Source: Oikopleura dioica (Eukaryota > Animalia > Chordata). From it: a stretch of 64,000 bases of DNA. Both the position numbers and the translations under genes were made by a program. Below are positions 1 through 64,000 of this stretch, piece by piece. Numbering within the stretch: the first letter of the stretch is position 1; each line of letters begins with the position of its first letter. The notes under the pieces are model-generated. The model had not been told where the DNA came from and ran no database searches. It saw only the letters and a list, made by a program, of their open reading frames with translations. The stretch covers positions 372,001 through 436,000 of the forward strand of contig OU015569.1 in the NCBI GenBank assembly GCA_907165135.1, read 5' to 3'.

Positions 1-36
1 TCCCTGCAACAGTTTTTGAACTTTGGAATCGGTTGA

Positions 37-904
37 TCACTTCTTCATGTCCCCAATGTCTTCTATCATATCCGCCGGAATCTGAAAAGAATTTGAGGTT
101 TCATTTGACTATGCGCGGCTCTTTTTCCTGTGAAATAAAAAAGCCGCATGCGGCTTTATCGTCATTTCTCCAAGCCGCAAGCGGCTACTTTAATTTGGAC
201 TTACAATTTTAAGAAAATAATGAAAAAGAGAGGTGAAATTTACCTTGTCTCCGAATTTCTCGAGAATGAGGTCTATAACTTCGTCGATAAAGTCTCCCTG
301 AATGACGATTTCGTCGGCTTTTTCGTTGCTAGAAGTTCCGCATGCAAATTTCGATCCGAAAATCTTCGCTGTCTTTTTTAGATCAAGCTGAAATAAGCGG
401 AAGTTAAAGAAAGCTCTTGCGTTCTCAATTCTTACTTCATAAGAGTGGAGTCCCGTCACGTGGGTGACTGCCTTCTTTCGGCCTCTCGGGACGCGGCCGA
501 CTTTCACTTTTGCGGCTCTGCCTTCTTTTTGGCTTTGATGTTTCCTCGGCCGCCGCGCGATTGGGATTTCTTCTTTCCTTCCGTTTCTTTGATTTCGAGT
601 CCGCCAATGTCGATGTCTTTGTTCGCTGCTTGCTAACAGAACAAATGACCATCTCGATCAAAACCTCGTAAAAGAAACGAACCTCTAAGGCTTGTTTTCT
701 CATCTCCTCGGAAAGGTACTCGACGTATTCGAGCGGCATCTCGCAGTCGCCAAGGTAGGTAACTTTGACGGGGAACTCCTCGATCGCCTTGATCTTGTGC
801 CATCGCTTCTGGAGCGGGTTCATCTCCTCAAATGGAATATCCGGCAGCTGGTAAGTAGCTGGGTGCGCTGGTGGCCCGTCCTCGATTTCTTCGCAGTCCG
901 ACAT
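37..904 (-). CDS. DENR: Density-regulated protein (SUI1-domain re-initiation factor), multi-exon
   Basis: Spliced translation gives [43 protein letters not shown]...KFACGTS...EIVIQGDFIDEVIDLI, matching DENR. One base is missing in the A-run at 508-511. Last exon IPADMIEDIGDMKK* ends at 37. Confidence 0.92.
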
Positions 905-1797
905 TTTTCAACTTCTAAAAATTGATGAAAGAGACGAGACTTTTTGATAAAGGAGTGTGTGAGAGAGATTAGGCACGAATGTGGCGGTCACTGCGGCAGA
1001 AAGTTGCAAGCAAAAAAAAAAGAAAGCAAGAAAAAGACGAGAAACGCGCAACAGAAACATGTGCAAAAATGAGAAAATAAATTAGCGGCTGTGTTTTTTG
1101 ATTTGCTAAAATCCGACCTTTTTTCCGACGTTTTCTCTCAGACTTCACAAAGGAAAGAGTTCTCTACTGAAAATTTAACTGCTGAAAGTCAAGAAGCCGC
1201 TTGCGGCTTCGAGCGAAACAAAGGCGTAAGCCGCGCAAGAGAGCTCGGCTTTTCGCCTCTTTCGCTCGAAGCAGCATGTCGTTACTCGATTTTTAGCAGT
1301 TAAATTTACAGTAGAGAACTCTTTCTTTGAGAAATCTGAGGGAATTCGCCAGAAAGACGGATTTGGTTATACACTTGGTGTAAAAATAAATAGGCGGTAG
1401 TATTGTTAGCAAGAAGCATATTTTTTGTTGAATAAATTATAAAAATAGAGCTTTAAATAAATATAAAAAAAGATGATGGGTTGAACGGTTTTTGTGTAAT
1501 AAATAAATTAGAAACGTTTTTTGATTTAAAATTTGAAATAGAAAATGAACTTCACGAACAAAATTTGCCTAAAATTCAGAAAAATGAGTGTTCATGAAAA
1601 CGAAAATCAGCAATTTGAAGAATTGCGGTGGCAGAGTGCCCTTTTGGGAGCGCTGGGGAAGCGACAGTGGAGATAAATGTGGATTGATAAGTGGCAGCTC
1701 GGGAAATAGGAGCCCATGTCGAAAATAGTAGAAGTTGGCGACTCGGGGCTAGAAAAATGCTTGATTTTTAAAAGAAGAATGAGCTGGGCTCACCTTA

Positions 1798-2468
1798 TTA
1801 ATCATCAGATTCGGCGGCGTTCTTCTTCCAGTAGTAGTAAAGGATTACAATATCCTTTATCTGCTTCTGGGGAAGTATTCGTCCTTGATCACCTGCCACT
1901 TGGGGCCGTGCTTCTTCAGTGCTTTTTCGAAAATGGGAATGTCGCGATCCGTAAAGTCCAAATGGTCGGGAATCCAGTCGCAAGGCTTCACAACGCAGAT
2001 GTAGCCAGTGGAGCGGTCGATCACGTATGCGCGTCTGGGAAACTGGTAACGGGGGTATCCGCAGTATCCGGAATAAGTGCCGTCATCATCATCCTCATCC
2101 TTGTCGGATTCTTCCTCTTCTGCCACATGAAATTCGACAACCTCTACTTCTTCGTCTTCTTCTTCATTTTGCGTTTCTTGAGTAGCGGCAGGTTCATTTG
2201 GCGCGTCATCTTCTGGTGCTTCTGGTTCTTTTTCTTCCGGCAGTGGTTCTTGCTCCGCCTCTTCCGCGAACTCTCTCGCTGCCAGATCAAGGTCGACGTG
2301 GACAAAGGCCGACCGTTTGGCTGGTTTATAGAGCTGTCCGTCGACGCGGCCCCAGCCAGCGTCTACTCGTCGTCGATCCTCTCGGGTGAGTGGCTCAACG
2401 GTCTGAGTGGTTTTGGCGGCTTTGGCGGCCTCTTCGGGGGTGTCGTCGATCTTACGCTTGTGGGTCAT
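1798..2468 (-). CDS. Single-exon acidic protein with a C-terminal SANT/Myb domain (MTA/RERE/MIER-type SANT)
   Basis: FTDRDIPIFEKALKKHGPKWQVIKDEYFP-QKQIKDIVILYYYWKK is continuous once one base is restored in the run at 1869-1872. The N-terminal half is E/D-rich. Confidence 0.8.
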
Positions 2469-2772
2469 TTTGAATCGGATTCGGAGACCTAACTTGCGAC
2501 AATCTAAACAGTCCAAAAGTCAGAATTTTAAAAGGACGAAATAATTGAATAAATAAGAAAACGAGGATAGACAGGCTTGGGCCCAGCAACCTGTGTTCAA
2601 AGCCTGACTCAGGGCCTGAAATACCTCGAGTGAAAGGTCAGGCCCTGAGTCAGGCTTTGGATACAGGTTGCCGATCCCAGTAACAGGCAACTGTTTAAAA
2701 CTGTAACTGTGAAATCAGAAAGAATCGTATCCGTAATTTTAGCTTGAACTTTGAAAAAAGAGGTATTTTTCG

Positions 2773-5211
2773 CTACTTTTTGAGCAGTTTTCTAATGGTG
2801 ACCATGAAGCCGCCCGCCATGATGAGCAAAACGCCGGCGATGGTTAGCGCGTCGGGTGTTTCGTCGAAGATGAAGATTTGGAAAGAATAGGCGATGGGGA
2901 TTTCGAGCGAGCGCATGATCGTCACACGGCCGGGCTTCTCTCGCTGCAACGCCATTGTCAAGCAGCTCAGTCCGAGGAGGCCGTTTGGACCGATAAAGAG
3001 CAGCCACGGAATGTCGCTGGAGCAGGGCAGCTGGTCGCTCTCCAGAAGCAAGATGTACGCAGCTGAATAGGAGATTAATTACTAGCCGGGGCTTTTGGGA
3101 AGGACCCTTGAAGCGACATTTTTGTGGCGACAAAAGTTGCGTGGGCGGATCTTTCCTCTCTGATTGGCCTTGAAATATCTATCCGTTCTTAGGTGAAGTT
3201 TATTAACCAATGAGATGGCTGAATGGGGCAGACCGGCCAATCAGCGTTCGAAAAGACGCCAACGCAAAGTTTTGTCGCCGCGAAAATGTCGCTTTCTGAG
3301 AAGAGTTAGAGTTTAAAAAAGCCCCCGTCAAAGGCCCGTCGGGGGGCTTCTAAAAATTCGCGCATATATTTTCATGGATCAATTCTCTCGATATCTCTAG
3401 TATCAGGTTGGGTTCCTACTGTAGTCGGTCAAAACTAAACCCCATCTCAAACCTGTCTATGACGTCGTGAGCTTGGATACATGGCGCGTATCAGACATCT
3501 CTGAACTGAATTCCTTCTGGCTCACGAAAGGCCAAACTCGCAACGAAAAACGGGCTCTTATGGTGTTTACGATTCGAATCTAGCGAAGCTTTTTAGGGCG
3601 AAAATTGGCGTTTGGGGGTGTTTTTTGACAAGAAAAATGAGCTTTAAGTATGAAAAAGGGCATTTTTGACCATTTTTTGGACAAAATCGCCCTTTTCGTG
3701 GCCATTTTGATTGAAAAATAGATTTATTTGACCATATTTCATATATAAATCAGGGCTTTAGAACGATTTTTGAAAGAAAAATGTACTTTTTTATTGAGTA
3801 AAATATGTTATCTGGCCAATTTTTAAGAATAGAAAGCCCTAAATCGCAAGAATACCTGATAAAATCGCGCCAAAGAAGGAAAAATAAGTGATCGAGACGG
3901 TGAAATGAACACTTTTGCCGAGCTTGCGCACTGTCGTGTGGGCAATAGCAGCTCCGATTGCTCCAGCGACTGCGATGATGACTCCGACCGTGTTGACGTC
4001 GCTTTCTTCCGCGAAAATGAAGGAAGGCTGAAATTTGAAATTGAAAAATTTTTCACACAAACGCGTCAAAAATACATACATTTCAAATATAAACGGATAA
4101 GTGAATCTGAAGCACCTTGCTGAAGACGACAATGCCCAGCAGCGAAACCGGCAAAGAAAGAAGATCGACCAAGTGGGGTTTGTCGCCCAGCCAGAGCCAA
4201 GCGATCAGAGTCGACCAGACGACGCCAGTGTTGATCAAGGCGAAGCAATCGCCGATCGGAAGCATTTTGAAACTCGTGAAAATCTGAAAGAAAAATAAGA
4301 TTTTTTTTTGTATGTAAAACTTGGAAAACACAGTTTGTATTTTTAGCGGTATACTGTATACAGAAACTCTACATACAGTAAATGCTTAAAATTAAGTTCC
4401 CAGCAGAACTAGCTTATGCCAGAATAAACGAAAAGAAAGCCTGATTAAGCCTCGAAATCTGCTGAAAATCGAGAAGTCACTTGCGGCTTCGGGCGAAAAG
4501 ACCGAATAGCCGCGCGAAGCACAGCCTATGTCTTCTTCGACCCGAAAGCGTAAGTTTCTTCTCGATTTTTTCAGCAGATTTGGAAACTAAATCAGGGTTT
4601 CTTTCGTTAGTTCTGGCATGGATTTCTGTTGGGAACTCAATTTCCGCTTTTACTGGAATTTCAGGAATCCGATAATTTATAATTTTCAGTTTCTGAATAA
4701 GAACCTAACCTTACCGTGGCCATGCTAATACTTCCAATGGTGCCTCTGAAGCAAAGCCAGAGAAATCGCTCCGGAAGCATGTCTCGTTTCCGCAAAAGGC
4801 CAAAAGATCAGCGTCAGCTTTGCCTTGACTGATTCGGTAGCAGCAAACGGGAAAAAGCATGATGAACTGACTTGTGCAGCGCCAGAAAACGGCTTGAATC
4901 GGAGAAACGGACAGTTGCTTGATTATTACGCCGTTGAAACTGAAAATTTAATTTTTATTACAAAATTTTATTAATGAAAATCATCAGATTTAATTTATCT
5001 AAAAAAACTTAATAATTTGATTAAATAATTAATTATTTCTTTAAAAATTTAAAAATAAATAGTAAAAAACTTGGGAAAAATCAAAAATTTTGACTAAGAA
5101 AAATTTCATTTTCACCTTTTTTTCAATTTACCTGAAGAAAATAGCAGATAAAAAGGCAAGAAGCAGTCCAACTGGCTTTGGTTTTTGTTCTTCTTGAGAA
5201 ATCTCTGTCAT
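2773..5211 (-). CDS. SLC35G1: EamA/DMT-family solute carrier (SLC35G-like), multi-exon
   Basis: Hydrophobic exons GLLLAFLSAIFF, WLCFRGTIG, MLPIGDCFALINTGVVWSTLIAWLWLGDK and IMRSLEIPIAYSFQIFIFDETPDALTIAGVLLI are typical of two EamA repeats. Confidence 0.82.
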
Positions 5212-5457
5212 TTTCGCCTTTTCTCGCTGCGGAAATTCGTATTTTCCGACTTTTGTGAAAAAGGAAAGAAGGAATCTGCCGCGCGCGCTGATTGGCTCGC
5301 GCTCGGACTCCAGCGCGCGCATTACGTAATCGCTCTCGTTTCTCAAAGGATGTAAAAATGTTCTAGAAAGTAGAATTCTTGGGTCTTCGTTTTCGACTCG
5401 AGAAGAAATTTAACAGAAGAAAGAAAAATTAGCTTTTGAAAGTTTTTGAAATTCAGA
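5212..5457. promoter_or_regulatory. Probable bidirectional promoter between divergent SLC35G and HMGCS
   Basis: About 245 bp head-to-head gap with a GC-rich core and an inverted CCAAT box (ctgattggc, ~5287). An AG acceptor-like site lies just before the HMGCS ATG. Confidence 0.45.
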
Positions 5458-7662
5458 ATGAGCAGAAGCCAAAATGCCAATCAAGTCGGAATTCTAGCGG
5501 CAGAAGTTTACTTTCCAAGGCATTTTGTCGACCAGAAAGAACTGGAGAAATTTGATGGAGTTTCTGGTAAGACATTTTTAGCTTGTTTTATAGGTTCGAT
5601 TTAAGGGGGTAGGCATCGATAAAATACAAAAGCCTGAGCTCGGCAAACTGTGTAGAAAATCTGAGTCAGGGTCTGAAAACCTATGGAGCTTCTCAACTCT
5701 CGTTTAAAAATTGCATTTAGCGAGCTCTATCCCCTTTAAAATGACAGTTCTGAAGATGTTTGTTTCAGAGGGAAAATACACGATCGGGCTTGGCCAAGAA
5801 CGAATGGGAATCGTCTCTGACCGCGAAGACGTCAATTCTATCGCATTGACGGTTTTGGACAAATTGATCAAGTCGTACGATTTGGATCTGAAGAATGTTG
5901 GAAGACTGGAAGTCGGAACGGAAACGATGGTCGACAAGTCCAAAAGTGTCAAAAGGTAGTTTTTATTTTCAAAAGTAAAAAAATATCAGCTAAACATCGA
6001 AAAGCCGCTTGCGGCTTCTAGTAACTAGAGCGCCGCTCTTCCGTCATTTTAGCTCGAAGCCGCATGCGGCTTTTTGATTTTTAGCTTTTTTTTTAGGAAA
6101 AATGACGAGCTAGTTTTATTCTCTTTGAATTTTAGTGTCAGTCAGTCAAGTCAATATTTAGTTATTTGATGCAGCGATTCGAGGAAGCGGAGAACTTTGA
6201 CCTGGAAGGCGTGGACAATAAAAACGCGTGCTATGGTGGAACGGCGGCGCTTTTCAACACTGTGAATTGGGTAGAGAGCAGCGCTTGGGACGGGCGCTAT
6301 GGAATCGTCGTCATGGCCGACATCGCCATTTACGGGAAGGGAGCAGCCAGGCCGACTGGTGGAGTCGGTGCAGTTGCTTTGCTAATTGGGCCGGACGCGC
6401 CGCTGGAAATTAAACCTGTCAAGCAGCATTATATGAGGTAGGAGACATCGGTTTCTTCTCATTAGAATTGGAAAATGAGAACTTATGTCAGGCCAATTTT
6501 TAAGGGGGTACGGTCCGATCTGGGCTCGGCAACCTGAGTAGAAAACCTGAGTCAGGGTCTGAAAGATCAAAAATGAAAAGCCGCGAAGCGGCTTCGCCAG
6601 AAGTACAAAATATCTTTGAATTAATCGCGGCTTTTCATTTTTGATCTTTCAGACCCTGACTAAGGTTTCTACTTAGGCTATTAACCGTCCCCTGTTTATT
6701 TGAGCCACTAGACGTATTATTAATAACTCAACTTCATTAAGACATACCTACGACTTCTACAAACCCGACCTGACCTCCGAGTACCCAGTTGTAGACGGTC
6801 CCCTCTCAATCACGTGCTACTTCGAAGCTTTAGACAAATGCTACTCTGGCTGGCGCCAGAAAACAAAGAAGAATTCCTCTTTCTCGTTTTTAGAGAACTT
6901 GGACTATTTCTGCTTCCACGCGCCTTTCGCCAAGCTCGTCGAAAAATCCTTCGCCAGGTTGCTTTTCGGCGATCTTCAGTGCTGCCCGGAGCAGCTCCAG
7001 AGCAAAATCGGCAAAGAGGCTTTTGAGCAGCTCGAAAAATACAGAAACGTTTCGAGTAGCGATTCTCTCAAGGACAAAACGCTGGAGAAAACTTTAACTA
7101 CAGGAAAAGCGGCCTAAAGATAATCTTTGATTTTGCTCTAAAAAATCGTCAAAATTTTAATGCCGAAAAAAGTCGCCAAGCCTCTTTTCAAAACAATGTG
7201 TCTTCCCTCTTTAAAAATCTCCAAAAACGTCGGAAACATGTACACGCCCAGTCTCTACGGTTGCATTTTATCGCTCCTTTCGACGGGCAAACTGACGGGC
7301 GGTGAGAAGCTAGGCTGTTTTTCGTATGGATCCGGATTGTCCGCGACTTTTTATACGATTCAAGTGCACGCAGGGGACAAGTTACAGAAGCTAAATAATA
7401 TTACGGGGCTGATAGATGAGAGGCTGAACGCTAGAACGCAGATTTCGTGTCGTAAGTTAAAAATTGGGAACTACCGTTAATTTTGAATTCAGCTGAGTTG
7501 GTGGATTTCGCAAGTAAACGAGAAGCAGCGAACAAAGTCAGCAGCGAAAGTTTAAAAAACGCTGCTTTTTCGCCTTCTGGTCCGGTCGACTCGCTCGAGT
7601 CTGGAACGTATTTCCTGGAGCAAATCGACAGTAGATGGAGGCGGCATTACAAGACTGCCTGA
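5458..7662 (+). CDS. HMGCS1: Hydroxymethylglutaryl-CoA synthase, 6 exons
   Basis: [37 protein letters not shown], catalytic [44 protein letters not shown]. Includes a GA-AG intron at 7104-7172. Confidence 0.96.
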
Positions 7663-7749
7663 ACTAACACTCATTTCTTCAATTATTTATTATCCATCTT
7701 CCGATTAACAATCGAGTACTAATCTTTCGCGATTTTAAGAATTGTGAAA

Positions 7750-8402
7750 ATGGGCATCGTTGATTTTTACTCTGGCTACGGCGCCTACCACCACAATGTT
7801 GTGAATAAATGGATTCACATCGTTTGTATCCCGCTCATTCTCTACTCGATTTGTGGACTCTTCGAATATTGCAAGGTGAGGTTTTGATAATGCTTGAAAG
7901 AAGCATCAGTCTTTGTTGATTTCCCGACTTTCAAAGCTCTTACTCCGAATCATCATCATTTTTTCCAGGTAGAAATCGCCGATCGCCAAGTAAACGTCTC
8001 CTTGATCATCATGAGCTTCTGGTATGTTTACTACATGATTCTGCACGCTTTTGCTGGCTTCATCACCGCCAGCGTCTCGCTCATCGTCCACTTCTACTAC
8101 ATTCTACCTCTCGTCCAAAAAGGCGACGAAAACACCTTCTACTTTCTGCTCGCAGTTCAAATCTTCGGCTGGGTCGCTCAATTCGTCGGACACGGCGTTT
8201 TCGAGGGCCGCAAACCTGCGCTAATGGACAATATTCTTCAAGGTAAAAACAAGCTCCACTTTCTTCTTTTCCAACTCCTTTTCTAGCTTTCTCCGCTCCG
8301 CTCTTCGTAACGATGGAAATCCTGTTCATGTTCGGCTACAGTCCCGAACTCGAGGCCGCTTGCGAACAAGAAGTCCTCAGAAAAATGCCAAAGAAGAAAT
8401 AA
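7750..8402 (+). CDS. DUF962 / Mpo1-like membrane protein (2-hydroxy fatty acid dioxygenase family), 3 exons
   Basis: YGAYHHNVVNKWIHIVCIP and [43 protein letters not shown] are the DUF962 signature motifs. Confidence 0.88.
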
Positions 8403-8768
8403 ATTCCGCTCAACCTCTTCAACCACGAATTTCATACCTCTGTTCTACTTCTGTCTTGATTCTTTACAGTGCTACTGTCCCTAATTACAGTACTACTATT
8501 CCAAATGAAAATAATAAACTCTTCGATGATCCGAAATGTATTTTGTCCTTGTCTCGGCAACCTGTGGAGAAAACCTGAGTCAGGATCTAAAAGATCATGA
8601 ATGAAAAGCCGCATAATTACCTTTCTTATCAATTTTGATATCCTCTCCAAGTTAAAGCGTTTTCAGAAAACCTGAATCAGGTTTGTTAAACAGATTGCCG
8701 AGCCCAAATCTTGTCTTTTTTTCCAATTCTCATTGTTGGTTTCTTAAAAAAATAGTGAAAATCTCAGA

Positions 8769-10392
8769 ATGACGTATGAGTCGCGCCGCTCGTTGCTCAA
8801 AAAGATGCAAGAGCATCCCCGCTCCGTCGAATTATCGGAGTTGATTCTCGAACGAATGCCGATGGATGTGCTCACTTGGATCGCCCCCATCGTTTTGGAG
8901 CAAATCAACGAAGACGGCTGCAGTAATTTCGATGCGATGACGAGCCCTCTCTTCTGTCGCACCTTTCTAAATCCTCATTACAAGCGCGACACGATTCTCG
9001 AGCTCGTTGGCAAAGAACTAGAAGCGGAGATCAATTCAAAGCCAGACCGGCTCTCTGATGTGATGAAGATTGTCCAGAAACGCCACGACATGAAGTACAA
9101 CAAGAAGAAGCTTGAGCCGAAGGCGACGATCGAGTTCAAGTCTTCTGAAGTGGAAGTCAAATTCGGTCGATCATTCGTAAGAAAAATTCGCTCTTTTCAA
9201 ATTCTAATGACTTTTTTCAGCTTTTTGCTTGGACGAATGACGAACCACAAGGACTTGACTTGGGAGCAGCTCGAAGCAATCTTCTCCTGTTCAAAATCAA
9301 CCGGGAAAACGAGGAGCGTTCACCAAAGTTCGAGCTTGTCGACTATCACCCTCACGATCCTCAGCAAAATCCAGAACGGCGACCATTCTATCCCCTTCGC
9401 GCAACTGCATTTTTACCTCCGCGCGACGGCGTTTTTCTTGACTCAGTGGTTCTCAGTCCGGATTTCAGAAAACGGCTGTTCAGCCCTGACCAAGTAACGA
9501 CGGAAATCGTCAAAGGAAAGAAGATTCTTTTGGAATCTGAAAGCTTTGAGCAGATGGACTTTAACTTCTCTCGGCAACGATCTTGGCGAGATTACGTAAC
9601 GAATCCGAAGAGTGTTGTCCCGATGATCCAGGAAGCCGATTTATTTGAAGTTCATTCGTCCGGAGATGAGGAAGAAGAAGAAGAAAGCGAGGAGGAAATC
9701 AGTCCGTTCGAGAAGCGCGTCGTAGATTTTGGAACTTTTCTGGTGGAAAGCAGCAGGTTGTCTGGAGCTTTGATTTCACCCAGCGAGAAGAGGATAATTA
9801 CTGGGATACGGAAGCTCGGTTTTGGACGAAAACAACTGGCTCATTTTTGTTAGATCGGAACTTGACGATGATGATGCGCCGCCTGGAAAAGTGTACCACA
9901 GCGATTTAAAGACGAAAACGGTGACTCTTTACGAGTTTCCGCGAATCGCCAGAGCATCATTCCCAGAAGATCCAGCCTGTAGACAATACGGCATTTACGA
10001 AGATCTGGTCTACTACTCAAGATGGGCTGAATATCAAGAAGAAGAAGAAGAGAACAGATCTTTCTTTGTTCTAGGACACTTGATGAAGAAAAGCAGAAAA
10101 GACGTTTCGATTCTGACCTCATCGGCAAAAATTGCTTCAACAACCTCTGCTTTTGGAAATTCAAAAGCAGAAGGATCTCGAAATTGAGCTCAAAATTGGA
10201 AACAACGGTTTCGTCCACCTGGTCTCGTCCTCGTCGAAAAACTGTGCACGATTGATTGGGGAACCGATCATAGGCGACGTCGATGTCTTTACGTTCACGA
10301 TCGAGGACATCAAACAAAAATCCCCAAAGCCCGAAAACGATCCATTAAAATCAATAAAGAAGACGACGAGGAGACAACCTTACCAACAATAA
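8769..10392 (+). CDS. Hypothetical ~500 aa protein; weak F-box-like N-terminal motif
   Basis: Overlapping long ORFs (8769-9497, 9260-9853, 9822-10187, 10132-10392) join through one short intron (~9177-9220) and two probable frameshift errors. I recognise no family. Confidence 0.55.
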
Positions 10393-10753
10393 ACCTAGGT
10401 GAAAAAGACGTTCTCCTTTTCTAAATGCGTAAAAATTCAGAGGACTTTCGCGTGCCTGAATACCGGGATCACAGCGAAAATCTCCTCCCTTGGCAATCCG
10501 ATGTTGGCTTCGTCATCGGCAACAAATTTCATCTTCTCGTTTGAGTGTTTTTAGACTGCTGTTTGCCTTATTTATTGCAACTTACTTCACTACTGACACT
10601 TTTCTTCACTTCCATTTTCAAGGAATAATTGAATTTTTGCCACTTTCTCACTTCAAACACCGCCTTAGCTATTTCTATCACAGCCATTTTATTTCAAGCG
10701 AAACAGTAAACTCTTCGTATTGATTCAAAGCTAAAATACTGTCATTTTCAAGA

Positions 10754-13407
10754 ATGAGCAGTAGTACATTGTCGAGCAAGCGATTTTCGGATCTGAAGCC
10801 GCCCCTTCATCCGACTCTGTTGAAAATTCTAGCGGAAGTTGAGAAGTTTGAGTTCATGACAACAGTCCAAGTAAGAAAATTCGAGCAACACAAGACAATT
10901 AACTAGCATGATTCTTAGGAATACACGATCCCAATCTTTCTGCAAAACAAAGATGTGATGTGCGAAGCCGTCACTGGCTCGGGAAAGACGCTGGCCTTCC
11001 TTTTGCCCGCGCTGCACAAAATGATCTCTTCCGGGGCAAAGGACAAGATCTCGTTCATCGTTATTTCTCCGACCAGAGAGCTCGCTAATCAAACTCACAC
11101 AGGTCCTATCCTAATGCTGGTTTATTCGTTTATCGGAATTCTTCTAGTTTTGCTGCGATTTCTCGATGTTCTTGAAAAGTACACGGCGATGACCTGCATC
11201 GGCGGAGTAACAAAGATCCAGGAAGACATGGAAATGCTGGAGAAGTCGACTCCGGATGTGATCATCGCGACTCCGGGAAGAATGGACGATTTGATTAAAC
11301 GCTCCGATGTGCTCAAGGCGAAGCTGAAGACTGTGGAGATGTTGATTATCGACGAAGCGGACCAGGTTTTGAACCCTTTCCTGCTAATAAACAAAGCCTT
11401 TTTTAAGATTTTGGACATTGGTTTCGAAAAAGCGATCAATTTCATTTTGTCAAATCTTCCAAAACAGCGGCGAACCGGTCTATTCTCCGCGACGCTGAAC
11501 GAAAACGTCCTCCGTCTGAAAAAGGCTGGTCTGCGTCATCCCCACTCCGTCTCGGTCAAAGAAAAAGCGCGAGAGAACCTGTCCACGCCTCAAGAACTCA
11601 AACTGCTCTTCTCTGTCGTCGAGCCGCGCCACAAACTCAGTTATCTCGTTTCGTTGTTGAAAAAGCGGCGAAAGTCGAAGAGCGTCGTTTATTTTCTCAC
11701 TTCCGACCAGGTCGACTATTTCCACCAAGTTCTGAGGCAGCTGGTCAACTATCCAGTGATCAAGTGCCACGGGAAGAAGAACCAGAAATTGAGGTCGAAA
11801 GCGATCAAGGAATTTACCGACAGATCTGGCGGAGCTGTTCTAGGAAAGTCGCTACAAAGATATTTTCTTAGGGGTCACGTGACGTGATTTCGCGGACGAA
11901 AATGGTAGCAAAAATGCTGTGCTTTCCGTCGATATACAGTTGTTTACTGTCATCTGCTACAGTTTTCCCGCTTGAGGGGTCACAATAAAGGGTTACTAAA
12001 AGGGATAGGCATTAGCTATGCTAAGCAACCTGAGTCAGGGTCCTGATAGAGTTGTTTAAAGACAAATCTGCATCTCTTTAAAACCCTGACTCAGGTTTCC
12101 ACACAGGCTGCCCAGCCCAGAGCATCAGTAACCGTTAATTAATAATGTTAACTCTCTGATGATTTCTGAATGTAGCGAATTGTAACAGTTACGACGGATC
12201 TGCTCTGCCGCGGCGTCGATATTTCCGGCGGCGTGGACTACGTCATCCAGTTCGATCCTCCTACCTTTGCTCCAAACTTCGTCCATCGCGCTGGCAGGAC
12301 CGCTCGCGCTGGAAAAAGTGGAGAAAACCTGGTCTTCGTGACTCCGTCGGAGCACGAGCAAAACTACCTCGAGTTCATCAAACTCAACCAAAAGTCGGCG
12401 ACATGGTCGAATTAAAGGAAGATTTCGAGATGTTGGAACTGGAGAAGGTCAGAGAGATCCAGTTGAAGGACAAGAGGAACTTTGAATACGCGCAGAGGGC
12501 GTTTCCGAGCTTTGTTTGTGCTTACAAAGGTAACTACTGTACTACGACAATGAAATACAGTAACAAATCTTTTCTACAGAGAGTTCTTTCGATAACAAAT
12601 CCATAGGGCGCTTTTCTGATTGGTCAGAAATGATTTTAATCGGAGATTTCAATTTTGACCAATCAGGGAGCTTGATGGATAAATTCATTATCAAAAGAAG
12701 TCGTTGTAGGAGATTTTTAATTTCTGAAATTGATTTTTAGCGCACGAGTGCAAATACATCTTCCGCGAAAAAGAGCTGATCAAAAGTATCGGTGATTATG
12801 CGCACATGTTCGGTCTTTTGAAAATGCCAAAAATGGCCGAGCTGAAGAACAAGGAGTACACTGGCTTTACCAACAGCGACGTTGATATAGGTAAGCTACT
12901 ATCGCTCGAGCTGTCCAGCTTCTGACAGGGACAGACAGACAGTACGCATGTTCTTTTACTACTACTGTTTTTATTCATTATTTGCTGGGGCCACCAACCT
13001 GTGTACAAGATCTGAGTCAGGATTTCAGAACCTCTGTGTAAAATCCTGACTCAGGTTTTACACAGGTTGCCGAGCCTACAAATAGATTCATCATCTGTTT
13101 AGCTACACTTGAGTACAAAGACAAAAGCGTACGAGTGCAGCGAGCAATGAAGGAAGAAGAGCGACTAGAAAAGCGAAATAAAGAAGTAGAGCGAAAAAAG
13201 CGCGAAAAGAACAAAGCTTGGAGCGAGCAAAAAGCGGCGAAAAACAAAAAGGCGGAAAAGAGGGCCAGAAAGGCGAAGAAGCAGGAATTGATTGCGGCGG
13301 ATTTCGAAAAGGACTTGAAGGAACTCAACGAAGACTACAGCGTTATGAAGAAGAGGAAAAAGGGGCTCATTACGGAAGAAGAGCTGGAGGACAAACTTTG
13401 CGCCTGA
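10754..13407 (+). CDS. DDX55: DEAD-box RNA helicase DDX55/Spb4
   Basis: Q motif FMTTVQ, AVTGSGKTLAF, SPTRELA, IATPGR, DEAD, LPKQRRTGLFSAT, HRAGRTARAG, AFPSFVCAY..HEC and a Lys-rich tail. Confidence 0.94.
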
Positions 13408-13661
13408 CTGTAACTTTTTGTTCTTGACTTTTTCTGTAAAATGGACTAAAATGTTTAGTCGGCGCTTCAAACTTTCCTACTGATAGCAGCTCTTTTCATC
13501 GCGCTTTCTTATTGGTTCACTTCGAAGATTTGGGATGGACCAATCAAATTGCGTGATGGAAAGATTCGTTATCAACGGCAGCTCTGTAGCAAAATATTTT
13601 TCCTTGTAGAATGGGCAAAGATAAGGAATCGTATGAAAAAAACCTGGAAAAGTTTGAAGAA

Positions 13662-15384
13662 ATGTCGCGCTCGTTAGACGATGAGCGGCGGCACAAGAAG
13701 AAGAAAAAGAAGAAAGATCGCAAGCGCAGTCCCAGTCCTGAAAAGGTACTTTCAACTTTGCGTCAACACCTGAAATTCCATGAAAAATAAATCACGTGTC
13801 TCTCCATGAGTTCGTATAAGACAGAAGCCCGAGCGCAGATACAGCCAAAAAACGAGTGACCTAAAAAATGAGATTTTTGCTTTTCTCGCTACCTTATTTT
13901 TCCGCAGCCTTTTTCAACTTTGTCAATTTTCTGGAGCACGAAAAAGATACGAGTAATTTTGAAGATAGAGTTTTCGGAACGAGCAGGGAAATGTCCATAA
14001 TCTTTTTCCAATAATGGGATTCTGTGGGGTCTTTCAGCGAATCAGAAACGGTTATTTGTCGCTTTGCCCAATCAAAAACGAGCTAAGCTTGGCAATTAGT
14101 CAGTTTAGTTTTCCAAAAACCCATATCTAGTATTCTTGTCAGAATGAGTCCTTGTTGATATCAAAAATCAAGAACTCATCACTTACTCTTAGTTACAGTC
14201 TGTTTCCCCAGTAAAAGGAGCCATCTGATTTCAAAGTTGAACGAGCGGAATCAAGCGCGTCTCTCGATGCTCAAGAAAAAGCGACTCTGTAACTTGTGGA
14301 ATAATTCCGCCGTCACTAACCAAATCCAATTATACTATTGTGCACCTTTCTCTCAAAATCAATCAAAATAAACTCTTTCCAAAAATCAACTTTCTTTTGC
14401 TAGGAATTGGAAGTATCGCCACCCAAAAGAGTAAAAAGAAAAGCGCAGGGAGCCAGAACCGGAACCAGAGCCGGCTCCAGAATCGCCAGAAGTGAGTAAA
14501 GAAAAAAGAAGAAGAAGAAAAAGAAGAGAGAGGCGGAGAAAGAGGAAGAAACTGCGGCACCACCAGTTGAGCCAGTGAGAATCACAGCGGACGGTTAGAG
14601 CTTTCATTTCTACTGCGTGTTGCTTCGTCAACGAAAAACTCCATCCGGCCCTCTCATTTGCTGATTTTCTGTTGACTTGAACAGAAAATCAGCAAATGCG
14701 AAGGCCGGATAGAGTTTTTCGTTATCGAAAACCGATGTAGGGTTTTATTAATAAAAAATTTCAGATGTGGCATCAATGGCGAAAGAGGCAGAAAAAGAGG
14801 AGCTGAAAAAAGACATAGTCAACATGGGGCAGTACACAGGAGCGACGCTAGAAGGCGGAGAAGCCAGACTCAACAAATTTGCGAGGTGCGCATTTTCGTT
14901 TTGCAAATATGGAAATGAATTTTCAGACTTTTGGGCGGAAAGAAAAAAGAATCAAAGGGTTTATTCGCCGCGAAGAAAGGAACACGGGCTTTTCGTTCTT
15001 CTTAACCCGTTAACAGGGCAGTGGGCTTTTGCCTACGCAAGAGCTTATCGGTGATTGATTCAAATCACGAATCCGCGCATGCGATTGGTTACTCATTTCC
15101 ACGCGTGGAGACGAAATCTCCACGGGCCTGTTAACGGGTTAACTAATGATCATTTGAACGCTAGAAAGTTGAAAATCCGTTCAAAGTTGAATCGCAAAAA
15201 GACAGCACGACAACGTAGTGAATGGCGAGGCGCTCAACAACAGACTAGAGGTAACTTTCAAAACAACTGGTTTTCTTCTTCAATTTCTTCATTCAATTTT
15301 CAGGAGCAATTCAACCGCGCGCGATCGTTCCACCACGGCTTTGGCCAGGGCGGCTACGGATACGGCCGTTCTTTCCAACAATGA
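13662..15384 (+). CDS. Lys-rich protein with C-terminal SMAP (small acidic protein family) domain, KNOP1-like
   Basis: Exon MSRSLDDERRHKKKKKKKDRKRSPSPEK, a Lys/Glu/Pro-rich middle, then GQYTGATLEGGEARLNKFAR-LLGGKKK and ALNNRLE-EQFNRARSFHHGFG, which resemble the SMAP domain. Internal exon structure is uncertain. Confidence 0.62.
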
Positions 15385-15563
15385 TTTCTTCCCTAACTTC
15401 CCTAATACGGGGTCCCCGTTTTCAACTCTGCCAAATCAAGAACTCAACAAAGAATACGCGCCTGTCCGAGGAGAAATCGTCGTTTAATATGGAACTGACT
15501 CTCTTTTGACCTGACTCTATCTGTTTGAAACTTTAAACAAAACAACTCGAATTCAATGATGAT

Positions 15564-15768
15564 CTAGGCTTGCCAACCTGTGTAGAAAACCTGAGTCAGG
15601 GTCTGCAAGAACTAAAAAGAAAAGCCGCGCAGGTGGCTTCGCTAGAATTTATGATAGATAGTAATGGTAATATTAGCGAAGCCGCTCTGCGGCTTCGTTT
15701 TTACAAAAGCCGCTGCGCGGCTTTTCAGTTCAGTTCTTGCAGACCTTGACTCAGGTTGGCGAGCCCAG
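15564..15768. mobile_element. Family A MITE, TSD ATGATGAT
   Basis: Perfect 8-bp direct repeat immediately outside both TIRs. Confidence 0.88.
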
Positions 15769-16051
15769 ATGATGATTTATTTTTATTGTTTTCTTGCAGG
15801 ATTTCAATCATTCCGTGATGATTTGTATGTCCTTGTCAATGCAGTCGAGGGCCTGGGAAAATCTGAAAAGGTGAAATAAACGATCGAATTTGTAATGAAA
15901 GAAAGGGTACCTTCTGAGAGACCTGCTCGTTCTTCCGTTTCGTGTTAGTCGATTTTCGTCGGTTCGTCTTTAAGTGCTGTTTTTTAGAGATTGATTTGTA
16001 GTTTACCTGAATTTCTGTTGAATTTCGATAATTCGGTTGCACGTGATTTGC

Positions 16052-16343
16052 TCAGAGCGCCCAGCTGGAATTGACAAGCGCCTTTCGACACTTTTTTGAT
16101 GCGTCTGAATTCACGATGCTTGAATTTTCAACTTGCGAATCTACCAGTCTCGGCCGCCGATTTTCGTTCGTGGGAATCGAGCTTCGTTCGGAAGACGCGC
16201 CGAATTCTTCATCATCATTTCTCATTTCAACGCGCTCCTGGAGTTTCTTGCATTTCAAGCACTAGATAGATAGTTGAAACTCCTTTGATCAATTGATAAT
16301 GCGTCTTTTCCAGTTTTACCTTGAAGCGTCGCAAAAGAGGCAT
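16052..16343 (-). CDS. Possible small 2-exon hypothetical protein
   Basis: MPLLRRFK|CLKCKKLQERVEMRNDDEEF...SSWAL* joins in phase through a GT-AG intron. I recognise no homology. Confidence 0.28.
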
Positions 16344-16546
16344 ATTGGCCAAATGAGGACTTAACCCGAGTTTATTCTCTTAAAAACATCCCTTTGCCAA
16401 AAATTGATCAACCTGTATAAGTCAAGGCTCCTGACAAAGGCTTAGTAAAGCTTTTCAGGACCCTTACTCAGGGTTCTGCACAGGTTTGCCGAGCTCAGTG
16501 GAAGCTCCACTACAGATTGTAGTACAGTAAGATTAGCTACTAGTAG

Positions 16547-16665
16547 CTGGGCTCGGCAACCTGTGTAGAAAACCTGAGTCAGGCTTTGAAGAGCTTTCAA
16601 AGCGGCTTTTCATTTTAGCTCTTCAAAGCCTGACTCAGGTTTTCTACACAGGTCGCCTAGCCCAG
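16547..16665. mobile_element. Family A MITE, TSD ACTAGTAG
   Basis: Perfect 8-bp TSD. Confidence 0.88.
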
Positions 16666-17082
16666 ACTAGTAGAAAACTCCATAGTTAGTTTAAACTCGT
16701 CAATAGTAAGCTGGAAATAGTGCCTATCACAACGTAGCAAAGAACGTTAACCAGCTCTGAAAAAGTCTTTTCAAAAAATCTTTCGATTAAAAAAATCAAA
16801 CCACCTAGCATCAGATTCAGAATAATGAATCTGAATCTTTCCTCCGAGAAAAATGAAAGATTATCGATTTTTACGCGACGAAATGATTTTTCTTTACATA
16901 AATTACGATTTTGGAATTTCTGTCTTTTTCTTTATTTTTATTTTTGAAATAGCAAGTTTTGAACTGGATATTTGGCAAGTGTTGAGAGAAGCATTGGAAC
17001 ATTCTTTTCGTTTTTTTCTTTTACAAATTTTAAATTTTATAGTTGTCATGTCTTTTTCTGATCGGTGTTTTTCTTGTCAGTT

Positions 17083-20000
17083 TTTAAATAGAAGTAAGAG
17101 TCGATCCTGCGGGCCGCTGGTGCAGGGATGAGCTAAGGCCACTACTCGTTTGATTCGCCGGGGTCATTCCCGTTTCACTCGCCTCCAGCAGCGACGATGT
17201 CGGCCGTCCGGAGCCATTTGAAGAGATCCGAGCCACTACTTTTGACCATCGCTGCGAAAGTTGCTAGAATGGAAATCAGCTTCTTTTCATGGCATTTTCT
17301 GTTATCAGAACTTTTCCAAGCAATTTGTAAAATAATTGCTGGGGAGATTTTTAAGGACGTAGACTTCGTTAACCCGGTTTTAGACGTTTTGAAAACTCTA
17401 ACTCCTAGTGATTACAAAAGCCGCGTAGCGGCTTTTAAATACTCAAAGACGCGGAGCGGCTTCGCTAGTTCTTAAGGCCCTAAAATTTTAAGGGTATCCT
17501 CAACGATTTTTTAATTCTAGTAAATCATAATAGACCATTATTAATGGTTATGTTGCGAAGCCGCTGCGCGGCTTCGTTCCTAGAAAAGCCGCTACGCGGC
17601 TTTTCATTTTGGCTCTTCAGGACCTTACTCAGGTTTTCAACACAGGTTCCAGCACAAAAATATAGAAGCGACTTTTTGAAGTGAATGAATTTTTGCTCGT
17701 GAAAATCGAGTTCTCCGATGGCTACGCCCTTAATTGTTAAATAATTTGTCAATAAGTTTGTACCTAAGAAGTAGAGTTGTTGAAATGCGAGTTTCGTTTG
17801 GTTAGTTCATGCTCGGTTTGGAGAGTGATTTCTCCAGTGGGAGCCTTTGAGAACAGCGCTTTCACGCGGAAAAGCTTGACTGAAAGAGGATTCCACACTG
17901 GTCAATTTCCTGGTTAATCTTTTCTTTTCTTTGTTAATTAAATCAGTTTGTTAGTAGTTGAAAACCCTCATCGAAACAACGCGAGTTGCGCGCTCGTTTG
18001 GCTACCTCTGAGACGCTGAGCTGGGAGTGCTGCGTTCCCTGGGAGTAGAAGGCGCTGGAATGGCGCTGCACCACGCGGGTGAAGCGCGACTTGACCATTC
18101 GCTGCACGTCTTTGTTCATGAAACAGTAGATTGTCGCGATAAATACGCCCTAGAAGGAAGTTAGGGGAAGGGTTAACTAGTGGAATTGCCTGGGCTCGAC
18201 AACCTGAGTAGAAAACCTGAGTTAGGTTTTGAAGAGCTAAAATCAAAAGCCGCGTAGCGGCTTTTAAACGAAGCCGCAAGGCGGCTTCGCCAACCAATCG
18301 ATTTTCTCTATTTTAAAATATTGGCGAAGCCGCTTTGCGGCTTCGTTTCAAAAGCCGCTACGCGGCTTTTCATATAAGCTCTTCAAAACCTGACTCAGGT
18401 TGCCGAGCCCAGGAATCGCCCCCTTAAAATTACGAACCTGTAAGTTTTGAAGAAGAATGAGGAACGTCGGGAACAAGGACTCACTACTCTGCGGTTTGTG
18501 ATACAACCCAATGATCACCGAAAGCCCAAACAGTGGCAGAAGAGAGCAGGTCGCCTTGACGGATTTTCTGAAAGTCGAAAGTTGAAAGTGTCGTTGTTGA
18601 TTTCAAAATTGAATTTGACTCACTTGAATACTTCGAAGTCGTTTCCAGCTGTGACGCGCACTTTCGTCATTATGATTCGAACTTAAAAGACAGTTTTCAA
18701 CTTTCTAGGGAAGAAAGATTACCGATATTGAGAAGAATGAAAAAACTAATGATGAGCATGGCGAGCTGTAGGGCCGAAATGACGAAAATCTCGTCAAAGT
18801 CGTTTACGTTTCTCCACGATTTGGCCGACTGAATGAACTCGTTGTAGTTTACCACCGCCACTAGAAAAAGGATTAGTTACAGGTTGCCGAGCCCAGACTT
18901 ACATGTTGTATTGAAAAACTGCTCTCGATTTTCAAAATGCGAGATGGCGAGTCTTCTGTGGGTCAGAACAATCCACGGAACCAGCATCACAATCGGAACT
19001 CCCCAGGCGACGGCGACAAGAACTTTCATCTCGAATCGGGCTTTTTTCTTAGAGCGAGGGGAAAGAAGGAAATTGTTGGAAGCGGATTCTGGAAATATTA
19101 AAAGACGAAAATTACGTCCGCGCTCTTTTTTTATCATCAGAAAAATAGAGAAAGAAGAATTTCTCGTTTTTTTCTTCGCGAAAAGCCTTTCCTTGAGAGT
19201 TGAGCTTGGGTTGAAGACGTTCATGGCGATTTGGTACTGGAGGAAAATCGCTTCGATGAAGAACCAAACTGAGCCGACGAGGTAGAAGTACTGGTGGATG
19301 ATGTTCAGCGAAGCTTCGACTTGAGGATCATTCCAAGGGCTTCTGGACTTTTCGCTAGAAATTGGTGGTCCATAGCCATTTCCGGATGAAGCGTAATAAT
19401 CAGCAGCGTAGTCGTAAGAGTAGCTTCCATTACCGGTAGTATAAACTGGTAAATACTGCTGTGAGTCTTCCTGAACATACATTTGTGAGGAGCCACTTGC
19501 GTCTCCTGCAGCAGTTTCTTCGATTCCAGCAGTGATGCCTCGGCCAATGAGAAAGACAATGATGGAGAGGGAGTACTTGAAAATCCAGGCAATGATGAGA
19601 TTTTGGTGGATGAAGATTCTCGTGCAGCGCAGTGTCTTGACGTTGAAGAGGAAACACGCTACGATCAAGCACTAGAAAAACGATGTTTCTTATGCAGTTC
19701 AATTTTGGGTTCGGAAACCTGAGTCAGGTCCTGAAGAAAAAGCGAAGCAGCGTGGCTCTTCAGGACCTGACTCAGGTTTTCTACACAGGTTGCCCAGCCT
19801 GTGTTGATTTGTTGGGCGACACTAGTTATGTCGCTGAATGTCGGCAAATGTCAGGAATGTCGCCTTTTTGCCTTTTTGGCGACATCGACGACATTCGACG
19901 ACATTCGCCGACATAACCAGTGTCCCCGATTTGTTACTTACGATAACTGACAGAAGTGGTGGCCAAATACTACAGTGATAGTAAATCTTATCGAGAGTCT

Positions 20001-21020
20001 GGTGACGATCAAGTTCCGAGGTCGAATTTCGGAATATCGTCGGATCGGTCTCCATCAAGTCGCAAAGTGCATCGTAAGCCTTCGGTTCCCATGTTGCGTT
20101 TTCGTAGCACTTCCGCGAAGCATAATACTGAATCGGGCTGTTGTCAGCCGCCGTTCCTCGACAAAAGGAGCTGTTTGCAGCGGGAAGGGTCAAAGTGGGC
20201 GGGTCGTTGCAAATTGCCGTGTCGGCGTAGGAACATTGGTAGTAGAGGGTTTCTCCGGCGGGGATCGGGTGGATGCAGTGGAATGTGTCGTAAATGTAGT
20301 CGCAATAGCCTGAAAAAAGAGATGAAATATCAGAGGGCGCCCCTTAAATTGTTGTTAATTCGTGCTCAATTTACTCCCCTAAATTTTGTGTTAACGTACC
20401 CCTGTATTTTTAAACTGTTGAAAATGACGACGTGACAACGTTAAAATGGTACAAAAATGACTCATTTGCGATGTCACGTCGTCATTTTCAATATTTAAAG
20501 AATACGGGGGTACGTTCTATCAAAAGTTTTGGGGCACAAATTAACAACAATTTAAGGGGGGGAGCTTCTGGTATTTGAGCAGCTCACGGTTATTTATTAA
20601 TTAAAAAAGAGTCCAATCGTCAATCAATTTCCAAAAGGCAATTTCATCTGATTGATAATCCGATTTGAAATTGTTTTTTGAAAAAATAATTTTGTTCTAT
20701 TACGCGGCTCATTGAGCGAGATCATTTGCTTGATCGACGAGAAGCCACGAAAATCGACACTGGTCGGAAATTAAAAAACGGGCTGGGGCGGTAAATTATC
20801 GAAAATATTCGGTAATGGAAGATTTCAGTTCAGTTTTCGTGCGTTTGCGAGATTAGCGCTGAGCACTAAAAGACTGGTAGTCCGCCTGGATCAGGCGCAG
20901 CTCAAGTCCGATTTGCTGTCCTCGAACAAGCTCTAAACAACTTCGGATTAATCAATTTCGACAGGCGGAGCGTAATCGCCATTCCACTTTTCTGAATCAA
21001 GTCCAGAATCGTTAGGACCA
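17083..21020 (-). CDS. Class B1 (secretin-family) GPCR, divergent, CRF/PTH/calcitonin-receptor-like; 5' and 3' ends uncertain
   Basis: ECD YCDYIYDTFHC..PAGE..QC..ASRKCYENATW; KTLRCTRIFIHQNL; HQYF..WFFIEAIFL; AWGVP; FILLNIVRIIMTK; KATCSLLPLFG; LQGVFIATIYCFMNKDVQ. Confidence 0.88.
19814..19927. mobile_element. MITE with TIR GGGCGACACT and inverted AATGTCGCCG decamer arrays
   Basis: Inverted decamer arrays; lies in a GPCR intron. Confidence 0.7.
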
Positions 21021-24000
21021 CTCATTTTCTCTTCCAGCTAAATTGACATCTTTCTGACAAGCGATAGTGGAACGAGCGAAAATGGAAGAGATGCTCCTCT
21101 CAAGTTGCTTTTTCTCGTTACTTTTAATGAAAAAAGGTTAAAAAAAATAACTTGATCTGAGATCGGCAACCTGTTTAAAAAACCTGAGTCAGGGCCTGAA
21201 ACGGTCCGCGCGAGATCTTTCAGACCCTGACTCAGGTTTTTGACAGGTTTTTGAGCCAAGAGTATATCTGATGTTAGCTCGGCAACCTGTGTAAAAACCT
21301 GACTCAGGGTTCTGAAAGGACATCGATAAAAACCTCGTGGTTCTTTCAGAACCCTGACTCAGGTTTTCTACACAGGTTGCCGAGCCCAGAGTAAGGGTCC
21401 TAGAAGCTGCAAAAACATCGACATCTCAATCAATTTTTGAATTCTAGCTACAAATTCTGCGCTAAGTTGAATTCTAGCCCTTAGGTATTCAATAAGTTAT
21501 TGTTCCGGACGAGCTGCCGATTGAAAATCGTAAAACAGTCACATTAGAAAAGGAGTGTGACAGTTGATTTACGGCCGTTCTTTGAAAATTGAGTGAGCCT
21601 TTTAAAAATTGACTTGGAATTGATAGCCCCTTTTTTCTTCGTATATTTGAGCGCATATTGAGCAAACTTGACCGATACTTGAGCATTTACCTTCTTTGTG
21701 AGTTTCGGTCGCTTTTTCAAGCACTCGAATCCAGGCTGTCCGTGAAACTCGTTGTCTGTCCAGATCCATTCCACCAGCAGTCCGAAAATATCAGGGTGCA
21801 AGGATGTGTGCTTTTGTGGTAACAGAGGACTTTTTCGTCGAGCGAAGCGGAGGAGTTACCGCTCCAGTCGTTGTTTTCGCAAAACTGCTCCTGTCTTTTA
21901 ACCGGGCTACTCCCTTAATTACTGTTATTTCTGTAGTTTCTGTAGTCAGAAGCAAAAGCGGCAAGGCTTAGAGTTTCGATGAGGGAATAAGGCCCTTATT
22001 ATAAGGGTGTCACTTACGCCCGGCAATCTGTGTAGAAAACCTGAGTCAGGGTTTCGCAAAAACTAGAATGAAAGCCGCGCAGCGGCTTTTCAAAAACGAA
22101 GCCGCAAAGCGGCTTCACCCAAATTTCCATTTCAGTCTATATACAAACTGGGCTAAGAAAAATGACGAATTCAATCTATTTTGATCTATCAAAGCCTGAC
22201 TCAGGATTTCTACACAGGTTTCCCAGCCAAGTATTTAAATAGACTGAAATGGTAATTTTGGCGAAGGCGCTTCGCGGCTTCGTTTTTAGAAAAGCCGCTA
22301 CGCGGCTTTCATTCTGGCTTTTGCAAAACCCTGACTCAAGTTTTCTGACAGGAGCCAAGTATGCTTATTTTCGGAGAAAATTGCTCTTCTTTACTTTGAT
22401 CCTTCTTTAATTACTGAGTTGAAGTTAGAAGATTCGAAATAGAGAAATTCTAAATTGCTCTTTTGTCTGTTGCGAATTCAAGGTCAATATCAGCGCCGCC
22501 GAGAGTGTCAAAATTGCTCCTCAGAGCGAGCATAAATAATTGCTTTTGTTAAGGAGGGGATGTGCCCTATCAGCGTACGCAACACGGTATATGGGCTTAG
22601 AGAAGAGACATTTAATTAACAGACGACAGCCATAACCTTTGATAAAGTGCGGGGCAGGCTGTCACTTTCAATTAGTAGCTGCGCGCATTAAATATTCAAA
22701 TATTCACAAATAACAAAAGAGAAGAGGAGATATTTCTTAAGAATTTCTTAATTTTTCTTCGAAAATTCGGAAAAAAAAGTCGAAAATTCGGAAAAAAAAG
22801 TCGAAAAAAGGAAGAATCGGAAAATTGAAAAGTGCGTTATTTCGAATTTACGATTGGATCGGATTCGCCGTTTACGAGTTACGCGCTCCTGTTATTAAGA
22901 GAGCAGCCCGGACCCAAAGAATTTTTCTCTGAACTGGAACCAGGCTTCTGAGGAATTGTCGCCGACTGGCTCGAATAGCTCTGGAACCTTGTAGCACATA
23001 AACAGCTGGAAGAAGGAGCTCTTCTCTTTCTCTCTTCTGCTGCCGACGATGATGATCAGATGGGATAATAATTCCAGGAGCAGCGGAGCGTCTCTATTTT
23101 TGTTGTTTTCTTTTAGTCTCTTTCCGAGCGTGAAATAATCTCTTCGTTGATTTCTCTCTCTCTTCTTCGCGCTACTAGTCGAGGGATGGGCCAACTAGCA
23201 TCTTGTGCTGCTCCTCCTCGTGCTCTGCGTTTTTATCTTTCGTTTCTCCTTTTCCGCCAGCAGCATGCTCAGGCTAACCGCAGCGGCTGGGCTCAAAAGA
23301 TGGCGGTCGCTAAAAACGATGCTCGCTACTCTCTGCTCTGGGCTCACGAGCGCTGCCTCTTCAAGCCTCTCTCTTTTTCTCTCTCTTCGCTCAAGAGCTT
23401 CTCCCTCTCTCTCTCCGTTCTTGTTGTCTTTTGAGTTTTCCTCGTTGTTATCAGTCGCCAGTTCTGTCTTCCTTTCCTAGGCTCGGCAACCTGAGTAGAA
23501 AACCTGAGTCAGGGTCTGAAAGAACTGAAATGAAAAGCCGCGTAGCGGCTTTTAAAAACGAAGTCGCGCAGCGGCTTCGCGAAAAATGTAAAAAATTCTA
23601 GCGAAGCCGCTTTGCGGCTTCGTTCTTTAAAAGCCGCTACGCGGCTTTTCATTTCAGCACTTTCAGACCCTGACTCAGGTTCTCCACACAGGTTGCTGAG
23701 CCCAGCCTTTCCCTCCACCACTTCAGTCGAGTCAGCTCTCTCTCTTCTTCTTGCTCAGGTTTCTCGACGGTTGATTTAACCATTTAACAGATCGAGTTTC
23801 CCCTCGGGGGTCAACTAACGAGGGGACCTGACAATCGACAGCGAGTCGCAACGATTATCACTTAATTTTTTCCTTCTTTTTTTTCTCCTTTCGTTCAATT
23901 CGTGAATTCTTCAAAGCGCGAAAATAAATATTTATTTCGCTCTTTTTCTTGATTTAATTCCTTTTGTCAGGAAGCGAGAGCGTCAGAAGTACCTCCTCTC

Positions 24001-24898
24001 TTTCTTTCTTTTTCTTGTTGTTGAAAAGAGTTAGTAACTTGGTAAGTAACTCGTTAAGAGATTAAGGGGCTCTCTTTCTCTTTCTTTGGGAGAGAAAGAA
24101 TCGTTCCGAGATTGAGTGGGTGATTTGGGCACACGCCGTTGATCGATGACCGCGCAGAAGAGTGTGTGTATGTGTGCCCAGACCGTGTATAGTATTACGG
24201 CCTCCGTGAGAATGAACATCATTGAGCAGTAATTGTCGATTTATGACGACGCCACTTGTCGCCTCGCCACTTTCTCACTTCTTTTTTTGTTGTTTTCAGA
24301 AGGAGACAGAGAGATGTAGTTTGCGTTGTGTAGAAGACCTGAGTCAGATTCTGAAGGGGTTAAATGAAAAGCCGCGTAGCGGCTTTTTAAAACGAAGCCG
24401 CGAAGCGGCTTCTCTAGAATTTCTTATAGATTGTAATGGTAGTATTCGCGAAGCCGCTTTGCGGCTTCGTTTTTAAAAGCCGCTTTGCGGCTTTTTATTT
24501 CAGCACTTTCAGACCCTGACTCAGGTTTTCGTCGGAATTAGATTATAAATTGGAGATTCCAATTTGGATTGGTAATGTCGAAGCCGCTCTGCGGCTACCT
24601 TTTAAAAAGCCGCTAGGCGGCTTTTCATTTAGGTTTTATAGAGCCTGACTCAGGAGCCCAGAAATTGCCAGAAATTGGTGATCGTTGTTGACTCCATTAT
24701 TAAAAATAATTTGACATGTTTTACGTTTTCCCGTAAAACATCCCCGAGACTGACAGTAGCCACAACTACTGTACGAAAGAACATCAGTTCAACAGATTGC
24801 TCTTCAGTCGCCGCAAACGTTTCGTAGTCACAAGATATAATTTATAATTTTGGGCGGCTGCCAGTTCCTTTTTTTCAAGGAGTTTGTAGATTTTATTT

Positions 24899-27800
24899 TT
24901 AGACAATTTGATAGGGGCAGTGGAAATCAATTCCAGTGAAAAGGATGAAAAGCAGGAGGCAAGCGATGATGAAGTAGAGCCAGGAAACTGTTTGATGCGA
25001 ACATGTACTGTAGTAATTCGAGGAGCTACTGTTCGTGTCTGAAAATTGAATGATGGATCGTTTCTTTTCTTGTTTTTTACCAGGGTTGAGAGTTGCTGCT
25101 GGGATGCTGCTGCTGGCGTCAATGGTTTGTTGATCTCGTGATATTTCTATTTTGGGAAGGGCGAGCTCCTAAAAGTTCACGCGCGCAATAATAAAAAAGG
25201 TCAAAACCTGATCTTGATGATGCAGTTCAAAGAGCGCCAGCGCGTTTTCCACTTCTTTGAGAATCAAGTAGCGATTCGACTTTTCCAGCGACGTCCAGAA
25301 CGAAAGACGCTGGAAGATTTCCTCCATGTTTCGGTCCAGCTCTTTTCGCTCCTCGTAGAAGCCTCTTTTCAAGGAAGTTCGAAAATGAAGAATAATCAAA
25401 ATCGAAAAATGCATCAAAAGAAGGTCTCCCTTGCTTAGTTTTTGCGAGGTAGCATCGCACTTTTGCACCAATTTGTTAGCACTGCTCCTCAGATTCGAGT
25501 TTGAAGAGTTTGAAGGAGCCATCATTACCAAGTTAGGCCGGGAAGGAGCACCATTTGAGCAGTCCAGAAGTAGGTTCGGAAACCTGTGTAGAAACCTGAC
25601 TCAGGGTCCTGAAAAAGCTTCCATAAAAAGCCGCATTGGTGAAGCGGTGCGGTTTCGGCTTTCAAAAAGCCGCTCTTTATGAAAGCTTTTTCAGGACCCT
25701 GAGTCAGGTTCTGGGCTCGGCAACCTGAGTAAAAACCTGAGTCAGGCTCTAAAAAGCTAAAATGAAAAGCCGTCTAGCGGCTTTTAACGAAGCCGCGAAC
25801 GCGGCTTTTCATTTAAGCTTTTCAGAACCTGACTCAGGTTTTTACTCGGGTTGTCGAGCCAACGTCAGGTTTCTACACACAGGTTGCCGAGCCCAGCTCC
25901 AGCTCGATTCGTGTTCTAATGTTACTGCTTTTGCTGTTTCTTTTTTGAAAGGTTGAAAATTGAACTTTGAAAAGAAGCAATTTGAAAAAGTCGAAAGTTC
26001 AAGTCGTTTTTCAACGCGAACCTGTTTTGAGGCAAGGTCGATAAAGCTGCTCGCTGCCGGAGCTGAATAATGTTAATTCGAATAATTTCGAAAATGAAAT
26101 GAGTGAAACAGCGAAAGCCGCAAAACCACGTTTAAATAATCAATAGCGAATTTGGTCGAACGAGTCCTCTTTCAGCACACGCAATTAAATTATCTCTTTA
26201 CGTTCTTTTTTTCTTGGTTTTGATGGAAGCTGGGCTCGGCAACTTGTGTAGAAAACCTGACTCAGGGTCTGAAAGAGCTGAAATGAAAAGCCTTCGCCAA
26301 GATTAAAAAAACTATATGGCCATTTTGCGGCTTCATTTCTATAAAAGCCGCTACGCGGCTTTTCATTCTAGCTTTTCCAGAGCCTGACTCAGGTTTTCTG
26401 CTCAGGTTGCCGAGCCCCGGATGAAAGCGTTTTTCAAACTACTCACCACGGGGCTTGTTTCATTTGTTCCAGAAGGAGGTCTTTTGAAGGGACTAGAATT
26501 TGTTTGAAAAAGTTAGTTTGAGTTTAATTTTTTGATTTGCTATTCAAAATCGTAATTGAAGGCTAAAAATGGGCAAAATTGAGATCCACGGCGCAATTCG
26601 TCAGTTTTTTCTCGATTCTAGAAAAAGTCTCTAGAACAGGTTGAATTTTAAAGTGAAGTTTTAAATCACTTCTGCCTAGGTTTTTATTGAAACAATTCAA
26701 AATCCAAGCTATTAATTGGATCAAAAACGGTTTTGACTTCAATTTTCCGATTTGCTGTTGAAAATTTCTTATAGAAAAATCAAAATTCAAAAAGCGAAAA
26801 ATAAAATTTCTTTCATTAAAACTTTCTAGAGCCACTGAACTTTTGAAACTGTGAATCGGGCTTTGTTCTATTAGAAATTATTTGCATCAAAAATCGGCTT
26901 TGACTTCAATTTTCCCATTCCCTGCTGAAAATTTCTTGTAGAAAAAAATACGATTCACAGTTTTAGAAACTCAATTGTTCTAGAAAATTTTTATGAAAAA
27001 ACCTTTATAATTTTGCTATTTGAATTGTGATTTTTCTCTATAAGAAATTTTCAACAACAAATCGAAAAATTGAATTCAAAACCGTTTTTTGATCCAATTA
27101 ATAGCTTGGATTTTGATTTGTTTCAATAAAAACCTAGGCAGAAGTGGTTTTAAAACTTGAGTTAAAAATCAACCTGTTCTAGAGAGTCATTTTTTGTTTC
27201 TAGAATTGGAAAAATCAAGTCGCTCTGTATTTGATTGAGATTTTGGTTAATTTTTTAATAGTTTCTTCTGATTTTGAGTAATAAAATAAAATCTTAAAGT
27301 CAAACTAGGTTTTTAGAATACTAATAAAATATAAAATAGTCGTAAATTTCTGATAAAAAGCCAGAAAATTCATTTTTCCGATGTTGTGTTAGGTCTAGTT
27401 AAGCTCAAAAATTAAGGGTGTCATTATATTAAAATGCTCCAGATAAATCAAGGGTGAACATTCAGCCCTAAATCAAAGTTGATTAATGTTTCCCACGAGG
27501 GGTCAGTGAGTCCCTGTCCATGCGAAGGCGAAGGATCATTCTCATTTATGGAGTGGCTAATCTCCTCAATAAGCGCGCTCTCGCTGATCAAAGGGCTGCT
27601 CGAGAGAAATGACGAGGTTGAGCTAGAGCGGCTGGAGAGCGAGCTGCTTTCCAACGAGTCTCGCTCGTACAAATCACTGCTCGCCTGGGCGGAAGAAAAA
27701 TGGACATCGCACAAGGAAGAAGTTGGTTCTTCCTCTTCTTCTGGACTGCGCGGGCGAGACTTGGAAGCTGGGCTCGGCAACCTGTGTAGAAAACCTGAGT

Positions 27801-28850
27801 CAGGGTCTGAAAGAACTAAAATGAAAAGACGCGCAGCGGCTTTTTAAAACGTAGCCGCGAAGCGGCTTTGCCAGAATTACCATATTATCTAGTAATATTA
27901 TATAATATATAGAATATCATATACTGTATATGATACAATATATTATATTTAATATATAATATGGACCATATTATATGGTCCATATGGTAATTCTAGAAAA
28001 GCCGCTTCGCGGCTAAGTTTAAAAAGCCGCTGCGCGGCTTTTTACTTCAGCCCTTTCAGACCCTGACTCAGGTTTTCTACTCAGATTGCCGAGCCCAGCT
28101 TTGAAGAAGAAGTCGAAAAATCTGAAGAGCTGGAAATGTCGGACGTTGACGGAGTTGGAAGACCAACTGTGAAGGGCAGCGGCGATCTCTGTGCTTTATT
28201 GCGCTCAAGCGAGTCTAGCAAAGCTTCTAGCGTTCCCAGCTTGGCAGTCAACTCATCTTCAAATTAAAAATTCATCTTTTCGTTGATCAAAAAGGACTAC
28301 CTAGAATGTTTTCTTTTGTTTCGACCATTTTAAGTTTCTCTTTTCGTTTTAAAAGTAGCCAAGGTCAAAGTCTTCCTTTCGATTCGTCGCCAGCGCTTGC
28401 GATAAGACATTATTGGCCGCTCATCCCTTTTTTTCACACGTTTTTTCTTGAGAAGCGTTCTCGCCACTCCTCATTTCCGCAACGAATTAATTACTTTATT
28501 ATCGAATCAACGACTCTTTTTCAAGTTCGACTGGGCTTGGCAACCTGTGTAGAAAACCTGAGTCAGGGTCTGAAAGCGGCTTTTCATTTCAGCTTTTTCA
28601 GACCCTGACTCAGGTTTTCTAAACAGGTTGCCGAGCCCAGAAGTTCGATATTCATTCTTTCTTTTTATTTAATTTTTTATTCTAAATAAGAAAATTCAGT
28701 ATACAGAAAGTTTTGAAGAAACTGACGGGGCTACGATGCAAGAGGTTCTGATCTTTTTCATGGTTTATTTTCGGATTTTTCGACATAGTCCTTGAAGTCG
28801 AAAATTTGCGTCTTCTCCCCGGAGCATCTTTTGAATTGGATTGTTGAAGC
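24899..28850 (-). CDS. Hypothetical Ser-rich/coiled-coil, tail-anchored membrane protein (several exons)
   Basis: Phase-compatible exons lie near 28700-28850, 28100-28255, 27450-27767, 25200-25530, 25085-25170 and 24899-25040. The last encodes TM VSWLYFIIACLLLFILFTG plus IDFHCPYQIV*. Confidence 0.45.
26230..26419. mobile_element. Family A MITE, TSD GATG(G/A)AAG
   Basis: 7/8 TSD match. Confidence 0.8.
27768..28098. mobile_element. Family A MITE with AT-rich palindromic core, TSD CTT(G/T)GAAG, inside a probable exon
   Basis: 7/8 TSD match; flanking ORFs are in frame when the element and one TSD are removed. Confidence 0.85.
28531..28640. mobile_element. Family A MITE, TSD AAGTTCGA
   Basis: Perfect 8-bp TSD. 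Confidence 0.88.
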
Positions 28851-28969
28851 TAAATTTGTGTTGAAAATTAAGGGTGTAGGCTTCGATATGTTAGATTTTT
28901 CGGCTTCGTTTTTGTCTTGAGTTAATGTAGTGACACCCTTATTTTTACCGACCAGAAGGCGGCTTAAAC

Positions 28970-31540
28970 CTTCATCTTTCTAACCCGAAACCCATCCTAG
29001 CCATGTCTACCCCCTTAAAACAGCTCAAGAACGTTCTCATTCTTACTCGCTGGATCATGTTCTAGACATCCGCTCGGTTCCAGCCTGCTCCTGAAAAGTC
29101 CATCCTGCCCTAAATCCCAAATTTGAGCATCTTCCGGGCTCTTGTTGTATCTGTAGACCCCGGTGCAGCTGTTACAGCGGTTTTAATCCATCTTCTTCAA
29201 TACAGGGGGAGTAAAAATAAAAGAGAGACTGCCCTAAATAATTAAATAATTGTGATTAAAGACGCTTCCTTTTGAAATGGACGCCGTTTCCAGCCGCACC
29301 AAGTGGCGAGGCAGTTACGCACAGCTCTTTGCCATGTGCGAGCACGCGGATTTCTAAAAATACTTTCTGAGAAAACCTGACTCAGGGTCTGAAGAGGTTA
29401 AATGAAAATCACCGTGGCGGCTTTTCATCTAAGCTCCTGAGTCAGGTTCCTGAGTCAGGCTCCGGAGTCAGGTTCCTGAGTCAGGCTTCTGAGTCAGGTT
29501 CCTGAGTCAGGTTCCTTAGTCAGGCTCCTGAGTCAGGTTTTCTACACAGGTTGCCGAGCATACCCTTGAGTCTGGTGAACATGACCAGCTGATTGCCGCC
29601 AACTTCAAAGTGGCAAGGGTAGGTGCCGACGTCGCATTGCTGCGGCAGTGGATAAGGAAGGTTCCCGACGTCCAGGCAATGCCCGTTGGCGTTGGCTAGG
29701 AAGCCAGTGCGCGTGTCCTTTTTCGGGAAAAAGTAATCAATCGTCGTGGCGACGTTGTCCATGTACCACTGAAATGATTTGCACTGTAGTTTTTCCTTCA
29801 AGAGAACTCGTTCAGTCAGATCGCCTTCTTCTCCCCAAGCTCCTCCAGTTCGCCCGTAGTAAATTTCCTTGTAGTCGTCCAGCCAAACATCAACTAGTCG
29901 TCGCATGTTCAGATTGTATCCCTTCATAAGAAAGTCATTACTAATGACTCATCTGTACAGTAATATAGCTGCTGAAAATCGAGAAGCCGCTTGCGGCTTC
30001 GAGTCAAAAATTAAGCCGCGCGAAGCGCGGCTTTTGCTTTAAGAACTCGAAACCGCAAGCGACTTCTGGATTTTCAGCAGTAATATTACTGTAATGAAAA
30101 CTCGTACCTGCGCTCCTTCTGGAATCTTGTAAGGCGAGGACATTCTAAAGACATGGCCGACTTGGGAGCAAGGATGAGTTTCAATGCCCCCTCCACATTG
30201 CCAAAGACGAAAGCTCATTTCCAAGTTCTCTCCTCCCCAGCCGTGCATTTCTTCGTCGTAGGAACCACTGTAGTAAAAATACTCCCTGTTGATTGCAAAT
30301 AAGCCGCCTGCCATGGTCGGGCTCGGAATGCACCTCGTGTTGTCGCTGCTTTTCCAGGGACCGTCTCGCGCTAAATTCCAGGCGCTAGAATTTTTGCTAA
30401 AATCAAGATCAATTTTGCCTGTTTCTACCTCTCCCAGGTAAAGGTCATTCCCCAAGTGAAGATGCCGATTTGGACATTTTGCGGTTGAGCCGGTCGTACT
30501 TCGAAATCCGAATCCCGGATGTTCAAAATCACCGGCGTAACTGCTACATTCGGCTTCTCCGCGACGCGTTCAAGCAGCGGCTCGAGCCAGCCAGCCATCG
30601 CCTCGCAGTGGGCGTCAAGGAAGATCAGGACATCGCCCGTTGCAGCGGCTGCTCCAGTCAAGCGCGCGCGGGTTAACCCTTCTCGCTGCTTATGGCGAAT
30701 CAGTTTCACGTAGTTTCGAAAGTGCTTCTTGATGTATTTGTCCAAGTAGTCGCCCATGTCGGGCCGCGCTTCCAAATCCGAGAAATCGTCGATCAAAATG
30801 ATTTCCTTGAGCATCGACTCCGGCGAAGTTTCCAAAACGGACCAGATTGTTCTCAAAAGCGTGCATTTCGCCTCGTTGTGGAAAACAATGACGACGGAAG
30901 CAGTCGGCAGATTTTCGAGGTATTCGGCTTGGATGCACTCAATGCAGCGGGTGTCCCTGATCTGGGCGCGAAAACCTGTGTAGAAAAGACCCTGACTCAG
31001 GGTTCCGAAATGGCTTTAGTGAAAACCTGAGTCAGGGTCTGAAAAGCTACGTGGGTTTCCATTTATGATTTTTCAGACCCTGACTCAGGTTTTGATTAAA
31101 GCCATTTCCGAACCCTGACTCAGGGTCTTTTCTACACAGGTTGCCGAGCCCAGTCCCTGATCGTCCGGTGCAGCGAGATCTTCTCGCAGACGAATTCGTT
31201 GAACGAATGTCTCTTCCAGCCTGCAGCCACTTGTGGAAGCTTCTTTTCTTCTTCCGACAGTTCGACTCCATCTCCACCCTGGCCAGGCTCGGAAGGATTG
31301 ACGTGGGGTCGCTGCATCGCTTTCCGCCGCCGCTGAGTGGGAATTTTGGGCTGATTTAGGTCCACCATCGGATGTAGAAACTTGTGGCCTTGGTAGTCGA
31401 CGATCAACTGCTCGGCCAATGTCGCCGACTATTTTTTCTTTGAAGAAATCGGCGAAGAAAATTACCTCTTTGAAGAGCTTGTCGTTTTTGAGAAAGATCC
31501 AGATCGTCAGCGTCAGTAAAATATGAAAACAAGGATGCAA
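28970..31540 (-). CDS. GALNT: Polypeptide N-acetylgalactosaminyltransferase (GT27 plus ricin lectin domain)
   Basis: [90 protein letters not shown], ricin CLDV..CH..GGNQ and QIW. Start and stop are approximate. Confidence 0.95.
29434..29537 (+). repeat. 8 x 13-bp minisatellite (YTCCTGAGTCAGG) derived from the family A TIR
   Basis: 104 bp equals 8 units; lies in a GALNT intron. Confidence 0.9.
30962..31153. mobile_element. Family A MITE inside GALNT coding sequence, TSD TCCCTGAT
   Basis: Perfect 8-bp TSD; splits the codons of LHRTIR|DTRC. Confidence 0.9.
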
Positions 31541-31580
31541 TATTTCAATTTTTTCAAGCAAAGAAAAACATAAAACTTAA

Positions 31581-33368
31581 GGATATAGCCTGTAAAATTC
31601 AACTTTCGTAGCGGCTAAACGCGAGCTCGGATCTTTCTCATTTCAAAAGCATTCATACCTAAAAATGCACAAAAACTCAATTCTGGTATTTTTTTAATTT
31701 TCACCTAAATTTTTCTCTCTAGAGCGACTTGTAATCTTACGATCGCGATTTCTCAAAATTTTTCCACTAATTCGCTAAAACTAAACCGTGTTCTCTGTTG
31801 TTATGATGCTAAGCTAGAAAATTGAGGGAACAAAATTCTCAAATTCAGTCAAAATTTTATTCTAGCATGCTCCTCTTTCTTACTCCTCCTTTTCTTCCCT
31901 GCGCGCTTTGTCGCGTGCAGCCAATCAAAGCGCTCGCAAAAACACGCACTCTCTCCCGGAAAAGAGGAGGCGAGAGAGCGAGCACCGAGCGCAGCGCTTT
32001 TCATAGCTTCTGCGCGCTGGGTTAGCCTCATGGAAATGGCTGTAAAATCGGTTTCTTTCGGATTTAGAGAAAACTAAACCGTCAATTTTGTAGATGAAGG
32101 TCTAAAGAATCTATCTATCCAAAAACTCGACCGATTTAGTGAAAAATTTTCGAGGAATCGCGATCGTAAGATTTCAAATCGCTCTAGAGAGAAAAATTCG
32201 AGTAAAAATTTTTAAAAAGTACCAAAATTGAATTCTTCGTCCATTTTTAGGTAGGATTGCACTTGAAATGAAGAAGATCCGACCTCGCGTTTAGCCGCTA
32301 CGAAAGTCGAATTTTACAGGCTATATCCTTAAGGAGGTAGATATCAAGAATTAGGATTTTCTGGCAGACTTTTCTCCCAATTCTAACATAGTGACCAATG
32401 ATTATTTTTGTTTTAATAAAGAGTTGAGGCCCTTATCTCGTGCCTATGGAAGGCAGATTTCTAAATTTCCAGAAAAAATCGTACAAAATGGCGTTGAAAA
32501 CTCGGAAGTCGCTAAAAATGACCATTTTCTTGGCAGACTTTTCTCGAACACCTTATATAGGGCGGAATTTATTCTCTTCTGAGAAGTTAGATAAGACCCG
32601 TGTCTAGTTACTATGAAGGCCAGAATTTAAAATTTAAAAAATTTTTTAAGAAAAAATCAATTTTCTGTATTTCACAATTTTCAACGAAAATATAAAATTC
32701 TGAATTTTTATTCAGCAGTATTAAAACCATTCTATAAATGTTCCCAGGGGTTTTTAATAATGTTTTTGGACAAAAACTATGTAATAACTTATTTAATTAC
32801 TAAAAATCGGTCGATCTATTATAAAACGGGCAAATTATCGAGATTTAAGAGCGATTTTGTGAAAAATCACGTGGTCCAATCAAAAATTTTTGCTTACAAA
32901 ATTTCTCCTTGACCTCGAAACTATACGTTAAAAAATTTGAGGCGAAAAAATGGAAAATTTTTTTCTTGATATCTACCACCTTAAGGGGTAGATATCCAGA
33001 ATCGTGTTTTCCGATCAGTGTTTTCGCAAATTTTTAACATAGTGACCCCCTTATTTTTTCTGCTCGAAATTTATTTCAGACAATTATCTATTTCCAATAG
33101 AAGCCAAAAATTCAGATTTCTTGAGCTTTCGAGGTGCTACAATGCAAATCTGACACCTGCGATTGTCGCCAATATGAACATTTTAGGAAAATTAGCGATC
33201 TTTGACGAAAAATTTTCCTAGAAATATTTTTGAAATTCGAAATTTTAGCTTCCATAGGAAATAGACAAGGGTCTAAAGTTTTTCTTTCCAAAGTAAAATA
33301 AGGGTGTCACTATTTTAACTTTTAGAGAAAAGTCTGATAGAAAATCTCGATTCTTGATATCTATCTCC
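31581..33368. mobile_element. Three adjacent non-autonomous TTAA-target elements (Kolobok-like): 31581-32328, 32333-32980, 32985-33368
   Basis: Element 1 has ~200-bp TIRs starting GGATATAG. Elements 2 and 3 have TIR GG(A)GGTAGATATCAAGAA. Junctions are shared TTAA tetramers; termini are RR..YY. Confidence 0.72.
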
Positions 33369-33713
33369 TCAAAAGATAAAAACGAGTTATTGAATCCTTC
33401 ACAACCAGACTCCGCACCATCTCCTCGGAGTCTTCACTCTGTGTATTCTCATTTCCAAGTTCCTCTTTTCCTCAAATCAAACGAAAAAGTCTATTATGAA
33501 ACACGACGTGGCAGAAACGGAAAATCGCAGATCCGGCTCTACCGAAAATCCCGAGAAGTATAAAGCGCACTTCAATACAATGCACCACTATTGATGTTGA
33601 TTTTTCAAAACGGGGAAAAGTCACTTTGAGAATGAAAATTTTTATTGAATCGAACTTTCCACGAAGCTTATGAATTGATGTTTATTTTTTGAATAAAGAA
33701 AGCAGTAGAACTG

Positions 33714-34051
33714 TCAGATTAAAATGTTATTAACTTCTCCAGCTTCGTAGCGCTGTAAAAGTTCCTTTCGCCAGTCTTCGATTTCATCATCATCATTTTT
33801 CTGCCGCTTGGTTTTTCTCTTCGTTGATTTTTCTTCTTCCATTTTGCGTTTTTTCCTCCGCCTTCGTTTGTCGACTTTTTGGGCGAAATTTTCGGCGAAG
33901 TTTGAGTTCCCATGTCGTGGAAGACGACGAGATCTTCTGCTGCAATATTCCACTCGATTTCGAATTCAACGGCGGCGGAACTTTCTTCTTCTTCTTTCTT
34001 GGCCGGGGAGGGCTCGAATTCAACTCGTCTTTTGGCTGATTCTTTTGGCAT
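33714..34051 (-). CDS. Small basic/acidic hypothetical protein
   Basis: MPKESAKRRVEFEPSPAKKEEEE... joins ...KRRRRKKRKMEEEK...DWRKELLQRYEAGEVNNILI* across one frameshift. Upstream exons are possible. Confidence 0.4.
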
Positions 34052-34299
34052 CGTTTTTTCTAATTTTCCGGAGAGAAAAATGATTAAATAGCTGCTGGCA
34101 GATGTTGATTTCCATGTGGAAGTGCAGCTGGTACGAGCTAGCACTCTTTGAAGGAAATCAAAGACTTCCTAATTACTGATGCAATTTTGATAAAAAACAA
34201 TCAAAGATTCAAAGGCGCCCGGTCGGAGATTCAGATTATAGAAACAAATTATCTGGCATTGGTTCTTTGCTGAGCAAGAAAGTGTGTAAAAAATGGGGG

Positions 34300-34630
34300 C
34301 AGAGTTGCAAAGTTTGCTTTATTTTTGCTGAGCCGAGTAAAAATTTCTCTGAGCTGAGCTGAGCTGGCCTTTTTAGGGTAGTTGAGCTGAGCTGAGTTGT
34401 TTTTACTATGTTTTTAATAGTAAAATTGTGTTAAAGTCACTGAGCTGAGCTGAGCTGAGCAAAGTGATAATTTTCTGAGCTGAGCAGAACAGATCATCTT
34501 CGAAATTAATTGAGCTGAGCTCAGCAGATCATATCATTTTCAAAAATCTCTCAGCTCAGTCGCTCGGCTCAGCTCAGCTCAGCTCACTCAGCCAGCTCAG
34601 CTCACTCAGCTCAGCGAATTCGCAACTCTG
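34300..34630. mobile_element. hAT-like MITE family G (TIR CAGAGTTGC) with (GAGCT)n subterminal arrays
   Basis: CAGAGTTGC...GCAACTCTG ends; GAGCT pentamers on the left switch to AGCTC on the right. Confidence 0.8.
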
Positions 34631-34829
34631 GCTTGGGGGACTATTGTCTGACCACGCCGAGTATATTTTGAATTAGTTTCAGGTAACTTTTGTAAATCCC
34701 AGTTCGTCGAGTTGACTCTTGAGTCCAGAACAAGCGTAATCGTCCTTCTCCTTTTTTAATTAGTTGTGACCTCTACTGGTTTCCCCGCGTCTCAAATAAT
34801 CCTCGTTTTCGCCATTTCGACTTTTCTTT

Positions 34830-35640
34830 TCAAAAAAACACTCGAGAAACAGAAAAAAGAGGGATGAGAATGAAGGAACGGCACGAAGAAGCGTCGCAAA
34901 GCGCTTTGGAAGGAATTCTCAAGCAGCTCAAAGATTAGGGTTTCAGAAAAAAGCGAAAAAAGAGAAAGAAAATGGCAATAAAGTGGAAAAAGTCGAAAAC
35001 CCGAGCTTAGATGCATTTTCCCTGGCGATGATTTCCGTCAGTTTGACAATCACCATCATCATTGGAATCATCATCGGTAGCGACCGATTTTTCTTCTTGC
35101 TTTTTTCTTTACTTTTTTTAATAGCATGGCGCTACTTTCAAGCAGAGTTGCAAATTTGGTCTTTTTTGCTGAGCTGAGCTGATTCTGATTGAAATTTTTC
35201 TGAGCTGAGCTGAGTAATAATTTCGATTATTGAGCTGAGCTGAGCTGGATTTTTTAAGAAATCATTGAGCTTAGCTGAGCTGAGCAGACCTTTTTTGAAG
35301 GCTGCTGAGCTGAGCTGAACTGAGCGGACACAATTTTGAGCTGAGCTGAGCTGGTTCTCTTAGAAAGTCATTGAATTGAGCTGAGCAGGCCATTTTAGAA
35401 ATCATTGAGCTGAGCTGAGCTGAGCAGCGCAGATTCTCCAATGAAAATTCCTGAGTTGAGCTGAGCTGAGAGACTGCTCAGCTCACTCAGCTCACTAAAT
35501 TTGCAATTCTGCTTTGAAGACAAACACCTAGAGGAAGGAAACTACTTGAAAGACACCTTCCTGGCGCATTTTGAAGCCAACGAAAAACTGCTAAATCGAG
35601 CCGGCCGTCGTCAATCTGAAGCTAGAGCTTTTTCAATCGC
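34830..35640 (+). CDS. Possible membrane protein interrupted by a GAGCT-repeat MITE
   Basis: Frame ...SLAMISVSLTITIIIGIIIG..FFFLLFSLLFLIAWRYF(Q/E)DKHLEEGNYLKDTFLAHFEANEKLLNRAG is continuous once the element and one TSD are removed. Confidence 0.35.
35143..35511. mobile_element. hAT-like MITE family G, TSD CTTT(C/G)AAG
   Basis: TIR CAGAGTTGCAAATTT / AAATTTGCAATTCTG; 7/8 TSD match. Confidence 0.85.
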
Positions 35641-35855
35641 ATATATTTTATTTATTATTTAATTATTATTATTTTTTCTATTAAAAATGCAAAGAAAAAC
35701 TCTGCTAAAAGCTGCTTCAAAAGCGAAAAATGTATTTACTGCGTCGCGAAATCAAGAGCTGAATTTTAAACGAGCAATGTCAGTTTGAAAATTGAAGAAA
35801 AAGAAAGAACGAAAAACTTGAATTGAAAGTATTGAATTTATTATTTTTTGAAAGT

Positions 35856-37223
35856 CTATTTCTTTGGAATAAAGATAATCATGCAAACCACGGCGATGAC
35901 AACTTTTCCAGCGTTTTTCATTTTACCAATCTTTTGGGTTTCAATTTTAACCTTGAAAACGCGTGTCTAGAATTGTGACGATTAAACAGATCTTCTTGTT
36001 TCTCGCTTTTCTCTGAACAAAACTAGAATTTCTTTTTTTAATCGATTTATTACCGCGTAGTCGACCGCCTTTTCCAGCTTCTTGTTTCCCTCCTGAACGT
36101 CCATCACGGCAGCTCCGACATTGTCCTCGATCGTATCTCAATCCCATCATCAAAAAATCACCAAAAAGCAATAAGAGTACCTAGCGTGGTGCCTTGATCC
36201 ATCACCATTTCGTTCAAATCTTTAAAGATGATGTTGACGTCCATGATATCCGCTTCCAACTGCGCCATCTCTTCGGCCTGGCGTTGGATTCCATCCATGT
36301 CCATTTGAGCCAGAACTTGTTGCTTTTCGAAGCGATAGTTAAGAATTTACACTGAAAAATGGGCTTGGCAAGCTTTTTAGAGAACCTAAGTCAGAGTCTA
36401 AAAAATCGGGCGACACTGAGAAAATCGCCAAATGTCGCCGAATGTCGCCGAATGTCGCCGAATGTTGCTGAATGTCGCTGAATGTCACTGAATGTCGATG
36501 AATCTCGTCGAATGTCGCTACTTTTTTAAATACAGACATTCGACGACATTCAGCGACATTCAGCGACATTCGGCGACATTCGGCGACATTCACCTCGAAG
36601 CTGCATCGCCAGAAGCTCAAAATTTATTGAAATGAAAATTTGGCGGCTTTTAATTAAAAATCGCCATTCCTGATCGAGTTGTCCACCGCTCATCGAATTC
36701 CCGGGCAGCGGAAAAGAAGAGTCGTTGTTGTCTCCCGCCATTTGGAGCGCGCGGGCGGCCTAGACATTTTACTTATTTTCGCAACTCATAGATTTTAAAC
36801 CTTTTCCGAAGCGCTTTGAAAAGACTGCAAAGAAGTGGAAAACTCATTCGCCAATTTTCCCAGAGTAGCGCGGCGGTGATTTTTGATGCTGAGCTGTTTC
36901 GTTGTAAAGTTCTGAAACCAACCGTTTCTCGGGAAGAAAAAGCGGGGATGTTACTTTTTAGCTCGTTGAGACTGTTTTCGTTTTCCTTGCACAAGTTTCT
37001 AGCGCTCGTCTGCGACTGCACACTGAAATCAATTTTGACAAAAACGAATTTTGAAGAAGGAGAGCTACATTTGCTCGCGGTTGTCGGGCGAGTCAAGAGA
37101 ACTGCCGATGCATTTGCTGAGTCGCTCGATTTCGGAGGATAGTTTTTTGATCTTTTTATTCGCGGAGCCGATTTGGGCACAAGTCTTGTTCCAATCCCCT
37201 TCTTTGTTTCCGACCTTTTTCAT
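35856..37223 (-). CDS. STX7/STX12: Syntaxin-7/12-like Qa-SNARE, paralogue 2 (Habc + SNARE + TM)
   Basis: Ha KIKKLSSEIERLSKCIGSSLDSPDNRE, Hb VQSQTSARNLCKENENSLNEL, Hc [55 protein letters not shown], then a C-terminal TM. Several intron positions are shared with the 44980 gene. Confidence 0.9.
36408..36592. repeat. Inverted AATGTCGCCG / CGGCGACATT decamer arrays (same family as 19814)
   Basis: About 9 forward and 6 reverse units in a GA-AG intron of the syntaxin paralogue. Confidence 0.8.
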
Positions 37224-37268
37224 CGATCAACAACTGTTTTAATGCCACAGTTGTGTGCCAGTTGCAAA

Positions 37269-37659
37269 CTGGGCAACTTGGCGACCGGCATAGAAAACCT
37301 GAGTCAGGGTCCTTAAAAGGTTGAATTTAAGAATTGAGCCATCTTTCTGAACCCTGACTCAGGTTTTTGCACAGGTTGCCGAGCTTTGATCACATATACT
37401 CTGGCCTCGGAAACCTGTGTAGAAAACCTGAGTCAGGGTCTTGAAAGAACTTTAATTGAAAGCTGCCATTCAACTCTCGCAGTTTTTCAGGACCCTGACT
37501 CAGGTTTTCTACACAGTTCGCCCAGCCCTGAGTATATTTGATCTAAACTCGGCAACCTGTGTAAAAACCTGAGTCAGGGTTCAGAAAGATGGCTCAATTC
37601 TTCAATTCAACCTTTTCAGGACCCAGAGTCAGGTTTTCTACACAGGCTGTCGAGCCCAG
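37269..37659. mobile_element. Composite triple-palindrome built from family A modules
   Basis: Three A-type palindromes separated by mirrored GATCA.ATATACT / AGTATATTTGATC spacers; a second copy lies at 61895-62250. Confidence 0.75.
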
Positions 37660-38485
37660 CTACAGTAGAAATATAGCGCATCATAATGACTTTGCTGATC
37701 CGTCTTTATAAGCAACATTTTCAAAGCCAAAATCGCCAGAGCCGCTCATTTCTGGTGCCGGAAAGTTAGCTCTGCTGATCTCTGTGTGATAAAAAATGCA
37801 CAAGGCAAAGTAAAAAAATCTACGATTTGCTCTTTCTGTTTTGCCAAAAGGGTGATTTGAATAAGCATTTATTTGATTTTGACAAGTTTTTTTATTTCTT
37901 TGGAGAAGGCGAAAACTATTTGTTATTTGTCTTGCAGAATAGCAATTATCTCTTCTTGCTATTAGAAAGAAAAAGGAAAGCCTGAGTCAGGGTCTCAAAG
38001 AACTGGAATGAAAAACCGCGCAGCGGCTTTCTTAAAAACGAAGCCGCGAGGCAGCTTTGCTAATATAACCATTACAATCATTCAAAAATTTTGGCGAAAT
38101 TTTGGCTTTGCGGCTTCGATTTAAAAAAGCCGCTGCGCGGCTTTTCATTTCAGTTCTTTCAGGCATTGACTCAGGTTTTGTACACAGGTTGCTGAGTCCT
38201 TGATCAGCTTTGCTTGAATTTGGCTCTGCTAGCGCTTCCTGTGAAATCTAACTTTGCGTTTTTAGTTTTTGGAAAGGAAATCGTAAATTTTCGTGATTAA
38301 TAATTATACTCCCACTGCTCTTATGCTCTTGTGCAAATAATTGACTCTTGCTCACACGGTGATGTTATTCCGAAGCTCCGTGGCCCCTTGGCACGAGATT
38401 AGACAAAAGAGATTTTATACAGCAAGTTCTTCCGAAAAAGGCACCAAATTATTCTAGCGCAATCGGAATTATTTATTAATTAATC

Positions 38486-39911
38486 ATGACAGAAAATGAA
38501 AATGCACAGGAAGAGGATGTCTCAGGTAAATTAAGCCAAATATTCTTGGATTCTAGCTCGGCAGGAACCTGTGTAGAAATCCTGAGTCAGGGTCGAAATT
38601 TTTAAAAGATCTTTGAAAATTGAAAAGCCTGACTCAGGATTTCTACACTGGTTGCCAGGCCCAAGTGTTTAAGGGTGTCATCTTTGATTTTCGAAAAAAT
38701 CAGCTGAAAATCGAGCAGCCGCGGCTATTTTGCGGCTTCGAGCGAAAAAGATGGAAAAGCCGCGCCGTGCGCGGCTTAAATTTTTCAACTCTAAGCCGCA
38801 AAAGCCGTGGCTGCTCGATTTTCAGCCGATTTTTTTCGAAAATCAAAGATGACACCCTTAAACACTTGGGCCCAAGAATATACATTTTTATCATTTGGTG
38901 AATCAAAAATAAGCCACTGTAACTTTTCGTAGATACTGTGCCTCCACGTCGAAATTGTTGCGTAATAATAACCGAAACAGCTGCTTTCCGTCGTTCGCAA
39001 ACTTGGTGGCTTCAGTGGCGCAGTTACATTTCCAAGTTCATTTTGTGGGGCGGAATCGTCGGCATCTGCATCGGCTACGGTTTCTTGTGGGACAAGTGCG
39101 CAGCTCCATCGACCGGCAGTGCGCACAAGGAGTGCTGGACGACTCCCTACACGGCAGAGTGTTTTCCTTGCGGAGTGTGGATCGCGCGCTGGCTCGGTCT
39201 TCTTTTCCTCTTGACGCTGATCTTTTGCTACATGTTCTATTCGGTCATAAAGAGCTGCAACTGCTTGCTCTACGGATGCTGGCCCTTCATTCCAGTGGTA
39301 GGCTCTTCAATTTTCGTAAGAATTGAACGAATGAATAATTTGAAGACGCCGACGCCGGAAATAGAAGCGCGCGCCTCCAACAACCAAATCTACCCGATGG
39401 AAGAGGAGTGGCAGAACCCGTCGCACTGGGGACTCGACCTTCCGAGCTACGACGACGCGCTCGAAATGCCCAAAGTCGACGAAGACACGTTTGATGCTTC
39501 AAGAGGAGGAGTGGAGAACAGAGCTTACGACCAGTCGAGTTTAGGCCCGCCGCCAGAATACGAAGCGCCAGAGCCATCTGCTCCTCCGATTTATCAAACG
39601 AATGGTAAAGCGCACTCAAAACGATATTTTCGACATTTTAGGGGTCGAGGGGGACGATTTGTCGGTAATTTAGGGAGTGGGCTATTCTTGGGTGCAAATT
39701 TCTTTTATGGGCTCGGCCCAAAACCTGTGTAGAACACCTGAGTCAGGGTCTGAAAAAATTGAAGGTTTTTCAGACCCTGAGTCAGGTTTTCTACACAGGT
39801 TTCCGAGCCCAGAACAGGAAATTCCGCCAAAGAGCCATTCCCTAAATTACCGACAAATCGTCCCCCTCAACCCCTAAAATGTCGAAAATTTTAGAATTCG
39901 ACTCGAAATAG
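38486..39911 (+). CDS. Two-TM protein with Cys-rich loop and a cytosolic tail bearing LPSY, PPEY and PSAPPIY motifs
   Basis: ORF 38938-39732 has two hydrophobic segments and the tail DLPSYDDAL...GPPPEYEAPEPSAPPIY. Short first exon at 38486; last exon EFDSK*. Confidence 0.7.
38655..38876. mobile_element. Fold-back element: TTAA-GGGTGTCA arms around GCCGC-hairpin core
   Basis: Near-perfect inverted repeat; TTAA flanks both GGGTGTCA/TGACACCC termini. The stand-alone GCCGC-hairpin core recurs at ~1195, 4470, 6000, 29980, 45220, 59780, 63110 and 63750. Confidence 0.75.
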
Positions 39912-40258
39912 TCGCTAATAATCGTCACTGAATCGGATTTGATTGACGAGCAAATATTGAAACTGAAATTGGCATTTGCAAACGCTCGCGTACAAATCAC
40001 ATTACTGATTTTTGCGTAAATCATCACGGTAACATTTCTGCTTCTAGAAGAGACGGCGGATTCCTCGGGGAGCTGGAACACGTGACAAATGCAAGCAACT
40101 TCGGATTAATGCAAAAACTGTATTCTGCTCGTTTCTTCTTTCAAAAAATGGATGTCTGTTTTGCGATTTTATTTGAACGTCACATGTGAAATGAGAAATA
40201 TAAAACAATTGTACAAATTATTCGAAAAAGAAAAAGAACAATTCTAAATTCATAGTAC

Positions 40259-42634
40259 TCATGCTTTCGAAACCACCGAGTCTCGGCTGTTCCACGAACT
40301 TGGCAAGCTTGACCCTTCTTCGACTGAAAAAATAATAAAAATAAATACAAGGCTCGGCAACCTATGTAAAAACCTGTGTCAGGGTTCAAAAGAAGAAACT
40401 GAAAAGCCGACTAGCGGCTTTTTAAAAACAAAGCCGCGGAGCGGCTTTGCCAAATTTAGAAAATGAGCTAATAAATCTATAAAAAACAGGAACCTGTGTA
40501 AAAACCTGAGTCAGGGTCCTCAAGGAGCTCTTAATCATTTCAATCTCTCATTCGAATTCTGGATCCTGACTCAGGTTTTTACACAGGTTCCTGTTTTTTT
40601 ATAATTTTTTAGCTTATTTTCTGTATCTTGGCAAAGCCGCTCCGCGGCTTCGTTTCTGAAAAAGGCGCTAGTCGGCTTTTCAGTTTCCTCTTTTGAACCC
40701 TGACTCAGGTTTCTAGCGCTCTTACTTATCGTTGAAAGTCGTTGTTTTTTGGCGTCAATTTTAATTTCTCGATTGACGCGCGCTAGTTTATCGTAGAACT
40801 TCTTGAACCAGGTGCACTGGACGACGAGGAAGAAGGCAGTGCCGAGGAGGGTGAAGGCGATGATCGCCAGCTTGCCAAAGAAGGCTTCGCGGTCTTTTTC
40901 GACGAGCGGAGTCGGGCTGGTGACGTTTGCAGGATGCGCTGCCGAGTTCAGCTCCTCCTCCGAGTCCATAAAGATCAGGAAGACGCCGCCCACGAGACTG
41001 GCCAGCGCGATCAGAAGCATCAAAATACCACGCACGCAGCGACGGATGTCGGTCTAGCAGACAAGTTTACAAAAAATTGCGAGCTCTAGAATTTCAAAAA
41101 CTGTGCGACTCGGCAACCTGTGTTAAAACCTGAGTCAGGGTCTGATATATTATTAAGGGTGTCACCATCGATTTCGGCAAATGATGTTGACACCCTTAAT
41201 GAAAAGCTGGAATGATGATTCTCTGATTGAGACCTGACTCAGGCTTTAAACACAGGTTTTTCCCGAGCCCAGCTCTAGAATTCACTAGAACTTACCCTCG
41301 AAACACCGGAAAAGCCCCACAGATAGATGGGCCGTCTGCTCTCTTTGATTTGATACTCGTACTTGCAGATTTCGCATTGTTTCTGAAACAGAGAGCGCGG
41401 TTTTTCCATTTTTCAGAAGTTGAAAAAATACCTTGTCAGAGTGGATGATCCATTTAATTAGACAGCTGTTGTGTACAAACTAGCACGGGTTGAAAACAAA
41501 GCCATCAATCAAAAATAAACGAGTAACCTCAATTTTCTATTTTCAACCTTTTTTGATCGAAAAGAAGTGTGCTCGGCAACCTGTGTTGAAAACCTGAGTC
41601 AGGGTCTGAAATATCTTTTATGACCGGTTCAGACCCTGACTCAGGTTTTCAACACAGGCTGCCGAGCCGAGAAAAGGAGGTGAATACATGGTTTGTCTTT
41701 TATGTAATCTTACAAAGTGATACCCTTATTTTTCTTCTGAAAATTAATTTTTGGATCGTTCAAAAATGAACCTTTTCAGAAGAATCTCGTGATGAAAATA
41801 AAGTCACTCACGGGGGCCAAACTCGACCAAAGAAGGTGATAAAAAGTCGAATTAAAATCAGGTCATGGTCAAAATAGAACAAGCTAGGGTCGCCCCTGTT
41901 CTTTTGAAGAAATTCAAATTTCCATCAAATTTCGCATCACGAAAAGAAGATATGTTAGTTACGAAACTGAGTCTCGGCCCCTCTAATAAATGTTTATCGT
42001 TACTTTTATTATTGTCTTTGAGCTTGAAATTCAACCCGATTCCTTCATCGATCCTTTGCAATTGCAAGGCACAATCAGATTATCTCCAGGGTTCATGCAG
42101 AATCTACATATGTTCTAATAAAAATCGATTAGGGGCAATTGGGGGTAGCGGGAAGCGACAAAAAAACAGCGACGAAATTTCAAATAAGCCAATCAGATTT
42201 CTTCATTTGCCCATCTGGCCAATCAGAAGCCAGGTATTCGGGAAGGTGCCACGAAGCGACAATTTCTAAGCGACAAAATTTTACTTCGAAAAATAACGAC
42301 TACTGATTGGCCGGTAAGCCAAATACAAGTTTTTGATTGGCTTAAATTTTTTCGAAATTTCGTCGCTCAGAAATTGTCGCTTCGCGACACTTTCCCAAAC
42401 ATTTTCGAGGGAGATTTTGTCGCGAGTTTTTGTCGCTTCCGACTTTTTTCGACTAAAAATACTCACATTTAGCGCGCTTTCTGCCCTGACCCATCTGTAC
42501 AGGTCGGACATTTCGTCGAGCTGTGTTCGTTGTTCTGCGAGTTGAATCTTCTCTCCCTCTTGTTCTGGCTCTTGTTGGGATGGGGCACTCGAATGATCGT
42601 TATTTGGCCACGTGAGGGACCTTGTCGGGCGCAT
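40259..42634 (-). CDS. MARCHF: MARCH-family RING-CH E3 ubiquitin ligase with two TM segments
   Basis: Spliced RING-CH ICRFCMNPGDNLIVPCNCKGSMK|FVHNSCLIKWIIHSDK|KQCEICKYEY, followed by two TMs (ORF 40571-41035). GA-AG intron at 41480-42042. Confidence 0.9.
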
Positions 42635-43325
42635 CGTCAATTTTTACAGCTTTTCGGGACTCTGCTTTTTTGAAGTATTTCTTTGCGTTTGCGAAAAATG
42701 CTGGATGAGATGAGAAAAGAAGCAAGTCAGTGATACGAAATCAGCAGTATCAAATCACTCGTATTATCGCTCTTTTTCTGTCTCAGACTCAGACAATGCT
42801 ATTCGAGGAATTGATAAGCAGGCATCTAAACTGAGCTCGGAATTTCCGAGTCGGGAACCTGTGTAGAAAACCTGAGTCAGGCCAAAGCGGCTTCGCAACA
42901 TACCCATAATTAACTCAGCCTTATAAAGTTGGCTCAGCTTTGCTTAGCCAATACTGGCCCAATAGAAAACCTACAAAAGCCAGGCTTAGGTCAGCATAGG
43001 TCTTAACTCACCTTAAAAATTGGCTCAGCTTTGCTTAGCCAATGAAAAACCTACGAAAGCCAGGCTAAGCTCAGCTTAGGCCTTGCAATTTTGATTGAGC
43101 TCAGGGAATCAGCTAGCTGAGCTGAGCTTAGCTCAATTTTCCTGGACTAAGCTAGCTTAGCCTTGATTTTTCCTGCCTTGAATCCTGCTCTTGAAAAGGA
43201 AACTCCCTGATTCCTGTTTTAGTCCTGATTACAGGATTAAAACTCAGAATTCAGCTTTTTTAATTTTTTGAATAGAATAGATTTAAAGAGTTCGTTTTAA
43301 AATTAAAGAATTTGGAAAAGCAGAA

Positions 43326-43760
43326 TCATTTGAGCGGTATTCTTCGTTTCTTCTTCGGCTCAATAACTGGCGGTAATTTGCAACCACCGTCCTGGCGCAG
43401 CGGTTTTTTCGCCATTTCCGCGTCGTTCATCCACACTAGCTCGGGGCGGTTTTGGCCTTTGTAGTGGTTCGGGGCGATTTCCTTGAATTGGACAATGTGT
43501 TTCGTCAAAACTTGAAACCGGAATTATCAAAAATACCGATGATTTTTGCTCAAATCGCGAACAGCGCCGCCACTACGAGACTCGAGCCTTCTGATTGGCT
43601 GCGCTTAAAAATTTGATCAAATCAAATAGAATTGATAGTTTTAGAAATTCCGTTCCTTCGGCCGCTTCGGAAGCGAATTTGATTTTTCCTGAATAAGTTT
43701 TTCTTCTTTGAGATCTTGATATTGTCGGAATTCATCCCTCGTCTTCTGGTGCACTAAAAA
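43326..43760 (-). CDS. Possible small hypothetical gene
   Basis: 60-aa ORF 43326-43508 plus an upstream exon-like block (HQKTRDEFRQYQDLKEENLF). The frame is ambiguous. Confidence 0.25.
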
Positions 43761-44979
43761 TCAATAAGAAATCTTGAAGATTAAATCTTCCAAAAATAGA
43801 AAAACGGATTCGGTACGAAAATTGGTACGCGGTACCGAATTCGCGGACGAGTTCTCGTACTTGGTACCAATTTTCGTACAAAAAATGACTGTTTTTCAGC
43901 GAAATACAGTCGTTTTTTCAAAAGAAACTCAATTTTCAACGAGTTGAAATTTGGCAAGCTTCTCTAGAATTTCGCCCTAGCTCTGAATGTTTTTGACTTT
44001 TGCCATTCACTTTTTCAACTCTTCGAAAAAAGAGACGAAAAAGTAGAAAAGTCCGAGCAGCGCGAAAAACAGGTAAATTAAACTTTGAAAACTTTGAATT
44101 TCAAAAATTTTTTAGTCATCGAGTTTTGAAAGAAAGAAAAACTGCTTCCAGTTCCAAAGCTCGATTTGTTTCTGAAAAAGAAAGAAAACATGACTGCTGC
44201 TGAGTTCCTGAATAAAATCAATTTCTGACTTTACAAAAAACGTCTTTCTTTTTCATTATTTTTTGAGGTAGTGGAGCAGTTGGTAGAAAAAAGGGATAAA
44301 TCCCAGAGCGGGACGTCTCCTAAGGTCCCAGAGTGGGAATAAAGAGAGCGTCCCATTCTGGGATTAGCCACTGCTTGGCTCGGAAACCTGTGTGAAAACC
44401 TGAGTCAGGGTATGAAAGATCTTAACAGAAAGGTGGCTCTTTCGTTGAAAATCTTTCTGACCCTGACTCAGGTTTTTCACACAGGTTGCCGAGCTCAGAA
44501 GCACTGTAGAAGAGAGAGAGAGAAAGAGTACTTACTCTGTTTGAGAGCATACTGGTCGCCCTTGAAGACCAAATTACACGCTTTGAAGCAGTTTTTGTAT
44601 TCTTTCAGAACTTGGGCTCGCTTTTAATGGATTTTACACAAAATAAACGCATTTTTTCAAGCTAAAATTCACCATTTCTTCTAAATATTATTCCTAATTT
44701 TGTTAAATAATTATTAAAATTAATATTTTTAATGATAAATTAAACAATTTTGAATAATTAGAAAATCCTCGCCAAAACAGCTGCCATCTCGCCAATTCTC
44801 TTCCTCGTGAACTGGTCGGGTGAGTCACGCGTGACTAATGACTCACTCTCGCAGCGCGCGCGCTCATTGGCGCGCCACTTCCCAGCCACCAACTCGCTCT
44901 TCCTTTTTACTTTCCGACTTTTCAGAGCAGATAAAACCGAATTGAGCCGTTTTTCGAGTCGAAAAAAGAGAAGAAATAA

Positions 44980-47326
44980 ATGTCCTTCGGCAAAGGCGAT
45001 TTCGGCGGCGGCTCTCTGAGCACAAGCCCCGGGGCGAGTTCCAGCTCGACGATGGACTACAACAGAATCACACAAGTCGTTTCCGCGAACACCACGAAAA
45101 TTCAAAATCACGTCAAAGAGATCAAAAAATTAGCTGAACAAGTTGGAACCGAATTGGATAATTCAGACGTCAGAACTAAAATGTAAGTCTTTTCTTCATT
45201 ATTTTATTATTAAAATTTCGAGAAGCCGAAACCTGCGGCTTCTAGCTTTAAAGTATAAAAGCCGCGCGAAGCGCGGCTACTTTACTTTGCTTTCTCGAAG
45301 CCGCAAGATTCGGCTTCACGTTTTTAATGAGTAACAGATTGAATATTACTACTTTTGACTCGAAATTCATTTCATTTTTAGTCAACAAACTCAGACAACA
45401 ACAAAGCGATTATGTCAAGACACAGAAAAGTTACTAAACGAGTTAAAAGGTCTTCCCGCGCCGGATTCACCCGTAAGACCCCCTTTTCCCCTTCCTGTAA
45501 CTGACTGTAACTCTTTAGGCGGAGAAGCGGGAGCGAAGAATAACCCTAACTCGTCTGGCGAACAATTATTCGAACGCGCTGAACGAGTACCAAAGAGCAG
45601 TCGCGACTTGCTCAATCGCGAAAAGGCCCAAATCAGCCAACAGAGCAACTCATCCGAGGGCAACTCTTTGATCGCGCTGGATAATGGGTAAGAATCGAAA
45701 TATTTTGCGGCTTTGAGCATCAAAATGGCCCGAGCTCAGCAACCTGTATAGAGAACCTGAGTCAGGGTCTGAAAGATCTTATAAGGCTTTTTATTAAAGA
45801 TTTTTCAGACCCTGACTCAGGTGTTCTACGCAGGTTGCTCAGCCCGGGTCTTTTTGTCGCAAAAGCCGCAAATTTTATATAAAGCGCTCCGCGGCTTTTG
45901 TAATTTATCAATCCCTTTTTAACGTAAAATTCTAGCGCTGGTCAAGCCCAATTGCAGCAACAGCTCTCGCCAAACGAGATGGCTCAAATGCAGGATCGCG
46001 AAAACGCGATCATCCAGCTCGAGGTAAATCAGCAGCAGCAAGAGCAAATTGAGCTGGACCCGCTGCAACGGGCGCAGGACGAGGAGCTGGGCCGCCTCGA
46101 ACAGGAAATTGAGGATATGGCCGAAGTGTTCACGGAGGTCCACAAACTCGTCCATGAACAGGGCGAAGTTGTCGGTAAGAAGCCTTTTTAACTCTTTCCA
46201 AACGACTTAAATTTTCAAATAATTAAAATCAATGAGTGCTATTTTAAAATTTTACTGATTGAATGGCTTTTACACGTGATAATTACTAATTTTCAGATTT
46301 AATCAGCCTGAATCAAGACTAATAGATAGGGTCGCCATTTAACGGAAAAACGACTCTATGACGTGTTTGTTTTAACGGATTTAACAATCTTCGATAGGGT
46401 CCCCTTTTTAACGGATTTTCTGGAACCTAGATCAAGAAAATCCGTTATTTAAGGGACCCTATCTAAGATTGTTGAATCCGTTAATACAAACACGTCATAG
46501 AGTCGTTTTTCCGTTAAACTGGCGAGCCTACTTCTGTGTTTTTTTGATATGCGAGTATTTTTTCGATTTGTATTCAAAATTTGCCATATCCTCAAATTTC
46601 CACGTCCTGCGCGGTCCCGGCTGAAAACTGCAAAATTCCGATTCGCAAGATTACGAATTCTGAATTTGTGTTTTAGGCGGACATCGCGGACGTGAACATG
46701 ATTTTCAAAGACCTTGCCACAATGGTGCATGATCAGGGCGAAATCATCGGTAAGTTTCAATTTCGGGGACGCCCTTTTTTAAAATTTCTTGTTTTCTTGA
46801 TTTTTGGATTTTATGTTTAACTTATTCGTTTATTTATAATCTCGGTGTTCAAAGTTGAAATTACATTTCAAAAGCTTAAAATATTTTTTAGACTCGATCG
46901 AGCAAAACATCGAAACTGCAGTTGTCGACATTCAATCAGGAAATACACAGCTTCGTCAGGCCCGAGAGCATCAGGTGTGTACGAAGTTCTAGAGCTACCT
47001 ACTTTGTGTAGTTTTGAATCCCCATCGACGCCTCTGATTGGTCAAACGAGCCCATATCTTTGGAAAAATGGGAAGTGCCTCTGATTGGTCAAGCAAGCGC
47101 TTTTCCCTTTCTCTAGAAATATGGGTTCGTTTGACCAATCAGGTGCGTCGATAGGGATTCAAAACTAATTCGCTTGATTAGCGACACTTTTTTCTCGAGG
47201 CCTCTCTTTTTAAAACCATATTTTCAGCAAGCTGCGCGGAAGAAAAAGTTCATCATCGCCATCGTCTTTCTGATCTTCATTCTGGTGCTGTTCCTGATCA
47301 TCTGGTTCTCGTGGAAGACCTCGTGA
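44980..47326 (+). CDS. STX7/STX12: Syntaxin-7/12-like Qa-SNARE with alternative SNARE half-exons
   Basis: DYNRITQVVSANTTKIQ, RLANNYSNALNEYQ, AIIQLE|ADIADVNMIFKDLATMVHDQGEII|DSIEQNIE, TM FIIAIVFLIFILVLFLIIW. Confidence 0.93.
46339..46517. repeat. ~180-bp near-perfect hairpin in the syntaxin intron between the alternative SNARE exons
   Basis: TTAACGGAAAAACGACTCTATGACGTGTTTG... pairs with ...CAAACACGTCATAGAGTCGTTTTTCCGTTAA. Confidence 0.85.
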
Positions 47327-48539
47327 GTCTTTCCCAGTTCTTCTATCGTTCAACTTAATTTCTTCAATTTCTTTTATTCCTTCCAGAGATTGACCTTTCT
47401 TGTTTTTGCGAGTTGATTTTTTCTCCGGGTTTTTTCAGTTTTATAATTTAAAATTCTATTCTTTTCGTTCACATGTCAAAAAAACGACCCTGGAAAATTT
47501 CAACCGCTGTATTTTTTTTATCACAATTACGAACTTACACACTTTCCGCTACGATTCTTATTTTAAACAGACACGGTATTCTAGAGTCTCTGTGACCAAT
47601 CGACAGTACACTTTATTTTTACTATCATTCATGTTCAATGTCCGGTGAATTTTACTGTGCAATTCTCCAATTCTAGCTGAAGTTGACCCACTTTTCTTAC
47701 CTTCCGCTGGGCCCCCTTTTTTCTTCAACTTAACCTCTTGCCATTTTCGAGCGGTTTAACCCGTTGTGCGCGGCGCTTTCCTCCACGCAAACGGGTTAAA
47801 AATACGGGCTGGTGGCACGAAGCGTCAAAAAGTTTGTCTGTGTGGCTATTTGACTGCTGATTGGCCGGTTCGCTGAGTAAAGGTTTCTTATTGGCTTTAA
47901 GTTTTTGGCCAATCAAAAGCCTGTGTTCTGTCTACCGGCTAATAAGCAGCCAAATAGCCATACATGCAAATTCTATCGCTTCGTTCCTTCAATTCTCAAG
48001 AAATTCATGCTCAACTCCGCACAGACAAAGCAAAATGACAAATTTCCGCAACTGTATTACTATTCAACATTCGTATTTCCACAAAACCACTTCTCAATCT
48101 AACCATTCATCTATTTCAGAACTTATGAGAAAAGCGCTTCGCGACAGGAAGAGTGCTCCAGCTCCAGTTGAAAGAGGAATCTACTGAGAAACTGGAACTC
48201 CGGTCCGGAGTTGAGCAAAAAATGGAAAGTGAAGAGCGGAAAAAGCCGGCTCCAGCCAAACATTCCAGCGCCGAAAAATGGAGCAGGTTCAGGCGAAGAC
48301 GAAGAAAACGACAGGAACCGCGAAGAATCATCGGAAAAGCTTCAGGCGAAGAAGACTCAGAAAATGACGACGGAAACGATCGGAAAAACTCCTTTACCCG
48401 ATTATGCGAGGAAACAATCCTCTGCTGCTCTATATTATTCAATGAACCATTACACCTTTTACACTATTACACTATTTTTTTAAACTCAAGACTCTTTTCA
48501 ACCTTTTCTTGTTTTCAGAAACCGGATAAAACTCAAAAG

Positions 48540-49255
48540 ATGCCACCAAAGTTCGATCCCACCGCCATCGTCGAGGTCTACCTCCGAGTTGTTGGTGGCG
48601 AAGTCGGTGCCACTTCCGCCCTTGCCCCAAAGATCGGTCCCCTCGGTCTCTCCCCAAAGAAGATCGGTGACGACATCTGCAAGGCCACTGGCGACTGGAA
48701 GGGTCTCAAGATCACTGTCAAGCTCACCATCCAGAACCGACAGGCTCAGGTAACCCTTCATCCTCTTCCTTCTTCTCGTTTTGATGGCCAAGACCGCGGG
48801 GCGGTGCCCGTTTAAAGCAAAGAACTTGTCGGGATCCGCTAAGGAGGTGGACTCACCTGCGTAGCTTTTCATGGTCGAGGAGGAGCTTGTAGCTTCACTG
48901 AATAAGTTCGAACGATTCTAGGTCTCCGTCGTCCCCTCCGCCTCCTCGATGATCATCAAGGCCCTCAAGGAGCCCCTCCGAGACAGAAAGAAGGTCAAGA
49001 ACAGTAAGTCCCCCTCTTTCTATTCCTTCCGCTAATCGCAACTGCTCAGTCCAGCACAACGGTAACATCACCATGGACGACATCATCAACTGCGCTCGAA
49101 TCATGCGACCACGATCTGGCGCCCGGGACCTTTCCGGCACCATCCGAGAAATCCTCGGCACTGCCCAGTCCGTTGGATGCACCGTCGACGGCTCCGACCC
49201 ACACGATCTCATCGAACAGATCCGGGCCGGCGAACTTGATGTTCCTCTTGAATAA
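48540..49255 (+). CDS. RPL12: 60S ribosomal protein L12 (uL11), 3 exons (48540-48749, 48922-49003, 49050-49255)
   Basis: MPPKFDP...[28 protein letters not shown]...[18 protein letters not shown]|[18 protein letters not shown]...[14 protein letters not shown]. Confidence 0.98.
48781..48862 (+). promoter_or_regulatory. Intronic RNA element resembling the 28S rRNA GTPase-associated centre (H42-H44), candidate RPL12 autoregulatory site
   Basis: GTCGGGATCCGCTAAGGAG matches eukaryotic LSU GUCGGAAUCCGCUAAGGAG 18/19, ACTCACCTGC matches 10/10, and AGACCGCGGGGCGGTGCCC matches AGACAGCAGGACGGUGGCC 15/19, all in collinear order. The rRNA reference is from memory of the human/yeast sequence. Confidence 0.8.
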
Positions 49256-49536
49256 ATACTGTAGCTTGAGTTGAGCAACAAAAAATCAATCTTTGGAGAA
49301 TCTTCGTTTTGCTTACGATCATTCTCTTCCTTGTTTTCATGTGCTTATTTGCAGGGCCAGATGAGTAGTTTTATTGCGTATTTACAGGGCATTACAGTAA
49401 CAGTTATTGCTTGTGCCAATAAACGGGCTCAGAAATGATGGCAAAATCGTAGCTATGCCGGCGGACGTGGCTCTTATCCGACTTCAGCAGCGGACTTCTT
49501 GGCAAAAGTCCCTTCGGATATCTGATCCAGTATATT

Positions 49537-51684
49537 TTAATGGATACTAATTATCGTACTGCATCTGGGACCGTTCCTGTAAGATTCGCGCACTCTTCCA
49601 AAGAAGCGACAAAAGCTAGTTGCGAACCAGTCCAAAGTGCTCAAAATCGTTGCTAGAATCAGATTTGTAAGCAAGGGAATTCGAATTGCTAGTACTGACC
49701 TAGACTAACGCCAAGAACAAGTCCAGCTGAGCCACCTACATCTCCCATGAATTGCTCCCACTCTAGTTACTGTAAGAAAAGAGCGAAGCGCATAACGACT
49801 CACCGTAATCTGGTACTTCTTGATTCACATGTTCGAGCACTTCTGGAATGTAGAGAACAGCCGAGGCCATCGTATCGAATTTGATCCCACCTTGCTGCAG
49901 CATTTCTCGTCCGTTTTTGTACTCTCTTCATTCAAAAAGTACAGTAAGACGAATTTCGATACAGTCAAATTTACATACCCGTACTGGACGAATTGCCCTT
50001 CCGGGATCTTTTCTGAGCAAGGATTGAGACAGTCGCACCTGTTTTCCCGGTTTGACTCGGCTGTTCTTGACGGGTGAATTATGAACTTGACAAACCGTAA
50101 CTGGGATTGTTGAAGCCTTTGACGATTTTGGCGACGCATGTGGCTTGATCTTGAACGCTGCATCTGCGCAGCTCTTTCTTTATCGCGTCATTCTCGCCAC
50201 GCAGGTAGTTCATCGTGCAATTGCAAGTGTTCTCCACCGTGTCTGCCAGACACTCGAACTTGCAGTGCCCTTTCGTGCTGGGCTCGGCAACCTGTGTAGA
50301 AAACCTGAGTCAGGCTCTGAAGGAACTGAAATGAGAAGCCGCAAAGAGTTCTTCAGACCCTGAATCAGGTTTTCTACACAGGTTGCCGAGCCCAGCTTTC
50401 GTGTAGTTCAGGAAGCGCCTTAGTGGGTGGCTTTTCTCGTCCTCGAAAAGAATTGTTCGAAAAAAGAGGGTGATGGGATCAGTTACTTGGCAAATGGAAT
50501 AAGGCTCTCCCAGCAGTTGCTTGTGGGTTTGTTTGAGAGCGACGATGGGAACTGAACTTGGCGACATGGTGACCGAGCGAATCGTCGCGATCGTCCGGTC
50601 GTTGATGTCTAGAGCGGTTGTTGAAGAAGGGGGATAGTTTTGTTTTACCAGAGTAGTAAAGAGAAAGGCCGGTTAGAAAATGCAAGTAGCCGATTGAAGC
50701 GTCCGATTGATTAAACGCGGCGACGAGCGAAAGAGTCAGCTCCTGACCACTTTGCTCGAAGCTCTCGCCAAGGACGAGCTCGTCGGGATCGAAGCTCTTG
50801 CACTTGCCGTACTTGGTGTTTTCGACTTTCCACGAGTTCGTGCAGCGCGTATCGCCAAATTTACAACCTTCAAAGGTCCACTTTCTTAAAATCAAAACAG
50901 AAATGTACCAATGATTTCGAAGTCGAGGGCAGTTTTGTCGAGAAATTCATCGTAGCTGATATTTTTCACGCTTTCGAAGAGATCTGATTCTTTGTATTTT
51001 GCCCCGCTGGTACTGTACAAAACTGGGCTCGGCAAACTGAGTAGAAAACCTGAGTCAGGCTCAGGAAGAGCTAAAATGAAAAGCCGCGTTGCAGCTTTTT
51101 CGCGGCTTCCTTTTAAAAAGCCGCTACGCGGCTTTTCACTTTAGCTCTTCCAGAGCCTGACTCAGGTTTTCTACTCAGGTTGCCGAGCCCTGGTACAAAA
51201 GTCGCATGGCGCCGGAAGAGTTGGAAAGTTCGGGATAGAAAAGACGCATTTTGGACAAACTGTGCATTCCGTTTGGGCAAATTATGATCCTCGGAAAAGG
51301 CATGTTCGAAGCGCGACTATACGAAGCAGACGAGTGGTCTTTAGAAAGTTAGAACTTTTAAAGAAAAGGAGCTTGTCTTTCTTTGTTTGAATCAGCTGAT
51401 AACTTTATCGAATCTGGGCTTGATCGAGGAGCGGTATTCAAAGTAGACAAGGCAGTTTTTGTAAATGCTCTGGAAAATCAGTTTTTGAACTGAAAAATTC
51501 ATAAATTGAACCTTGGTCGAGTAAATGATCCCTCCAGCGAAGAAAACTAGCCAAATTAATTTTCGCAGGCAGCCAACATTCGTGCCAATTATTTGCGAAC
51601 AGCCTTAAAAAAGACCTGATTACACATCATCTAGAATAAGGGCTTCCACCGGACTTTTCTCTCAAAGTTAACCCAAGCAGACAT
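49537..51684 (-). CDS. DEG/ENaC/ASIC-family sodium channel; 5' end uncertain
   Basis: TM1 RKLIWLVFFAGGIIY, MPFPRIIICPN, TKYGKCKSF, GEPYSIC, CKFECLADTVENTCNC, CDCLNPC, pre-TM2 QFMGDVGGSAGLVLGVSL. Confidence 0.88.
50278..50395. mobile_element. Family A MITE inside DEG/ENaC coding sequence, TSD CTTTCGTG
   Basis: Perfect 8-bp TSD; splits NYTK|GHCKFEC. Confidence 0.9.
51023..51192. mobile_element. Family A MITE inside DEG/ENaC coding sequence, TSD GTACAAAA
   Basis: Perfect 8-bp TSD. Confidence 0.9.
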
Positions 51685-54600
51685 CCTTATTCTATGTTTT
51701 TAACGAATAAGGGTATCACTTTGTTAAGTCTCGAACGAAAAGTCAGAGAAAAACACTGATTCTTGATCTCTAGATCTAAGGGTATCACTAAGCAAAAATT
51801 GAGATTCATGCTCCAAATATTCAATTCTAGCTTTACCCTTATTGTCCTTTGTCCCCTTAAGGGTGTCAACAACGATTTCGCCAACGATAATTCGATCGTT
51901 GTTGACACCCTTAAAGGGACAATAAGGGTAAGGCTAGAATTGAATATTTTGAATTTGAATCTCTATTTTTGCTTACTAAAGTGATGCCCTTATTTCTACC
52001 TGTAGGAAGCTCTCCAATCTCTTGCTGCTTCATTCTTACTCAAAAAATATTCTCAACTCGAGTCTGATCCGACTGTAACTGACTGTAAGTGAAAGTGTTA
52101 ACGAGAAAATATAATATTAATTAAGTTTCGCTAAGTAATCTCTTAGCTCAATCGTATACAGTCGAATTGAAAACGATTCTTATTTATTTACGAAGCAGTA
52201 GCAAGAAAGGCCACGGAGCAAGGCATTAGCGAGTCTAGATCAGAATTTCTCTTCTTCGAGTTTTGCACCCAGTTGAGCTCACGAGTTCACGTGAAAAAGA
52301 ATATAATAACGCAAAGTCAAGGGCATTCGTTTTTATTCATTTCGAATAGAGCAGATTTCTTCCTTTAGTCATCGTTTTCAAGAAGAAAAAATGGTCATTT
52401 TTTACTTGATTTCAGAAATTTTGAAAAGTGAAATCAAGGAAGAGTCCTTTCTGGGCTCGGCAACCTGTGTAGAAAACCTGAGTCAGGGTCTGAAAGAACT
52501 GAAATAAAAAGCCGCGGAGCGGCTTTTAAAACGCCAGAATTTTTGATAGATTGTAATGCTCCGCGGCTTTTCATTTCAGTTCTTTCAGACCCTGACTCAG
52601 GTTTTCAACACAGGTTGCCGAGTCCAAAGTTAAGGATTAGGGTCTCCTGTGTAGAAAACCTGAGTCAGGGTCCTGAATGATCTTCCTTGCAGCGGCTTTT
52701 CGTTGAAGATTATTCGGAACCCTGACTCAGGTTTTCTGCAGAGGTTAGGGTTAGGCTTTGAGAAATCAATTTTGAAGGGCAAAATCAAATTTTTATTTCC
52801 ATTTCTATTTGGGAGGCATTCCAAGCTTAAAAACTAATGAATTGATAGATTTAAAACTAAATAATCAGCTTTGAAATGAAATATACAGGAGAGCAGATGG
52901 CTGCGCTGCCAGTTCAAGGAGCTTCAGTTCAAGCATTCGCCTTGATCTCCATTCCGAATGCTGTATTCAATTTGTTCAAATTGAGCTCCAGTTTCCCGCT
53001 TTTGACGAGTTGGGAAGCTGGCGCCGGGATTTTTGTTTGTCGAGACGAAATTTATGGTCTGGCCGGGCGTCGCAATCAAAGAAGCCCAATTGTCAATTGC
53101 CCTCTTTTTCTTTTCCGGAAACTCGTAAAACTCCCTTTTTCCTTTTCATCCCCTAATCTTGGTATTCAAATCTGACAAGCGCCCTTATCCTCAGTTTCTC
53201 AAAGAACTCGCCACGTCGAAATCCTCGCTTTGGAAAGTGGCGATTTTCATCATCGCGTCGCTGATTGACATTCCGGATGCGAAAATGAAGCATCGCAGGT
53301 GCAGCTTATTCCTTTTCCCGGCTGTTGACTTCCGCCCTCCCCGCGCGCGCCCATGTATTCAGCCAGCATCTTTTTTTAAACAAAACCTTTTTCGCGATTT
53401 TAAGGAAATTAGCAAAAATTGACGGCGATTCGGAACGCACCTGCTTACGAATTATTTCTAATGCGATTAACGCGGCTACAAATGACTCAACATAAATAAG
53501 GGGCTGAGTCAGGTTCTGAAGAGCTAAAATGAAAAGCCGCGCAGCGGCTTTTTAAACGAAGCCGCAAAGCGGCTTCGCTAATTTAACCATTACAAAGTAT
53601 CAAAAATGTGCCTTCGTTTAAAAAAGCCGCTATGCGGCTTTTCACTAAATTTTAGCTCACTTTTACCTTTGGCAGTAGCGGTAAAAGTCCGTTGATTTAG
53701 TGAAAATTAGCCGAATTGGCGGCGTTTTCGCCTCGCACCTGGTAGCGAGTGACAATCGCGACCGCAAGACCTGGACCGCCGATAACTTAACCGAGTTAAT
53801 CCCAAAGAGAGAGAGAGCTACGATGGCTTCTTCTTTCTTAGATAAAATAAAAATCGAAACGGATTACCGCCAAATTGAGCCGCTGAAATGCGCGATTGGG
53901 CGGAAGCAACAAAGTTCAAAAAGGAGAAAATGATAATTTTGGAATAAAGAGACTTAGCCAAGCCAAGTCCTAGACAGTAAGGGCTTCCCTGGGCTCGGCA
54001 ACCTGTGTGGAAAACGTGAGTCAGGTCCTAAAGAGCTGAAATGAAAAGCCGCGTAGCGGCTTTTAAAAACGAAGCCGCAAAGCGGCTTCGCTAATACTAC
54101 CAAAAAATCTATCGAAAATTCTGGCGAAGCCGCTTCGCGGCTTCGTTTTTAAAAGCTGCTGCGCGGCTTTTCATTTCAGCTCTTTTAGACCCTGAGTCAG
54201 GCTTTCTACGCAAGTTGCCGAGCACAGCAAGGACGAAAAAGCCGAGCTTGACTCTCAGGGCTACCCAGTTGCAACCAGTAGCCCCCTGTTTTTAACAGGG
54301 AGCTGAACAGGCTGTGGGCACTCGTAAATGCCAGATGCGCGATGGCCTTTGTTTGGGCACACACGCTCTTTCCGAAACGCGCGGAGGGCATCATGGAGGA
54401 AATCATCCCGAGTGGCCGTTTTTTTGTTGCTCGCTTCTTTTTGGGCACATCTTTTTCAAACACTCGAGCGCTGGCTGAAGGGTCCTTCCAGCAGAGCGAA
54501 TCCAATTGTGTCGGAATGTTGCGGAAATAAGCGCTTGATAGCGCCATCAAGTGCTCATCACTTCAACAAATCGGAGCCCAAGCAAAAATATATCAAGTGT

Positions 54601-54944
54601 AAAAATCGACAGGTGGCTTCTTTTTCTTCATCCCTTCTGCGATTTTTTGCTCGAGAAGAAAATCGATCACTTGGGGAAAAAGTTGGGGATTATCTCGCTC
54701 GAGAACATCTGCCACTTTTTTCTTCCCCCTTTTTCGCCGATTTCACTTGAGCAAAGTCGGGCTACGCGCCAGCGCACATCAAAATACAAAATTTTCAGCG
54801 AAGCTGAAATTTTTCAAGCCCTTTTAAAAAATTTGGGGTCCCCATTTTAACGGTTTTTTCCCCTAAAATTCTTACGTAACAAAATTTCTGAAAGAAAAAC
54901 CGTTAAATTGGGGACCATCTTAAGGGGATACCACATCAAATAAT

Positions 54945-55470
54945 AAATTTCAAATAAGGGTGTCACCATTTTATAGCGCCAAAATTTCTAAATGGAAAAT
55001 TGAGATTAGCGCTATACACCCCCTTAAAATTTTTCTCGATAAGCCTTTTATTTAAAGTTTAAATAAGGGTGTCACCATGTTAAAACAGTGCAAAAATTAT
55101 ATAAGAGAATCTGGGTTAGCGCTATACACCCCTTAAATTTTAAGGGGATATCATATCAAATAACAAATTTTGAATAAGGGTGTCACCAGCTTAAAGCGCC
55201 AAAATTTCTAAATAGAAAATTAAGGTTAGCGCTATACACCCCTTAAATTTCTCTCGATAAGCCTTTTATTTAAAGTTTAAATAAGGGTGTCACCATGTTA
55301 AAAAACTGCAAAAATTATGTAAGGCAATCGGGGTTAGCGCTATACACCCCTTAACTTTTAAGGGTATATCATTTCAAATAACAAATATTAAATAAGGGTG
55401 TTACCACCTAAAAGCGCCAAAATTTCTAAATGGAAAATTGAGGTTAGCGCTATACACCCCCTTAAAATTT
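54945..55470 (+). repeat. ~220-bp tandem repeat (about 2.3 units), each unit a dimer of AATAAGGGTGTCACC...TTAGCGCTATACACCCC
   Basis: Sub-repeats recur about every 110 bp; alternate sub-units are more alike. Confidence 0.8.
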
Positions 55471-58400
55471 TGTTTTCAAAAGAAGAGCGGCGTGAGAAAA
55501 TGAAAATGAGCGCGAATTTCGAATTATTGCAGGCTGGGAGGATTGTTTCACTAATGCGCTGTTTTGGGCACAAACCGGCGGCCTTATCCACCGAGAGCCT
55601 GCCCTCGATTAGATCAAACGCATTTGGAATAATTGGAGCTGTCAAACACAAAATTCACCTTTTGATGAAGCCATAATTGTCGCGCTCCCCTGCCAAAATT
55701 TTATTCAAATTATTATTTTTCTTCTCGATCCAATTTCAATTCAAATTTCAATTTCCTCTTCGTCTAAATTATATATTTGGGCTCGGCAACCTGTGTAGAA
55801 AGCCTGAGTCAGGGTCTGTAAGAACTGAGATGAAAAGCGCGCAGCGGCTTTTTTAAAATTGAAGCCGCTAATATTGAAATTACAATATATCGAAAATTCC
55901 GGCGAAGCCGCTCTGCGGCTTCATTCTTAAAAGCCGCTTTGCGGCTTTTCATTTCAGTTCTTTCAGACCTTGACTTAGGTTTTCTACACAGGTTGCCGAG
56001 TATAATTATTAATTAGTTAATTATTGAATATTAATTTATTCAATAATTAATTAATAATTTATAATTGATAATCATTTAATTAATTATTGAATAAAATAAA
56101 GCTTTTCTCCATAAAATTGGACTCGCTGGTTGTGTTTTTGGAGAAGAGTGTGCCAAGACGATAATAATATTCGCCCCGATTAAAAATTTATTTGATTTTA
56201 TATTGGGACTGGTAATAAGTGCCCGCCGCATTAGTAGATGGCGAATTCACTCAGATCAATTATTAAAAAGACGCGCTTTCAAGCCAGCTTACTTTCTTTT
56301 CAAAACACTTTTGATCTCGAATTTTGGAGCATTAATTAGACACACTCATTTTTAAACTCGCTTTGTTTCTCGCTTGCCCAAAATTGTCGGTTAAAATCGA
56401 CAAAATAGGTCCTAAATTGACAATTAGACTCTGAAATCAATTTTAGCGAAATTCTAGCGCCAGAATTATCCAACCAATCAGCCAGGAAGATTTAGGAGAA
56501 GGTTGTTTTTACAGTCGAAAAATTCCGACGAAAAAATTACGAAAGCGGAGAAGCCCAAAAGTAAGCCGCCCTGGAAAAATATCGCAGCGTGAATAATAAC
56601 TCGAAATAGAAGTGAGGCGAGGAAAACCAGCGAGTCCCAATGTGGGAACCCAACCCGTGAACGGTGAAAAAGTCAGCTCAGAGGACATTTGGAGGTGGAC
56701 TCAAGCGGAAACCGTGAAGTTTCATGCCCTGCCAAGCTGAGTTTGGCAACCTATGATTCATAGGCTATGAAAAAACCTGAGTCAGGTTTTGAAGAGCTTC
56801 GAAACATGACGAATAAAGGGTGTCCCCAACGATAACTCAAAGTTAACCATGTTTTGGATAAATCTTTGGGGACACCCTTAACGTCTAATATTTTGTCAAA
56901 AGCTCTTCAAAACCTGACTCAGGTTTTCTACTCAGGTTTTCTACTCAGGTTTTTGAGCTCCGCTGAGGATAAAGCGTTACTGTAACTAGAACCGGCTAGA
57001 TGTCGTTTTGTTGGGAAAGGTGGAAGTGGAGAAATATGCGAATGAATAATATTCATTTTTTTATTTCAACAAATGTGTCGGTTGAAGACTTTTAGAAGCT
57101 AATCATGAAGAAATAGTCGAATTGAGAATGAAAATTTGGCAATTATTTCGAAGCCAATTAGTTATTGCTCGGCTAACGAGCCTGGAAAGCGAGCTTGAAT
57201 GTCGAGAAATGTCTCTTTTTGGACATTTTGTTGGTCCCGGTCCGTCTGTAGAGCGGGAGCGGTTTTGATCAAAATCCAATTACGCGGGGTCGAGTGGCCC
57301 GCTCGTCCCAAATCGGCCAGAAAACGCGAGGCTCGGCGGGCGAGCTCTGATCCTCCCTCGCCAGCTGCCTCCTTCCGAAAGCGATTTTACGCTGCTCGTT
57401 TCAGAACTGCTCCTGTCGCGACTCCACCAAGCAAAAGAAAATGTATACAAGCAATCTGACACGCGGATCCGTTACGCGCTCTTTCATCCCCATTTCACCT
57501 TCCCATGACTCGCTTTTTCTTTCTTGATTCTTGTGTAGACACAAAACCACTCGGCTACAACCTAGCAAAAACACTGATTCTTAAAACAACACTCTAGCTA
57601 GGCTCAGCAATCTGTGAAGAAAACCTGAGTCAGGGTCTGAAAGAGCTTTAATGATCCTTTCAGACCCTGACTCAGGTTTTCTCATTGAAAGCTTAGTTTG
57701 AAAATTGACAGTTTGTTTAGTCATTTTAGCCAATTTTAGTCAAGTAAGAAGATTTGAATCCTGGGCTCAGGAACCTGTGTAGAAAACCTGAGTCAGGGTG
57801 AGAAAGCGGCTTTCATACCCTGACTCAGGTTTTCTACACAGGTTGCTCAGCCGAGAATTCAAGTCTTCTTACTTGACTAAAATTCGCTAAAAATGGCTAA
57901 ACAAACTGTCAATTTTAAACCAACCTTTTGATGAGAGTTAACCTAGTGACACCCTTATTTTAATTTTTCAACATAAAATTTCTGTCCTTAGGGTTAGGGT
58001 TAGTAAATCATATGTCAAAGTTATAGCTATGGTTGGGCCAAAGTTGTGAATTAAAAAATCAAGAAATAAGGGTATCACTATGTTAACTCTCGAAGTTTTT
58101 CTTTTTCTAATAAAAATCTATTTTTAGCGAATTAGAAATGCAATATTCATAAAAAGATGGCTCAATAATCCGGCCTTCTGTTTCTTTCTATTTCTGGCTG
58201 AGATGTTTGCTGTTACAGTGAGTTACAGTAGCAGACGGGCCAGCAATAGAATGGAACATTGACTAAGTGATTAATAATGAATGGAACTGTTTCCAAGTTG
58301 AGATACGGCGATTTTGTCGTTGAAATCGATTTCGGCCTAAAAACGGTTCCTGCGGTGGCGGCCCCCTCTTTCGATAAATTGCCAATTTTGATTTTGTTTT

Positions 58401-58873
58401 CAGGAAATTCAAGAATCAATAAGCCCCATTCAAACCAGCGGGACACTTTCCCACTCGCCTCGGGGCAACAATCTTCAGATTCGCAATCACCATCTCAGAT
58501 TATCAACAAAAAAACAATCTTCCTCTTTTTGCCGTTGCTTAAAATTAAGGGTGTCCCCCATCAAAATCCGAATTTTCAAGAAATCCAAAAATCGCGACCA
58601 ATTGAGCGTCAATAAGCCAGTTGATGATAAGGCTTATCACTTTCATTCTTCAAGAAAATGAAATTCCCTTCCGGCTTGTTTTTCCGAAGCGTTCGTTTTC
58701 TGAGCTTCGCCTTTTAGAACCTGCTTGAGCAGAGCTGCTCAGGCGCGAAAAATATAAAGAAAGAAAAGAACGGAATTTTTTCAAACGAGTGATCAAAAAG
58801 TAGAAAAGAAGGGGCGAATTTGCTCACTCTTGCAAAACCCGGTTCAGAACCTAGGCTAGGAAAAGTTTACATG

Positions 58874-59222
58874 GTGACACCCTTATTTCATAATTAAAAG
58901 TTGTAAGTTCAGGCCTAAACTTTCAACTGAAAAGACAAAATAAGGGTGTCAATGTGTTAAAAATATAAGAAAGAGTACAAGAGATTTAAATTCAAGAGGT
59001 TCTAAAAACCTGTGTATAAAACCTGAGTCAGGGCTCTGAAGGATTTTAAGGCTTCTTTCAGAGCCCTGACTCAGGTTTTATACACAGGTTTTCAGAGACT
59101 CTTGAATTTAAATTTTTCAACTCTTTCCTTTATTTTTAACACATTGACACCCTTATTTCGTCTTTTCAGTTGAAAGTTAAGACCTGAACTTAGAACTTTT
59201 AATTATGAAATAAGGGTGTTAC
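58874..59222. repeat. ~350-bp nested palindrome (GTGACACCCTTA modules outside, family A core inside)
   Basis: Arms are inverted copies over their full length. Confidence 0.85.
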
Positions 59223-61108
59223 TATGTAAACTTTGTCTGTCTGATTTTGATCAAATCAAGTCTGACAACCAAATTTGGAAGAATTAACAAATGATTTTTT
59301 CTTTCATCATTCGTTATTTTTCTCCAAATGAAAGTGGAACCGTTGTAATGTTTGTGGAGCATGAGATTGGAGCTAATCCGAGTGAATCTTGTTTTATGAC
59401 TGGCCCAGGCTCTGTAATGGCTGTGCAATTTGTGCTCGTAAATGACCGTATTCTGACGATTTTACACAATCGCCGCGTCGCAATTTCAATTCAAACAAGA
59501 CATTCTACACCTGCTTGAAAATCTTAAAATTTTCAAAACCGAAAATTTCAACTTTCGAAAATCGAAAAAGAGGACTTTTTGCTCTTTTCGGCGCAGCAGG
59601 TGACCGGGCGGGCGGGTCAGAAATCCCGCTGGGCATTGTGCCTTGATTGAAGAGTTGACTTTTTGACTCGAAATTATTTATTTTTATCCTCTTCTCGGAA
59701 AATTAAGGGGGTAAGGGGCGGTTTTTGGTCTTTTTCAGAGCAAAAGACAGCGGGTCTTTATCGCTTCTTTTGCTTGAAAATAGAAAAGCCGCTCAATTTG
59801 CGGCTTCGAGTCAAAGAAAATTGAAGCCGCGCTACGCGCGGCTTTTATAGTTTCTTTTCTGGAAGCCGCAAATTTAGCGGCTTTTCGATTTTTCAAGGAA
59901 AAAGAAGCGAAAGTAAAGAGTTGAGATGTTTTGATGTTTTTTCTTGAAGAAGGCAAATATTAAGGTGGCTGGTCTCCCGTAGCGCTTGAAGAAAAAAGTC
60001 CCGCTTGGCGTTTTTTCGATTTCAGGGTCTCGGAGGAGGGCGCCCGCGCCGAGGCCCGCCAGGCGCCACCGTGGCTGTTTTTAAGCCAGCCGAGCGGAAC
60101 CACCCATTTCAACCACAGATACGAGCACCCAAATCGACACCCACAGCTACCAGAACTAGCAGTAGCTCCTCCTCACAACACCAAAACAAGAAAAAGAGAG
60201 ACAGAAAGAAAATAAAAGAGCAGAAGCCACAATCGCCGCAATCATTATTTCCCAAATTGAAAACTTTGTCTTTTTAGTCAGCCGGAGCCACTGCCAAGTC
60301 CAGGTAAAAATTTTTATTGTAAAAAATTTTTTGAGGAAAGTTGCTTTTTTGAAATCAAGGAAGAGTCTCTTTTTTGATTGTTTGAATTTTTATTGTTGAG
60401 GAAATTCAAAAAGGAAAAGGAAATAGGGTCCGGGGTCACATGACTGTATTTAAATAAAGCGTGTGAGAGAGAGAAAGGAGGACTAGCACATTCATGCTAG
60501 CGAAGAAAAAAGAAAAGAGGGACGAAATTTTATCACTCCGCAAATCAAATAAAAATGCACATAATCCCCGCGTCCCCACTTTTTTCTCACAGAAATTTTC
60601 TTCATCCCTCCGCGCTAAAAATTAGAAATTAGCTAGTACTACACCTGGCACTACCCGTTCGTGAATCAGTTCTATTTCTTGAAGATCTTAAATGAAAAGC
60701 CGCGTAGCGGCTTTTACCAACGAAGCCGCGAAGCGGCTTCGCCAAAATTATTTTCCAATCATTTTTGACTTCTGGCGAAGCCGCTTTGCGGCTTCGTTTT
60801 GAAAAAGCCGCTACGCGGCTTTTCATTTAAGGGTATCCCCAACGATCGAGGCCGTTTTGGAATGTTTTGGAAAAATCGTTGGGGACACCCTTAAGATTTT
60901 CAGAGCCTGACTCAGGCTCCTTCTCAGCTTCTTTTGAAGCGTCTTTTTCCAGTAATTGATTTCTGGATTCCCGGAGCGGCGAGAAACAGTCCCGTCGCAA
61001 CAGAATTACAGCCGGATTTTTGGCCATAAACGGGTTAGAAGGCGGCGAAAGTACGCTCGGTTAGGAAGCTAGCGGTGCGTCACCGACGGCGGAGCAAAAA
61101 GTGACACG

Positions 61109-61682
61109 CACCGTTCGTGGTATGGGCTGATTCTTCGGCAAGACCGAAGAATTGATGCTTTCAATCACACTGATTCTTCGGCATATTGAGAATTCCCTTG
61201 AACCGAAGGATTAATGAAAAAATTGACAGTGATTCTTCGGCAAATTTTCTAGAATCCATTGTTAAAAATCTTTTGATAATTGTAATCTATGAGTCATAAC
61301 TTCTGCAAAAAGACATTTTCTAGAAAAACTCATTTTTAGCAAATTGCTACCTATTAAAAGTACTTTCTATAATTTGAGGTTAGGGTTAGGAGGCACTGGG
61401 CAAAATGACAGAACAAACTTACACGAGGGGGATAGGCTAGGGTTAGTTAGGGTTACCGAAGGTAACCCTAAGTAACCATAGACTAGACCCCGGCATTTTA
61501 GGGCCTAAGGGGCGAAGCCCCGTGGTCTTGGTTGAGGAATCTGTGAAAAATTTTCCTAAGCCGAATAATCAGTGCATCTTTTATCACTTATTCTTCGGTT
61601 TTTGCCGAAGAATCAGTGTTCTTACACGCATCAATCCTTCGGCCTTTAAGCCGAAGAATTAGGCCGTATCACCGCACCGTTG
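61109..61682. mobile_element. ~570-bp TIR element with GCCGAAGAAT subterminal repeats and internal TTAGGG-like motifs
   Basis: Imperfect ~50-bp TIRs (GATTCTTCGGC..CCGAAGAATTGATGC); GGTTAGGGTTAGG at ~61378. Confidence 0.6.
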
Positions 61683-61894
61683 CTGCTTTTTCCGCTTCCT
61701 TGGAAGAATTCGCGAATTTGCAGCGCGGCGTGAATCACCCCGCTGAGCTAGTCCTTTTCTAGTCAATTTTAGAATAGACGACTGCCAAAGCCGTATGATC
61801 GTTATTAATCATTCGCGCTTATTCATGATTAATTAAATATTTTTACAAGAGTGCAAGAAAGGGACTCATTTTTCATTATTTTCAAGTCAAGGTT

Positions 61895-62250
61895 TTGTCG
61901 AAAAACTGAGTTGAAAAACTGAGTCAGGGTCATGAAAAAGGGTGAATCTAAGAATTGAGCCGTCTTTCTGAACCCTGACTCAGGTTTTTGCACAGGTTGC
62001 TGAGCTGAGATCAAATATACTCTGGGCTCAAAAACCTGTGTGGAAAACCTGACTCAGGGTTACCAAATTGAATTCTTGGCGATTTTGTGAGGACCCTGAC
62101 TCAGGTTTTTACACAGGTTTCCGAGCTCAGAGTATATTTGATCTCAGCTGGGCAACCTTGCAGAATCCTGAGTCAGGGTTCAGAAAGACGGCTCAATTCT
62201 TAAATTCGACCTCTTTCAGGACCCTGACTCAGGTTTTCAACACAGGTTTT
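61895..62250. mobile_element. Second copy of the composite triple-palindrome
   Basis: Shares the internal spacers AAGAATTGAGCC.TCTTTCTGAACCC and AGTATATTTGATC with 37269-37659. Confidence 0.75.
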
Positions 62251-62575
62251 CAATATTTCTCAAATAAAAAAGATTTTTTGAAAAAGACTCAGACAGGAAG
62301 AAAAAAGAAAGCTGTGTTAACAGAATACAGCTCGCGTCTTTTCCCAAGGTCACTGACTGAAAAATGGACTGATCAATTTTTTCGTAGATTCTTTTTTGCT
62401 TGAAGATGCATTTTTTAGCATTGATCATGTTTTGTCGAGTTTTGGCCAGACTTGATGTTTATTTTCGATTTTTTCAAATGCTTTTCTTAGAGGAAATCTT
62501 CCACTTTCCTCAAAAAAGGAAAAAAAGAAAAAAGAGCGAAAAATTCAAAAATCATAAATCAACTTTTCAGCGATA

Positions 62576-63674
62576 ATGACAGAGATGCGCCCCTTCTCCC
62601 GAACTCCGCGAAAAAGCTCACGTGACTCCGCGAATCCACATGCTTTCCGCTCTAGAACCGTTTCCGTCGCCTCCACTGGCTCTTCAGACAGCAGTGGCAA
62701 ACACGTAAGTCTTCATTCTTTCGCCATTTTCGATAAAAATCGAGACATCAAAATCTTATCAAAAATATATTTTTATTTTGCTTTACGCCCCGTCTCGCTC
62801 CCTGCTCCTATAAAATCAACACAGTAATTCTCTCTTCCAATTGACAGAAGAAAATAAAAGACAGATAGTTTTTTCATTTTTTATTAAAAAAATGGCGAAT
62901 TTTAAAAAGCACCTGCGAATTCCGCACAGCGAGTACCCAGGTTTAAAGCAAGCTAAAAATCGCTCCTTCCACGCCCAAAAGAGACTCATTAAAGTAAGTT
63001 ACTGTAAGTTTATTTGGGCGCGGAAGCCTGTGTAGAAAGCCTGAGTCAGGAATCTGAAAGCTTTGAGCGCTTTCAGGACCCTGACTCAGGTTTTCTTGAC
63101 AGTTTTCGAGCCTGGAAGTGGAAAAACCGCTTGCGGCTTCGAGTCAAAAACTAGAGCCGCGCTATTCGCGGCTTTTCAAATTTTTCGCTCGAAGCCGCAA
63201 GCGGCTTTTCCACTTCCAGGCTCGAAAACTGTTAAGAAAACCTGAGTCAGGGTCCTAAAAGCGCTCAAAGCTTTCAGATTCCTGACTCAAGCTTTCATCG
63301 TTAATAGAAAATAGCATATTTTATCTTTTTGAACTTTTTTGCGTCTCAAAGGAGTCAGTTCAGGGGAAAGGGGGCAGTTTATTATTATTGCCAGCAGCGG
63401 AAAAAAGTAGCAATAATGATGGATTGCGCCTAAAAATTCATAAATCGCGGTCGACCTGTCCGATCCTAAATCAATAATTCAAAACCGCCGCTTTTTTGGC
63501 ATTTTCGTTATGACCGTTTTATTCTTGGCCGACCCTTATTTTTTCCTTCAGAACTCGCTCTACAAAACGGAGCTGTGCCGGAGCTACGAAGAAACGGGCA
63601 ATTGCCGCTACGGCAAAAAGTGCCAGTTTGCCCACTCGCTCAAGGAGATTCGCGTCCTCAACCGCCACCCAAAG
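62576..63674 (+). CDS. ZFP36L: ZFP36/TIS11-family tandem CCCH zinc-finger protein (partial; continues beyond window)
   Basis: Exon 63552-63674 encodes [39 protein letters not shown]. Putative first exon at 62576-62704. Confidence 0.88.
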
Positions 63675-64000
63675 GTAAAAGTTCATTTTTGAGAAATGAG
63701 CAAAACTATTTCGACCTGAGTTTTAGCTAGTGACACCCTTAAATTTAATATCAAGAAGGCGCTTGCGGCTTCGAGTCAAACGATTGCGGCTTTTGCGCGG
63801 CTTTTACAATCGTTTGACTCGAAGCCGCAAGCGACTTTTCGACTTTAAGTTTTAAGGGTCTCACTAGCTAAAATTCAGTTTGAAAGAATTTCCCCAAAAA
63901 TCTGAGGAAAACTATTTCGACCTGTTTTTAGCTAGTGACACCCTTAAAACTTAAAGTCGAAAAGCCGCTTGCGGCTTCGAGTCAAACGATTGCGGCTTTT

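Follow-up and report, generated by a model that had tools for sequence, protein, structure and literature searches.

Can a single syntaxin gene supply two Qa-SNAREs whose SNARE motifs have different N-terminal halves? The question is raised by a locus in the window, a 64,000-nt stretch of the Oikopleura dioica Okinawa assembly, in which the gene at 44981-47326 (+) encodes a Qa-SNARE of the syntaxin-7/12 type. A previous sequence-only reading had proposed that this gene contains two mutually exclusive versions of the half motif, reached through different donors and joined to the same downstream exon. The explanation favoured here, a two-isoform gene in which splice choice is linked to an RNA helix, is on the whole quite probable, with parts of differing strength.

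The gene product contains an Habc domain (Pfam Syntaxin_2, E = 1.1e-20; PDB 2dnx, the syntaxin-12 Habc, E = 1.4e-19) and a SNARE motif (Pfam SNARE, E = 3.5e-16). In the AlphaFold model of isoform B, the Habc helices span residues 21-54, 62-90, and 98-147 with a pLDDT of about 85-94. Read directly from the sequence, the C terminus has a basic RKKK and then an anchor of about 22 hydrophobic residues that runs up to the stop. Among solved structures, the top matches are the syntaxin-12 Habc and then the SNARE motifs of syntaxin-13 and syntaxin-7, with syntaxin-1A ranking behind, and a frog syntaxin-12 is among the word-search matches. The placement near syntaxin 7/12/13 was made from these structure matches and the word search, which do not separate 7 from 12/13. 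The NCBI model g13363.t1 of O. dioica OKI2018_I69 (P0021) agrees in sequence with the window exons and describes the A form only; isoform B is absent from public annotation. The model also omits 18 residues at a frameshift of the assembly in exon 3, where the window reads tac caa aga gca as opposed to tac cag aag agc in the sister mRNA L017; the relatives stay in one frame. Introns of O. dioica are usually about 47 nt long, and the one measured here, after exon 2, has 46 nt. It is missing from the L015/L017 lineage. The coordinates of all features are compiled in Table 1.

Table 1. Features of the syntaxin-7/12-type gene, in window positions.
Feature	Position	Strand	Evidence and remarks
Exon 1	44981..45182	+	Start codon at 44981; junction 45182>45382 in metatranscriptome contig X1 record 1; agrees with P0021
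Exon 2, followed by a 46-nt intron	45382..45472	+	Junction 45472>45519 in X1 record 1
Exon 3 (third Habc helix and linker)	45519..45687	+	Frame break near 45589-45597
Exon 4, constitutive	45936..46023	+	Ends in ..RENAIIQLE, SNARE layers -7 and -6 of the A form; X1 record 2
Donor 1 (GTAAAT), isoform A	46024..46029	+	Doubles as the first two B codons (V, N); X1 record 3
Segment B, 151-nt extension of exon 4	46024..46174	+	Q/E-rich linker and own SNARE layers -7 to +1; open frame
Donor 2 (GTAAGA), isoform B	46175..46180	+	G|GTAAG invariant in 8 taxa
Arm 1 of the predicted helix, within B	46043..46137	+	Cores 46072-46085 and 46106-46121
MITE-like hairpin, in the helix loop	46338..46518	.	87-nt arms, 91% complementary
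Arm 2 of the predicted helix, intron element complementary to B (inverted partial copy)	46567..46632	+	Cores 46583-46598 and 46599-46612; ends 44 nt before exon A
Exon A, canonical N-terminal SNARE half (layers -5 to +1)	46677..46749	+	Junctions 46023>46677 and 46749>46892 in X1 record 3
Exon 6 (DSIEQNIE...REHQ), common C-terminal SNARE half	46892..46974	+	Sequence and X1 junction
Exon 7: basic stretch, membrane anchor, stop at 47324-47326	47228..47326	+	Sequence and RNA

Exon 4 ends in QDRENAIIQLE and is followed by GTAAAT (donor 1). Reading through this donor, the frame stays open for 50 codons plus one base, and directly after this segment B stands a GTAAG (donor 2). Exon A comprises 24 codons plus one base and has a GTAAG donor as well. 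Both routes from 46024 lead from phase 0 to phase 1 and enter the exon at 46892 in frame, as the earlier reading had laid out. Its claim that inclusion of both segments causes a frameshift also holds, as B and A together give a stop inside A. With neither segment, the frame shifts and the membrane anchor is lost. Because both of these combinations shift the frame, A and B are exclusive at the protein level. In FGFR2, the exclusivity of IIIb and IIIc is similarly enforced by the frame, and mis-joined forms decay; the likeness extends to the frame rule, while decay is a proposal here. B has no acceptor of its own, and both the genomic DNA of 8/8 taxa and the mRNAs show it contiguous with exon 4. 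Instead of a pair of cassette exons, the gene thus uses an alternative donor whose choice goes together with skipping of A.

Both products are found among transcripts. Fully spliced mRNA contigs of three sister taxa (L017, P0025/L022, and P0026/L019) join B to the DSIE exon and skip A. All three are complete and in frame, with start, stop, and membrane anchor. L017 (297 aa) matches the genomic contig L015 at 100% across exon 4 and B and then jumps to DSIE. The A forms P0019, P0028, and P0029 come from the same taxa, and the protein is identical outside the swapped segment. In this small sample of full-length B-only and A-only mRNAs, none with both segments or with neither was found. The two proteins have their Habc domain, C-terminal SNARE half, and anchor in common; B differs in the N-terminal half (layers -7 to +1) and has a linker that is 26 residues longer. 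The proposal of two Qa-SNAREs with different linker lengths is thus borne out in the sister taxa. The B forms were retrieved by a junction-pattern scan and a 90%-cluster word search. A whole-library representative search with exon 4 and B returned no more than 10 genomic ORFs, all of them short, and no B protein of full length, which does not show absence because the B form could share a 50% cluster with the A form. Isoform A is the canonical form and is more often assembled, with 10 (P0019) and 21 (P0028) cluster members compared with 4 each for the B forms P0025 and P0026.

In the window's own lineage, the evidence comes from metatranscriptome X1. Record 3 joins 11 letters of the exon 4 end to 46677. 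Record 2 covers 45935-46147, presumably including the exon 3-4 junction, and reads past the donor at 46024 for 124 nt into B. This read-through RNA stops 27 nt short of donor 2 and may be an intermediate that is yet to be spliced. A comparison of the two junctions had been suggested previously: 46023>46677 is present in the window's lineage and the B junction in the three sister taxa, while the metatranscriptome of the window's lineage, which has a gap in cover across 46215-46618, did not show 46174>46892. Three bulk RNA runs that carry the species name as their label (X12-X14) gave 0 reads on 44700-47700; they probably represent another cryptic lineage and count neither for nor against B. It is very likely that one gene yields two full-length Qa-SNAREs in this clade, and only slightly less so in the window's own lineage.

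The two kinds of mRNA might instead stem from two paralogous genes, a thought invited by one JGI sample, where 6% divergence separates the A mRNA contig from the B mRNA contig over the 5' 620 nt. The 30 coding differences change no amino acid, however, and the 3' 451 nt are identical. These mRNAs are alleles or strains and need not stem from one locus. The argument for a single locus is drawn from the genomic contigs: B and A lie in one locus in the window and in six relatives (L001, L003, L005, L011, L014, and L016), with RPL12 as the next gene on contigs extending that far. Two paralogous genes are rejected as an exceedingly improbable explanation.

At the DNA level, B was compared in 8 taxa. 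It has 46-58 codons, is open and in phase, and ends in G|GTAAG in each of them, and its recurring frame, phase, and donor mark B as more than chance. The GT of donor 1 is kept in 8/8 taxa with a variable hexamer. Further short database ORFs contain a B that ends with the matching Gly-Lys, with one deviant. Similarity collapses immediately past donor 2. The mean pN/pS of B is 0.206/0.800 (0.26), compared with 0.159/0.833 in exon 4 and 0.158/0.720 in exon 6. Despite saturation at synonymous sites, the ratio in B is thus similar to that of its neighbouring exons. Exon A is near invariant in 7 taxa (pN 0.01). The comparison indicates that B is under purifying selection as coding sequence, and the conservation anticipated for it in related species was found. 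An exception is the genomic contig L021, with 94% identity to a B-form mRNA: it is missing both the Gly codon of QGE and a phase-1 GT donor. Either B is defective in the lineage of this contig or the scaffold contains an error.

These data also bear on the reading of B as read-through or intron-retention noise, or as an unproductive decay target, in a gene that makes the A form alone. Such a gene would fit with A being the sole annotated and more often assembled form, with the existence of transcripts that retain the intron after B (P0018/L018), and with the window's lineage, where read-through RNA is seen and the B junction is not. Against it stand the preservation of frame, phase, and G|GTAAG in 8 taxa despite saturated synonymous sites, the pN/pS resembling that of constitutive exons, and the complete in-frame B mRNAs with membrane anchor in three taxa. 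The noise reading is largely refuted, and its remaining probability is very small.

The sequence-only reading took B for a diverged duplicate of the half motif in exon A. Aligned in register with the exon 4 tail plus exon A, B is identical at 10-15 of 43 residues (z = 5.5-7.8 against shuffles, 7 taxa), which upholds the duplication and widens its source to the exon 4 tail. B is an old, diverged, intronless duplicate of the exon 4 tail and exon A together. Since the tail is duplicated as well, B has the full layer set from -7 to +1. For the way in which this arrangement arose, a possible insertion of B into an older exon, which would have created the donor 1 intron, was considered. Heptad hydrophobics and the zero-layer Q had been described for B, and both recur here: counting by the spacing of the syntaxin-1A layers assigns hydrophobics to layers -7 to -1 and to layer +1, with Q falling on layer 0. 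Furthermore, B together with the following exon is aligned by HMMER, in register, with the SNARE motif of syntaxin-13 (PDB 2nps_B), Q opposite Q. The corresponding Q of exon A, in VHDQGE, is invariant. The AlphaFold model of isoform B (mean pLDDT 65.6) shows a coil at 187-200 and one continuous helix from B through the anchor. The SNARE region is of low confidence, and for this reason the model was left out of the evidence.

How the choice between the donors might be made is suggested by an element that is new in this analysis and was not part of the earlier reading. An intron element of 60-80 nt shows complementarity to B and co-evolution with it; its end lies some 30-55 nt ahead of exon A. 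Duplex folds of B with the whole intron were too long to interpret, and local alignment and an 80-nt span were used instead. By local alignment, the best intron complement of B lies 42-55 nt before exon A in 6/7 taxa; in L014 the distance is 20 nt, with a longer alignment. The introns between B and A of the relatives range from 193 to 505 nt, yet the distance of the complement to exon A is similar. With the 80-nt span, cognate duplexes of the 7 taxa have a mean of -63.9 kcal/mol compared with -41.3 kcal/mol for non-cognate ones. Each cognate pair is the best in its own column, and the observed sum was reached by 1/5040 permutations. Ten control pairings remained below the helix signal: eight were null and two marginal (post-B with A-E6 intron, 21/720; arm with A-E6 intron, 46/720). 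The helix is present in the MFE and centroid folds of both the window and L016. Compensatory pairs number 0-6 per sister comparison, and many pairs are lost when the helix of one sister taxon is projected onto another.

The conserved B:intron helix is probably a splice-choice element, as judged from these sequence comparisons. When formed, it would bring donor 1 beside the branch region of exon A and loop out donor 2, yielding isoform A; when unformed, the strong donor 2 would win and isoform B would result. Mis-joined B+A transcripts would be removed by nonsense-mediated decay. This direction of action, together with the decay step, has about an even chance of being right. The model leaves unexplained why donor 2 bypasses the acceptor of exon A. 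No clear competing second pairing that could explain the skipping of A was found among exon 4 with the arm, the arm with A, A with the downstream intron, and the post-B intron with the A-E6 intron or exon 6.

The helix could also act the other way round: it would cover the stretch immediately before the exon A branch site and block exon A, with the folded state giving B and the open state giving A. The U2 snRNP must anchor near the branch site, and arm 2, ending 30-55 nt before exon A, lies close to this anchoring region. Unlike the main model, such an action would explain the skipping of A in isoform B, and in L003 the predicted duplex begins with the very first base of donor 1. In the six remaining taxa, however, the helix starts 6-27 nt past donor 1 and leaves the donor free at the stem base. 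Moreover, in an open state the strong and nearer donor 2 should outcompete donor 1 for the acceptor of A and give out-of-frame products, yet A is more often assembled. The opposite direction is regarded as rather unlikely.

A third role for the duplex would be that of an RNA-editing substrate that recodes B rather than a chooser of splice sites. The layout is the classical one, known from glutamate-receptor editing: a coding exon pairs with a complement in the intron downstream of it, and the duplex is long and near-perfect. A-to-G differences are nevertheless absent over 248 nt between the B mRNA L017 and the genomic L015. In the window's lineage, RNA and DNA differ inside B solely by G>C at 46084, while a single A>G (45972) lies outside the helix. 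In both comparisons, RNA and DNA come from different individuals. On these comparisons, an editing role was rejected and is considered highly improbable.

Consequences for the protein can also be proposed. The swapped N-terminal half might change SNARE-bundle nucleation, the closed conformation with Habc, or the choice of partner or SM protein. A more far-reaching version, in which the helix is a true two-state switch coupling donor choice to A skipping and isoform B enters a different endosomal SNARE complex (by its partners or its Habc closed state) in a larvacean-specific tissue or stage, is speculative and rather doubtful. If it were true, one gene would do the work of separate syntaxin genes in other animals.

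The sequence-only reading knew of no such exon swap in the STX7/12 group, and text searches of the literature likewise found no paper on this N-terminal SNARE swap for syntaxin 7/12/13 or Oikopleura. In syntaxin-3A/3B and other syntaxin splice forms, alternative exons alter part of the SNARE domain, and 3B differs in the C-terminal half and the anchor. In contrast, the Oikopleura gene swaps layers -7 to +1, which make up the N-terminal half, together with the linker. It resembles SNAP-25a/b, which has mutually exclusive copies of exon 5 (PMC2581893), in that a tandem duplicate of part of the SNARE motif is used alternatively to give two SNAREs per gene. SNAP-25 is an exocytic Qbc-SNARE with two equal cassette exons, whereas the present gene encodes an endosomal-type Qa-SNARE and uses, as one copy, an extension via a second donor, so that the copies differ in length (151 versus 73 nt). 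The isoforms form a natural chimera, differing in SNARE layers -7 to +1 and the linker, a swap which specialists otherwise build by hand. This bears on the role of the N-terminal half in nucleation, the closed state, and partner choice. A conserved, unannotated isoform is also added to a core trafficking gene of a chordate model whose public gene model is A-only.

Helices in yeast introns shorten the distance between donor and branch site. The proposed stem would similarly bring donor 1 and the A branch region within roughly 40-80 nt; unlike the yeast helices, it would also decide between two donors and two proteins. The docking/selector systems that act in mutually exclusive splicing of Dscam1, srp, and 14-3-3 zeta (PMC4691838, PMC3535345, PMC6071210) share conserved, co-evolving long-range complementarity and an origin of the complementary element by duplication. 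They use competing intron-intron pairings with several selectors per docking site, whereas here a single pairing was found, in which one arm, B, is coding. The arrangement, <900 nt in all, would represent a very compact example of splice choice linked to RNA structure, and it belongs to an animal with normally tiny introns.

The syntaxin-7/12-type gene had been read from sequence alone as encoding two mutually exclusive N-terminal halves of its SNARE motif, namely exon A and segment B, a 151-nt extension of exon 4. Upon renewed reading, the layout of exons and donors proposed for 46024-46749 matches the sequence, and both routes enter the exon at 46892 in frame. Joining B to A is out of frame with a stop inside A, while omitting both shifts the frame and removes the membrane anchor, as seen in a frame check of the window. 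Of the four combinations of two donors and two acceptors, only two are in frame, and each of these is represented by an mRNA.

Features of the syntaxin gene (window coordinates)
Feature	Position	Strand	Description
Syntaxin gene	44981-47326	+	Seven exons, read in sequence
Exon 4	45936-46023	+	Ends ...QDRENAIIQLE, then GTAAAT
Segment B	46024-46174	+	50 open codons and one base, then GTAAG
Exon A	46677-46749	+	24 codons and one base, then GTAAG
Exon 6	from 46892	+	DSIEQNIE; reached in frame from B and from A

A domain search of the protein matched Syntaxin_2 (Habc domain; E = 1.1e-20) and SNARE (E = 3.5e-16). The closest solved structures are the Habc domain of syntaxin-12 (E = 1.4e-19), followed by the SNARE motifs of syntaxin-13 and syntaxin-7. 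The NCBI protein P0021 ('Oidioi.mRNA.OKI2018_I69.XSR.g13363.t1 [Oikopleura dioica]'), obtained by word search, matches the window exons and represents the A form only. Because of this sequence fit, the locus is assigned to the X-specific region of the Okinawa O. dioica assembly. The reading frame of exon 3 shifts at 45586-45600, where tac caa aga gca in the window stands against tac cag aag agc in the sister mRNA L017. The window thus lacks one base at this point, and relatives keep a single frame; model g13363.t1 sidesteps the break by omitting 18 residues (EYQKSSRDLLNREKAQIS). Rather than a broken gene, the break probably reflects an error in assembling a hemizygous X region.

Spliced transcripts carrying B are found in sister taxa. 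Metagenome contigs were scanned for the degenerate pattern KLVH[DE]Q[GA]Exx joined to DSIE, a sequence that requires the B end to be spliced to DSIE. The single match, L017 (1653 nt), is fully spliced and mRNA-like, and its ORF of 297 residues comprises exons 1-4, B, exon 6, and exon 7, with exon A absent. Exon 4 and B of L017 are 100% identical to the genomic contig L015, and the two diverge exactly at donor 2. A word search with the L017 protein revealed the B forms of two more distant taxa, P0025 (293 aa) and P0026 (298 aa), so that the postulated junction of B to DSIE is present, without exon A, in mRNAs of three sister taxa. The A forms of the same taxa (P0019, P0028, and P0029) are identical in protein sequence outside the swapped segment. 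In one taxon, both mRNAs originate from the same JGI sample, the 3' 451 nt being identical and the 5' differences synonymous only. By cluster size, assemblies of the A form outnumber those of the B form several-fold. In the transcript of P0018, upstream introns are removed and B is read through; since the intron after B is retained, processing intermediates exist. In the second taxon, the A-form mRNAs P0027 and P0028 are distinguished by four residues (YPFS) where exon 4 begins, which suggests alternative acceptors 12 nt apart.

For the window's own lineage, RNA was available from one oligo-dT marine plankton metatranscriptome, with contigs 95-100% like the window. Three bulk RNA runs under the species label (X12-X14) gave no read on a 3-kb expressed gene at 93% likeness; they probably represent a cryptic lineage different from the assembled one. 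One metatranscriptome contig joins exons 1, 2, and 3, and another, of the A form, connects the final 11 letters of exon 4 to exon A, exon 6, and exon 7. A third spans 45935-46147 unbroken, passing donor 1 and covering the first 124 nt of B. The other 21 letters of this contig most likely belong to the end of exon 3, given that the depth of bin 45609-45709 is consistent with a ~19-nt piece. The two forms are of similar depth (2.38 and 2.71), and the remaining intron (46215-46618) has no RNA cover in this metatranscriptome. The A junction and the read-through into B were recovered, but the read-through contig breaks off 27 nt short of donor 2, and junction 46174-46892 was therefore not seen among these contigs. 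Exons 2 and 3 are separated by a 46-nt intron (45473-45518) that is spliced in the window's lineage and absent from the genomic contig of the closest sister lineage (L015:508-768), a presence/absence difference between close lineages.

B is conserved in relatives. Searches with exon 4 plus B matched only short ORFs of marine metagenome contigs, all of which read exon 4 through B and, except for P0015, enter the intron as Gly-Lys, fitting G/GTAAG. Contigs were fetched from seven further taxa. Exon 4 ends in QLE/GT in 8/8 taxa, and in all eight B remains open for 46-58 codons and is followed by G/GTAAG; exon A lies downstream of B and is almost invariant. Between most taxa, synonymous change has reached saturation (pS ~0.8). 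Over the last 32 codons of B, pN is 0.206 (ratio 0.26), compared with 0.159 for exon 4, 0.158 for exon 6, and 0.010 for exon A. In the three closest taxa, similarity extends to GGTAAGAA and collapses after it. The open frame, the kept G/GTAAG, the low pN, and this collapse identify B as coding sequence under selection. An exception is the genomic contig L021, where the Gly codon of QGE in B is missing (700-760) and B is not followed by a GT donor in phase 1. L021 is 94% identical to the B-form mRNA L022, and either this lineage has lost B or the scaffold is in error. In every related contig that is long enough (the longer loci L001-L006, L008, L011, and L012), RPL12 follows the syntaxin gene in the same orientation, as it does in the window (47327-48540). 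This adjacency is notable given that gene order in the genus Oikopleura is known to be scrambled.

The proposed origin of B as a diverged duplicate of the SNARE half-motif is borne out by its in-register alignment with exon A preceded by the final 19 residues of exon 4 (z = 5.5-7.8), the copied part including the exon 4 tail as well. Ser-Pro opens both copies in more distant taxa, and B has no intron at the split point of the canonical copy. Layers of B and A were numbered by counting spacing against the layers of syntaxin-1A. In the A form, layers -7 and -6 derive from the exon 4 tail and layers -5 to +1 from exon A. In every taxon, B itself supplies layers -7 to +1 (L, L, I, M, F, V or in one clade T, V, Q, and V/I/M), so that the heptad hydrophobics and the zero-layer Q are kept, as claimed. 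With these layers of its own, isoform B keeps the old -7/-6 turn within a linker ~26 residues longer in the window, in line with the suggested difference in linker length, and a new SNARE helix follows. AlphaFold predicts, with low confidence, a coil at 187-200 and a single helix from 201 to the anchor.

A predicted RNA helix between B and the B-A intron, which the sequence-only reading did not contain, is a conserved element. In the window, 46583-46598 is complementary to 46106-46121 of B, and the adjacent 46599-46612 to 46072-46085. Local antiparallel alignment of B with the intron (193-505 nt across taxa) scores 41-65 in 6/7 taxa and 33 in one, compared with 25-31 for shuffles (sd 3-4.5). 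Between the end of the intronic arm and exon A lie 42-55 nt in 6/7 taxa and 20 nt in L014, where the alignment is longer. When the B of each taxon was paired with the intron elements of all taxa, duplex energy was -63.9 kcal/mol for cognate versus -41.3 (sd 9.4) for non-cognate pairs. The cognate pair is best in every column, and the observed sum is reached by 1/5040 permutations, the seven taxa being related by ancestry and amounting to ~5 independent lineages. Ten control segment pairings fell far below B:intron pairing, eight being null and two marginal (21/720 and 46/720). When the whole region of the window or of the related contig L016 is folded, both the minimum-energy and the centroid structure contain the helix. 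Sister-taxon projections contain 0-6 compensatory pairs each, and many broken pairs too. A role as an editing substrate is poorly supported, as no A-to-G differences were seen between L017 and L015 or, within B, in the window's lineage.

The helix would extend from 6-27 nt past donor 1 (in most taxa) to 30-55 nt before exon A. With its ends near these sites, folding would shrink the 653-nt intron to an effective size usual for O. dioica and place donor 2 at the distal end of a stem of 60-80 bp, and both effects should favour isoform A. A less probable but serious alternative is the reverse polarity, with the helix covering the branch region of exon A and yielding B. Where folding favours A, the consensus donor 2 should win without the helix; this model gives no reason why donor 2 then bypasses the exon A acceptor. 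The out-of-frame B+A product, with its early stop, could be removed by decay.

Exchanged SNARE-motif exons are known from syntaxin-3. They are also documented for SNAP-25 (PMC2581893), and mutually exclusive splicing that involves RNA pairing is known for genes such as Dscam1 (PMC4691838, PMC6071210). Unlike in the SNAP-25, syntaxin-3, and Dscam1 cases, the protein here is an endosomal-type Qa-SNARE, the swapped part is the N-terminal half, one copy is an exon extension and no cassette, and the alternative coding segment itself forms one helix arm. No description of isoform B was found in the papers searched, nor any public protein beyond these metatranscriptome fragments.

Introns of the syntaxin gene also contain MITE-like palindromes (46338-46518, 45740-45830, and about 45225-45290). 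The largest, with 87-nt arms of 91% complementarity, lies in the loop of the B:intron helix and supplies most of the region's very low folding energy (z = -16). A MITE-like inverted repeat (gggttaacccttgcgggtaaaaaatgaccaattag ... its complement) is present in the 3' untranslated region of L017 (1370-1600), and a similar motif occurs in the B-A intron of L014.

What the first reader, a model, noticed from the sequence alone, without database searches (positions are those of the whole stretch)
48781..48862. RPL12 intron carries a mimic of RPL12's own 28S rRNA binding site (GTPase-associated centre)
Seen: intron 1 (48750-48921) is unusually GC-rich and contains, in collinear order, TTGAT..AGACCGCGGGGCGGTGCCC (48781-48809), GTCGGGATCCGCTAAGGAG (48828-48846) and ACTCACCTGC (48851-48860). 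Established: eukaryotic LSU rRNA H42-H44 reads ...UUGAUAUAGACAGCAGGACGGUGGCCAUGGAAGUCGGAAUCCGCUAAGGAGUGUGUAACAACUCACCUGCCG (human, recalled from memory). This is the region bound by uL11 (RPL12) and uL10. The differences preserve structure. The 1062/1076-equivalent positions (E. coli numbering) both change, G to C at 48807 and A to G at 48833, forming a Watson-Crick pair. The H42 stem CGCGGG/CCTGCG still pairs. The U1060/A1088 and C1082/G1086 core positions are intact. Only the two factor-contacting apical loops differ: the 1067 loop is replaced by a 17-nt extension and the 1095 loop is shortened. Inference: free RPL12 binds its own pre-mRNA by rRNA mimicry and controls splicing. This would parallel bacterial L10/L1 leaders, yeast RPL30 and the L10a element. 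RPL12 autoregulation via unproductive splicing is known in nematodes, but I know of no described full GAC mimic in an RPL12 intron.
Basis: partly seen in the sequence, partly recalled or inferred. Interest (0 to 1): 0.96.

Follow-up and report, generated by a model that had tools for sequence, protein, structure and literature searches.

The report
rRNA look-alike inside RPL12 intron
The first intron of the ribosomal protein gene RPL12 (uL11) of Oikopleura-type tunicates carries a conserved ~90-base copy-like mimic of the piece of 28S rRNA that this protein normally binds, most likely letting surplus protein shut down splicing of its own message.

Summary
Window 48781-48871, inside RPL12 intron 1 (48750-48921), is collinear with 28S rRNA helices H42-H44, the GTPase-associated centre.

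- **Similarity to rRNA.** A covariance model built only from intron copies finds a genuine eukaryotic 28S fragment at 53.5 bits, E 7.6e-14. Of 30 columns invariant among the introns, 28 are identical in the rRNA.
- **Conservation.** The element is present in all 11 distinct RPL12 intron-1 sequences I recovered from marine metagenomes. Four-fold degenerate exon sites are near saturation between lineage groups (26-58% identity), and the rest of the intron shows no comparable conservation.
- **Covariation.** 88% of cells pair, against 34-44% in slid controls. Twelve pairs change on both sides, and position 1062:1076 occurs as G-C, C-G, A-U and U-A.
- **Variable parts.** Only the two factor-contacting apical loops are replaced or shortened.
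- **Position.** The element always lies 44-50 nt from the 3' splice site, while its distance from the 5' splice site ranges from 24 to 301 nt.
- **Transcripts.** Two full-length cDNA contigs carry the spliced leader and poly(A) and lack intron 2, but retain intron 1.

Binding by uL11 and response to its level remain untested. I found no published description. I rate it a new member of the known class of rRNA-mimic autoregulators, with high interest.

The parts
48540..48749 (+). RPL12/uL11 exon 1 (70 codons, ends in phase 0 after ...IQNRQAQ)
   Evidence: splice junction in contigs
48750..48921 (+). Intron 1, 172 nt, GT..AG. It is about four times the size of intron 2 and hosts the mimic. If retained it gives an in-frame TAA at 48813-48815.
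48781..48871 (+). Whole rRNA-like element (mimic of 28S H42-H43-H44, a three-way junction)
   Evidence: CM R1 77.3 bits; the same model hits true 28S at 53.5 bits, E 7.6e-14; alignment A1/A2
48781..48788 (+). Distal H42 5' strand. It pairs with 48864-48871 (6 of 8 pairs in this copy). Its sequence differs freely between lineages but keeps pairing.
   Evidence: helix 1: 7 of 8 pairs have changes on both sides
48791..48794 (+). H42 internal-loop nucleotides AGAC. The AGA is invariant and identical in rRNA.
48795..48800 (+). Proximal H42 5' strand (CGCGGG). It pairs with 48856-48861 (CCTGCG).
   Evidence: helix 2 (pairs 19:104 and 20:103 covary); Rfam structure
48802..48809 (+). H43 basal 5' strand (E. 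coli 1057-1064 equivalents). U1060 equivalent at 48805, position 1062 at 48807. It pairs with 48831-48838.
   Evidence: helix 3: 29:77 is seen as GC, CG, AU, UA
48810..48830 (+). Lineage-specific apical part of H43, replacing the rRNA 1067 loop (9 nt in rRNA). The insert between the conserved H43 base strands runs from about 8 to about 44 nt in relatives. In this copy it contains the in-frame TAA (48813-48815).
48839..48843 (+). C-UAA-G mini-loop (1082-1086 equivalents). The C:G pair is invariant. The loop is UAA in 10 of 11 lineages and UGA in L018. The window copy is identical to rRNA.
48844..48854 (+). Shortened H44 hairpin (GAG-GUGGA-CUC). A1088 equivalent at 48845. The 1095 loop is cut from 10 nt between the conserved GGAG and CUCACC in rRNA to 5-6 nt.
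   Evidence: (pair 90:97 is G-C in 10 lineages and A-U in one)
48872..48921 (+). 3' module of constant length (44-50 nt in all 11 lineages) between the element and the 3' splice site. It presumably holds the branch site.
48922..49003 (+). Exon 2
49004..49049 (+). Intron 2, a minimal 46-nt intron, efficiently spliced
   Evidence: about 900 junction reads per run
49050..49255 (+). Exon 3 including the TAA stop

Best explanation
Intron 1 of RPL12 contains a trimmed sense-strand mimic of the 28S rRNA GTPase-associated centre. The mimic keeps the H42 stem with its internal loop, the base of H43, the 1082-1086 loop and the base of H44. That is the three-way-junction core to which uL11 (RPL12) docks in the ribosome, next to P0/uL10.

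Proposed mechanism:
1. uL11 that is not absorbed by assembling 60S subunits binds this element on its own pre-mRNA, possibly together with the nuclear P0 paralogue Mrt4 or with P0.
2. The bound complex sits at a fixed 44-50 nt from the 3' splice site, just upstream of the branch-site region, and hinders spliceosome assembly on intron 1.
3. The transcript is still trans-spliced to the spliced leader, loses intron 2 and is polyadenylated, but keeps intron 1.
4. The retained intron introduces a premature stop or a frameshift, so no uL11 is made. The RNA is probably degraded or detained.
5. When uL11 is scarce the intron is removed normally.

Shown here: the mimicry, purifying selection with covariation, the fixed geometry, normal splicing in this lineage, and the retained-intron isoform in two sister lineages.

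Inferred: who binds, that binding blocks splicing, and the fate of the isoform.
For: **Mimicry.** Model R1 was built from 11 intron copies only. It hits a true eukaryotic 28S fragment (L013 4370-4460) end to end at 53.5 bits, E 7.6e-14, and hits nothing else in the 64-kb window. Of 30 intron-invariant columns, 28 equal the rRNA. Helix assignment follows the Rfam RF02543 structure.

**Selection.** The element is in all 11 distinct intron-1 sequences. Between lineage groups, four-fold sites in the flanking exons are 26-58% identical, while the element core is 66-92% identical.

**Structure.** 88.3% of cells pair, against 34-44% when partners are slid. Twelve pairs change on both sides. The covariation score is 0.407 against 0.194 in shuffles (0 of 500 reach it). 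RNAalifold independently returns the same junction, with 11 of 21 pairs compensatory.

**Pattern of change.** Junction and unpaired core nucleotides are frozen. The apical loops that contact elongation factors are replaced by lineage-specific hairpins: the insert between the conserved H43 base strands ranges from about 8 to about 44 nt.

**Specificity.** All 3 JGI metagenome matches to the short-H44 motif lie in RPL12 intron 1.

**Geometry.** Element to 3' splice site is 44-50 nt in all lineages. 5' splice site to element is 24-301 nt, and this spacer tolerates foldback insertions.

**Isoform.** L018 and L019 are cDNA contigs. Each has a template-switch oligo remnant, the exact 40-nt O. dioica spliced leader (sequence confirmed in PMC6883708), exon 1, retained intron 1, joined exons 2 and 3, and poly(A). 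Retention is unproductive in all 11 lineages.

Against: - No binding or dose-response data exist.
- The apical parts of H43 and H44 are gone. In rRNA they pack against each other and help form the tertiary fold that L11 recognises (my recollection of the L11-RNA crystal structures). The fold, and therefore uL11 affinity, may differ.
- The mimic also covers H42, the P0/uL10 side, so uL11 need not be the only or the main ligand.
- In the window's own lineage only the spliced form was seen in assembled contigs. The raw-read runs came from a lineage whose exon reads are mostly 90-95% identical to the window, so they say nothing about retention.
- A partly unspliced polyadenylated RPL12 contig also exists for an unrelated taxon that lacks the element (L021). 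A retained-intron contig alone is therefore weak evidence of regulation.
- Single-sequence folding energies are not unusual (z from 0.0 to -1.5). The same is true of the genuine rRNA domain (z -0.52).
- One read-through ORF (P0015) hints at a variant that lacks the 3' half. I could not check it.
Confidence: 0.65

Rival explanations
1. The element senses a different stalk-base protein. P0/uL10 or its nuclear placeholder Mrt4 binds the H42-junction mimic, and RPL12 expression is thereby coupled to stalk-base assembly rather than to free uL11 itself.
For: The mimic keeps the H42 proximal and distal helices and the invariant AGA internal loop. By general knowledge this is the uL10/P0 side of the domain. 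The only known bacterial mimic of this rRNA region, the L10 leader, is bound by L10(L12)4, not by L11.
Against: The element sits in the RPL12 gene, and all motif matches in metagenomes are in RPL12. The frozen H43-base, 1082-1086 and H44-base nucleotides are the uL11 side. Cooperative binding of both proteins would fit the main explanation.
Confidence: 0.12
2. The role is structural only. The fold pulls the ends of an unusually long intron together so that a spliceosome adapted to ~45-nt introns can remove it. The rRNA likeness is only a relic of its origin from an rDNA fragment.
For: The closing distal helix covaries freely. Extra insertions in the 5' spacer are themselves foldbacks. Intron 2 is minimal at 46 nt. 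The 3' module has the size of a minimal intron.
Against: A mere clamp would not freeze about 28 unpaired or junction nucleotides in the rRNA state across lineages whose synonymous sites are saturated. It also would not need a three-way junction.
Confidence: 0.08
3. The excised or retained intron is itself the product: a stable RNA that buffers, chaperones or escorts free uL11 as a decoy, rather than a switch on splicing.
For: It uses the same conserved protein-binding core. Intron-bearing RNA is abundant enough to be assembled from poly(A) libraries. Several RNA runs hold intron words.
Against: The strictly fixed distance to the 3' splice site is hard to explain for a free RNA. There is no evidence of a discrete stable intron RNA.
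Confidence: 0.08
4. It is a neutral fragment of rDNA that landed in the intron and is decaying, or a chance resemblance.
For: Collinear similarity to rDNA suggests descent from a captured rDNA piece.
Against: It is conserved in 11 lineages with compensatory substitutions, while synonymous exon sites are near saturation and the rest of the intron shows no comparable conservation. Chance is excluded.
Confidence: 0.01

Closest known systems
C. elegans rpl-12 autoregulated unproductive splicing (Mitrovich & Anderson 2000, as cited in PMC4937301 and PMC8047918); human RPL12 AS-NMD isoform (Cuccurese 2005, cited there)
   Same: Same protein and same logic: excess uL11 diverts its own pre-mRNA to an unproductive isoform.
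   Different: None of the papers I could read names a cis-element or an rRNA mimic. A nematode RPL12 gene (Pristionchus, L020) has no intron at this codon and no hit to model R1. The mode here is whole-intron retention. I could not read the two primary papers, which are not held.
RPL10A/uL1 intronic element L10ARE (Takei et al. 2016, PMC4937301)
   Same: A short conserved intronic element in a metazoan ribosomal protein gene, bound by its own protein to switch splicing towards an NMD isoform.
   Different: A different protein and rRNA site. L10ARE is a 40-nt stretch conserved across metazoans that switches 5' splice sites. The present element is a ~90-nt three-way junction, seen so far only in Oikopleura-type lineages.
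Bacterial L10 leader (rplJL) and other bacterial rRNA-mimic leaders
   Same: They mimic the same rRNA region (H42-H44, the stalk base) to sense unassembled stalk proteins.
   Different: They are bacterial, lie in the 5' leader, control translation or attenuation, and bind L10(L12)4. The mimicry is only partial. No Rfam family, including the L10 leader, matches the intron even at E<=10.
Yeast RPL30 (kink-turn mimic) and RPS14B/RPL22B intron autoregulation
   Same: A ribosomal protein binds an rRNA-like structure in its own pre-mRNA and blocks spliceosome assembly.
   Different: Different proteins and motifs. In RPL30 the site overlaps the 5' splice site. Here it is tied to the 3' splice-site side.
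Fungal RPL12 5' UTR structure (Gao, Jones & Rivas 2021, PMC8216456)
   Same: A conserved structured RNA of about 57 nt in the RPL12 transcript, proposed to be autoregulatory.
   Different: It lies in the 5' UTR of Pezizomycotina genes, and the paper's text does not mention rRNA mimicry. Whether it also resembles the GAC was not tested here.

Membership tests
rRNA-mimic autoregulatory element of a ribosomal protein gene | Lies in the transcript of the gene whose product binds the mimicked rRNA site | tested here: met
   The element is in intron 1 of RPL12/uL11. All metagenome motif hits are in RPL12.
rRNA-mimic autoregulatory element of a ribosomal protein gene | Sequence and secondary structure resemble the protein's rRNA binding site | tested here: met
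   The intron-only model R1 hits true 28S H42-H44 at 53.5 bits, E 7.6e-14. 28 of 30 invariant columns are identical in rRNA. The Rfam structure is shown.
rRNA-mimic autoregulatory element of a ribosomal protein gene | Evolutionary conservation with covariation | tested here: met
rRNA-mimic autoregulatory element of a ribosomal protein gene | Direct binding by the encoded protein | not testable with these tools
   Needs EMSA, filter binding or CLIP
rRNA-mimic autoregulatory element of a ribosomal protein gene | Expression or splicing responds to the protein's level | not testable with these tools
   Only the existence of the retained-intron mature isoform is shown.
Rfam L10_leader / any curated Rfam cis-regulatory family | Match to the family covariance model | tested here: not met
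   No hit at gathering thresholds in the window. No relevant hit at E<=10 in 48700-48960.
LSU rRNA gene or rDNA pseudogene fragment | Match to RF02543, and neutral decay if a pseudogene | tested here: not met
   No RF02543 hit on the intron. It is conserved with compensatory changes rather than decaying.
Intron-hosted snoRNA targeting the GAC | Box C/D or H/ACA architecture and antisense complementarity to rRNA | tested here: not met
   No snoRNA family hit. The element is in the same sense as the rRNA, not complementary to it.
Nematode-type rpl-12 AS-NMD element | Homologous intron and element shared with nematodes | tested here: not met
   Pristionchus RPL12 has no intron after the IQNRQA codons. 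Its introns show no R1 hit and no significant rRNA similarity.

The most novel reading that the evidence does not exclude
The regulator arose by copy-and-paste. A genuine ~90-nt rDNA fragment (H42-H44) was captured in, or created, a lineage-specific intron of RPL12 in the appendicularian ancestor. It was then trimmed to the protein-binding core. It now works as a nuclear sensor of unassembled stalk-base proteins (uL11, perhaps jointly with Mrt4/P0) that blocks branch-site recognition from a fixed 44-50 nt distance. This would be a documented birth of an rRNA-mimic feedback loop from rDNA itself rather than by convergence.
Probability: 0.35. Interest if true: 0.85.

Novelty: new member of a known kind. 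Interest (0 to 1): 0.8.

Why it matters
Autoregulation of RPL12 by unproductive splicing has been known since 2000, but none of the papers I could read names an RNA site for it. This element supplies an explicit candidate site that is almost self-explanatory, in a chordate.

It is also one of the most complete rRNA mimics I know of in a eukaryotic gene, since it covers a whole three-way junction. Evolution has in effect run a deletion experiment on it. The junction core is frozen, while the two loops that contact elongation factors and thiostrepton-class drugs are dispensable. This predicts the minimal uL11/P0 recognition surface of the GTPase-associated centre.

The fixed spacing to the 3' splice site gives a testable model of how a bound protein blocks a minimal-intron spliceosome. 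The likely origin from a captured rDNA fragment bears on how such feedback loops arise.

Tried and rejected
- **Rfam.** Scans at gathering thresholds (whole window) and at E<=10 (intron) gave nothing relevant. A short fragment of a 3401-position model does not surface, so I built a dedicated model instead.
- **Folding energy.** The whole intron (z +0.83) and single elements (z 0.0 to -1.5) are uninformative. The true rRNA domain is equally unremarkable.
- **Reads.** The two raw single-cell RNA runs labelled with the same species come from a lineage whose exon reads are mostly 90-95% identical to the window. Intron reads could not map, so there is no information on retention in this lineage.
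- **Sequencing-run search.** The first attempt on the intron did not complete. The repeat shows only 0.13 of the intron words in RNA runs.
- **Primary papers.** The two RPL12 AS-NMD papers (PMC316897, PMC1270949) are not held.
- **Cryptic donor.** The GT is absent in five lineages, where the loop is CUUAU or CUUAA. The cDNAs show whole-intron retention, so I do not adopt this idea.
- **In-frame stop.** A stop inside the H43 loop is specific to this lineage. Other lineages get their stop elsewhere or by frameshift.
- **snoRNA host-intron idea.** Rejected, because the element is in the sense orientation and no family hit was found.
- **Outgroups.** Three RPL12 loci were scanned with the model with filters off: a nematode (L020) and two unidentified marine eukaryotes (L021, L022). 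None had a hit.
- **Not attempted.** Ascidians, thaliaceans and vertebrates could not be fetched within the look-up cap.

Full report
**1. What is in the window**

Positions 48540-49255 (+) encode a 165-residue uL11/RPL12 in three exons: 48540-48749, 48922-49003 and 49050-49255. Two 556-nt metatranscriptome contigs match the window almost perfectly: one has no mismatch, the other has two in exon 3. They skip exactly 48750-48921 and 49004-49049, so both introns are real and are spliced. Their 5' ends carry the tail of the Oikopleura spliced leader. The nearest named protein is O. dioica uL11 (P0040). Intron 2 is a minimal 46-nt intron. Intron 1 is 172 nt.

**2. The observation**

To avoid relying on memory, I fetched a genuine eukaryotic LSU rRNA fragment (L013). 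Rfam RF02543 scores it at 324.6 bits, and a sub-scan at 196 bits prints the consensus structure of H42-H44.

- The intron aligns locally to this fragment with score 40. Shuffles give a mean of 14.2, sd 2.3 and maximum 23, and 0 of 300 reach the observed score.
- The core motif occurs once in the 64 kb, against 0 expected.
- Rfam itself reports nothing for the intron. A 90-nt piece of a 3401-position model does not surface.

**3. Relatives**

I searched with exon 1, using a stop-free reference with the region option. This returned many metagenomic ORFs that read from exon 1 into intron 1. Their tails back-translate to the same motif in different reading frames.

I fetched the contigs and ran a DNA-pattern scan of JGI metagenomes. 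All 3 pattern hits lie in RPL12 intron 1. Together these gave 11 distinct intron-1 sequences, counting the window.

All 11 have an intron at the same codon, phase 0 after IQNRQAQ. All 11 carry the element. Outside the element, the introns show no comparable conservation between lineage groups.

Between lineage groups, four-fold degenerate sites of the flanking exons are only 26-58% identical, even though this is a highly expressed, codon-biased gene. The 53 core columns of the element are 66-92% identical.

**4. Structure and covariation**

On the MAFFT alignment A1 I wrote the structure by transferring the Rfam pairs and adding a distal H42 helix.

| Measure | Observed | Control |
|---|---|---|
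| Cells forming a standard pair | 88.3% | 34-44% when 3' partners are slid by 1-3 columns |
| Pairs with changes on both sides | 12 of 24 | - |
| Covariation score | 0.407 | 0.194 in shuffles (0 of 500 reach it) |

The most telling pairs:
- 1062:1076 (E. coli numbering) is G-C in four lineages, C-G in three, A-U in one, U-A in one, and G·A, as in the rRNA, in two.
- 1063:1075 is C-G, A-U, U-A or U-G.
- The H42 pairs run through C-G, U-A and U-G, and through G-C, A-U and G-U.
- In H44 one lineage has A-U where the others have G-C.
- The distal H42 helix has an unrelated sequence in each lineage but still pairs.
- The A·C mismatch of rRNA H42 is even kept in 8 lineages.

RNAalifold, given no structure, returns the same three-way junction, with 11 of 21 pairs compensatory.

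**5. Formal test of mimicry**

I built covariance model R1 from the 11 intron copies only. It finds the true 28S GAC in L013 over its full length at 53.5 bits, E 7.6e-14. It finds nothing else in the window.

In the model-guided alignment, 30 columns are invariant among the introns, and 28 of them carry the same base in the rRNA. They cover:
- the AGA of the H42 internal loop;
- positions 1057-1061, including U1060;
- A1077;
- positions 1079-1083;
- positions 1085-1088, including A1088;
- positions 1101-1105.

This is the junction core.

What differs is confined to the periphery. The 1067 loop (9 nt in rRNA) is replaced by lineage-specific hairpins. The insert between the conserved H43 base strands runs from about 8 to about 44 nt and is 21 nt here. 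The stretch between the conserved GGAG and CUCACC, which holds the 1095 loop, is cut from 10 nt to 5-6 nt.

From general knowledge, these two loops contact elongation factors and the uL11 N-domain. The uL11 C-domain and P0 hold the stem and junction.

**6. Geometry**

| Distance | Range over 11 lineages |
|---|---|
| Element to 3' splice site | 44-50 nt |
| 5' splice site to element | 24-301 nt |

The long 5' spacers contain foldback (MITE-like) insertions. The 3' module is therefore the size of a minimal intron of this gene. The element abuts the region where the branch site and U2 must bind.

**7. Transcripts**

L018 and L019 come from one JGI sample. Each is a full-length cDNA contig with these parts in order:
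1. a template-switch oligo remnant;
2. the exact 40-nt O. dioica spliced leader (sequence printed in PMC6883708);
3. the 5' UTR and exon 1;
4. the complete intron 1 with the element;
5. exons 2 and 3 joined;
6. the stop codon, the 3' UTR and poly(A).

All genomic relatives that cover that region have intron 2, including L017, whose element core is 96% identical to that of L019. The molecules are therefore selectively unspliced at intron 1.

Retention is unproductive in every lineage, through an in-frame stop or a frameshift. In the window the stop is TAA at 48813-48815.

Caveats:
- A partly unspliced polyadenylated RPL12 contig exists for another taxon that lacks the element (L021).
- In the window's own lineage I saw only the spliced form. 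The raw-read runs belonged to a divergent lineage.
- RNA runs that hold 2 of 16 intron words hint at intron-bearing RNA, but I could not lay them.

**8. Distribution**

Three other RPL12 loci lack the element: a nematode (L020), a polyadenylated contig of an unidentified eukaryote (L021) and another unidentified marine eukaryote (L022). The first two also lack an intron at this codon. The third has an intron two codons earlier.

So far the element is confined to lineages that share the Oikopleura spliced leader and/or near-identical exon 1, and in two cases the upstream syntaxin neighbour. Ascidians, thaliaceans and vertebrates were not examined.

**9. Interpretation**

Three explanations are excluded:
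- neutral rDNA debris and chance;
- a snoRNA, because of the sense orientation and the lack of any family hit;
- a purely architectural clamp, which is unlikely because unpaired junction bases are frozen in the rRNA state.

The best explanation is a protein-binding mimic of the stalk-base rRNA that couples splicing of intron 1 to the pool of unassembled uL11. This fits the experimentally shown RPL-12 feedback on splicing in C. elegans (cited).

The ligand could include P0 or Mrt4, because H42 is mimicked too. Binding, dose response and the fate of the isoform are inferred, not shown.

**10. Novelty**

Six full-text searches and reading of the relevant reviews and papers turned up no description of a GAC mimic in an RPL12 intron or of any defined cis-element for RPL12 autoregulation. 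The nearest item is an uncharacterised fungal RPL12 5' UTR structure.

The kind of system is well known: rRNA mimicry for ribosomal protein feedback. This is a new and unusually explicit member of it.

Its in-frame stop is real but lineage-specific. Its cryptic donor is neither conserved nor used in the cDNAs.

Noticed in passing
window 48500-48540: The RPL12 mRNA starts at about 48516, right after ...tgttttcag. Contigs carry GATTTCGATTGTCTAA upstream of it, which is the 3' part of the O. dioica 40-nt spliced leader. The gene is therefore SL trans-spliced at this acceptor.
   Followed up: partly
window 48400-49400 against runs X22/X23: Single-cell RNA-seq runs labelled with the same species differ from the window at dozens of mostly synonymous exon positions. 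Most reads are 90-95% identical, and the 3' UTR differs. This fits deeply diverged cryptic lineages under one species name.
   Followed up: partly
L019 335-587; L018 328-395; L017 1122-1282: The long versions of intron 1 owe their extra length to foldback (MITE-like) inverted repeats of 27-60 nt per arm. All are inserted upstream of the element and none between the element and the 3' splice site.
   Followed up: partly
protein P0015 (ENA contigs, not fetched): This read-through ORF comes from a close relative of the window locus. Its tail keeps the 5' half of the element but seems to jump from GGATCCGCT to the downstream AGGAGGAGCTTGTAGC, a deletion of roughly 36-39 nt between AGGAGG repeats, and then diverges. 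It could be a natural deletion allele, a pseudogene copy or an assembly artefact.
   Followed up: no
L021 1-1040: This is a polyadenylated, template-switch-primed RPL12 cDNA contig of another marine eukaryote. It keeps two introns (about 332-524 and 624-862), has no intron at the Q70 codon and has no GAC-like element. It shows that partly unspliced RPL12 RNAs get assembled in these metatranscriptomes.
   Followed up: partly
L011 against L012, intron 2: Two contigs with identical intron 1 differ by about 245 nt in the length of intron 2 (KN-to-HNGNIT spacing of 295 against 51 nt). This suggests a recent insertion polymorphism.
   Followed up: no
L004 652-1047, L005 1-16, and window 46024-46749: A syntaxin/SNARE gene lies just upstream of RPL12 in two metagenomic lineages, as it does in the window. 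This is conserved micro-synteny across diverged appendicularian lineages.
   Followed up: no
L020 1500-1880 (Pristionchus RPL12): The nematode gene has an unusually long intron (several hundred nt) after KKVKNG, at about the same place as Oikopleura intron 2. It has scattered 8-nt identities to the GAC (GGAGTGTG), but these are not significant (score 16 against a shuffle mean of 14.8). It may be the regulated nematode intron, with a different element.
   Followed up: partly

Follow-up and report, generated by a model that had tools for sequence, protein, structure and literature searches.

The RPL12 gene and its productive mRNA

The analyzed window (a stretch of 64,000 nt of the Oikopleura dioica genome) carries on its forward strand the gene encoding ribosomal protein uL11 (RPL12), composed of three exons and two introns (Table 1). 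The assignment of exon 1 is based on its translation, and the Pfam family PF03946 was matched on homologues. Contigs from four marine metatranscriptomes contained both productive junctions, i.e., 48749|48922 and 49003|49050, together with the tail of the spliced leader and the poly(A). In these mRNA contigs position 48516 is preceded by GATTTCGATTGTCTAA, the tail of the leader with which two cDNA contigs of related organisms (L020 and L021), discussed below, also begin. Intron 1 of the window is far longer than intron 2.

Two observations concern the gene and its surroundings. A SNARE/syntaxin gene is located immediately 5' of RPL12 on the same strand (window positions 46024-46749, L013:352-747, and L019:330-779), also in distant lineages, and together with the trans-spliced RPL12 it may form a conserved operon. 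Moreover, one spliced RPL12 product from a transcript source (P0001) lacks seven residues of exon 2, EPPRDRK; this loss could be due to an alternative site within exon 2 or to an assembly slip.

Table 1. Positions of the features of the RPL12 gene and of the rRNA-like element of its first intron in the window.
Feature	Position	Strand	Description
Spliced-leader trans-splice acceptor	48516..48518	+	CAG; RPL12 mRNA contigs of four runs begin at 48516
Exon 1 (RPL12/uL11)	48540..48749	+	ATG at 48540, 70 codons, N-terminal domain; translation and junction in transcripts
Intron 1	48750..48921	+	172 nt, phase 0; donor GTAACC, acceptor TCTAG; junction 48749|48922 in four runs
Pyrimidine-rich spacer	48753..48777	+	23 of 25 positions are pyrimidines
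Mimic of the 28S GTPase-associated centre	48792..48864	+	Comparison with own rDNA, RNAalifold, covariance model, covariation
H42-like stem of the mimic	48796-48800/48856-48860	+	
Lower H43 of the mimic	48802-48804/48836-48838	+	CGG/CCG
Upper H43 of the mimic	48807-48810/48830-48833	+	
Variable H43 loop	48811-48829	+	19 nt, in place of the rRNA 1067 loop
First in-frame stop of the retained intron	48813..48815	+	TAA, inside the variable H43 loop
Junction of the mimic	48839-48843	+	CUAAG
H44-like stem of the mimic	48844-48846/48852-48854	+	GAG/CUC; 5-nt loop GUGGA
GT of the proposed cryptic donor	48847..48848	+	GAG|GTGGAC; first two bases of the H44-like loop
Putative branch-site region	48896..48906	+	CACTGAATAAG; 16-26 nt upstream of the 3' splice site; inferred
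Exon 2	48922..49003	+	
Intron 2	49004..49049	+	46 nt, donor GTAAGT; junction 49003|49050 in four runs
Exon 3	49050..49256	+	Stop TAA; poly(A) added near 49285

The rRNA-like element of intron 1 and its conservation

The Oikopleura genome searched in this work (64.3 Mb in 19 contigs) contains rDNA repeats located about 8.7 kb apart on contig 1 (G000:C1:92860-127810), and these were the source of the 28S rRNA reference. In this reference the sequence GACAGCAGGACGGTGGCCATGGAAGTCGGAATCCGCTAAGGAGTGTGTAACAACTCACCTGCCGAA (L001:1470-1535) constitutes the H42-H43-H44 junction of the GTPase-associated centre, which is the binding site of uL11 on the ribosome. This role of the junction was reportedly described by Wimberly and by Conn in 1999. 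Compared with the 28S of the same genome, intron 1 shows a high local identity (a run of 19 nt with a single change and another of 9 nt) within an element in which both hairpin loops of the rRNA are swapped out, the H44 loop being shortened to GUGGA, and the three-way junction is preserved. A covariance model, the training set of which included both the window's own stretch and the 28S site, gave 69.2 bits at the intron-1 site as its sole match in the 64-kb window, and it also matches the 28S site. Scanning of positions 48400-49400 against Rfam indicated no family (the single match, with E = 4.2, was noise), and two further places in the genome containing the 12-mer TCCGCTAAGGAG (L007 and L008) were rejected as chance.

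Relatives of the gene were searched for with the read-through ORF of the window (48540-48812), which retrieved from marine assemblies many ORFs composed of exon 1 and intron read-through. This search and one pattern scan provided 12 further appendicularian lineages of intron 1, with an exon-1 DNA identity of 80-96%, and the final comparison set comprised 13 appendicularian RPL12 introns, i.e., the window and the 12 from marine assemblies. The mimic was present in all 12 further lineages. Unguided RNAalifold recovered the same three helices; in the model-fitted alignment 97% of the cells were paired, and six of the 14 pairs were changed on both sides. None of 500 shuffles reached the covariation score, and slid controls paired at most 52%. 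The hairpin loops of the mimic vary freely, while the flanking intron diverges much more than the mimic, most strongly on the upstream side. Occurrence in 13 lineages, covariation and the shuffle controls show that the mimic is real and under selection. It should be stressed that the whole intron 1 folds no better than its shuffles (z = 0.83) and, taken together with the covariation, this places the signal in the covariation and not in the folding energy.

A general pattern of the mimic was found at 27 loci of the JGI contigs, 26 of which were scanned with the model. Among them were three real RPL12 introns (L036, L039, which is the L010 contig, and L050), and a weak partial match at L043 was rejected as chance; the loci found also included L032, which derives from a human-gut assembly. 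Outside appendicularians, the orthologous intron of a bird RPL12 locus (L022, 3624-4270) showed no mimic in the covariance model search, even with the filters off, and a coral RPL12 locus (L023) has no intron at the intron-1 position.

The position of the mimic within the intron is fixed on one side only. Each of the 13 lineages has 51-57 nt separating the mimic from the 3' splice site, as against anything between 35 and 312 nt separating it from the 5' splice site. In nine lineages intron 1 measures 160-186 nt; all large insertions are located upstream of the mimic, and the segment of 51-57 nt downstream of it is never interrupted. The enlarged introns (L020:306-730, L021:300-556, and, on the minus strand, L050, with an intron 1 of 326 nt) contain MITE-like insertions with abundant inverted repeats. 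Downstream of the mimic, all lineages can be aligned at a yUAA(A)G motif located 16-26 nt from the intron 3' end. This motif is probably the branch site, and the mimic would then lie about 30 nt upstream of it.

The donor of intron 1 differs from that of intron 2. The hexamer GTAAGT forms the intron-1 donor in only one of the 13 lineages, as opposed to the intron-2 donor in 10 of 10; the other intron-1 donors are GTAACC, GTAATT, GTACGT, GTACGC, GTTAGT, GTCGGT, GTGAGA, GTAGGC, and GTAAAT. In L013, L018, L019, and L036 a perfect donor hexamer GTAAGT (CCCTGTAAGTGAACAATTCAG) precedes the intron-1 acceptor by 11 nt; it overlaps the putative branch motif and is too near the acceptor to define an intron.

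Furthermore, the stretch that leads from the mimic to the putative branch motif (48865-48921 in the window) contains in most lineages a small hairpin or palindrome of differing sequence, e.g., AGCU-UGU-AGCU in the window, CCGAGCUCGG in L011, and GUCG...CGAC in L016, and this varied hairpin may be a second conserved structure. On the opposite side of the mimic, the pyrimidine-rich spacer that the preliminary description had noted between the donor and the mimic is real, but among the relatives it is restricted to the window's lineage. The predicted minimum-free-energy fold pairs this spacer (CUUCUUCUCG) with CGAGGAGGAG at 48876-48885 (GAGGAGGAG at 48877-48885), which would close the mimic.

The in-frame stop, the internal GT and the unproductive RNA

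The preliminary description, made from the sequence of the window, had proposed a poison-splicing layout, in which an in-frame stop in one loop of the mimic and a cryptic donor in its second hairpin produce NMD-targeted messages. The geometry of this layout was reproduced in our analysis. Translation past the normal donor adds 21 residues before the TAA, which indeed sits within the extension replacing the 1067 loop. The AG|GTGGAC site was likewise found within the H44-like hairpin; its use would leave an intron of 75 nt (48847-48921) and retain 97 nt (48750-48846). The stop lies well 5' of intron 2, i.e., 188 nt (in the case of retention) or 113 nt (in the case of the cryptic donor) before the exon 2-3 junction, and both distances exceed the approximately 50 nt required for NMD.

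Neither of the two elements has to be designed in an intron of 172 nt. Among 5000 dinucleotide shuffles of intron 1, 87% contained an in-frame stop, and 50% had one no later than position 64. Depending on the lineage, the retained intron first meets an in-frame stop at intron position 22, 49, 64, 97, 121, 124, 160 or 166. In L011 the frame is closed only by the TAG of the 3' splice site, and L014 has no in-frame stop and shows a frameshift only. The reading frame of the haplotype P0032 stays open across the full 177 nt and into exon 2, so its retention would yield an insertion and not a premature stop. P0032 differs from L013 by TGG versus TGA located 12 nt 5' of the 3' splice site, and the 177-nt intron of the TGG haplotype is an open insert of 59 codons between the two domains of uL11. 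The idea of the stop as a design feature is thus not supported, since its position is lineage-specific across the 13 lineages and its occurrence is expected by chance; the TAA at 48813 looks like an incidental first in-frame stop of the window's lineage.

The proposed donor at 48847 fared no better. An AGGT occurs in 53% of 5000 dinucleotide shuffles, and the site matches CAG|GTAAGT at four of nine positions, lacking +4A and +5G. Three other internal GTs equal it at 4/9 and a fourth scores higher, while the real donor reaches 7/9. A GT follows GGAG in eight lineages (with the loops GTGGA, GTTATA, and GTTGTA) and is absent from the remaining five of the 13 (CTTAT and CTTAA), in which the mimic is kept; the resolution of the exon-1 tree is insufficient to show whether the GT-bearing lineages form one clade. 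The GT-bearing loops copy the rRNA, as exemplified by GUUAUA compared with GUAACA in Oikopleura 28S, and the H44 loop of Escherichia coli is GUAAUA. The GU at the start of the H44-like loop mimics the rRNA loop and can therefore be explained without any donor function. The junction 48846|48922, proposed in the preliminary description as a check, was absent from the contigs of the four marine metatranscriptomes, a search of low power; the same applies to the JGI contigs, where the corresponding pattern (CCGCTAAGGAG joined to GTCTCYGTYGT) gave 0 matches, also with low power.

Unproductive RNA of another kind was found in two relatives. The cDNA contigs L020 and L021 retain the entire intron 1 (425 and 257 nt, respectively, both enlarged by insertions) and lack intron 2. 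Their order is: SMART adaptor, complete 40-nt spliced leader, 5' UTR, exon 1, intron 1, exons 2 and 3 joined, and poly(A). As every recovered genomic lineage extending far enough has intron 2, it was most likely removed from these molecules while intron 1 stayed. Both contigs came from a search able to find read-through ORFs only, and RPL12 is very highly expressed, so even a small unspliced fraction can be assembled and L020 and L021 could simply be residual unspliced message. For the lineage of the window, the contigs of the four marine metatranscriptomes showed zero depth over intron 1 and productive mRNA only, which bounds the abundance of other forms only loosely, since contigs drop rare forms. 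RNA keeping the whole intron, a candidate unproductive isoform, was thus seen in two relatives and not among the contigs from the lineage of the window itself.

The genome (G000) encodes UPF1, UPF2, UPF3, and Mago domains above the Pfam cut-offs, which makes an NMD pathway plausible, and removal of intron 2 would leave behind the downstream junction on which NMD depends. Among the read-through ORFs, P0003 and P0002 have exon 1 and the first six intron codons in common with the L011 lineage, followed by complete divergence, and may represent another intron haplotype or an insertion.

Proposed feedback through intron 1 and alternative explanations

Based on the above, we favor, with a probability of roughly 0.6, the view that uL11 gates the retention of the whole intron 1 through the GTPase-centre mimic, and that no cryptic-donor switch is involved. 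Intron 1 would act as a feedback sensor, folding as a copy of the 28S H42-H43-H44 junction, i.e., the ribosomal site of uL11. Free uL11 present in excess would bind the intron copy, and the bound three-way junction, located 51-57 nt from the 3' splice site and about 30 nt above the likely branch site, may then hinder spliceosome assembly. The block would presumably concern assembly on the U2 side of an intron that is short, intron-defined, and weak in its donor. The resulting message would keep the whole intron and could not yield full-length uL11, given that nearly all lineages then run into a stop or a frameshift, and it would be degraded by NMD or held back. The GT at 48847 would be a part of the loop imitating the GUAACA of the rRNA, not a working second donor. 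Since retaining almost any intron is unproductive, it is the mimic, together with the weak donor and the spacing, that would carry the regulatory information. The switch by folding or protein binding postulated in the preliminary description is thus supported in one of its branches: the conserved and covarying mimic, the non-consensus donor in 12 of the 13 lineages, and the retention cDNAs speak for it, but the cryptic-donor route is not supported.

In that route, binding of uL11 or refolding would shift splicing to the AG|GT at 48847 and produce a 97-nt extension containing the TAA, an NMD substrate, in the manner of the alternative-site isoforms of ribosomal protein genes in Caenorhabditis elegans. 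The GT, the residual intron of 75 nt, and the stop are all real, and a GT follows GGAG in eight of the 13 lineages; moreover, a predicted alternative hairpin AGGUG/CACCU (in the window, L009, and L011) could hide or expose the GU, and Oikopleura tolerates non-canonical splice sites, which also counts in favor of this explanation. The unproductive ribosomal protein isoforms of C. elegans are described as products of incomplete intron removal (PMC3177206). Nevertheless, we regard the use of this donor as very improbable, considering that five mimic-keeping lineages do not have the GT, that the match to the consensus is poor and AGGT is common in shuffles, and that the rRNA-like loop accounts for the GU. 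In addition, a bound protein would cover the H44-like loop, the junction was absent from the four runs and the JGI contigs, and the unproductive cDNAs that were found keep the whole intron.

Another explanation accepts the mimic as functional but places its action elsewhere than in regulated splicing: the intron, excised or retained, could for instance titrate or chaperone uL11, or the element could enhance splicing, and the retention cDNAs would be leftovers. The exclusively productive mRNA of the window's lineage, the bias of the search toward finding retention, and the single haplotype (P0032) without a premature stop upon retention are consistent with it. However, both retention cDNAs are trans-spliced and polyadenylated, with intron 2 already gone, an interplay with splicing is suggested by the weak donor of intron 1 and by the constant distance to the 3' splice site, and C. 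elegans rpl-12 provides a precedent (PMC4937301); we therefore consider this explanation unlikely, if much less so than a neutral relic, i.e., a functionless piece of rDNA once copied into the intron. The high local identity to 28S is what would be expected of such a copy, but a relic would hardly have been kept in 13 lineages with diverged flanks and with compensatory changes in its stems, nor would it have had both loops replaced with the junction preserved and the position relative to the 3' splice site fixed. We find it barely credible.

With regard to uL11-gated retention, we see an even chance that the mimic is the first cis element for uL11 feedback described in any organism, i.e., a three-way junction of the GTPase-centre type gating the removal of a whole intron from about 30 nt above the branch site. 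A bolder and less likely extension is that in the O. dioica clade the GU of the H44-like loop was also recruited as a protein-gated second donor. The element can be read in the sequence and is supported by covariation, and it comes with natural variants (loops replaced, insertions tolerated upstream only, 3' spacing fixed), which make the mechanism testable.

Comparison with known autoregulatory systems

A few ribosomal proteins are known to act back on the splicing of their own transcripts; in the case of uL11 the genetics is known from C. elegans and the RNA element is not. To our knowledge, which is based also on a literature search, there is no mRNA mimic known to bind uL11. In the full texts searched, no paper describing a GTPase-centre mimic in an RPL12 intron was found, the cis element of the worm included. 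The principle itself is shared with bacterial and archaeal ribosomal protein leaders, which mimic rRNA and act on translation, e.g., L1 on the leader of the L11 operon. Like the proposed Oikopleura element, they offer an mRNA copy of an rRNA site that competes for free protein. Unlike the splicing control proposed here, the control of the bacterial L11 operon is exerted on translation, and its regulator is L1, not L11.

The closest counterpart with respect to the gene is rpl-12 of C. elegans, which has an NMD-targeted form responding to RPL-12 dosage and an intron conserved among Caenorhabditis (PMC4937301, PMC8047918, PMC5765348). Autoregulated unproductive splicing of this gene was described by Mitrovich and Anderson in 2000, as cited in the same three papers. 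The two systems share uL11, a conserved and alternatively handled intron, and a premature stop in the unproductive form. The worm protein has been demonstrated to exert such feedback, whereas in Oikopleura it is inferred, and the citing papers describe for the worm an incomplete removal of the intron, in contrast to the whole-intron retention in the two relatives. If our reading is correct, it would explain in structural terms the RPL12 autoregulation for which genetic evidence from C. elegans has existed since 2000. An NMD-sensitive isoform is also attributed to human RPL12 (Cuccurese et al. 2005, as cited in PMC3177206 and PMC7354994), and the NMD-targeted isoforms of both species, treated as established in the preliminary description, are supported by the papers citing the original work (PMC4937301, PMC8047918, PMC3177206, PMC7354994). 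The similarity to the human gene consists in the presence of an unproductive NMD-targeted isoform; the mimic itself was compared in the bird intron instead, and none was found there.

With respect to the element, the most similar system is the L10ARE in introns of RPL10A/rpl-1 (Takei et al. 2016, PMC4937301), which is bound by the protein, switches splicing for negative feedback, and is widespread in animals. In both cases a conserved intronic element resembles the rRNA site of the protein, with the binding in Oikopleura being presumed. However, the L10ARE involves a different protein and the L1 stalk site, and in the worm it operates a two-donor switch, while Oikopleura RPL12 has no conserved second donor. 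Compared with the C. elegans rpl-1 type, Oikopleura RPL12 showed neither a conserved second donor nor, in the low-power contig searches, RNA with an alternative junction, but it does have a stop more than about 50 nt before the junction as well as the NMD/EJC machinery.

Yeast RPL30 is autoregulated through an intron element of the same kind, i.e., by binding of the protein to its own transcript. Intron autoregulation was likewise described for yeast RPS14B and RPL22 (PMC4838235, PMC5755908). In these three yeast genes the protein binds an rRNA-like structure of the pre-mRNA, splicing is blocked, and the unspliced RNA accumulates or is degraded, which resembles the proposed course of events in Oikopleura RPL12. 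The Oikopleura gene has in common with the RPL30/RPL22/L10ARE type both an rRNA-like element in its own pre-mRNA and structure-preserving conservation. The yeast elements either lie close to or at the 5' splice site or consist of one stem-loop, whereas the Oikopleura element is a three-way junction whose spacing to the intron 3' end is fixed.
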